This document shows, one piece after another, positions 1 through 64,000 of a stretch of DNA of 64,000 bases. Origin of the DNA: Eledone cirrhosa (taxonomy: Eukaryota); NCBI GenBank assembly GCA_964016885.1, contig OZ024747.1, positions 9,548,001 to 9,612,000 of the forward strand, given 5' to 3'. The notes beneath the pieces were generated by a model. The model worked only from the letters and a program-made list of their open reading frames with translations, ran no database searches and was not told the DNA's origin. The position numbers and the translations under genes are program-made. Numbering within the stretch: the first letter of the stretch is position 1; each line of letters begins with the position of its first letter.

Positions 1-568
1 CCATAGACTCACTACTACACTACACCACCACCACACATGTCCTCACTACTACACTATACCACAACACAATATACTCACTACTACACTACACCACCACCAC
101 ACAACATATTGTCACTACTACACTATACCACAACACAATATACTCATTACTACACTACACCACCACATAACATATCTTTACTACTACACTACACCACCAC
201 CACCACCACACAACATATCCTCACTATCACACTACACCACCACACATGTACATATTACCAAACATCACCACCACCACATCCTTTCTATCATATGTTGTGT
301 GGTAGTATAGTAGTGAGGACATGTGTGAGCTGTTGTGTGGTAGAGAAGACATGTGTGTGATGTTGTGTGGGAGAGAGGACATGTGGTGTTGGAAATACCA
401 GTAATATACTGCGGGTTAACTATAAACGATAATAACTACATATCTTTATGAAAGTCTATATGTGAAGTAAGTACCAGTAATATACTGAGGATTAACTATA
501 AACAACAATAGCTACATTTCTTTATGAAATTCTATATCAAAGTATTTTTTCTCCTTCAAACTGTTCAG

Positions 569-754
569 TCACTCTGGAAACTCCATAAAAACACTTCAGG
601 CCCAATACTGGAGAGATTACAGATGTTTTACCTTCCTCCTTGTAAACATCGGTGGGTGACAGCAGCCTGTTTATTACCTGGGGGTCACACATTGGTCTCT
701 GGTGACCGCAGTGGCTCTCTTTATATGTATTCACTGGAAAAATATACCAATGGG
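569..754 (+). CDS. WDR6: WDR6 exon (SLWKLH...GDRSGSLYMYSLEKYTNG)
   Basis: ttcag acceptor, gtaagg donor, 186 nt, phase 0/0. Confidence 0.88.
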
Positions 755-3700
755 GTAAGGTTTCACTTTTCTTTCTCTCTCTAACTCCCACACTTTCCCC
801 CTTACTTTTTATCCCTATCTCTCTCTCTCTCTCTCTAACTCCCACACTTTCCCCCTTACTCTTTATCCCTATCTCTCTCTCTCTCTAACTCTCACACTTT
901 CCCCCTTTCTCTTTATCCCTATCTCTCTCTCTCTCTAACTCTCAGACTTTCCCCTCACTCTTTATCCCTATCTCTCTCTCTCTCTAACTCTCAGACTTTC
1001 CCCTCACTCTTTATCCCTCCTGTCTCTGTTTTAACAGTAATAACATCTTACATTTTGGTTATAGATAATAATGTCTAGCTTAGGCACAAGACCAGAAATT
1101 TGGGGCTGGGAAATAATGATTTCTGATTTAAGCACAAGGTCAACAATTTTGGGGAAGGGCAAGTCGATTAAATTGACCCCAGTGCATTACTGGTACTTAA
1201 TTTTATCGACCTACCCTGTAAAGATAAAAGGCAAAGCTAACTTTGGCAGGATTTGAACTAACTATATGCCACAAAGCATGTTGTCCAGTGCTCTTCCTAT
1301 TCTGCCAATCAACTGTCCTAGCATCCTAGTGATAGTAATAATTGTTTCTACTTTTGGCACAAGGCCATCAATTACCCAGTACATTACTGGTACTTTATTT
1401 TATCGACCCTGTAAGGATGAAAGGCAAAGTTGACCTCGGCGGGATTTGAACTCAGACCTTAAAGGGCCGTAACTCTATGCTACAAAGCATGGCGTCCGAC
1501 CCTCTACCGATACTGCCAATCCTAGTAATAATAATAATAGTGATGATAATTTCTTTATTTCAGTGGTTTCTTACATTGGTACAAAGGAAAATGTGGTGGA
1601 GTGTAATTGGTTAAATTGACACCAGTATATCACTGGTATATAGCTTTATCAACATAATGACAGATTGTCTTTAGTTTTGGTCATGATGGTAGTAGTAGTA
1701 ACTAATGTTGTTGTAGGTGGGGGTAATTATCAGCTACTAAATATAAAAGCAATAACCCTGTACCTCTTATATTTACCCAGGTTTGTCAGCCAGAACAATG
1801 TTTTCCGAAACTCCATGGCAAGGTGGGGGTTACAAATGTGTGTTACCATGACAACCATGTGTACACAGCTGGCAGGGACGGTCATTACCGGCAATACACA
1901 TTGACGGAGGAAGGCACTCTCATACTTCTCAATAGTAATAAGGTTAGTGTTGTTGTTGTTGTTGTGTGGACCTAGCTCAACTCAGGTTCAACAGATCTAT
2001 ATGATGAAAGCCTCTCCAGCCATGACCACCTTATCTTTATACATTATCCAAGGAGTTCTTTCTATTTTTAAAATACTAGACTGTAATTTGGCTGCTATTT
2101 CTAGAGGCATAACCACAACATCACTTTGCAACTACTCCACTCCACACCACACCACACCACCCTCGCTACACTGCTACACACCACCTTCACTACACCACCA
2201 CACCACACCATACCACTACACACCACACCACTCCACCATGCCACTACACACCACACCACTCCACCCTCACTACACACCACACCACTCCACCATGCCACTA
2301 CACACCACACCACTCCACCCTCACTACACACCACACCACTCCACCATACCACTACACACCACACCACTCCACCATGCCACTACACACCACACCACTCCAC
2401 CATGCCACTACACACCACTCCACACCACCCTCACTACACTGCTACACACCACCTTCACTACACCACCACACCACTCCACCATACCACTACACACCACACC
2501 ACTCCACCATGCCACTACACACCACACCACTCCACCATGCCACTACACACCACACCACTCCACCATGCCACTACACACCACACCACTCCACCATGCCACT
2601 ACACACCATACCACTACACACCACACCACTCCACCATGCCACTACACACCACACCACTCCACCATGCCACTACACACCACACCACTCCACCACGCCACTA
2701 GACACCACACCACTCCACCATGCCACTACACACCACACCACTCCACCATGCCACTACACACCACACCACTCCACCACACTACTCCACCACACCAATACCA
2801 TTCCTATACTTCTACTATTTCCTCTTCTCTCTGTTACATCTTCAGATCTCCAAAGGATTTGATTGGTTTGAGAAACTAATATTTGGAGCTGAGTTGTTGC
2901 TGCTTGGTTTTCACTCTGTAAGTATAATTGATATACATAACTAAATATTTAATCACAGCTGGTTATAACTCTCTCTCTCTTTCTCCCTCTCTCTTTCTCC
3001 CTCTCTCTCTCTCTCCCTCTCACTCTCTATCCCTCCCCCCTCTCTCTCTCTCCATTTACTACTGATAGCTTTACTCTCTGTATTAACATCAATATTTAGA
3101 TATGTCTTGGGCGGTGGATTGGCAGTATCGGTAGAGGGTCGGATGCCATGCTTTCCAGCATAGTTACGTCCCTTTACCATCTGAGTTCAAATCCCGCCGA
3201 GGTTGACTTTGCCTTTCATCCTTACGGGGTCGATAAAATAAAGTACCAGTAATGCACTGGTAATTGCTGGCCTTGTGCCTAAAGTAGAAACAATATTTAG
3301 ATATGTCTTGTGGGAGACTTGTTTTGTTTTCCTCCATCACTAATTGATGAAGGCCATAACTTTTGGCACATGGTTGATTGAGTTTTATCTCTCCACATCT
3401 CTCTACACCACTTTGTGTTTTGTTTCTTTTCTTTTTTTATCAGATATATCTATTGTATCCTTCTTTTTTTAAGATGGTAGAATGTTATTTAATTGAGATT
3501 TGGCTGCTATTTCTAGCAGGTTGAGTGACACTATAGAACCTTGTAAATTTATCTTTATCTTCTCTACCAACAGGTGAATTTTATATTGTGGAATTGTAGC
3601 AAATCTGAGAAACTTCTGGAAATCCCATGTGGTGGAGGACATCGCAGCTGGAGCTGTTTATTAAGAGACAACCTCGTTAATTTTGTCTCCATTAAGGTCC

Positions 3701-6700
3701 AAGATATTGTCCTGTGTCGAGCTTCGATACGACCAACATTGATTTTAAAAGTAAAGTGTCATTATGTGTCTACTTTGAAACACTTTTATTACATCATCAT
3801 CATTACCACCATCACCAATAGTATTACCATCATCATCATCACCACTATTGCCATCAACACCACTACTACCACCACCACCATCACCATTACCACCATTACA
3901 TCATCATTATCACCAATATTACCAATATTATTATTACATCACCATCATCATCATCATCATCATCAACACCACCTCTATCACCAATATTACCATCATCATC
4001 ATCAACACCACGACCATTGCCATCACTGTCACCATTATTGTCATCATCATCATCATCACTATCACCAATATTACCACCACTACCATCATCAATACCACCA
4101 CTACCACCACCACCACTGCCATCATTATCAATATGAATTCTTTACTAGTTTTGCTAATCTGTTGCTTTCCTCCCCCTCCCTCTAGGAAAGCCATCATGGC
4201 CGACAGGTGATGGACATCAAACATATATCTTCAACATCATCACAGACTTCAGGTAAAACACTTTACATATTTTGTATACTCTGTATGTGTCTGTTTATAT
4301 GAATCGGATCCGATGTAGGTACCATGGTGAGTTGCAGCTGTCAATAGGTACCATGTAGAGGTACAGTCTACCTGGCTGTCAATAGGTACCATATAGTAGG
4401 TACAGTCTACCTAGCTGTCAATTGGTACCATATAGAGGTACAGTCTACCTGGCTGTCAATAGGTACCATATAGAGGTACAGTCTACCTGGCTGTCAATAG
4501 GTACCATGTAGAGGTACAGTCCACTTGGTTGTCAATAGGTACCATGTAGAGGTACAGTCCACTTGGTTGTCAATAGGTACCATATAGAGGTACAGTCTAC
4601 CTGGCTGTCAATAGGTACCATATAGAGGTACAGTCTACCTAGCTGTCAATTGGTACCATATAGAGGTACAGTCTACCTGGCTGTCAATAGGTACCATATA
4701 GAGGTACAGTCTACCTGGCTGTCAATAGGTACCATATAGTAGGTACAGTCTACCTGGCTGTCAATAGGTACCATATAGAGGTACAGCCCACCTGGCTGTC
4801 AATAGGTACCATATAGAGGTACAGTCTACCTGGCTGTCAATAGGTACCATGTAGAGGTACAGTCTACCTGGCTGTCAATAGGTACCATATAGTAGGTACA
4901 GTCTACCTGGCTGTCAATAGGTACCATATAGTAGGTACAGTCTACCTGGCTGTCAATAGGTACCATATAGTAGGTACAGTCTACCTGGCTGTCAATAGGT
5001 ACCATATAGAGGTACAGCCCACCTGGCTGTCAATAGGTACCATATAGAGGTACAGTCTACCTGGCTGTCAATAGGTACCATGTAGAGGTACAGTCCACCT
5101 GGCTGTCAATAGGTACCATATAGTAGGTACAGTCTACCTGGCTGTCAATAGGTACCATATAGTAGGTACAGTCTACCTGGCTGTCAATAGGTACCATATA
5201 GAGGTACAGCCCACCTAGCTGTCAATAGGTACCATATGTATCATATCTTTAGGCACAATACCAGCAATTTTGGGGGAGGGGAAAGTCAATTAAATCGATC
5301 CAGTGCATTACTGGTACTTTATTTCATCAACTCTTTAAGGATGAAAGACAAAACTAACCTTGGGATCTGAACCTATAATGCAAAGGGACATAACTATATG
5401 CCACAAAGCATGATGTCCGACACTCAACTGTAATAATAAGATTTAGTGAAATATCATCTCTGTATTATTCAACATAAACTACTTGTCTTTCTCTATTGCA
5501 GATATAAGCAGTCATATATGTATTAGCTGCAGTGAAGACACCTCACTTCAAATGATTTGCCTCAACTTCAGTATCCTTGTCTCCTTGCTCTACACTACAT
5601 AACTCTCTCTCTCTCTGTTGTTGACATTCTGGTTGACAGTGATGTTGATAGTATGGTTGACAGTGTGTTGTTGACACAGTGTGGTTGACACAGTGTTGTT
5701 GGCAGTGTTGTTGACAGTGTTGTTGATGCTGTTGTTGACACTGTTGTTGTTGACACAGTGTTGTTGACACAGTGCTGTTGACACTGTGTGGTTGAGACAA
5801 TGTGGTTGACACAGTGTTGTTGACACAGTGCTGTTGACACTGTGTGGTTGACACAGTGTTGTTGACACTGTTGTTGACATAGTGTGGTTGACACAGTGTT
5901 GTTGACACAGTGTGTGGTTGACACAGTGTTGTTAACCTTATACAGTCAACTCTCTCAAAGTCTTCACACAGGAGTAAAGAATAATATTATGTTGGCCAGA
6001 TGTAATTTTATTTTTATTTTTGAGTGACTCTTATTAACCTTAATTCATTAAAAAAGAACCTGGGCCCACCACCACTGACATGAAGATCCTGGCAACATTA
6101 CAAGCCCATATATCTAGTGTCCGATGTTTAGCTGTTCTACCCAGCACCAGTTCGTTATCTCACACACCCACAACAGTCTTTGAGTCACACTTGGTGATCT
6201 CCGGTGGTGGTCGTGCTCAGCTGAATGTATGGCGGTGCAGTGTTGTCTCATCTGACAGAAGAGAGGAGGAGATAGAGGAGAAAGAAACAGAAGACAGAGA
6301 GAGTGTTGTTACACCTGGATCCAATTACCTACATGAACACCTTTGTTCAGATTTTCTCGTCAAACGTCCACGGAAACTCTGGAAGTCCGGTGCACTCACA
6401 CTTGATCCAGAAATGCGTATTCTAAGTCTCACAGCTTTCCATGGACACCAGATAGACTCTAGTGTGGAGACTGGTTATTTGTTTATTGCTACTGCCTGTT
6501 CTGATGGTACTATACGGTATGTCTTTTTTTCTATAGTTAATTGGTGATGGCAGTGGATTGGCAGAATTGGTAGAGTGTCAGACAACATGCTTTGCAGTAT
6601 AGAGTTATGACCCTTTACATTCTGATTTTAAATCCCACTGAGGTTAGCTTTGCCTTTCATCCTTACAAGGTTGATAAAATAAAGTACCAGTAATGCACTG

Positions 6701-8440
6701 GGGCCGATCTAATCAACTTTCCCATTCCCAAAAATTGTTGGCCTTGTGCCTAAATCAGAAACCGTTATCGGCAATGGCTTGACAGAATTGTGGCTTCCCT
6801 GTAAATCTGTAGGGTACAACCTGGGATATTGTGGATTCCCTTTAAATCTGTAGGGTACAACCTGGGATATTGTGGATTCCCTTTAAATCTGTAGGGTACA
6901 ACCTGGGATATTGTGGCTTCCCTGTAAATCTGTAGGGCACAACCTGGGACATTGTGGCTTCCCTGTAAATCTGTAGGGTACAACCTGGGATATTGTGGCT
7001 TCCCTTTAAATCTGTAGGGTACAACCTGGGATATTGTGGCTTCCCTGTAAATCTGTAGGGCACAACCTGGGACATTGTGGCTTCCCTGTAAATCTGTAGG
7101 GTACAACTTGGGATATTGTGGCTTCCCTGTAAATCTGTAGGGCACAACCTGGGACATTGTGGCTTCCCTGTAAATCTGTAGGGTACAACCTGGGATATTG
7201 TGGCTTCCCTTTAAATCTGTAGGGTACAACCTGGGATATTGTGGCTTCCCTGTAAATCTGTAGGGCACAACCTGGGACATTGTGGCTTCCCTGTAAATCT
7301 GTAGGGTACAACTTGGGATATTGTGGCTTCCCTGTAAATCTGTAGGGCACAACCAGGGACATTGTGGCTTCCCTGTAAATCTGTAGGGTACAACCTGGGA
7401 TATTGTGGCTTCCCTGTAAATCTGTAGGGTACAACCTGGGACATTGTGGCTTCCCTGTAAATCTGTAGGGCACAACCTGGGACATTGTGGCTTCCCTGTA
7501 AATCTGTAGGGTACAACCTGGGATATTGTGGCTTCCCTGTAAATCTGTAGGGCACAACCAGGGACATTGTGGCTTCCCTGTAAATCTGTAGGGCTCAACA
7601 AGGGACATTGTGGTTCCTTCAACTAATTCTCTTATTCTCTCCTCTATTGTAGACTTTTCTGCTTTGATGAACGACAACACAACAACAAGAGAAACTCTAC
7701 CAGAAGGAACCAGCTGCAATTGGTGTGGTTGCAACACTGTCATGGTGGCAGCTGTGTGCTGCAGGTGTCTCACATCCTCTATCACTGCAAAAGCAGTAGT
7801 AATGATGCAGGAAGTGTCATTGTTGTTCTAGTTTCAGCTGCAACAGATGGCCAGATAGCTTTCTGGGATGTCACTACAATCTGCAACCAATATATTCACC
7901 AGCTCCGCTCCCCTGACTCAGATAATTCAACAGGTCCTGTTGAACCCTCTGTGAAATCAAACACCCCAGAATACTGTATGAGACCCTCCTCGGTCTACAC
8001 AGTCGAAGAAGAAAGCAGTGATCCACAGGTCAAGCAAATACCCCGGATGATGGAAAATACTTCTGACTTCTGTACACAGAGTGATGCTGATGCTAGTAGT
8101 GGTGGTGGTGGTGATTGTGGCGGTGGTGGTGATGGCGGTGGTGGTGATGCCTGTGGAAGATGTCTTAACATTGATGATGGTGGTCATTGCAATAGTGATG
8201 ATAATGAAGCTGATAATGATGGTCATGATGATAGTGGTGGTGATGATAATGATAATGATAATGAGGAGAAGGAGAAAGAGGAGGTCGCTACATGTCTTAT
8301 CTACAAAACATCTGGTCACCAATCTGGTGTAAATAGTTTACATCTGTTACATCTGGAAGGTAACACTGATCAGTGTGTATATATATGTGTGTGTGAGTGT
8401 GTATAGTCAGAAGCCTATCCCTAGATATCACCATTGGTCA

Positions 8441-8496
<56 letters not shown>

Positions 8497-8535
8497 AGTC
8501 AGAAGCCTATCCCTAGATATCACCATTGGTCAGTG

Positions 8536-8574
<39 letters not shown>

Positions 8575-11500
8575 AGTCAGAAGCCTATCCCTAGATATCA
8601 CCATTGGTCAGTGTATATATATATATATATATGTGTGTGTGAGTGTGTGTAGTCAGAAGCCTATCCCTAGATATCACCATTGGTCAGTGTATATATATAT
8701 ATATGTGTGTGTGAGTGTGTGTAGTCAGAAGCCTATCCCTAGATATCATCACAGTAACTAACTACACAGCAAGTGACACTTTCCCACAGATACCCCCAGC
8801 TTGTTGTCAGCTTGTGTGTTCATTACTTGAGACACTGTTTGTCACCTGAGACATTTTATGTTTGGAAAACTTGTTCCAGATGCGAGACGTTCATGAACCG
8901 AGGTTCAACTGTATATTAAACCTGAAGAACAGATGAGATGTTCACAACTGGAACGTTGATCATAAATCTGCTGGATCAGGACTGATCTGGAGTTAAACCT
9001 TAACAAAAGGTGATAACAGACGACTCTCTAGAGTACATTTTATATATAGGTATATGAAGATGTGTATTAGTTCTTTAGTTTGGGTTCAGACATAAAGACT
9101 AAGGCCATGCTGGAGCAACACACCTATAGTTTATGCTTTTGTGTGTGTGTATATTTGAACGTGTGTGAGTATATCTATATGTATGCATGTAATATGTATG
9201 AGTGTATGTACGTATGTATAGTTAAGATGACTGCCTATACTTCCATGTATTTCTCCATCCTGTAAACTGACAATGAAACACACTGAATCTGAAGTGTTTG
9301 TCTTTTATTTCAGACTCTAGTTTCTTGTTGGCTTCTGGTGGCGATGATAATGCACTTTTTGTGATGAAATTTGCTATCTCTCGGATAGAAGAGCGAACTA
9401 CAGTTGTTTGCCAGAATTCAGTTAAGTACAGCTGTGCCCATGCTGCTCAAATTACAGGTGTTTGGTTGGTAAACAGTACTTTCCTTGTGTCTTCATCTGT
9501 TGACCAACGGATCTGTGTATGGCTGCTGCAGTTTCAAGAGGAAGATGCTCAGGTAAGATGGCATGGATGAGGGAGCTTTTGTTTATTGTTGTTTAGTTAC
9601 AGATCACTTCTGATCCACCATACCTATGGTTAAAGACGTTCCAGCCATGACCCTCCTATTTTTTCTCGCGTATAATATATCCAAGGCTATAATTATTTAA
9701 GACACTAGACTGTTATATGAGCGGGATTTGGCTGTTGTTTCTAGGAGGACGATGAATAACATAGAGGTTGCTTTGTAGCGGATTCAGTTCAAAAGAGTTT
9801 GGTTTTACAAGGGAGATTACTCTGACATAAACCGTGACTAGCTTTTGTTGTGTTTGCTTTGCAAAGCTGTGGTTAAATCTGTTCCTCAGTAAATAAATAA
9901 ATAAAAACGTAGGGTGGAATTGTTTAAAGAGAACAGAAAATGATTGATGAATCAATGTTGGCAGGTATATTTTACGATGTATACCAAAATTTCGTGGAGG
10001 ACTGACCAATCATCATACGTCTTCTTTCTATACTAGCATGGGCTGGACAGGTCGTCACAGTCTGACTCTAGATGAGGTCCATATTTTGCTCATGTGTCCC
10101 ATAATCATAATAACTATTTTATTTGTGGTCCCTAGTGGACAGAATGACAAGTGCAGGCAAGAAAGACACACTGAAAAAGCCAGCTCACTCCATTGTGCTT
10201 GTTCTTGCAGATGGCTGACTTCATACCGATTGTAGTGATGAGTGAGGTTTGGGGAGCCATAACATTAGATGTTTTCACTACTATGGGTCTGATAAGAAAC
10301 TTATCAAATAGCAGCTGGTATTTTGTCAGCTTGGGATCTTCTGTCTTATCCAGTGACGGAGTCTGAGCCTGATTTCAACAGGAACATTCCTCTAACGAGA
10401 GCAGTGATCTACTGTTGCTAGAGTTGTTTTGCAAAGGGAGATTACTCTGATTGGAACAATAATTGGTTATTGTCTTATATTCGTATTTTTATATATATAT
10501 ACTAACAGTATAGTCTGTCGTTGCTGGGTAATTTTCACCATAGAATGTCTTTCTTTTGTTTCTTTTATTCCATGTCTTCCCTGTGCCTCATCTTTCGTTA
10601 CTTATTTCCCGTGGCCCGTCTTCGTCAATCGTCCCCAAGTATCAGTAGAAGGTCGGACAACATGCTTTGCAGCATAGAGTTACGTCCCTTTACGTTCTGA
10701 GTTCAAATCGCGCTGAGGTTAGCTTTGCCTTTCATCCTCACAGGGTCGATAAATAAAGTACCAGTAATGCACTGGGGTCGATTAATCGACTTTCCCCTCC
10801 CTGAAAATTGTTGGCCTTGTGCCTAAATCAGAAACCTTTATTAGGTTCACATATATCAGCTGCTTCTATGTTATTTTTTTTTGTTTTCTCCTTGTTTCAG
10901 ATCAAACACATCACCAGTAAGTTTATTACTGTAGCTGATATATCCAATATGGACGTTTGGTTATACAGGTGAGAATATAGTTTTTAACTCTATGTTTTCA
11001 CTTTACAGATATAGTAGAGTAGTCTCTATCACAATACACACTTTTCCAACTGTGTATTTATACCATCACTTAGTAATTATGTGGTTTGGGGTTCAATCTC
11101 CATGTGCAGCATATTGGACTAATGTCTTCTACTACATCATGATATATATATGTGTGTGTGTAGAGAGAGAGAGATTAGATCTGGCTGTCACCTGAATAAA
11201 TTATAAATATCATTGCTGTTTTCTCATTTCAAAGCTAAGCATGCAGTCAGTTGGTTATGACAAAAGTTGTAGTATGCTAGGCAATGCTGAATGAGACTAA
11301 GATGAGGTATTTTTCTCTCTTTAAATACTCTTTTTGAGCAGAGAGAAGCCGTACATGCTGCTAAATTGGTTGAAAAAAATGTCAAAGATGCTGGTTTGAC
11401 TTGTATGGCAGGGCATACCCTTCACTTTCAAGTATAGAAAGATATTTGCCAGGTTTTTTGGGTGACATGATTTTTCTCTGAATAACTATTTCTTCCTTAG

Positions 11501-11710
11501 GGAAGCCACTATATATATATATATATTTAGAGAGAGAGATTGAGAGAGACCAATAATTATCAGTTTTATATCTGTTTTTCGATGCTGACACAGGTTGTAC
11601 AAGACTTTATATATATGTACTATTATTATTTCAGAAAGCGTATCTTTATAGCTGTATGTGGTACAGGGATGTCATTACTAACATTGGACTTACCAACACC
11701 AATAACATAA
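569..11710 (+). CDS. WDR6: WD repeat-containing protein 6 (Trm734 homologue, partner of the tRNA 2'-O-methyltransferase FTSJ1); 3' part of gene, 11 coding exons
   Basis: Exons join in frame across GT-AG introns: 569-754, 1781-1942, 2846-2917, 3574-3750, 4186-4252, 5502-5570, 6057-6516, 7653-8359, 9314-9552, 10901-10968, 11635-11710. Motifs match recalled WDR6 in order: GDRSGS, LHGKVGVT, TAGRDG, LLGFH, CGGGHRSW, HGRQV, SCSEDT, HISSVR, DPEMR, ACSDGTIR, SAATDGQIAFWD, HQSGVNSL, ASGGDDN, CAHAAQITG, SSVDQR, VADISNMD. Confidence 0.93.
775..1020. repeat. Pyrimidine-rich minisatellite, ~50-bp unit, ~5 copies
   Basis: ctaactc.cacactttcccc...ctttatccctatctctct. Confidence 0.85.
1118..1318 (-). mobile_element. 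tRNA-derived SINE family A, diverged copy
   Basis: Reverse-complement similarity to the 3110-3290 and 6548-6768 copies. Confidence 0.75.
1340..1521 (-). mobile_element. SINE family A
   Basis: Near-identical reverse complement of 3110-3290. Confidence 0.85.
1781..1942 (+). CDS. WDR6: WDR6 exon (VCQPEQCFPKLHGKVGVT...TAGRDGHY...NSNK)
   Basis: cccag acceptor, gttagt donor, 162 nt. Confidence 0.9.
2130..2790. repeat. 28-bp minisatellite (ccaccatgccactacacaccacaccact)
   Basis: Direct periodicity. Confidence 0.9.
2846..2917 (+). CDS. WDR6: WDR6 exon (ISKGFDWFEKLIFGAELLLLGFHS)
   Basis: ttcag acceptor, gtaagt donor, 72 nt. Confidence 0.9.
3110..3290 (+). mobile_element. SINE family A, full length, 20-bp TSD
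   Basis: A-box-like tggcagtatcgg, B-box gagttcaaatccc, core gcctttcatccttacggggtcgataaa; caatatttagatatgtcttg duplicated at 3090-3109 and 3291-3310. Confidence 0.92.
3574..3750 (+). CDS. WDR6: WDR6 exon (VNFILWN...CGGGHRSW...TLILK)
   Basis: aacag acceptor, gtaaag donor, 177 nt. Confidence 0.9.
4186..4252 (+). CDS. WDR6: WDR6 exon (ESHHGRQVMDIKHISSTSSQTS)
   Basis: tctag acceptor, gtaaaa donor, ends phase 1. Confidence 0.87.
4316..5240. repeat. 38/39-bp minisatellite (ggtaccatatagaggtacagtctacctggctgtcaata), ~24 copies
   Basis: Direct periodicity. Confidence 0.95.
5229..5430 (-). mobile_element. SINE family A, diverged
   Basis: Similarity to other copies in the window. Confidence 0.75.
5502..5570 (+). 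CDS. WDR6: WDR6 exon (DISSHICISCSEDTSLQMICLNF)
   Basis: tgcag acceptor; donor is GTATCCTTG (U12-type); phase 1/1. Confidence 0.85.
5571..6056 (+). other. U12-type (minor spliceosome) GT-AG intron of WDR6
   Basis: 5'SS GTATCCTTG; branch box CCTTAAT at 6038-6044, 13-14 nt before the AG; no polypyrimidine tract; reading frame restored across it. Confidence 0.8.
5615..5935. repeat. Degenerate gttgacacagtgt tandem repeat inside the U12 intron
   Basis: Direct periodicity. Confidence 0.85.
6057..6516 (+). CDS. WDR6: WDR6 exon (KPGPTTTDMKILATLQAHISSVR...ACSDGTIR)
   Basis: ORF 6080-6547 extended to the AG at 6055-6056; donor gtatgt, ends phase 2. Confidence 0.9.
6548..6768 (+). mobile_element. SINE family A (longer 3' variant)
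   Basis: Head, core and ggccttgtgcctaaatcagaaac tail. Confidence 0.82.
6787..7615. repeat. 41-bp minisatellite (ttgtggcttccctgtaaatctgtagggtacaacctgggata), ~20 copies
   Basis: Direct periodicity. Confidence 0.95.
7653..8359 (+). CDS. WDR6: WDR6 exon (LFCFDE...SAATDGQIAFWD...HQSGVNSLHLLHLE) with low-complexity Gly/Asp/Glu insert
   Basis: tgtag acceptor, gtaaca donor, phase 2/1; ORF 7720-8406. Confidence 0.88.
8366..8750. repeat. Compound tandem repeat: constant ~40-bp block plus variable (TA)n(TG)n, 5 copies
   Basis: tagtcagaagcctatccctagatatca repeated five times. Confidence 0.9.
9314..9552 (+). CDS. WDR6: WDR6 exon (DSSFLLASGGDDN...CAHAAQITG...EEDAQ)
   Basis: ttcag acceptor, gtaaga donor. 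Confidence 0.92.
9585..9770 (+). repeat. Old dispersed repeat family D (other fragments ~1950-2105, 3440-3540, 12430-12500, 12890-12935, 14900-15070 -, 20370-20440 -, 24190-24280 -, 37735-37900, 57980-58150)
   Basis: Recurrent ttccagccatgacc and gagatttggctgctatttctag motifs. Confidence 0.6.
10638..10841 (+). mobile_element. SINE family A (longer 3' variant)
   Basis: B-box gagttcaaatc, core and tail. Confidence 0.82.
10901..10968 (+). CDS. WDR6: WDR6 exon (IKHITSKFITVADISNMDVWLYR)
   Basis: long polypyrimidine tract + cag; donor gtgaga. Confidence 0.88.
11635..11710 (+). CDS. WDR6: WDR6 last coding exon (KRIFIAVCGTGMSLLTLDLPTPIT*)
   Basis: ttcag acceptor, phase matches, TAA stop; ATTAAA at 11740-11745 is a possible poly(A) signal. 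Confidence 0.85.
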
Positions 11711-12984
11711 AACAGATACTATATGTATGTATGGTTTTTATTAAAGATATTTTTCTGAAATCTCTGAACTTCTTTCTACACATGGTGCCATGTGATATCT
11801 TAAGACTTAGCAGAACTGTGATTAGTTAAACCCTTAAAAAGTGCAACAGTGAGTCTTATTGTACACACTAACACACAGACTGTTGGGCTGTAGAGTTATG
11901 TCAACTTAAGTCACTATACTACAGTGATCACACTGAAAAACTTCCTATATGGCACACTGTAAAATTGCAACAATTTACAACGAAGCAGTGTAGGTTTGTG
12001 ATGAGAAACAGTGTGTATACAATTGTGATTATTTACTGCAAACGTACAGACTGGTTGACATAGAAACAATCCATGAGGTGGGTGACAGGCAGATGAAATA
12101 TAGAACAGATTGAAAGAGGAGGAAGACAAGGAGAAGTGTGTTGGCCATAGAAGTGACTGGAAGAAAGGTGATGTATAAAACAGGTTCATACAAACATCTT
12201 CACTCTCATCAGTTCTCAAACTAGCAAAGAGATGTCGCATCGAGCAGTGTTTTTTCATTATAAATAAAGAAGAGAAAACACAATAAAAGAATCTGTCCAG
12301 TCTGTTTAGTAGTTTATATACTAATAAATAGAGAAACCAAACAAGATTCATTGTACAAAATCATTTATTTGTCTTTAATCCTGGTTTTCTCAGCTACACA
12401 CATGTCTGTGTGTAAGAAACTTGTTGGTGGCTTAGTTTGTTGTTTAGTTCCAGATCAACCTTCATTGAGCAAACCTAGGATCAAAACTTTTCCAACCATG
12501 ACCATCACCATCAGATATTTTAAGGTATCATATATACTTGTTTATAATCCACATGCCAACATTTTATGCCTGAGAAATAAGCAAGAATCGAAACCTTGTG
12601 TATAAGCCATGGCAGGTAATCAACAAATTGTTCAGTGGAGAATATGAAGTTTTAATATTTTGATATCTAAAATGTTTAGAGTGTAGTTTTTATTTTACAA
12701 CTCCATTACATGATTTGTTTTACCAATTTCCGACCATTTTGAAGGCCATATTCATTCAAAACATCAAAAAACAATAAGATAGTGATTTCACTTCCAAATA
12801 TAAGCTCGACCCCCGCCCCCTCTCTCCATTTTATCACCGATCCTTTTGGTAAGATTACACTAATCTATACACCCCTCTTCCTTGTTTTATGTAGTGAGGG
12901 TTTGATTTGAAGGAGATTTAGTCACTATTTCTAGTCAAGCAATGTAGTTACTGTTACAGATCACTTGAGAAATCAGTTGATCTG

Positions 12985-14215
12985 TGACCTGACACCACCA
13001 CCATCATGTGGTGTTAGTGGCCTGACACCACCACCATCATGTGGTGTTAGTGACCTGACACCACCACCATCATGTGGTGTTAGTGGCCAACACCACCACC
13101 ATCATGTGGTGTTAGTGACCTGACACCACCACCATCATGTGGTGTTAGTGACCTGACACCACCTCCATCATGTGGTGTTAGTGGCCTGACACCACCTCCA
13201 TCATGTGGTGTTAGTGACCTGACACCACCACCATCATGTGGTGTTAGTGGCCTGACACCACCACCATCATGTGGTGTTAGTGGCCTGACACCACCACCAT
13301 CATGTGGTGTTAGTGGCCTGACACCACCACCATCATGTGGTGTTAGTGGCCTGACACCACCTCCATCATGTGGTGTTAGTGACCTGACACCACCTCCATC
13401 ATGTGGTGTTAGTGACCTGACACCACCTCCATCATGTGGTGTTAGTGACCTGACACCACCACCATCATGTGGTGTTAGTGGCCTGACACCACCTCCATCA
13501 TGTGGTGTTAGTGGCCTGACACCACCACCATCATGTGGTGTTAGTGGCCTGACACCACCGCCATCATGTGGTGTTAGTGGCCTGACACCACCTCCATCAT
13601 GTGGTGTTAGTGGCCTGACACCACCACCATCATGTGGCGTTAGTGGCCTGACACCACCACCATCATGTGGTGTTAGTGGCCTGACACCACCACCATCATG
13701 TGGTGTTAGTGGCCTGACACCACCTCCATCATGTGGTGTTAGTGACCTGACACCACCTCCATCATGTGGTGTTAGTGACCTGACACCACCTCCATCATGT
13801 GGTGTTAGTGGCCTGACACCACCTCCATCATGTGGTGTTAGTGACCTGACATCACCACCATCATGTGGTGTTAGGGGCCAACACCACCACCATCGTGTGG
13901 TGTTAGGGGCCAACACCACCACCATCGTGTGGTGTTAGGGGCCAACACCACCACCATCGTGTGGTGTTAGGGGCCAACACCACCACCATCGTGTGGTGTT
14001 AGGGGCCAACACCACCACCATCGTGTGGTGTTAGGGGCCAACACCACCACCATCGTGTGGTGTTAGGGGCCAACACCACCACCATCGTGTGGTGTTAGGG
14101 GCCAACACCACCACCATCGTGTGGTGTTAGGGGCCAACACCACCACCATCGTGTGGTGTTAGGGGCCAACACCACCACCATCGTGTGGTGTTAGTCACCT
14201 GACACCACCACCGCC
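12985..14215. repeat. 33-bp minisatellite with a 32-bp variant block at its right end, ~37 copies
   Basis: g[a/g]cctgacaccaccaccatcatgtggtgttagt; variant ggccaacaccaccaccatcgtgtggtgttagg from ~13875. Confidence 0.95.
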
Positions 14216-14655
14216 AACACTCAGTCTACTAAGCTGTAAGTAAGAGCCACAGTGTGGTATTTATAGTTGACTAAAGCAAACAACAGTAGTTAGTAGTAGT
14301 ACTGTGTATTAGTGATGTGGTGTGTTTCATTAGTGTCCAGTGAGTATAGTTTAGAAAGGGATTGGCTTTGCTATGCTCACTGGACCCTGATACATCCATT
14401 GAAGAAGACAGTCTCCAGTGGTTCTTCCTGCAACCCCCTGGCTTATGTCTAGATGAATATACATACATACTTTTATATATATATATATATCTCATTGTCG
14501 TCTTAACATCCACGTCCCCTGCTAACAAGGGTTGGACGGGTCCATATTGACCAAGTCAGTAATGAAGTGGAGCCGCTGATCTCCCAAGCAGGCCAGGGAC
14601 CTGTGCACTTATGTACAGTCTCACGTTCCATGAGTGCTCAGGAGACATTGTCATG

Positions 14656-14707
<52 letters not shown>

Positions 14708-15812
14708 GACACACTTATATACTACAAATCTGTTTGCCTTGTGAAACAAGATAGATGTGTGAAGAACAGGCCTGGACAAGTTATTAAGAACCTGGATTGT
14801 TAAGGCACCAGAATTCTTTTTAAAAAGAATGTGATGTGGCCGAAAGCACCACAAAGTTGAGTACACCAACTTGGTTTACTATTAGACAAGATGTCAACGC
14901 TTGACCTATTAGAAACAGCAGCTAAATCTCCATGAAATCACATCATTATAAAAGGAAAAACAGATTAGATAATGTCACCTTGAATGTACTATCTGAGAAT
15001 AAAATGTTGAGATGGTCATGGTTGGAATGTATTTCATCATATGTATGTTCAACCTGGACCTAAATAACATCTAGAGAATGAGGATTTAAACCCTGAGTTC
15101 TGCCAACTGGTCTACTTCTTCAGTAGACTTGCTACATACAATAGACTAATACTTTAGAAGTACAACACTCAGTTCCCTCTGTGAATTACAGGTACATATT
15201 TTGAATCACATTTACAATCTGCCAGGTTTTTTCTAGTTTATGTCTCCAATTTTACTCACAAGGCTTTGGTAGAAGATACTTGCCCAAGCTGCCACATCAA
15301 TGGGATCAAACCGAAGCTCTTATAATTACAAAGCACACTTCTTAACCATTTAGCCATCTTACTGTGTACATGCACCATAAAATAATTTGGAAGGGTGCAT
15401 GACTTGTGGGTACAAAAGTTATCAAAGGCAGACATTTGTCATGTTAAAACGAACCATACAATCAATGAAGCAATGTATTCAAGACAGTCAAACACAACTG
15501 GTATTCCATACTTTATGGAAAGAATGAAAGTACAATAACAGCCACGTTTTCTAACACAACTGGTGTTCCATACTTTAAAATAAAATAAAAACCAAGCTTT
15601 CTAACATAGCTGGTGTTCCATACTTTACAGAAAAAAAGTAAACAGGGTAGAAGGCACCAATAAAAGTGTAAATCTTTATTGTGACGAGTTGTAAATAGAA
15701 TTTCTTGTGTTCGAGTCCACCACCCACCCCTACACCTTAAAAAACAAACAATATCAAACAAAAAATAATACTAAAAACATACACAAAAACAAAACTATCC
15801 TTAAATGTTTCA

Positions 15813-29224
<13,412 letters not shown>

Positions 29225-29967
29225 CTGGAATTTAAAATATTTTCGTTAGAATTGAATGAATTTTTTTATTCAACAACATATAAAACATTAACTGCCTTAT
29301 TTATTTATTTAGGGGATTTTACAATTTTTATTTTGTTGATAGAAACAGTAGAATAATTAGATATTAAGGGATTTAGTTTTAACTCCCACTATTTTTTGAT
29401 ACGAGGATCAACTTTCCTGGCATCAAGTAAGTATCAAAAATATCAACTTTTTAATTTCTGGAATCAGGCATAATGAAGATCAACTATTTCCTTGAGATCA
29501 AGTATCTACCTTCGGAGATTAAATTTAATGAGGATTAACTATTTCCTGAGATCAAGTTTCACATCGAGGATTAACTCTCTCTCCTCTAAGATCAAGTTTC
29601 ATCGAGGATCAACTATTTTCTGAGATCAAATACCATGTACCAAGGTTGATATAATCAACTTTCCCCTTCATTTCACTTCAAATTGCTGGCCTTGTGCTTA
29701 AATTAGAAATTCTTGAAAATCATTGACATACAGTATCATATAGATGAGCATTGATGCAACTGTCCATGGTCCTCAACCTTCAGCTGAGGATGGCAAGAGA
29801 TCAGTATTTTACTGGCACTTTATCAACCCTACAAGGATGAAAGTAGTATATGAACTCAGAATGTAAAGGGTCAGAGAAATGGCACAAAGAATTTTGTCCA
29901 ACACTCTAATGATTCTGTCGATCCAGCACCTTCTATGATTTCTAATTTAGGCATAAAGCCAGCAATT

Positions 29968-30722
29968 TGGATACTTTATTTTATCGACCTAAGAAGGGAT
30001 ACTTTATTTTATCAACTCCAGGAAGGGTACTTTATTTTATCGTCCCCAGAAGGGGTACTTTATTTTATCAACTCCAGGAAGGGTACTTTATTTTATCGTC
30101 CCCAGAAGGGATACTTTATTTTATCAACTCCAGGAAGGGTACTTTATTTTATCGTCCCCAGAAGGGGTACTTTATTTTATCAACTCCAGGAAGGGTACTT
30201 TATTTTATCGTCCCCAGAAGGGGTACTTTATTTTATCAACTCCAGGAAGGGTACTTTATTTTATCGTCCCCAGAAGGGGTACTTTATTTTATCAACTCCA
30301 GGAAGGGTACTTTATTTTATCGTCCCCAGAAGGGGTACTTTATTTTATCAACTCCAGGAAGGGTACTTTATTTTATCGTCCCCAGAAGGGGTACTTTATT
30401 TTATCGTCCCCAGAAAGGGTACTTTATTTTATCGACCTCAGGAGGAGTACTTTATTTTATCGTCCCCAGAAGGGGTACTTTATTTTATCGACCTCAGGAG
30501 GAGTACTTTATTTTATCGACCCCAGAAGGCGTACTTTATTTTATCGACCTCAGGAGGAGTACTTTATTTTATCGACCTCAGGAGGAGTACTTTATTTTAT
30601 CGACCTCAGGAGGAGTACTTTATTTTATCGACCTCAGGAGGAGTACTTTATTTTATCGACCCCAGAAGGGGTACTATATTTTATCAACTCCAGAAAGGGT
30701 ACTTTATTTTATCGACTCCAGA
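29968..30722. repeat. 29/30-bp minisatellite derived from the SINE A core
   Basis: gtactttattttatc[gac/aac/gtc]... is the reverse-strand SINE A core; SINE tail precedes the array. Confidence 0.92.
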
Positions 30723-31061
30723 ACATACACTGCTTAACATTTGTCCAATGCTCTAACATTTGTCCAATCCACTGACGTTCCTTCTAAATAAACACAAAGA
30801 CAAGATATAAAAACCAACAGAGAAGTCATATCTTGTATCTACCGTATGCTTTCTAGTTAAGAGTTTCATCATCATCATCATCATCATCATTTTACGTCCA
30901 CTTTTCCCTGCTTGCAAGTTTAGTTGTAATAAATATAATTAGCAATTATTTTAGGCAACAAACCTTTTATGCACTCATTAATTTCTTTGGTGGGATGGTT
31001 GCAAAACATGTGTAACTGTTATTAGCTGTAAATAGGTGCATAACATGCATAAATGCACATA

Positions 31062-31271
31062 TTAACCCTTTAGCATTTAAACCGGCTGTATCCAGTCAGA
31101 ATTCTCTCACCTCTTTCTGTTCAAACTGGCTGTAACTGTCCTCTCATACCAATGTTAAGGTATTGTTCTCAAAATAAACAACATCAAAATCTCATAGATT
31201 CAATATTATGTGAGATAATTATGTAAGATAAAGCCTTTACCATGAAAATACCATAATATATATAGAGTAAT
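31062..31271 (+). mobile_element. Left end of a piggyBac-like non-autonomous element (TTAA-CCCTTTAGCA...); second copy at 32330-32535
   Basis: Two similar ~205-bp copies, both starting exactly at TTAA|CCC; no right TIR seen. Confidence 0.55.
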
Positions 31272-31517
31272 GTAAATGATAAAGGTTGAATTACACATTG
31301 TGTGCATATGCATAACTGATATAAAGATATGTTCACACACATACACATGAATGTATGTATATATACATACACACCCATATACATGTGTGTATATATACAT
31401 ACATATATTTATACACACGTACAGTCAATTGCTTAATCAACCAATGCTTTTTACTTGGAATAATTTTATGTATCATCATCATCATCATCATCATAATGTG
31501 GTCATATAGGAGACACG

Positions 31518-31707
31518 GTAAAAAAGCTCCCAGTCCACACTGTAAATGTGGTTAGTGTTAGGAAGGGCATCCAGCTGTAGAAAACCTGCCAGATACAGTC
31601 CTATACAAGCGAGACACGGTCACCTGATCAATTTTGCCTCAAGTGGGACAATTCCTGTCTAACCCATGCTAGCGTGGAAGATAGACATTAAACGATGATG
31701 ATGATGA
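31518..31707 (+). mobile_element. SINE-like family C 3' part with (gat)n tail (related copies at ~32115-32330 +, 35805-35965 -, 46735-46970 +, 59410-59835)
   Basis: aaaagc.cccagtccacactgtaaa.tggtt...aggaagggcatccagctgtagaaac...ctaacccatgctagc.tggaa...gatgatgat recurs across the window. Confidence 0.7.
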
Positions 31708-32535
31708 TATATATATACATATATATATATATGCATATATATATATCTATCATCATCATCATCATCATCATCACCATTAACGTCTAATTTTCCATGCTCA
31801 AATGGGTCAGATGTGTTGTCCACGCTATTTGGCAGCGCCGTACCTTGCTCAAACAAGACTGATTTTGGCCAGATGTTTTCCGGCTGGATGCCCTTCTTAA
31901 AACCACATTGTCTCTATGAAGAGTTAAAAGCTAATACAATAGAAAATATAAAACAAGTGCAAATGGAAGAATTTGTTTAGATTCTTATCCAACTCTAAAT
32001 ATTGAATCAATATTTTATTCTATGGCTTGGATTACTTTGTAAAATAAGGTTCATGGAGGGGTTACAATGATACAAATGCTAATGGGACTTTTGAGATGGA
32101 CATGTGGTGCTGCATGATAAAAAGCACCTGGTCCACCCTGTAAGGTGGTCATGCCAGACCTACATGATAAAAAGCACACAGTCCACACAGTAACGTGGTT
32201 GGTGTTAGGAAAGGGCATCCAACTGTAGAAACCAAGCCAAAATACAGATCTGTATGAGCAAGACATGGTCTCCAGGCCTGACTTGTCTCATAACTTGACA
32301 ACCCATCTGCAAACATGGAAAGATAGATGTTAACCCTTTAGCATTTAAACCGACTGTATCCGGCCAGAATTCTCCCCCTCTTTCTGTTCAAACCGGCTGT
32401 AATCTGCCACTCATACTGATGTTAAGGTATTTTTTTTAAAATAAATATCAAAATCTCATAGATTTGATATTATGTGAGATAATTATGTGAGGTAAAGCCT
32501 TTACCATGAAAATAGAATAGTATATATAGAGTAAT

Positions 32536-32712
32536 TGTTTCTACGTTAGGCACAAGGCCAGCAAATACCCAGTGCATTACTGGTACTTTATTTTATCGAC
32601 CCTGTAAGGATGAAAGGCAAAGTCAACCTCGGCGGGATTTGAACTCAGATCGTAAAGGGACGTAACTATGCTGGAAAGCATTGCATCCGACCCTTTACCG
32701 ATACTGCCAATC
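32536..32712 (-). mobile_element. SINE family A with 15-bp TSD tatatatagagtaat
   Basis: TSD at 32521-32535 and 32713-32727. Confidence 0.9.
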
Positions 32713-33094
32713 TATATATAGAGTAATGATGATGAGTGTTATGTTCCAAAGGTCATTTGAACATTTTGTTGGAAGTAATGTTAATAATGTTGTTGTTTAT
32801 CAAAATGCTAAATATATTGGTGTTACAACTGTTGAAAATCTACATCTCAAGGTAGATACCATCCACACCTCCCCATCATACTTCTCTGTTGCTAAACATT
32901 AATATATTCCTTCCCACCATGACACATGTTCCAATTGCTCCTCAATCTGCTGCCAACAATCAGCTCATAACTACCTGTACACCCTCCCTACCTATTACTC
33001 TGCTTCCTCCTTCATAACTCTCACTATCCCTCCCAAGAGTCTTACCTATCGTTTATTCCTCCCACTATCACACTCCTTGGGTACTGTCCAGCAC

Positions 33095-33450
33095 TAGCTC
33101 GGAGATCACTGGAGGTAGAACCACTACTTCTCTGCTTTGAGGGACTACAACAATATTATCAATATTATGGACATGGCGTTAGAATGATGAAGGAAAGAAT
33201 CACTGGACAGATTTTCTGGGTAAAGCCAACTGGCAGGAGACCCAGGAGTAGACACCCAAGCAAGATGGTTGGGTGACATCCATGAGCTTGACTGGTCTCG
33301 CTTGGAGATACAGCCGGATTAGATGGAGACGGTTCTTCCTATAAAACTTGCTGGTAGGAGTGTTTGAGGACTCCCCCCCCCCCCAGCCAAGGAGAAGGAA
33401 GGGGAACTCTGCCCTCTCGACCAGCCGAGGCGGAGAAGAAGAAGGAGAAG
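33095..33450 (+). mobile_element. RTE-clade LINE 3' fragment
   Basis: Degenerate YYGHGVRMMKERITGQIFWVKPTGRRPR, (gaa)n tail; same family as 53406-54160. Confidence 0.75.
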
Positions 33451-35685
33451 GAAAACAGCAGGTCATGGACCGAAGACACCAGAGTTCTCGATGATAATGA
33501 CTTGCACGAAAATGAATCAGTCAAACCCCGGTGTTTAACTATCTTCCTCTCCCCCCGTGTTAAGGGGGGAGGGTGTGCCCGTAAACAGGAAACAACACAG
33601 CTGAGATTCTTAAAGATGTTAATAAACAATGACACATTATTTTGAAAGGCATTCTAGATATTAATTCAGTATTGATCTGACAGCTGATACAGAAGCAGCC
33701 ACAGTCAGTGGTGATTAGACGTAATTCTGGTATAATGAAAGTACGGACATGTGATGTCATTCTTATACAAATATTATTACATATATACGTCTTGTGTGCT
33801 TTTAAAGTGCTTGGATCTATTTAAGGTGGCTATTACTTTGATAAAACCACTGAGTGTAAAGGACTACGTTGATTGTATTTAGATAAACATTGTAAGACAC
33901 GTCTATATTTAAACAGTATCAAACATTATTTGCAATCAGAATTGAGAATTGTCATAACTAAACAAAACATGCTTTACACACTTTTGTATTGTTATTGTGG
34001 ACAATAAAGAAATCGTTATTATTAGTAGTTTCATTACTTTAGTCAGTTTTCTAATTGAGAAAACGTATTTTTGTGAACAGATGTAAATATGGGACGTGGG
34101 TGGGTGTTATTATTATATGTACAAAGATATTGAATTTTCGTACAATACCAATCAAGTACTGGGGTCGATTTCCCACATAAATTATTGGCCATGTGCCAAA
34201 ATTAGAAGCTATTATCTATCTAAGATACATCAACATAAGTCTGTATAGCAGAGATAATTGTTTCTACTTTAACAGAGATAATGTGACCTTATCAGGGTCG
34301 GACTTTCACCTGATGGGGCCCTAAGCTATCTGAAATGTGTGGCCCTTTAAAACACTTCGAGTAAAAAAGTTTCAAATAATTATACATGATTATTATTTCT
34401 TAAATTAATGTTAAGAATAAAGAATATATATATATAATTTTTTTAATGATTTTTGTGTTAAAGAATAAAAACTAATGATAAAGAAAAATATGTTTTAAAG
34501 ATTGAGACCCCCCGATGAGATGTAACCCTAAGCTATAAATCTAGCTTTCACCTAATATATTATTTTTTGCTAACGTTTCTTTGACTGTTGGGCGTTTACG
34601 AGTCCCGGGTCACATGTCCTAGTTTTTTCTCTCCCTCTCCAGTGTGTCTGCTTGTAACTCCGATTCATGTTTTCAATTCTCTACTACGAGCCTTAAGAAA
34701 GACATACTTCCCATGTCTGTGTTCCTCCGTCAATTCTATATTTGAATAGCAACGGAGAACTTTAAAATATCTTATTTAGTAACGGTTCTTATCTGTGTAG
34801 TGTGTGATTTTGCTATTTGCTAACAAGGACGGAGAGGTTACATTCCTTGTTGCACTTTAACACGAAGCAGCCTTGCGATGTATAGCTACATAAATGAAAT
34901 AAATCTTATGTAGGTATTTCCGATTGAGAGTATTTCCGGAAGGTGTGTGTAATGTGTAGGCTGAAATTACAGGAATACATGTAGTTGTTATAAATTGCAT
35001 GTATTAGACGTTACATCACTGCTAGTTAAAACATGTGTCCGTATGTCCAGTGTGTGTATCTGTCCTGTTTGTGTGTATGTATGTGTGTCCAGTGTGTGTG
35101 TGTGTCTAATGTGTGTCCAGTGTGTGTATCTGTCCTGTTTGTGTGTATGTATGTGTGTCCAGTGTGTGTGTGTGTCTAATGTGTGTCCAGTGTGTGTATC
35201 TGTCCTGTTTGTGTGTATGTATGTGTGTCCAGTGTGTGTGTGTCTAATATGTGTCCAGTGTGTGTATCTGTCCTGTTTGTGTGTCTAATGTGTGTATATG
35301 TCCTGTTTGTGTGTCTAATGTGTGTATCTGTCCTGTTTGTGTGTCTAATGTGTGTATCTGTCCTGTTTGTGTGTCTAATGTGTGTATCTGTCCTGTTTGT
35401 GTGTCTAATGTGTGTATCTGTCCTGTTTGTGTGTCTAATGTGTGTATCTGTCCTGTTTGTGTGTATCTGTCCTGTTTGTGTGTTCTCTGTTTGTGTAAGT
35501 GTGTCTGTCCTGTGTGTGTGTGTCCTCAGTTTGTCTGTCTAGTGTGTATGTCCTGTCAGTGAAATCGTGACAGCCCAGGCACAAGGCACCACATGTTCTA
35601 TTTGTCATGACTAAGACATGCTCAGCAAAAAAGGAAAGAAAACACCGACTCTTGCTAAAAGAATTCAAATTAAAAGATATATATA

Positions 35686-35764
35686 CAGGGTGTCCCAAAA
35701 AATGTATACACACTTTTATTAGAATGCCGTTGAAATGTGTATGTATTTTTGGGGGGACACGCTG
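35686..35764. mobile_element. 79-bp Tc1/mariner-type MITE
   Basis: TA|CAGGGTGTCCCAAAAAATGTATACAC ... GTGTATGTATTTTTGGGGGGACACGCTG|TA, imperfect TIRs with TA TSD. Confidence 0.75.
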
Positions 35765-35974
35765 TATACACACACACACAACACACACACACATATATGT
35801 ATATCATCATTCTTCCATGCTAGCATGGGTTAGACGGGTTGTCCTGTTGTGGGCAGTGTCCGGTTGGCTGACCTTGTCTTGCTCATACGGGAACTGATTT
35901 TGGCTTGATTTCTACAGCTGGATGCCCTTCCTAACACCAACCTCATTTACAGTGAGTGCTGGGTGCTTTTTTTC

Positions 35975-36040
<66 letters not shown>

Positions 36041-36675
36041 TACATACATATATGTATATAAACACACACATTTATTTGTATATACGCTACAATTTATGTA
36101 CATGTTATGTTTATTGCATATCGAAGTTTTTTTTTATATCTTGGTTAATATTTGATAATAACAGCTAAACTAATCACTACAACTAAATTGACCAAATCCC
36201 CCCCAATTCAGAAATGCTTCCACCTCCATTTACCATTGAGGTCCGCGAGGATAACTTCTTAAAACAATAATAGAAATTAATAGATTTTAAAAAGGTGTCC
36301 TTTTATTTTTGAGTTTAACCAATGTTTACACGGTCATCAGGCGAAATTGAAGGGTAACAGGACATTGACTTGACCTTAGTAAAACTAATACACTTCCTCT
36401 CTCTCTCTCAATATATATATATAGAGAGATATATATATATATATAGATATATATCGTTTATTATAGAAATGGCTTCTACAGGACTAGAACTGTTTCATTC
36501 AAAAGAAATCATCAGGCTTTCCTGACGATTTCTTTAGAATGAAACAGTTCTAATCCTGTAGAAGCCATTTCTATATTAAACATGATGTTTACACTCTACT
36601 AATGTATTGAGTACCTTACTGTGGTTACTCCCGACTGGACCCGAGACTCGCACACATATATATATATATACTTAA

Positions 36676-36723
<48 letters not shown>

Positions 36724-37164
36724 CATGAGAGAGAGAGAAATTGCGATGTTGTTATTGCTCCAGTTATATTCAACGTCTACACGTTTGCTTTTGTGTTCTT
36801 TTAGATATTTTTATAAACTTTAATAGATATTACATCATCCTTCATAGTGAAAACATGTGTGTGTATGTCAGTCCTGTTTGTATGCATTGGTTGTATGTGT
36901 GTGCGTGTGTGTATCTGGCCTGTTTGTATGTGTGTATGTCAGTCCTGTTTGTATGCATTGGTTGTATGTGTGTGTGTGTGTGTGTATCTGGCCTGTTTGT
37001 ATGTGTGTATGTCAGTCTTGTTTGTATGCATTGGTTGTATGTGTGTGTGTATCTGTCCTGTGTGTATGTCAGTCCTGTTTGTATGTGTGTGCGTGTGCAT
37101 GTCTTGATCTTGTGTGTGCACTGTTTGTCAGTGAAATCAAGTCAAACCAGGTGCCACAGGTTAC

Positions 37165-37560
37165 CATGTGTTATGGTATATCAACAAACCAGGTCCCACA
37201 CCTACTCCATGTTATGGTATATCAACAAACCAGGTCCCACACCTACTCCATGTTATGGTATATCAACAAACCAGGTCCCACACCTACTCCATGTTATGGT
37301 ATATCAACAAACCAGGTCCCACATCTACTCCATGTTATGGTATATCAACAAACCAGGTCCCACATCTACTCCATGTGTTATGGTATATCAACAAACCAGG
37401 TCCCACATCTACTCCATGTGTTATGGTATATCAACAAACCAGGTCCCACATCTACTCCATGTGTTATGGCATATCAACAAACCAGGTCCCACATCTACTC
37501 CATGTGTTATGGCATATCAACAAACCAGGTCCCACATCTACTCCATGTGTTATGGTATAT
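37165..37560. repeat. 41/43-bp minisatellite, ~9 copies
   Basis: atgttatggtatatcaacaaaccaggtcccaca[c/t]ctactcc. Confidence 0.93.
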
Positions 37561-38288
37561 TAACCAGTAATTGAAAGCATGTACATATTATAACCTGATA
37601 AATGAAGTTGAAAGAAAAAACATTATTAAATTTTGTTTTGTCGGAGCAATGCAAGATTGTCAATCTCCCCCTTTTTCCTGAAAGCGAAGTTTGTTTAAAA
37701 AGCAACATAGAACTAGGAAGATAATAAAATATATTGTTGTTTAGCCTTCATCGACCTGACCTCTATAGTAAAAGGTGTTCTATTGTTGATAATCGTGTCT
37801 TTATTGTGGAACAGTGTATCTAGGACTACATTATTCAACGTGTCATTCCTTTAGTTAGATGGTAAAATGATATGAGCTGTGACCTCACAGAGGCTTTTTT
37901 CGTCAGCTTGTAAATAATTTATATCGTTTGCTTACAGATGCACTTTATCTCGGATTTATAAGGACATAGATAAATGAGAAATGTTGCTCTTGTTTTTCCC
38001 AACTGCTGGCAGTAAAAAGGGTTTCAGATGCAAATTGAATCAAGTCAGAGATCTGTTTTGTTATCGATAATAATATACTTTAAGATTTGCTTATATAACA
38101 GAGAAATGCACAAAAGATTTTTGTTTACGTAAACGAATCGTTGATTTTTTTTGTTTATGTAAACGAATCGTTGAAATTTTGATTTTTAAGCCTTTAACCA
38201 AAAACTTGCTAAAAACTTTAAAATAAACAGTCTCACTCTCTCTCTAAATAGCCCCCTTTCTCTTCGATGTGTTTAATTTGACACTTAC

Positions 38289-38720
38289 CTTTTAGTTTTT
38301 CTGTTAAGTACGTGAAACTCCTTGTGTGAAAGAATGGAGAGAAAGAACGGGAATTAAGAAAGCAATGTGTACGAATGTGTTACGGCGCGCTACAAATATA
38401 GCTTTTGTTATCGTTCTTCTTATATTTAAGGTAAAATATATATAAAAAAGAAACTATTCAGTAAAAAAAAAAAAGAAATAGTGATTAATAGAGGAAGACA
38501 GAATGAAACAGAGGTGTGTATTTATGTGTACATTACGACCTGGTTTCGATATATCTGACATAAAACCGGTGCTCGTTGGCGTGTTTTTAAATACACATCT
38601 CTGATTGGCTACACCGATTACACCTCGTTACTCTACACTTGTTAAAACATATTCGTTGGTTCAACACAGCATACCTTCCCCTTACATCAGCGTTTTACAT
38701 CTTCGGCCCTAATATATACG
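38289..38720 (-). promoter_or_regulatory. Candidate sideroflexin non-coding first exon and promoter
   Basis: The start ATG sits at an acceptor, so an upstream exon is required. Strong minus-strand donor AAG|GTAAGT at 38289/38288; unique, locally CpG-retaining sequence; CCAAT box on minus (ctgattggct, 38601-38610). TSS not determinable. Confidence 0.5.
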
Positions 38721-38803
38721 TTTTTGTTGTGTATGTGTGTGTGTGTTTTTAATCCTATTTTATATTATTTTGCATTTGTAAAAAAAAAAAACAATAATAA
38801 AAA

Positions 38804-38988
38804 TAACTGTTTCTACTTTAGGCACAAGGCCAGCAATCACCCAGTGCATTACTGGTACTTTATTTTATCGACCCCGTAAGGATGAAAGGCAAAGTCAACC
38901 TCGGCGGGATTTGAACTCAGATCATAAAGGGACGTAACTATGCTGGAAAGCATGGCGTCCGACCCTCTACCGATACTGCCAATCCACC
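38804..38988 (-). mobile_element. SINE family A with ~14-bp TSD aacaataataaaaa
   Basis: TSD at 38790-38803 and 38989-39002. Confidence 0.88.
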
Positions 38989-39135
38989 AACAATAATAAA
39001 AAAAACGTCGTTTCTTCTAGGCTTCCAGCTGGTCAAACACTTGTTCATAGCATTTCAGATAAAGAGATTGGCGCTAGGATTTATTGGCAATTTATCGTTG
39101 ATATATATTTATAAGAATAAGGATTTAAATTAAAT

Positions 39136-39220
39136 TATTTAATTGATTGACGGTCGTTTCGTTAAAATAACTGGAATATTCAATTCCTGTTATATTAATC
39201 TCACCAGAATCGATTAAATA
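39136..39220 (-). ncRNA. Type I hammerhead ribozyme motif with core variant CUGGUGA
   Basis: Stem I 12 of 13 bp, long stem II, GAAAC-gacc-GTC cleavage triplet; adjacent to (TA)n. Confidence 0.55.
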
Positions 39221-39244
39221 CGTATAATAATATCTACTATTATA

Positions 39245-39287
<43 letters not shown>

Positions 39288-39575
39288 GGCGAAGGGTAAC
39301 CTGGAAAGCAGGGCATGCAGTCCAATCGCCATGGCAGAAAGTGTGGCTGCGCAGCCTTACCCCCTCCCCCTATTCCCTCTAAATGACCCTCCCGGTCAAA
39401 GCCGCATGTAGTGTTATCTAGTGTGTGTGTGTGTGTTATCTTTTTATGTGTCTACGATTTAGTAAGCAGCCAAAATTCTGCTTGCTTCAACCGACGCAAT
39501 TGATCAACTCAAGATTCTATAACGCATGCACTGCATGTGTTGCATGCACGGACCCTTCGCCCCTGATATGCATAT

Positions 39576-39625
<50 letters not shown>

Positions 39626-41193
39626 TGGCTTTCTGTCTCCCAAATAATTTCACTCAAAAGGCATTAGTCAACTCCAGGTTTTGGGATAAGCCTCCTTGGT
39701 TACGGTTTTGTGCCGTAAGATCGAAACTAACGGATATTGTTTTCTGTTTCCCAATCTCCCTTCGTCGTGGACTCGGAGTAGCGTTACTGTCACAGTATAA
39801 CCAGTTACTCTTTCTGACAGCAATTCCTAAATTTGACATCCTACTGATCCTGGCTTCTAAGACTACATTATAGTGTTGATAATATGGCTACGATAAGGTG
39901 TTATATATGTAATATAGTGAGTTGAAAAAGACTCATTAATGAGATTATCCAAGCTATTAGAGGACAAAATCTCCCCCCAAATGAATATTTAAAATCTAAC
40001 AAGGGAGATAACTCTAATTGCTTTTTTTTTTTTTACCCCCATGAGGGTACCTGGTTGTTTTAGCGCCTTAACTTCATATCACACGTAGTAATGTTACGGG
40101 CGTGTTGGCTTGCCTCAAAGTGTTCCGTTGACCTTTACGATGTGTTATCTATTGTCGCACTTGGTGCGTTCTAGTTTTTCTTTTTGCTTCCCCTTTTTGT
40201 GTATTATATTTTATATATGTTTGTTTATTATATTTGTGAGGTACCTAGCAATAATTAATTGTATTTTTATGTGTTTATATTTTCATTCTGTAAGGATTTG
40301 TAATGATATATTTACAGATTATCCACAAGTGATGGGAAGAGACCAGACGGCCTTACCCTCTGGCCCTGGGTAAGAGGCAGGTGTCTCATATGATACGTCA
40401 CAGTCAGTGACTCCTAGGCTCCCTCCAACATTATGGATGTCGTGGTAAATGTTGCGAACATGTTGGCTTGTCTCAAAATATTCCGTTGACCCTTGTAATG
40501 TGCGGCCAATTGTCGCACTAGGTTGTGAATTGATAGTCGTTTTTGTTTTTGTTCTTCCCTTTTTTCTTCTGTCTCTCAGTCTGGCCATATTTTAGATGGG
40601 TTATATTTGTGAGGTTCCGAACAATGATTAATTGTATTTATTATGTGTGTTTATATTTGTGTTTGCAGTCGCCCTGCTCATGATAGTTAGTCTGTAAGTA
40701 GTTTTGACTATTTCATAGGTTTCTGAAGCGGTTTTGCATATCAAGCCTCCAAGTTGTGCTCATGCCCTGACTGCATTGTGGGACCAGTCAGCTGTGACAA
40801 GATGTGCGTGACGGGTAGTGTTTAAAGTGTTGTAGTGGCCCGAACCTTCAGCCTGGAAAAACAAGATATTGCAGGTTAGCTTAATATAACCATATCAAGG
40901 TTGTATTATAGTGACAGTTATGGAGGTTAATTAAAAGTGTCTGAAAAGAAAAGCCTCAACACGTGTGCGTGAAAAATTTCTGTAGTAAACTAAATTTTAG
41001 GAAATATTGATTTTTGTTCACTGTAGCACAGCAAGACCTGGCTGTGTCAGATATTCTGACAACTTCACCCATCCGCACACCCACACAGAACAATGAAGAT
41101 CATAGCAGAGATGGGACAGTGTAAGGAGGGTGGGGAGGTGTATTGATAAGAATTCTTTATCAGTAAATATACACATACAATTAAAAGTTTACA

Positions 41194-41263
<70 letters not shown>

Positions 41264-41574
41264 TCTGTGTACTGGTATTTTTATAACTGAGAAACAAGGA
41301 CAAACAATAAATAATACCAATAGTTGTGAGTTTGTTTTACAACCACATAGCTCTGGCCTCAATCTCACTGTGTGGTACCTGGGCAAGTGTTTTCTACTAT
41401 ACCCTTGGCTTCAGCAACTCCTTGTGAGTGGAATTTGGGAGAAGCCCATTGTATATGTGTAACATCTGTGGAATTACATCATTTCTGATGCAATCCCAAC
41501 TCTGATAGGCTGGTGATGTCCTACAGATGACTGAGGACCACACATCCAAAGTACTGTTGTATAGTCAACTACAT

Positions 41575-41758
41575 AACTGTTTCTACTTTAGGCACAAGGC
41601 CAGCAATTACCCAGTACATTACTGGTACTTTACTTTATCGACCCCGTAAGGATGAAAGGCAAAGTTAACCTCGGCGGGATTTGAACTCAGACTGTAAAGG
41701 GACGTAACTATGCTAGAAAACATGGCGTCCAACCCTCTACCGATACTGCCAATTCACC
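41575..41758 (-). mobile_element. SINE family A
   Basis: Near-identical to other young copies. Confidence 0.85.
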
Positions 41759-42172
41759 ATAATGGTACATGTAATGTAGGCAGACTATTACTAAGATATA
41801 AAACAAACAAGTACAATCTTAAATATGTGAACATACCGCTAACCTCTTTTGAAGCTCTAGCTGCTGACTGTGGAAAATGAAGGACTGTCGGCCATGAAGG
41901 TTTAAAGGACTTTAAAAATACCTCGTATGGTCCATCTTTAAAGATCTAAGATCTAACACCAAGAGCTGATCAAATATTCCATCCTGCTCTAAATCAGGGT
42001 TCATATGCACCTGGACTAAAGTGTCATTTAAGGCACAACCATAAAAAATAAACTGAGAAAACTGTTTAATCCTCCTAAGTTGAAATCGAGCTGAAAGTCA
42101 ATCATATATGTATATATATCAATAAAAAATCTGAGGCAATATTCATTTGGTTTATGTTTCACCCCTTACTAC

Positions 42173-42258
<86 letters not shown>

Positions 42259-43700
42259 CTACATCATCATTATCATCGTTTTTATGTTGGCTTTTCCATG
42301 CTTGCATGAGTTGGACAGGTCCTTCTCAGCACAACATCTCTCCACCTGTGTTCATTGTCTTTCTTGGTCTACCTCTATTGCGGCTTCCTTCCACTGGGAT
42401 TTCCTGGCATTTCTTCACCCATTGGTCATTGTCCATACGCATCACGTCCATACCAATGCAATCTTCTCCCTTGCACACCATCTCGGATTTCCCTTAAGCC
42501 CAGCTTCTTTCTCAGCTCGTCTTTCTCTCATATGTATGTGTGTAAGTTTAAGTTAGTGTCTGCATCTATTTCCTGTAATTTGTGGCAGCCTAGGCAAGGA
42601 AGAGCTAGGGAGGACGACAAGCCAGGATTGTATCACACAGATTTGTGACGACATAAACTGCAATCTCTCTGATCTGCTGAATATAATGAACTGTATGGCG
42701 ACAGAGAGTCAAGAGACTCGTGCAAGAAGTGTGACCTATTTCTATTGCACTACTGCGTGAAAGTAGACGTAGAAAGAAGCCAGTCATTTAAACAGTAATT
42801 GTTCAGTAAACTATGACATACTAGTGAATTATTTCTTTGTCAGGGGAATTAAGCTATGTAATACTTTGGAATAATTACTAAAGTAGTTATTTCCCTTGAC
42901 ACACGCCCCAGCATAATGAGATTAATGAACCATAAAAATATATATTCGTCTGTAACTCTTTAAATTTTTACACGCACAAATGTACACATAATGCATCTCC
43001 TGTGTCTGTCATGTTGCTACAATAAGTAGTTCACTTTCCAGTCACAAGTTCCTAAGTTCTAACCCTACATTTGTCTCTGCAAATAGTTATTTCTCCGAAG
43101 TTACTCATGCATTTAATCCTGTTTTTTTTATTTGTACATATATACTGAACATTTATATAATTGGAAAAAATGAAACGAAATTTCATTTCCCACTCTTAGT
43201 ACGGCTGTTACTTAAATATAAGTAGGTACACGTACATACATATATGTATACAGACGTTCAGTAGTATGTATATATATACATACATGCACACATATATATA
43301 TGTACGTATGGATTCACCGAACATTTATTATAATGCTCGGTGTGTTTGTAAACAAACATCCCGTATTAAGCTGTATTATTTATTTAATTATATTCTTGTG
43401 TCTGTGGTAGAAACCCCTATTTTTAATCCCTGCTCTTTGTACTTCACTTACACCAAGGTTCTTTGATCTCCCTTCTCACTTCATCATAACGAACTTTATT
43501 CAACTAAATGTTTTCTTTTAGGAAATAGATATTATTTTATTAATCTATTTATTTATTTATTTATTTATTTATTTATTTTGCTAACTTTATAAAAAGAGTT
43601 TTCCTATTTGGGTGCATGTAGGGTCTAACCTATATGAAATTTGAGGCCCCTCTCTAAAAAAAGTATAATTATTTTTTATATTAATGTTAATAAAGAATAA

Positions 43701-43779
<79 letters not shown>

Positions 43780-43962
43780 ATACTTGAGGAGGGTCATATT
43801 GTTGTAATAATATTGCCAGAAATAATAACAGAACACACTCACTGTTTGGTTGGTTTTCGCTTCTGTATCTTTTATATCTCCATAGTTAATTTATTTGACA
43901 ATCAACGTTTTATCATTGATTAACCAGCGGTTAAATACAGATATAAATATATATATATAGTC

Positions 43963-44007
43963 TATCAAAGTTCTTTCGTTGCACATCTGCAACATCATCA
44001 GTGGTAC
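43963..44007 (-). ncRNA. Minimal hammerhead ribozyme motif
   Basis: CTGATGA-t-GTTGCA gatg TGCAAC-GAAAG-aa-CTT; perfect 6-bp stem II, weak stem I; between (TA)n tracts. Confidence 0.5.
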
Positions 44008-44059
44008 TATTATGTTTCCACCTGTTTTGTATGTCTACGCCATTTTTATTTTATTTATT

Positions 44060-44096
<37 letters not shown>

Positions 44097-45007
44097 CAGG
44101 ATGGATTCAGGGTTTGAAACTGGTTAAATCATTATCTCAGTTGGTCTTGCTTGGGGATCCAGCTGGATCAGTTGGAGACAGTTGCTTCTGATTGGACCTG
44201 CTGGAAAGGCTGTTTGAGGTCTCTGCCCCTAAGACCTTCTCAGGAATAAGTGGGCAAAGAAGGAAAAGAAGAATTTCTCCCTTTTTCAGCCAATTTAGAA
44301 TAGTGTGTGGTTTGTTACGAATTATTCAAGTTGCTGTACCCAAATATCTGTAAATATTCCACTTACAAAATTTGGAATTTACTGAGGTAATGAAGAAGTT
44401 ACAGTTTTCACTAACCTCATACCTATTAGCCATTTAGATTTCCCCCCATTACTTCCAACTTTTGCCAATTTCTGAAGAATTAGTCGCACCAAAACATGTG
44501 ACAATTTTTACTTTAATTTCTAATTCTTGTCAAGAATGGCAAGAAAACTAAATTAATTAAAAATCAACTTAAGACATGTAATTATATGTATGTCTGATCT
44601 TTGGCAACCATAGTCATGTTACTCTCTCCTCTTCTCTCACTCTCTTTCACTTTCTGTGTCTGTCTGTGTGTGTGTCTATGTGTGTATGCATGTGTGTCTG
44701 TGTGTATGCATGTGTGCATGTATACATATTAAATATATATATAATCATTATCATTATTTAATGTCCACTTTTCCACACTGACATATTCACAAACACTTAT
44801 ATACCACGCACACATACACACTCATTTATGAATGTGTGTGTATGTACATACCTACCTACCTATATATATACATATATATATATATACAGAACACCCGACT
44901 TCCTACGGGCACAGGCCAAAGCTGAAGCATGTATACAGTATGCTCCACCTCACCCCACCTTCCCATACATTTCCTTTGAGGATAGGCTGAAGTATTCATC
45001 ATGTGAA

Positions 45008-46420
45008 GCCCCCAGTCCACCCTGTAAAGTGGTCATGTAGGTGTCACGACAAAAAGTACCCAGTCCACACTGTAAAGTGGTCATGTAGGTGTCACGACAA
45101 AAAGTACCCAGTCCACACTGTAAAGTGGTCATGTAGGTGTCACGACAAAAAGCACCCAGTCCACACTGTAAAGTGGTCATGTAGGTGTCACGACAAAAAG
45201 TACCCAGTCCACACTGTAAAGTGGTCATGTAGGTGTCACGGCAAAAAGCACCCAGTCCACACTGTAAAGTGGTCATGTAGGTGTCACGACAAAAAGCACC
45301 CAGTCCACACTGTAAAATGGTCATGTAGGTGTCACAACAAAAAGTACCCAGTCCACACTGTAAAGTGGTCATGTAGGTGTAACGACAAAAAGCACCCAGT
45401 CCACACTGTAAAGTGGTCATGTAGGTGTCACGACAAAAAGCACCCAGTCCACACTGTAAAGTGGTCATGTAGGTGTCACAACAAAAAGTACCCAGTCCAC
45501 ACTGTAAAGTGGTCATGTAGGTGTAACGACAAAAAGCACCCAGTCCACACTGTAAAGTGGTCATGTAGGTGTCACGACAAAAAGCACCCAGTCCACACTG
45601 TAAAGTGGTCATGTAGGTGTCACAACAAAAAGTACCCAGTCCACACTGTAAAGTGGTCATGTAGGTGTAACGACAAAAAGCACCCAGTCCACACTGTAAA
45701 GTGGTCATGTAGGTGTCACGACAAAAAGCACCCAGTCCACACTGTAAAGTGGTCATGTAGGTGTCACAACAAAAAGTACCCAGTCCACACTGTAAAGTGG
45801 TCATGTAGGTGTAACGACAAAAAGCACCCAGTCCACACTGTAAAGTGGTCATGTAGGTGTCACGACAAAAAGCACCCAGTCCACACTGTAAAGTGGTCAT
45901 GTAGGTGTCACGACAAAAAGTACCCAGTCCACACTGTAAAGTGGTCATGTAGGTGTCACGACAAAAAGCACCCAGTCCACACTGTAAAGTGGTCATGTAG
46001 GTGTCACGACAAAAAGCACCCAGTCCACCCTGTAAAGTGGTCATGTAGGTGTCACGACAAAAAGCACCCAGTCCACACTGTAAAGTGGTCATGTAGGTGT
46101 CACGGCAAAAAGTACCCAGCCCACACTGTAAAGAGGTCATGTAGGTGTCACGACAAAAAGTACCCAGTCCACACTGTAAAGTGGTCATGTAGGTGTCACG
46201 ACAAAAAGCACTCAGTCCACACTGTAAAGTGGTCATTTAGGTGTCACGACAAAAAGTACCCAGCCCACACTGTAAAGTGGTCATGTAGGTGTCACGACAA
46301 AAAGTACCCAGTCCACACTGTAAAGTGGTCATGTAGGTGTCACGACAAAAAGTACCCAGCCCACACTGTAAAGTGGTCATGTAGGTGTCACGACAAAAAG
46401 CACCCAGCCTACACTGTAAT
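45008..46420. repeat. 48-bp minisatellite, ~29 copies, derived from family C element
   Basis: cacgacaaaaag[c/t]acccagtccacactgtaaagtggtcatgtaggtgt; same motif single-copy at 31518, 32115 and 46740. Confidence 0.95.
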
Positions 46421-46570
46421 GGAAGTTATGGAAGAGGAAGACTTAGGAAGGCTTGGGATGAGGTCATGAAAGCTGACCTCACACAATTGCACCTCTCAAA
46501 GGCAATGGCACAGGATTGAGATCTCTGGCATTATGCAATAATGCAGAAGATCTGCCATCCCATGTGCATG
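46421..46570 (+). mobile_element. RTE-type LINE C-terminal relic
   Basis: Translates as GRGRLRKAWDEVMKADLTQLHLSKAMAQD*DLWHYAI. Confidence 0.6.
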
Positions 46571-47255
46571 GATTGAAGCAAGTGATCTAGTTATCTCTAG
46601 TATGTACTACTTCTCTCCCCTTTCCATTCCATACACCTTCCACACCCTAACACATCACCCATCACCAGATAAGTGCCCCACCCTCAATCTACATCTCCAA
46701 TCCCCACCCTACATACATGTACCTCCACCATTCCCAGTGCCCAGTCCACACTGTAAAGTGGTTGTTTTGGTACCACGAAAAAAAGCACCCAGTTCACTCT
46801 GTAAATGTGGTTGGCGTTAGGAAGGTCATCCAGCTGTAGAAACCAAGCCAGAAATAGTTCTGTATGATCAAGACATGGTCAGCTGACCTGACTTGTTTCA
46901 CAACGGGACAATTTATCTAACCCATGCTAGCATGGAAAAATTACCATTAAACGGTGATGATGGCGATGATATACATACACACACACACACACACATGCAC
47001 ACCCACCCACACACACACATATACATACACACCCACACACACACATAAATATATACATACACACCCACACACAAATATATATACATACACACACACACAC
47101 ACGCACACATACATTCATACACACACACACACACACATATACATCGTTATTTATCTTCCATATTTGTCTGTTTTTCTCTTTATCTGTCTCTCTCTCATAG
47201 TCGTTCTTTCTGACTTTACCTGTTAGCCTCTCTATTTTATCCTCCCCATCTCTAA

Positions 47256-47324
<69 letters not shown>

Positions 47325-47349
47325 CTCTCGCTCTCTCTCTTTCTCTCTT

Positions 47350-47388
<39 letters not shown>

Positions 47389-47399
47389 TCCTCATTCTT

Positions 47400-47435
47400 T
47401 CTTCTGATGAAGGACTAGCGTCCGAAACGTTAAGA
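47400..47435 (+). ncRNA. Minimal type I hammerhead ribozyme motif (Penelope-like element type)
   Basis: tctt-CTGATGA-a-GGAC tagc GTCC-GAAACGT-T-aaga: intact core, 4-bp stems I and II, palindromic ACGT stem III. Confidence 0.65.
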
Positions 47436-47519
47436 CCCTCTTCCTGCTATATCAAGCGTTAACCTAATATATACCTTCCATATACTGTACCGATTGTGTT
47501 GTTATTTCTGTTTACCTTT

Positions 47520-47594
<75 letters not shown>

Positions 47595-47700
47595 ACTCTC
47601 CCTCTCGCTTTCTCTCCATACCCCACCCCCTCTCTCTCTCTCTCCCACCCTTTCTCTCCCTATCTACCTCTCTCTCTTACTCTCTCTCCCTCTCGTTGCT

Positions 47701-47980
47701 AAGGTATATCAACACGGTGATGCTGGTGGTGATTATACGGTATCTCTTCTGCTGCTTAAATCCTACTGTTGCTCAGCATCAATTATGATAATAATCCCCA
47801 CCCTCATCTCCACTCCCTCCCTCCCTCCCCTTTTGCCAATCTGTCATGGCGAATGCAGCAGCACGGTGGAATCACGTCGGCTTCTTCTCTTGTTGCTGCT
47901 CTTTACTCTGGACTATTTTTACCTACTAAATTTTATTTTTTTCTAAATTCAAGATGCCGTGACATTTTTAACATATTCAG
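47701..47980 (+). other. Candidate first exon of an unidentified (possibly non-coding host) transcript
   Basis: Unique CpG-retaining sequence after a (CT)n tract, ending in a consensus donor CAG|GTAAGT at 47980/47981; no recognisable protein; start coordinate approximate. Confidence 0.4.
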
Positions 47981-48208
47981 GTAAGTGGAGTGTCAATATA
48001 TAATATTATTTGAATACAAAGTGTGGAAAAAGAACAAATGTGGAAAGAAAACCACGAAAAACATTCACCAGCTGTATTTCTTTGTATTGTGACTCTTTAC
48101 ATTCTTGTTTTAGAGCAAAACATTTAACGTCTAATTAAATAGAAAAAGAAAAAATACGCCAGAAAGAAAAGAAAACGAGAAAGAGAAAGTAACATCGTGT
48201 CGTCTTCA

Positions 48209-48833
48209 GCTGTGGTCGTTAAATGGGGGATTGATTTCGTATTGTTAGTTCAGTATAAACTGATCCCGTATTTCATGACCAGCAAGTCGTCTTCTGCTGT
48301 GGTCACCAAATGGGGGTTTGATTTCTTGTTGTTAACACAATATAAACTGCTCCCCTATTTCGTGACCAGCAAGTAGTCTTCTGCTATAGTTCGTAAATGG
48401 GGGGTTGGTTTCAGTTTGTTGAATATATGGAAACGGTCCCCTGACTTTATGACCGCCATATATATATATACATACATATATATATTGAAGTACGCGAAAC
48501 AGAAAGAAAATGACTATGAGAAAAAATAAACAATTGTCAAGAGTATTTCACATTAGGAGAGCTTATTTAAGGTATTCGTTAGTTCCTTTTTATTCTCTCG
48601 TTAATTGCTCCGTTGAATGCCTTAGAAAAGAAAGAAGGATGGGTTAGAAAGAGAAAGTAACTACTGTCTTCTGCTAGGGGAAATGGGAAATCAATTTTAC
48701 GTTGTTAACATCATATAAACTGGTCCCCCACTTTGTGGCCACCAGTAGTCTTCTTCAGCTGCTATGGTCGGTAAGTGGGATATTAATTTAACGTTGCTAC
48801 TACTCTGTGAACTGATCCCTTATTTCATGACTA
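48209..48833 (+). ncRNA. Candidate cluster of five paralogous pre-miRNA-like hairpins (48209-48283, 48295-48371, 48382-48457, 48672-48744, 48761-48833)
   Basis: Diverged ~87-nt units, each self-complementary over about 30-35 bp, with covarying substitutions between copies; G-U pairs favour the + strand. Confidence 0.55.
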
Positions 48834-48899
48834 CCCTTATGTGGTTAATTAAAAATTTAAGACACCGCAGCTTTTTGATAATCAGAAAATAGGTGGAAT

Positions 48900-48940
<41 letters not shown>

Positions 48941-49579
48941 TACACACATATGTACATACACAAGTACACAAACACGTACAGACATATGTGTACACACACA
49001 CACACGTATATACACATATATGTACACACACCCGTAGATACATATATATGTACACACACACGCGATTTTATGTTCGATCTAAATAGATTGTCACTAATTC
49101 GAGGGTTACTATGTATGTATAATAAAATAGTAAATGCCAAGCAACACACACACACACTACTTGTTCTATATATATATAGTATATTTAAAATTTCATAGCC
49201 GTAACATGTATGTGCGACATAAGGTTTCGGAGTCCAGTTATGGCCACCACTGTTTAATGGAGGGGCCGTTTCAAAACAGGCCTCTCATCGGGCGCTAAGA
49301 CAATATATATATATATATATATATATAAAATTGTGTGTGTGTATGTGTGTATATATATATATGTATGTATATATACAACACGTAAATGTATTTAGAATAT
49401 ATTTCTATCAAAGACATTACATTATGTTTATCATAATATATAGTAAAAGGTGTTATAAATAAAAGTACACACACACACACACACACACATACATAGCATA
49501 AAAGTATATGTGTGTATCTATCTATCTTTCCCTCTCTCTCTTTTGTGCCCCTGTGGCTAATAAAGAAATATATCTTTCC

Positions 49580-49651
<72 letters not shown>

Positions 49652-49756
49652 TTATGTGTGTGTGTGTGTTTATATATATGTGTGTGTGTTTATACACACA
49701 CACATACATAGCATAAAAGTATGTGTGTGTATCTATCTATCTTTCCCTCTCTCTTC

Positions 49757-49792
<36 letters not shown>

Positions 49793-50081
49793 ATGTGTGT
49801 GTGTGTGTATTTATGTGTGTGTGTTTATATATATGTGTGTGTGTGTATTTATATATGTCTGTGTTTATATATGTGTGTGTGTGTGTGTGTATTTATATAT
49901 GTGTGTATATATGCTTATGTATATATATGAGTATACGTGTATGTATATATATGTATGTATATACATATATGTGTGTGTGAGTGTGAGTGTATATATACGT
50001 GTGTGTATATATATGTGTGTGTGTGTATATATACATGTGTGTGTATATATATGTGTGTGTGTATATATGTCTGTGTATATA

Positions 50082-50112
<31 letters not shown>

Positions 50113-50445
50113 GTCTGTGTATATATATGTGTGTATATATATATGTCTGTGTATATATGTGTGTGTGTGTGTATATATGTGTGTGTGTATATATGTCTGT
50201 GTATATATGTGTGTGTGTGTGTGTATACATATATATATATATGTCTGTGTATATATATGTCTGTGTATATATATGTGTGTGTGTATATATATATATGTCT
50301 GTGTATATATGTGTGTGTATATATATATGTGTGTGTATATATATATATATGTGTGTGTGTGTCTATATATATGTACACACATACGTGTGTGTGTGTGTGT
50401 GTGTGTTTCTGTGTGTCCATCCATATATGGAATTATAGTATGGAT

Positions 50446-50745
50446 GCCTACATGGTTGAGTGGTAAAGATGTTCAGTTGGAAATCAAGAGGTCGTTGGTT
50501 CAATTCCCCGGTGTGGAATCTTGAGTATGTATTTTTAAACAGAACCTAAGTCTACTTACTTCTCCTCCTCTGTGTGTGATAGTTGGTTGACAGAAATTAT
50601 GTCAATTATGTCCATCAAATGGACAGTGGACAGCCCCTGTAATACAAACAGGCAGCCCTGTCACACAGACACAGTGTCATATGGATTCTGTCTGAGCTTA
50701 GTAATATTAATGGTACCAATATCTGTAGAATATTCACTCACTTAT
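50446..50745 (+). mobile_element. Degenerate tRNA-headed SINE
   Basis: tggttgagtggtaa A box and ggttcaattcccc B box; cloverleaf not intact. Confidence 0.5.
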
Positions 50746-50818
50746 ACCATAATTATGTTGTATAAAGCTAACTGGTTGAATAACTGGAATACTCCTTGTT
50801 GAATTCAACAGATTCATT

Positions 50819-50858
<40 letters not shown>

Positions 50859-51060
50859 ATGTTTAATATAGAAATGGCTTCTACAGGACTAGAACTGTTT
50901 CATTCAAAAGAAATCAACAGGAAAGCCCTGATGATTTCTTTTGAATGAAACAGTTCTAGTCCTGTAGAAGTGATCTCTATATTAAATATGATGTTTACAC
51001 TCTACCAATGTATTGAGTACCTTACTTACTGTGGTTACCTCTGCTTGAACCTGGGACCTA

Positions 51061-51100
<40 letters not shown>

Positions 51101-51101
<1 letters not shown>

Positions 51102-51309
51102 CAAAGGAATTGTGGTAAGGAACCAGATGGACCATAACGCACCAGAGTACTCAATACTTAGGGTAGTAGAGTGGGAAATAGGAAAAAGTATGATCCCGAC
51201 GGCAGAGCTCAAGCCGTTTCGACGGCTATTTCTTGACTCAAATATTTCTGGACAGAAATAGCCGTCGAAATGGGTTGAGCTCTGCCGTCGGGATCATACT
51301 TTTTCCTAT
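51101..51309. mobile_element. Palindromic dispersed element family P2 (second copy 52217-52420)
   Basis: ~75-bp leader then ~130-bp inverted repeat; both copies embedded in (TA)n. Confidence 0.75.
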
Positions 51310-51325
51310 ATATATATATATATAC

Positions 51326-51358
<33 letters not shown>

Positions 51359-51395
51359 CATATATATATAAATATATATATACATATATATATAA

Positions 51396-51464
<69 letters not shown>

Positions 51465-51470
51465 CACACA

Positions 51471-51565
<95 letters not shown>

Positions 51566-51569
51566 ATAC

Positions 51570-51601
<32 letters not shown>

Positions 51602-51605
51602 ATAC

Positions 51606-51682
<77 letters not shown>

Positions 51683-51741
51683 CACATATATATATATATA
51701 CATATATATATATACATATATATATATATACATATACATAC

Positions 51742-51773
<32 letters not shown>

Positions 51774-51822
51774 ATATATACATATATATATACATATACA
51801 TATATATATACATATACATACA

Positions 51823-51855
<33 letters not shown>

Positions 51856-51889
51856 GTACATATACACATATATATTTATATATATATAC

Positions 51890-51961
<72 letters not shown>

Positions 51962-51975
51962 ATGTATATAATATA
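51307..51975. repeat. Long (TA)n/(CA) microsatellite; similar compound TA/TG tracts at 15945-16480, 21662-22130, 49600-50405
   Basis: Dinucleotide runs. Confidence 0.95.
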
Positions 51976-52415
51976 TATCCAGGGAGTGTAACTCAATGTT
52001 TAGGTTCACTTCAGTGTCGAGGTGTAGAGCTATACAGAGTGTATTATAGTTAAATAAGATAACCAAGGAGTAACCAATTGTCCTTGTTATCTTATTTAAC
52101 TATATATAATATATATATGTATTATGTATGTATATATATATATATATATCCATGCTAGCGTGGAAAATGGACGTTAAACGAAGATGATGATATATATATA
52201 TATATATATATATATAACGAAGGAAATGTGGTAAGGAACCAGATGGACCATAACGCACCAAAGTACTCAATACTTAGGGTAGTAGAGTGGGTAATAGTAA
52301 TGAGTAGGACCCTGACGGCTGAGCTCAAGCCGTTTCGACAGCTAATTCTGGACTAAACTTAGTCCAGAATTAGCCATCGAAACGGCTTGAGCTCAGCCCT
52401 CGGGGTCCTACTCGT

Positions 52416-52454
<39 letters not shown>

Positions 52455-53228
52455 GTACAAAAGCCTTGTTTTCATGACATTGTCTGTGATAGCTTTGCAG
52501 CAGTCTATTAACTTAATAAATATATTTGGTAGCTTATATATGGGACAATTTTTACCTCCTTTATAACCACCCAGTAAGCCAACTTTACTACTATAACCTC
52601 TCCTATGTCCAACAAAACAAACAAACCAATTCCTTCTCTACATCCACTCAACAACATTCAACAGCACCAGCACCAACTCTCAACACATATCAACTACATT
52701 TCATTTCACTATAGACCCATCCTACCCCAGCTATCAGAAAAAAGCATATATTAAACGATGATGACGATGATATGTGTATATATATTGTGTGTGTCTGTAT
52801 ATGTGTATATGGTTGGGTCATTCTGTGTTTATGGCCTTTAACTTAGTGGTTCAACTACAAAAAGTGAGATTGATAAACTAAATATCAGGTTCAAAAAGGT
52901 TGACTAAATCAAGGTGAAATGAGTAAAACAATAAATGAACAAAAATATCCATTGTATTTAATAGGTGATGGGATTAAAAAAGTAAAGGAACAGGATAATT
53001 CTAAACTTTAGACTCCTTGACATAATGTTAAGCCTGACATTATTCTGTTTGTCAATAGACATAATCTAAGAGTGCCAAACACAACTGTTACTATTAAGGT
53101 AAACCAGCCAATACTGTTCCAATGAAACACACTTTGAGAGAAACCTCAATCATCAACAACAAATGTCAAGCAAAGATGAACCTCAAAACCACATCTCATG
53201 AGAGCAAAATTTACATCAGAGAATAATT

Positions 53229-53269
<41 letters not shown>

Positions 53270-53405
53270 CATACATACACATACATATAGCCATACTGGT
53301 AAACAGTTACACCCATATCCTGACAAAAACAGCAGTTAAGCTGTTGTATATATCGTTTATTTTTATTATATTTTTTATTTTATTTTATGGTAAGGGAGAG
53401 GTTTG

Positions 53406-54160
53406 TTTTCTTCTTCTTCTTCGCCCACTTATTCCTGTGAGGGGTGTTTAGGCACAGTCTTCTAACACTCCTTCCAACGAGTCTTGTCAAAAGCAACTAT
53501 CTCCAACTGACCCTGTTGGATCCCCAAGTGAGACCAGCCAAGCTCAAGGATGTTATCCAACCATCTTGCTCGGGGTCTACCCCTGGGTCTCTTGCCGATT
53601 GGTTTTTGCCCATAAAATCTGTCCAACGATTCTTTCTTGAGACATTCTAAACACATGTCCATAGTATCGGAGCTGTGATCTCTCAATTCAGAGAAGTAGC
53701 AGCTCTACATGAAGTGGCACTTTGATCTCCGAGCTACACACTCTGAGTAACATTACTCCAAAGACCCTTCGGAGGAACCCTATTTCGGCCGCTTGTATCT
53801 GCAGTTATATTCTTTCTGTCATTACCCCAAGATTCATGACCATAGGTAAGGGTTGGTATGAATACTGAATTGAAGATAACGAGTTTGGCTTTGGCGCCTA
53901 CTTCCCTTCTTCTCCTTACCGAATGCTGAAGCTGGCACATTACTGCACCAGTTCCTGTAATTCTTGTACTTAATTCAGCTCCTTGCCTTCCATCAGTTTT
54001 GAACACAGCCCCAAGATCCTTGACCTTTTCCCCTTGCTTCAGTGGAACTCCATTCACACGTAGAGTGCATTATGCAGGCATCCATGAGAGGATGTGTATT
54101 TCAGTTTTAGCAGCACTGATTTTCATTCCTGTCTTTCTGTTGTCTTTGGTAAATGAGATC
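53406..54160 (-). mobile_element. 5'-truncated RTE-clade LINE (degenerate RT thumb/C-terminal region)
   Basis: ORF pieces KVKDLGAVFKTDGR, IFNSVFIPTLTYGHESW, KPIGKRPRGRPRARWLD with frameshifts; (gaa)n 3' tail. Confidence 0.88.
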
Positions 54161-54224
54161 TCCTTCTTTCACTGGTTTTAATCTTGCTGGTGTTGTTGTT
54201 ATTCTTATATAAATACTCATTTAT

Positions 54225-54527
54225 AATTTAGGCACAAGCAAGGCCAGCAGTTTTGGGGAAAGGAAACATCAGTTATATCTCTCCCAATACTTAACTGGTA
54301 CTTTATTTAATCAGCCCTGGTGGTGGTGGTGGTTGTGTGTGTGTCTGCGTATTTAGGCACAAGGCCAGCAATTTGTGAGAAGGGCAAAGTAACTGGTAAT
54401 TTATTTAATCAGCCCTGGTGGTGTGTGTGTGTGATTATATTTAGGCACAAGGACAGCAATCTGTGGGAAAGGCAAAGTTCATTATATCAACCCAAGTAAT
54501 TCACTGGTACTTTATTTTATCAGCCCT

Positions 54528-54595
<68 letters not shown>

Positions 54596-54800
54596 TATAT
54601 TTAGGCACAAGGACAGCAATCTGTGAGACAGGCAAAGTTAATTATATCAACCACAATACATAACTGGTATTTTATCTAATCAGCTCTGGGATGATGAAAA
54701 GTAGAGTTGGTGACCTTGGTAGGATTTGAACTCAGAATGTAAAGATCAGGCACAAATACCACGAAGTATTCTGACTGATGCTCTACCAATTCCATCAATC
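54225..54800 (-). mobile_element. Old SINE A with its 3' half reiterated four times, separated by (GT)n
   Basis: tttaggcacaagg...aactggta...atcagccctgg repeated. Confidence 0.7.
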
Positions 54801-55757
54801 CAGTAAATACTAACATGATGTGTAGAATATATGAGTGTATGTGACTCATATATTCTGTTCTCTATAATATGTACCGACATTTCACTTGGTAAGTTAGGTA
54901 AGCCATTCATGATTTAGTCAAAACTAATGTGACAGTAGATTAATTAGTTACTGTGGCTAAGGCCTTACTGGAGCAACACCTCTATATTTGTTGAATGGAA
55001 TCAGTTGTGTAGGTATGTAAGTGTATACATGTGTGTATGTACATGTTTGTGTGTATATACATGTGTGAGTATAGATGTATGTGTGTGTATACATGTGTGT
55101 GAGTGTGTATATATATGTGTGTGTGTGAGTGTACATGTGTGTGTGTAGATATGTGTATATATGTGAGTGTGTATACATGTGTGTGTGTACGTAAGTGTGT
55201 AAACGTGTATGTGTATGTGTGTGTGTATAATTGTGTGTGAGTGTGTATACATGTGTGTGTCTATGTGTGTACACATTACAAGTCTATTGAATTTATACAT
55301 CGTAATATATATATATATATCTATGTTGTATTGAGCAGTCATTTATGTATAATTTGTATTGAATATGTATGTATATTTTAATGAGTAATAATGCTTGTAT
55401 ATATTTATTTTAGAATGTATATATATATATCAACATAAATGTGTGGGCATGTGTATGTTTTTATAATATGTATATATGAATGTGTGTATGTATATATGTA
55501 TGTATGTGTACATATGTATGTTGTATGTATATATGCATATATGTATATATTCTTCTGATTATATTTTTTTAATTCATTTCTCAGAGAGAGAGAGAGAGAG
55601 ACGGTTTCTAACACAGAAGCAAAATTCTTTCATTGGAATTTAAACATTAATTATGTTTGTGTGTGTGTGTGTGTGCAGGTATGAATGTCATTGCATGTGT
55701 GGATCTGTATGTTTTGAGTTACATGTGCACATATGCATATGTTTATATATATATTTA

Positions 55758-55800
<43 letters not shown>

Positions 55801-56019
55801 TGTGTATGTGTGTGTTTGTTTGTGTATGTATATGGCAATAACTTTGAAAGTAAGATGTTATAAATTTGTCAATATTCCAGGCCTGGCCTCTATGGGGTGG
55901 GGTAACACCTCTATAGTTTTTTATTTTTTATTTCATGTACAACCATCTTAGAGAACAGTTTAATTAGTACTACAGAAGACATTGTCTCTTAATTTCTAAT
56001 GATAATGACAATGTTCCAC

Positions 56020-56490
56020 ATGGATGTAAAAGGCTAAAGGTAAAGAACCTCTTCGGTCCTGAATGACCTTGGGATCTGCTCCTAGAAAGTTGCCCTCCGA
56101 GGCACAACTCCAGGCAAGGTTGTATGTGGAAAACCAGCAGTCACCCATACATACCAGTCCCCCTTCTTCACACCACTGACATTGTCCAAGGGAAAGGCAA
56201 TGACTGATACAACTTGGCACCAGTGACATCGCAACATATATTCACTATGTATACATCATGTACTGTATATACTATATGCTGTATATATACACACTATTTA
56301 TGATGTTGTCCAAGGGAAAGACAATGGCCGATACAGCTTGGTATTGGTGATGTCACAACTCATTTCTACAGCTGAGTGAACTGGAGCAACATGAAATAAA
56401 GTGTCTTGCTCAAGAACACAATACAAACCCCAGTCCAAGAATCAAACTCACAACCTCATACTTGTAAGCTTGATGCTCTAACCACCAAGA
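56020..56490 (-). mobile_element. SINE family B, long copy with internal duplication
   Basis: Reverse complement of the tRNA head and gtgttcttgagcaagacacttta seen at 18845; ttgtccaagggaaa...gataca block duplicated. Confidence 0.65.
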
Positions 56491-56726
56491 TCTGGATGTA
56501 ATAAAAGGTAAATTAGACATCAGCAGGGTTTGAATACAATAATGTAAATACAATAATCTCTTTATTCCCACACTTTACCATTTTAACCACCCTGGCATAC
56601 CACTGAAACAACAATAAAGCTGTGGATTGTACCTAGTTCTGCTAACATGTTGTAACATCTAGCTAACATGTGTTGTTTCATATCTCTCTCTTCTCCTCTC
56701 TCTCTCTCATTCTCTCTTTCTCTCTC

Positions 56727-56786
<60 letters not shown>

Positions 56787-58252
56787 TCCCTCTATTCTCC
56801 CTCATTCTCTCTTTCTCTCTCTTCTCTCTCTCACCTTTGTCTCCCTCTCTCTCTCTATCCTCCCTCTCCCCTCCTTTCTCTCACTCTCTCTATCCTCCCT
56901 CCCCCTCCTTTCTCTCACTCTCTCCTCTCTTCCCCCCCCCCCCCACATTTTCCCTCCCCTCTCTTTATCTCCCCTCCATCTCTCTCTCCCTTCCATCTCT
57001 ATCCACATCCCCCTCTCCACCCCTCCACCCTCTCTGTTTCTTCTATTGTTATTACAATCATCTCTACTCCTCTGAATTAGCTATCTGCATGTTCCTCTCC
57101 ACCCAGGCCTCATCATCCTATTTGTCCTCCCCCTTCCCTCCTGTCAGCCTTACTACCCCCCCCCAAGCCTTCCCCCCGCCTCCTCCCACACCCCTCATTA
57201 AACACTTCTCTCAGTCCTTCATTCTAAGAACTGCAATTTCAGGAATTCATTCTTTACCTACATTTTTGTTTTTTCCTACTGACCCCAACCCAACAGAATG
57301 TTCCTGCTGGACATCAACTACAATCAACAGCACCAATCTAGAAGACCCTATAAATATTACAGACACTGCACCCCCTCCTCTGATCTTCTGACTATCTTAT
57401 TTAAAAACATACCAATATATCATAGCCATGTTCTTTATTAGGGCTGGTCTGGGGCTTACACACATAGAACAATAACAACAACAACTAGAAAAATGTTTGT
57501 TCTAAACTACAAGTTTCAGTTAACGATCTCTCTTCATTAAAAACCTCTCTGGTATGTTGAATATTCTAATTAAATAATTTCTCTCCACTAAATCTCTGGT
57601 GGAATTATTTAATAAAAACAGAAATGGTAGTGCTCTGATAACACAAGAACCCTTCCTAGTTCTATAAAACAGAAATTGTAGGGCTCTGATAACACAAGAA
57701 CCCTTCCTAGTTCTATAAAACAGAGAAATGGTAGGGCTTTGTTACCATGTGAACCCTTTCTAGTTCTATAAAACAGAAATGGTAGGGCTTTGTTACCTTG
57801 TTTTATAAAACAAAACCACCCAGTTTTAAAGGTTTCCTATTTAAATTAAAATCTTGCAACATATATTAGAAGCATTTGACGTGTTACAAGTGATATTTTA
57901 ATGAAATTATTTGTTGAAATCCCAAATATTTCATTAGAAATATTGCTATGAAAGGGTAAACTTGAAGTTAACTTAGAGTAGACTTATGGTGAAAGACATT
58001 CCAGCTATGACCACTCCATGTATATATAACTACATTAGTGTCATAACTTTTTAGGACAAGAGCGCCATTTCCTTATTTAACATAGTAGGGTGTGATTTTG
58101 GAGAATTTGGCTGCTATTTCTTGTTGGTCGAGTGACCACCTAGAGACTCTGTCATATGGTGTGATGTTGTGCATTGTATGGTGCAGTAATGTTGTGATGT
58201 CTTCATGTGTAATATGTGCAGTTGCATCTGTTGTATGTATGTGGTATGTTTA

Positions 58253-58497
58253 TTATAATAATAATGAAAATATTGTGTACAGTGCTCAGGTGCACTACAA
58301 CTCATCAAAAGTGTATGTATAGTACATAGGGTAATGTACAAACGTCAGGAAAATGAACAGTGCATGAGTCATGATATACACATGTGGAAGAGGGACATCA
58401 GGTGTAGTTTTTGCGAATTTCGGGAAGCATGAGGGTTTTAAAGGATGCAGTGTCTCGGCAGCTAACAACTGACGCATGCAGTTTGTTCCATGCTTTA
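58253..58497 (-). mobile_element. CR1/L2-group LINE 3' end with (att)n tail; shorter + copy at ~16550-16668
   Basis: KAWNKLHASVVSCRDTASFKTLM fits the WNxLPxxVV...sFK C-terminal motif; 3' UTR shared between the two copies. Confidence 0.7.
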
Positions 58498-59000
58498 AAT
58501 GTATGTTTTGAATGTTTTATTCATAGCATATATGTTTGTGTTGAGTGGATGTATAAGGTATTGACTGTGGCTGTGTCATAGTGTCTGTGTGTGTATATAT
58601 GTAATAAAACGCGCTTCTGAATGTGTTTTGTATGAATTTCCTTTATGTATATATGTGTGTGTATGAATGTCTATTGAAATCTTATTGTGTATACAAATAA
58701 CGTATGTTAATGTATGCAGTGTACTTGTCGTGTGTTTACATGTATATATAATGTGTATATATACAATAGTTGTATTTCCAAGAACTGATATACCATGAAT
58801 TATCGGCAAACTATATTTTCCTCCTGTTATTTTCTAGTAGTCCAGTATAGCTGGGCTGTCATCATCAATATCTCGCCTTACTGATATATCAGGTGATGTT
58901 CACATCGGTACTTGGCTATTCCAATATCTTAGCCTCACTATCAACCATGGCAATGCTGTGAATGTCTTAAAATGCCTAAAGAATTGTTAGAGGGGAAACT

Positions 59001-59115
59001 CCAGCAGAGAGCAGTGTAAGGGAGCACTGTCTTCATAATGACCAGAGTCAGAAATGATGATCGTCGTTGACAGTTACCCACCCTTCGTTCTGATGAAATC
59101 TGCTAGATGGCGCTA
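59001..59115 (+). promoter_or_regulatory. Two co-oriented CTCF-like motifs
   Basis: CCAGCAGAGAGCAGTG (59001-59016) and CTGCTAGATGGCGCTA (59100-59115), each one mismatch from the CCRSYAGRKGGCRSY core. Confidence 0.4.
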
Positions 59116-60040
59116 TGTCATCAGCTTCTAAAATTAATAGTTGAAGGCTTTCAAATGTTTATTCATAGATATAAAATATATCGCGAAATATACAAAATAC
59201 TTATATGTATACAGTTATGTTAGAGCGAACACCTTAATAAATAAATAAATAAATATATATATAAATAAATATATATATATATAACTTCCCTCCTTAAAAC
59301 CCTCCTTACTCCTTCTCAGAGTTCCTGTTCTTCCCCTATCTGAACTTTCCCAATGAAGGACTTATGTCCGAAATGTTGAAACCTCCTCCACTTCCACCAA
59401 GTGTAGGACTGTCTGGCAGGTTTTCTATGGTTGGATGCCCTTCCTAACACCAACCATATTTACAGTGTGGACAGGGAGTGTTTTACCGTGTTACCTACAC
59501 GACCACATATCCAGTCCACCCCGTCAGGTGGGAGTGCTGCAGTCATAATAAAATGGTCTCGATGCATGCTGTTTGCCACTAGAAAGGGCATCTAAATATA
59601 GAAACCAAGCCAAACAGAACATACAAGCAAGAAGCGGAGGTCAGCTGACTTGGTTAGCCTCATAACATGTCCTTCTAAAAACATGCAAGCATGGAATATT
59701 AGCATGGAACAAGCCAAACAGAGCATACAGGCATAATGTAATCAGCTGACCTGTCTAGCCTCAATACCTGATAATCAGACTAATCCATACTAGCATGGAA
59801 AATAGACATCAACGGTGATGACAATGATGATGGTGATATATATGTATATATTCATATATATACATACAGGCACCCACAAACAAAGAAACACACACATATA
59901 TACATATATGTATATATAATCAATGTATGTAAGCCAAAATACATATATGTATATATGTATATATAATCAATGTATGTAAGCCAAATTCTCAAGCTTTTAA
60001 GTGCTGAATATATATACATTATATATATATATATATATAT

Positions 60041-60247
60041 ATATGAGATCAAAAGATGGTTAAAAGAGTTCCAAGTATTTTATTATGCACATTTCAAAAA
60101 CAAATATCATCATGAGATGATATCTGCGTTTTCATCAGATAAAAATAGGGATACATGATATGAAGGTTAAAAAACACTTGTGAATAGTGAAGTTTTAAAT
60201 CAACATAAAATACTTGGAACTCTTTTAACCATCTTTTGATCTTATAT
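60041..60247. mobile_element. Inverted-repeat element with ~43-bp arms beside (TA)n
   Basis: atatgagatcaaaagatggttaaaagagttccaagtattttat at 60041-60083 and its reverse complement at 60205-60247. Confidence 0.65.
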
Positions 60248-60333
60248 TATTTATACTCCAGTCCTACAAACTGTAGAGTGCTACTTATCCGATATTTGCA
60301 TTGCTTTATTGTACCACAATAAAACTCACCTCC

Positions 60334-60377
<44 letters not shown>

Positions 60378-60905
60378 TTAGTTAAGCAAAACAAGACCAC
60401 AAATTTCACAAGGAAGACATTATTAAAAGATTGTCAACATATTTAGTTTGATGCAAAGAATGTAGAGAATAATAATAATAATATTAATAATAATAATGCC
60501 CGTTTACAATTGTTTCGCTACTCCGTATAATATTTCTGGATCAGATGACTGTGTATCATAATTGATCTGGTTCAGTTGAAAATAATTAACATATTTAAAA
60601 AACCAGAGTGGCTCATATATATATATATATGAGTATAAAGGATATATATATATAAAGGATATATATATATGAGTATAAAGGATGATGTGCTGAAGCACAG
60701 AGGTGCCATAAAATAGGGTGAAGACCCTTCAAGATAGAAAAAGAAATTGTCATTGGCTGCTGATGGACCCCATATCTCCCACATATATATCATTTTGTAG
60801 GTATGTGTGTATGTATGTATGTGTGTATGTATTTACTTATGTATGTATGTATATATATGTCATGTGATTTCTGTGTTGATGTAATGTATATATATATATA
60901 TATAT

Positions 60906-61251
60906 GGTGGCTGCCAACTCGTTTTCGAGTACGGCCACTACTTTATATCCATGTAGGAGAACCCCTACCGATGCGCTGAACAAGTGTGACTTTTTAGTCC
61001 AGCCAACGACTTGAAAACTCTGGTAGAAACACTACACTTGTGACAATTATTGACACATAGTGCTAGGCCCATGGTACCATGTGAGGACAAGTGCAGAGAG
61101 ATCTCCAGATATAAAGCAATGCCTGTGCCGTGAAGCTTTTATAACACCTGCAACCCTGATGGTATCCAATGATGTTGACTTGTTCTTCTTTTTGGTAAAT
61201 ATCATCTTGGTTAAGAGAGTGGGACTGGCTTTGTGCAGTGCCTTTGCTCAC
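60906..61251 (-). mobile_element. LINE 3' end with a decayed C2H2 zinc finger (probably RTE clade)
   Basis: HKCSVSTRVFKSLAGLKSHTCSAHR* then a short 3' UTR running into (TA)n. Confidence 0.5.
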
Positions 61252-61570
61252 TATAAATATATATATATATATATATATACATACAGATGTAAACATGTCT
61301 GCATATACTATATAAACAAGTGTATATTTACATCTATCAAATATTCTATACACACATAAATTACTACTAGTCATGATGATGTATATACAGAAGACGTGTA
61401 GGGTGGGGCCCGGATGAGAAATGAAAATATGGTGGATGTTGTGGGTTTGAAATATTAATGGTAGTGTTTGTGTGATGGCGGTGGGTTGGTGGAAGAAAAC
61501 CACATCCATACACATGTACTATTAATAGAGGTTGTGTAGAGCTGTATGTGTGGGTGTCTGCATATAGTGG

Positions 61571-61606
<36 letters not shown>

Positions 61607-62044
61607 CTCTCTGCATATAGAGGTTGTGTAGAGCTGTACATGTGTGTGTGTCTGCATATAGTGGTTGTATAGTGTGTGTGTGTGTGTGTGTCTCTGCATG
61701 TAGAGGTTGTGAAGAGCTGTACATGTGTATATGTGTCTGTATTTAGAGGTTGTATAGTGTGTATGTGTGTGTGTGTCTGTGTGTGTTTCTTTGTGTGTGT
61801 CTGTATGTGTGTATATGTGTCTCTGCATATAGAGGTTGTATAATGTGTGTGTGTATGTGTGTCTGAATCTGTGTGTCTATCTCTGCATATAGAGATTGTA
61901 TGTATGTATGTGTCTGTATATGTGTTTATCTCCATTTAGAGGTTATATAGTGTATGTCTCTCTCTCTGTGTCATTATGTATGGGTGAGAGAGAGAGTGAA
62001 ATATACCTTCACTCACACATGTACTATTTATACAAGGTGTATAG

Positions 62045-64000
62045 TGTCTGTATGTGTCTCACTGTATGTGTCTGTATGTGTGTCTCACTGTATGTGTCTG
62101 TATGTGTGTCTCACTGTATGTGTCTGTATGTGTGTCTCACTGTGTGTGTCTGTATGTGTGTCTCACTGTATGTGTGTGTATGTGTGTCTCACTGTGTGTG
62201 TCTGTATGTGTGTCTCACTGTATGTGTCTGTATGTGTGTCTCACTGTATGTGTGTGTATGTGTGTCTCACTGTGTGTGTCTGTATGTGTGTCTCACTGTA
62301 TGTGTCTGTATGTGTGTCTCACTGTATGTGTCTGTATGTGTGTCTCACTGTATGTGTCTGTATGTGTGTCTCACTGTATGTGTATGTATGTGTGTCTCAC
62401 TGTATGTGTCTGTATGTGTGTCTCACTGTATGTGTGTGTATGTGTGTCTCACTGTGTGTGTGTGTATGTGTGTCTCACTGTATGTGTATGTATGTGTGTC
62501 TCACTGTATGTGTATGTATGTGTGTCTCACTGTATGTGTATGTATGTATGTCTCACTGTATGTGTCTGTATGTGTGTCTCACTGTGTGTGTCTGTATGTG
62601 TGTCTCACTGTATGTGTCTGTATGTGTGTCTCACTGTATGTGTCTGTATGTGTGTCTCACTATATGTGTCTGTATATGTGTCTCACTGTATGTGTGTCTC
62701 ACTGTATGTGTCTGTATGTGTGTCTCACTGTGTGTGTCTGTATGTGTGTCTCACTGTATGTGTATGTATGTGTGTCTCACTGTGTGTGTCTGTATGTGTG
62801 TCTCACTGTATGTGTCTGTATGTGTGTCTCACTGTGTGTGTCTGTATATGTGTCTCACTGTATGTGTCTGTATGTGTGTCTCACTGTACGTGTCTGTATG
62901 TGTGTCTCACTGTATGTGTCTGTATATGTGTCTCACTGTATGTGTCTGTATGTGTGTCTCACTGTACGTGTCTGTATGTGTGTCTCACTGTATGTGTCTG
63001 TATATGTGTCTCACTGTACGTGTCTGTATGTGTGTCTCACTGTATGTGTCTGTATATGTGTCTCACTGTACGTGTCTGTATGTGTGTCTCACTGTATGTG
63101 TCTGTATGTGTGTCTCACTGTATGTGTCTGTATGTGTGTCTCACTGTATGTGTCTGTATATGTGTCTCACTGTATGTGTGTCTCACTGTGTGTGTCTGTA
63201 TGTGTGTCTCACCGTATGTGTCTGTATGTGTGTCTCACTGTATGTGTGTCTCACTGTATATGTCTGTATGTGTGTCTCACCGTATGTGTCTGTATGTGTG
63301 TCTCACTGTATGTGTCTGTATGTGTGTCTCACTGTATGTGTCTGTATGTGTCTGTATGTGTGTCTCACTGTATGTGTCTGTATATGTGTCTCACTGTATG
63401 TGTGTCTCACTGTACGTGTCTGTATGTGTGTCTCACTGTATGTGTCTGTATGTGTGTCTTACTGTATGTGTCTGTATGTGTGTCTCACTGTATGTGTCTG
63501 TATGTGTGTCTCACTGTATGTGTCTGTATATGTGTCTCACTGTATGTGTGTCTCACTGTGTGTGTCTGTATGTGTGTCTCACTGTATGTGTCTGTATGTG
63601 TGTCTCACTGTGTGTGTCTGTATATGTGTCTCACTGTATGTGTCTGTATGTGTCTCACTGTACGTGTCTGTATGTGTGTCTCACTGTGTGTGTCTGTATG
63701 TGTGTCTCACTGTATGTGTCTGTATGTGTGTCTCACTGTATGTGTCTGTATATGTGTCTCACTGTATGTGTGTCTCACTGTACGTGTCTGTATGTGTGTC
63801 TCACTGTATGTGTCTGTATGTGTGTCTCACTGTATGTGTCTGTATGTGTGTCTCACTGTGTGTGTCTGTATATGTGTCTCACTGTATGTGTCTGTATGTG
63901 TGTCTCACTGTATGTGTCTGTATGTGTGTCTCACTGTATGTGTCTGTATGTGTCTCACTGTATATGTCTGTATGTGTGTCTCACTGTATGTCTCTGTATG
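62045..64000. repeat. 26-bp satellite (ctgtatgtgtgtctcactgtatgtgt), ~75 copies, runs off the window end
   Basis: Direct periodicity. Confidence 0.96.

What the first reader, a model, noticed from the sequence alone, without database searches (positions are those of the whole stretch)
48209..48833. Cluster of five paralogous pre-miRNA-like hairpins: candidate lineage-specific microRNA family
Seen: five diverged units, three at 87-nt spacing and two more after a spacer; both blocks are preceded by aagagaaagtaac. Each unit folds back on itself. Unit 1 is gctgtggtcgttaaatgggggattgatttcgtattg-ttagtt-cagtataaactgatcccgtatttcatgaccagc, about 35 bp of stem. Substitutions covary between arms (gtcgt/atgac vs gtcac/gtgac; gattt/aaac vs gtttc/gaaac) while loops vary freely. 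Arm cores are kept (5' AAATGGG, 3' TATAAACTG in three units), and a conserved gt.gtcttc flank supplies CNNC-type motifs 3' of units 1, 2 and 4. Many G-U pairs work only on +, the same strand as the splice donor 230 bp upstream. Unlike the homogeneous minisatellites here, structure is kept while sequence diverges. Established: coleoid cephalopods have a large expansion of novel miRNA families. Inference: an intronic polycistronic miRNA cluster. I do not recognise the mature sequences. Unit 4 pairs worst and may be decaying.
Basis: partly seen in the sequence, partly recalled or inferred. Interest (0 to 1): 0.85.

Follow-up and report, generated by a model that had tools for sequence, protein, structure and literature searches.

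The report
Octopod hairpin cluster from palindromic repeat
Five tandem hairpins in an octopus-type genome are copies of an old palindromic repeat scattered over many chromosomes, whose likely squid relatives were reported as small RNAs, so the cluster is likely a repeat-born microRNA cluster and points to a possible source of new cephalopod microRNAs.

Summary
The five units are real (87-nt period, 60-84% alike), but only units 1 and 2 fold well on + (z about -5). Unit 3 is marginal, unit 5 poor, and unit 4 folds better on -. Covariation and arm-over-loop conservation are not above chance.

The hairpin is not unique to this locus. At least 12 more copies of the same ~75-80-bp palindrome lie at 11 places on 8 other contigs, with unrelated flanks and decay that fits neutrality: an old, low-copy, MITE-like repeat. 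A published squid small-RNA table lists one clear and one probable relative as miRDeep2 calls. The probable one has a 59-nt precursor whose register gives unit 1 a canonical pre-miRNA (59 nt, loop UGU, CNNC at +17, U at positions 1 and 9).

A G-U excess on + and the window's only strong + splice donor 230 bp upstream suggest an intronic + transcript. Best reading: one repeat copy was tandemly amplified into a polycistronic miRNA cluster, as Made1 gave mir-548, with units 1 and 2 the likely active members. No reads from this organism could be tested, so a neutral relic remains possible.

The parts
47978..47986 (+). Consensus 5' splice donor CAG|GTAAGT, likely closing a non-coding exon of the host transcript (inferred)
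   Evidence: Only MAG|GTRAGT match on + in the window; one of the two - strand matches sits at the edge of a sideroflexin exon. The 47830-48170 stretch had one match in the genome search.
48178..48193 (+). Purine-rich 16-mer preceding block 1, identical to the one before block 2
48199..48285 (+). Unit 1: spacer plus hairpin 48209-48284; predicted pre-miRNA 48219-48277, predicted 3p product 48256-48277 (seed AAACUGA)
   Evidence: -29.2 kcal/mol, z -5.15 on +; -16.1 on -. 28 of 31 pairs kept, the best of 17 copies. Register transferred by eye from squid miR_13894.
48286..48372 (+). Unit 2: hairpin 48296-48371; predicted pre-miRNA 48306-48364, 3p 48343-48364 (seed AAACUGC)
   Evidence: -29.6 kcal/mol, z -5.25 on +; also z -4.36 on -. 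26 of 31 pairs. 84% identical to unit 1.
48373..48458 (+). Unit 3: weaker hairpin; predicted 3p 48430-48451 (seed AAACGGU); 3' flank replaced by a (TA)n run, no CNNC at +16 to +18
   Evidence: z -0.81
48646..48661 (+). Second copy of the purine-rich 16-mer, preceding block 2
48662..48750 (+). Unit 4: 4-nt deletion in the 5' lower stem, A-C mismatches on +, folds better on -; predicted 3p 48716-48737 (seed AAACUGG) if processed at all
48751..48837 (+). Unit 5: in register with unit 1 without gaps, 24 of 31 pairs kept but 8 of them G-U, weak fold; predicted 3p 48808-48829 (seed GAACUGA)
   Evidence: z +0.56

Best explanation
The five units are tandem duplicates of a ~75-80-bp palindrome that also lies in dispersed copies across this genome, likely an old MITE-like repeat shared with squid, and this cluster is likely transcribed on + in an intron and predicted to be cut by Drosha and Dicer into 22-nt 3p microRNAs, mainly from units 1 and 2. 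Shown: the tandem structure, the homology to dispersed copies, the folds, the splice-donor match and the G-U bias. Inferred: (1) one copy landed downstream of a + strand exon, and a block duplication (~468 bp, marked by the shared 16-mer) plus tandem duplications gave five units; (2) read-through transcription yields hairpins of pre-miRNA size ready-made, as with Made1/mir-548; (3) substitutions opened the palindrome to G-U pairs and mismatches, and the spacer supplies CNNC; (4) the products share the seed core AAACUG (units 1, 2, 4), with variants in units 3 and 5. Units 4 and 5 are likely decaying or depend on help from neighbouring hairpins.
For: ANCESTRY. A model built on the five units alone (R2) scores dispersed loci with both arms, e.g. 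L035 41.7 bits, L079 35, L066 33.2, L041 27.3, L075 26.7 (the loci were pre-selected for one arm, so E-values are optimistic). 17 copies align almost without gaps. Flanks of 16 dispersed loci share only simple repeats and one common repeat. Units are closer to each other (0.65) than to dispersed copies (0.55) and share spacer and loop bases. SMALL RNA IN A RELATIVE. PMC8125070 Data Set S1 (squid hemolymph) lists miR_208658_40368 (score 4.7; both arms of the palindrome, 22 of 24 and 22 of 26 letters equal to L091 and L060, compared by eye) and miR_13894_3975/3981 (score 13; 59-nt precursor; mature 3p equal to unit 1 in its first 10 nt and 16 of 22 overall, by eye). GEOMETRY in that register: 59-nt precursor, 23/14/22-nt arm-loop-arm, UGU at loop nt 2-4 in 4 of 5 units, CNNC at +17, +17 and +16 for units 1, 2, 4, U at nt 1 and nt 9 in 4 of 5. 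MirGeneDB 3.0 gives a mean precursor of 60 nt, arms of 22+/-1 nt, and U enrichment at positions 1 and 9. STRAND. G-U excess in the cluster (26 vs 11) but not in 15 dispersed copies (40 vs 33); unique strong + donor upstream. CONSTRAINT HINTS. The identical 16-mer between blocks that are ~35% diverged; seed columns 0.33 changes per column, 3p arm 0.64, 5p arm 0.91 (trend only).
Against: No covariation among the 5 units or the 17 copies (64.6% paired; 335 of 500 shuffles as high). Unit 1's 28 of 31 pairs has P about 0.13 under neutral decay at 15% divergence and 0.04 at 20%, so good folding needs no selection. Units 3-5 are not significant folds on +. Indel deficit not shown: 20 gaps per 196 mismatches in pairwise alignments, against 0.093-0.098 in other repeats. 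No basal UG at -14 in units 1, 2, 3 or 5 in the squid register. A G-U excess can also come from transcription-linked mutation skew (own knowledge). The squid calls are low-scoring miRDeep2 predictions with two different cut registers, and the squid mature has no close hairpin counterpart here (8 matches at 3 mismatches vs 13 in the control). The tree does not support the five units as one clade (low supports). No target-site duplication or autonomous element was established.
Confidence: 0.55

Rival explanations
1. Neutral relic: a decayed palindromic repeat that was tandemly duplicated by chance and has no small-RNA function; the hairpins are leftovers of the palindrome.
For: No covariation. 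Pairing level fits neutral decay. Three of five units fold no better than shuffles on +. Indel rate like other repeats. Other family members also occur as local pairs (L079, L143, L099), so duplication of this element is not unique.
Against: Strand bias only in the cluster. The two best-paired of 17 copies are units 1 and 2. A 16-mer stays identical between blocks ~35% apart. Duplication unit equals hairpin plus a ~10-nt spacer. Squid relatives called as small RNAs.
Confidence: 0.25
2. The whole dispersed family are miRNA genes (an old coleoid miRNA family spread by gene duplication), not a mobile repeat; the cluster is its largest locus.
For: Constant hairpin span in almost all copies. Few copies found. 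Squid relatives called as miRNAs.
Against: Homology stops at the palindrome ends. Both arms drift from one palindromic type without compensation. No strand bias in dispersed copies. Seeds are not fixed among copies. Zolotarov et al. count only 94 genes in 90 novel Octopus families.
Confidence: 0.1
3. The repeats are kept for another role: an intronic dsRNA element (ADAR substrate or splicing modulator; neighbouring units can also pair with each other) or a DNA-level palindromic regulatory site near the donor or promoter.
For: Whole-cluster folds pair unit 1 with unit 3 and unit 4 with unit 5 in long helices. Unit 4 carries A-C mismatches, preferred ADAR sites (own knowledge). Most octopus editing falls in introns and 3'UTRs.
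Against: Unit size and spacer fit a pre-miRNA. Nothing tested here shows editing or binding.
Confidence: 0.1

Closest known systems
Made1 MITE and the human mir-548 family (PMC1784062; abstract and passages seen)
   Same: An ~80-bp near-perfect palindrome (two arms around a ~6-nt loop), dispersed, non-coding, giving pre-miRNA-like hairpins by read-through from neighbouring promoters, from either strand.
   Different: Made1 has a known autonomous parent (Hsmar1) and many close copies. Here the copies found are few (tens) and old (about 55% identical to each other), no parent or TSD is shown, and one copy is amplified into a tandem cluster.
Euprymna scolopes miRDeep2 calls miR_13894_3975/3981 and miR_208658_40368 (PMC8125070 Data Set S1; rows seen by term search)
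   Same: Same palindromic family (clear for miR_208658, probable for miR_13894); miR_13894 has the same 59-nt span and a 3p product beginning with the same 10 nt as unit 1's predicted one.
   Different: Listed as separate loci, not an 87-nt tandem cluster; low scores; not one-to-one orthologues; the passages I saw do not link them to a repeat.
Novel coleoid/Octopus miRNA families of Zolotarov et al. 2022 and MirGeneDB (PMC9699675, PMC11701709)
   Same: Lineage-restricted hairpins of canonical size in an octopod; the cluster could be one of these families.
   Different: Their sequences were not in the text or supplements I could search, so identity is untested. Ovu-Novel-20-P1/P2 (3p mature, A at nt 6) is the only novel family with paralogue suffixes in the Table S4 rows I saw. 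An A at nt 6 fits only a 3p start two bases earlier than the squid register, so this is a lead, not a match.
Tandem-duplicated polycistronic miRNA clusters such as mir-2/71, mir-430 or C19MC (recalled, from no call)
   Same: Paralogous hairpins at short spacing, shared seed core, intron of a host transcript.
   Different: No Rfam family matches the units (best: mir-964 at 20.4 bits against a gathering score of 100).

Membership tests
Canonical animal miRNA gene (MirGeneDB criteria) | Hairpin with 20-26-nt arms, about 19 bp paired, precursor about 60 nt | tested here: inconclusive
   Met by unit 1 and largely unit 2 (59 nt); marginal for unit 3; not met by the MFE of units 4 and 5 on +.
Canonical animal miRNA gene (MirGeneDB criteria) | Reads from both arms with 2-nt 3' overhangs and homogeneous 5' ends | not testable with these tools
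   No run was listed. Only a squid relative has a reported product.
Canonical animal miRNA gene (MirGeneDB criteria) | Microprocessor motifs (basal UG, apical UGU, CNNC, CmR/mGHG) | tested here: inconclusive
   Squid register: UGU 4 of 5, CNNC at +16/+17 in 3 of 5, basal UG at -14 in 1 of 5. CmR judged by eye as not met in this register. Motif positions are recalled; their existence is.
Canonical animal miRNA gene (MirGeneDB criteria) | Mature arm and seed conserved over star and loop, across species | tested here: inconclusive
   Among paralogues only: seed 0.33, 3p 0.64, 5p 0.91, loop 1.0 changes per column; loop vs arms p=0.26. No other cephalopod genome was searchable.
Known Rfam miRNA family | Score above a family's gathering threshold | tested here: not met
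MITE (Made1-type non-autonomous DNA transposon) | Short, non-coding, terminal inverted repeats around a small spacer | tested here: met
   ~75-80-bp palindrome in 17 aligned copies
MITE (Made1-type non-autonomous DNA transposon) | Dispersed insertions with unrelated flanks | tested here: met
   12 copies at 11 loci on 8 other contigs; flanks unrelated apart from common repeats
MITE (Made1-type non-autonomous DNA transposon) | Target-site duplication | tested here: inconclusive
   Ends read by eye; too decayed to call (TA next to the end in L077 and the second L079 copy only).
MITE (Made1-type non-autonomous DNA transposon) | High copy number and an autonomous parent with the same ends | tested here: inconclusive
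   Pattern searches find tens, not thousands, but favour near-type copies. The DNA search misses diverged copies. The best single-arm match (L087) showed no hairpin; no transposase search was run.
Satellite or minisatellite | Homogeneous head-to-tail array | tested here: not met
   2-3 copies per block at 60-84% identity, against 94-97% and tens of copies in most long minisatellites of the window

The most novel reading that the evidence does not exclude
An ancient palindromic MITE-like repeat, active before squid and octopods split (nearly 300 million years by PMC9699675), seeded ready-made pre-miRNA hairpins across coleoid genomes. Different copies were then domesticated as miRNAs in different lineages, this five-unit cluster among them, so several 'novel families' in the coleoid miRNA expansion would trace back to one repeat. 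That would name a source that Zolotarov et al. state is unknown.
Probability: 0.25. Interest if true: 0.78.

Novelty: new member of a known kind. Interest (0 to 1): 0.52.

Why it matters
Coleoid cephalopods have the largest known invertebrate gain of miRNA families, and the paper that reported it says the source of the new loci is unknown. A coleoid-wide palindromic repeat whose copies have pre-miRNA size, are called as small RNAs in squid and are amplified into a tandem cluster in an octopod makes one answer directly testable: align all MirGeneDB cephalopod precursors to this repeat. The mechanism itself (MITE to miRNA) is known from Made1/mir-548, so the kind is not new. I found no description of this repeat or cluster in the paper searches, but MirGeneDB and repeat libraries were not searchable, so the cluster may already be annotated.

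Tried and rejected
Sequencing runs: no RNA holder was listed with the library word 'miRNA'; this is no evidence either way, and no reads were laid.

Rfam: only simple-repeat noise.

DNA searches of the genome with the units returned only this locus. I first read this as single-copy; one search shows the search misses diverged family members, so that reading was dropped.

Pattern: 33 matches, 3 in the cluster. Most others are one unrelated dispersed repeat. L007 later scored weakly as a family member.

26 matches against 121 for the reversed control, so the count itself means nothing. Of 22 matches outside the cluster, 11 showed a second arm and were kept; 11 (L063, L067-L073, L076, L078, L081) were dropped.

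45 matches, 21 of them one minisatellite on C17. L091, L099, L143 and L145 scored weakly as further copies. L083 and L086 look like copies by eye but did not reach E 0.05.

Metagenome scan: 1 match, inside a bacterial RHS-type gene, chance.

Model R1 was built with a structure out of register and was not used.

My first cut-site guess (3p starting at 48254, seed AUAAACU, 53-55-nt precursor) was replaced by the squid-derived register; neither is shown.

The hairpin-like pair at 40.0-40.9 kb is a high-copy repeat (3451 candidates), not part of the cluster.

Host gene: the cluster lies about 19 kb beyond the first coding exon of sideroflexin, which is on -, so that gene is not the host. 80 of 500 candidate ORFs in 150 kb downstream were scanned against Pfam; the first + strand hit was a RUN domain about 164 kb away, link untested.

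The bacterial promoter scan is irrelevant. Three look-ups of earlier findings returned nothing.

Supplements that could bear on novelty but gave no sequences: data files S1-S4 and figure pages of PMC9699675.

Full report
SETTING. The window is G000:C7:9548001-9612000 of a 3.0-Gb genome. A WDR6 exon is 67% identical to Octopus sinensis, 55% to Argonauta and at most 47% to other animals, so the animal is an octopod. Sideroflexin lies on - with its first coding exon ending near 29188. The finding sits about 19 kb beyond it, in an island of non-repetitive sequence between microsatellites.

THE OBSERVATION. Five units exist, at core spacings 87, 87, 286 and 92 and 60-84% identity. Both blocks follow an identical 16-mer found nowhere else in 214 kb. 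Only units 1 and 2 are strong hairpins on + (z -5.15 and -5.25; 0 of 500 shuffles as good). Unit 3 has z -0.81 and unit 5 z +0.56; unit 4 has z +1.37 on + and -1.62 on -. Covariation is not above chance: 3 of 29 pairs change on both sides and 147 of 500 shuffles match that. Loop versus arm change is 1.0 versus 0.78 per column, p=0.26. G-U pairs do outnumber A-C mismatches on + (25 vs 7 cells and 13 vs 3 columns; 26 vs 11), except in unit 4; these counts share ancestry. The donor at 47978 is the only MAG|GTRAGT on + in 64 kb. No Rfam family matches.

WHAT THE UNIT IS. DNA searches returned only this locus, but that search misses diverged copies. A pattern for the 3' arm found 7 matches (control 0), 3 of them on other contigs. 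A looser pattern found 26 (control 121); 11 of the 22 outside the cluster carry a recognisable second arm at about the same distance. With a second copy inside L079 this makes 12 dispersed copies at 11 loci on C1, C2, C8, C10, C12, C15, C18 and C22. Weaker copies were scored in L007, L091, L099, L143 and L145. The 17 copies align almost without gaps. They define a palindrome of about 75-80 bp whose two arms are reverse complements of one type sequence around a short loop. Flanks are unrelated apart from common repeats. Dispersed copies are about 55% identical to each other, show no covariation (335 of 500 shuffles as high) and no strand bias (G-U 40 vs A-C 33 in 15 copies), and keep about the pairing that neutral decay predicts. 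This is the anatomy of an old, low-copy, Made1-like MITE. A target-site duplication and an autonomous parent were not established, so 'MITE-like' is an inference. The true copy number is unknown; the searches favour near-type copies and give a lower bound.

EVIDENCE FROM SQUID. In Data Set S1 of PMC8125070 (rows seen by term search, not the whole table) the hemolymph list of 268 predicted and 18 known miRNAs contains two relatives. miR_208658_40368 (score 4.7) is the whole palindrome; by eye its arms equal L091 at 22 of 24 and L060 at 22 of 26 letters. miR_13894_3975/3981 (score 13, two identical loci on one scaffold) has a 59-nt precursor. Its mature 3p equals unit 1 in the first 10 nt and 16 of 22 overall, and L064 and L065 at 18 of 22. 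I judge the first certain and the second probable. So the family likely predates the squid-octopus split, or spread in both lineages, and some copies give small RNAs. The calls are low-scoring and use two cut registers. The squid mature has no close counterpart here (8 matches at 3 mismatches, control 13, none a family-type hairpin).

LIKELY MECHANISM. Transferring the miR_13894 register gives unit 1 a 59-nt precursor (48219-48277) with a 23-nt 5p arm, a 14-nt loop and the 22-nt 3p product TAAACTGATCCCGTATTTCATG. UGU falls at loop nt 2-4 in 4 of 5 units, CNNC at +17, +17 and +16 behind units 1, 2 and 4, and U at nt 1 and nt 9 in 4 of 5. A basal UG at -14 is present only in unit 4. MirGeneDB 3.0 (section 9 read) gives 60 nt, 22+/-1 nt and U1/U9 as typical and holds these motifs to be ancestral in bilaterians; the exact motif positions are recalled. 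The spacer offers CNNC in several registers, so it does not fix the cut. Units 1 and 2 are the two best-paired of 17 copies (28 and 26 of 31), yet that level is reachable by neutral decay (P about 0.13 at 15% divergence). I infer that a repeat copy came to lie in an intron of a + strand transcript, was duplicated as a ~468-bp block and in tandem, and is processed as a polycistron with the seed core AAACUG, units 4 and 5 decaying. The host is not identified: a non-coding first exon ending at 47980 is likely, and a distant 5' exon of the RUN-domain gene about 164 kb downstream is possible.

AGAINST. There is no expression evidence in this animal. There is no covariation and no demonstrated indel deficit (20 gaps per 196 mismatches, against 0.093-0.098 in other repeats). 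Three units fold weakly. Monophyly of the units is not supported by a short-sequence tree. Other copies also occur as local pairs. A neutral relic keeps 0.25.

WHAT IS KNOWN. The closest system is Made1/mir-548 (abstract and passages of PMC1784062). Zolotarov et al. (PMC9699675; sections 6 and 10, passages, parts 1-2 of 3 of the table archive, part 2 of 5 and a term search of the PDF) report 94 genes in 90 novel families and state that their source is unknown. No mature sequences were available there or in the MirGeneDB 3.0 supplement, so whether this cluster is already annotated is open; Ovu-Novel-20-P1/P2 is an untested lead. Sequence-word searches of full texts gave only unrelated papers, judged from the listings. 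Topic searches (listings only, apart from the papers named) showed no account of this repeat. PMC10954719, PMC7334207 and PMC6627760 were seen as passages only.

VERDICT. Observation partly confirmed; interpretation partly supported but reframed. Repeat ancestry about 0.9; miRNA processing of at least units 1-2 about 0.6; joint 0.55. It is a new member of a known kind (repeat-derived miRNA cluster). Interest 0.52, because it makes the origin of coleoid miRNAs testable with one alignment against MirGeneDB; 0.78 if several named families trace to this repeat (probability 0.25).

Noticed in passing
window 48662-48750: Unit 4 folds better on - (-21.0 vs -11.7 kcal/mol); on + its G-to-A changes face C. 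It could be an antisense precursor, or A-to-I editing could restore pairing (speculative).
   Followed up: partly
window 14321-14400 (+): A separate miRNA-sized hairpin in unmasked sequence, -33.3 kcal/mol on + against -22.8 on -; copy number not checked.
   Followed up: no
window 20538-20634, 36465-36572, 50870-50978; 51191-51296, 52318-52400: Two families of young, near-perfect palindromic repeats (down to -49 and -63 kcal/mol), unrelated in sequence to the cluster: present-day MITE-like elements that make a useful contrast.
   Followed up: partly
window 40040-40900: Tandem pair of hairpin-like units that proved to be a high-copy dispersed repeat (3451 candidates).
   Followed up: yes
window 6044-8406 (+) and about 19700-29200 (-), donor 38291 (-): WDR6 on + and sideroflexin on -, converging; a likely sideroflexin 5'UTR exon with a donor at 38291 and a CCAAT-type box near 38605.
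   Followed up: partly
L079:1026-1114 and 1490-1580; L143:50-136 and 223-309; L099:1501-1522 and 1735-1822: Other family members also occur as local pairs; L079 holds the most perfect palindrome found.
   Followed up: partly
L139:8377-8820 (+); L138:1551-3018 (-): RUN-domain exon on + about 164 kb downstream of the cluster; PHD and reverse-transcriptase remnants of a LINE-like element on -.
   Followed up: no
PMC8125070 Data Set S1, miR_162788_26773: A third squid call that begins and ends like the palindrome's outer arms but is shorter; relation uncertain.
   Followed up: no
L034: Chance 25-base match inside a bacterial RHS-repeat gene next to a small ORF and an HTH regulator.
   Followed up: yes
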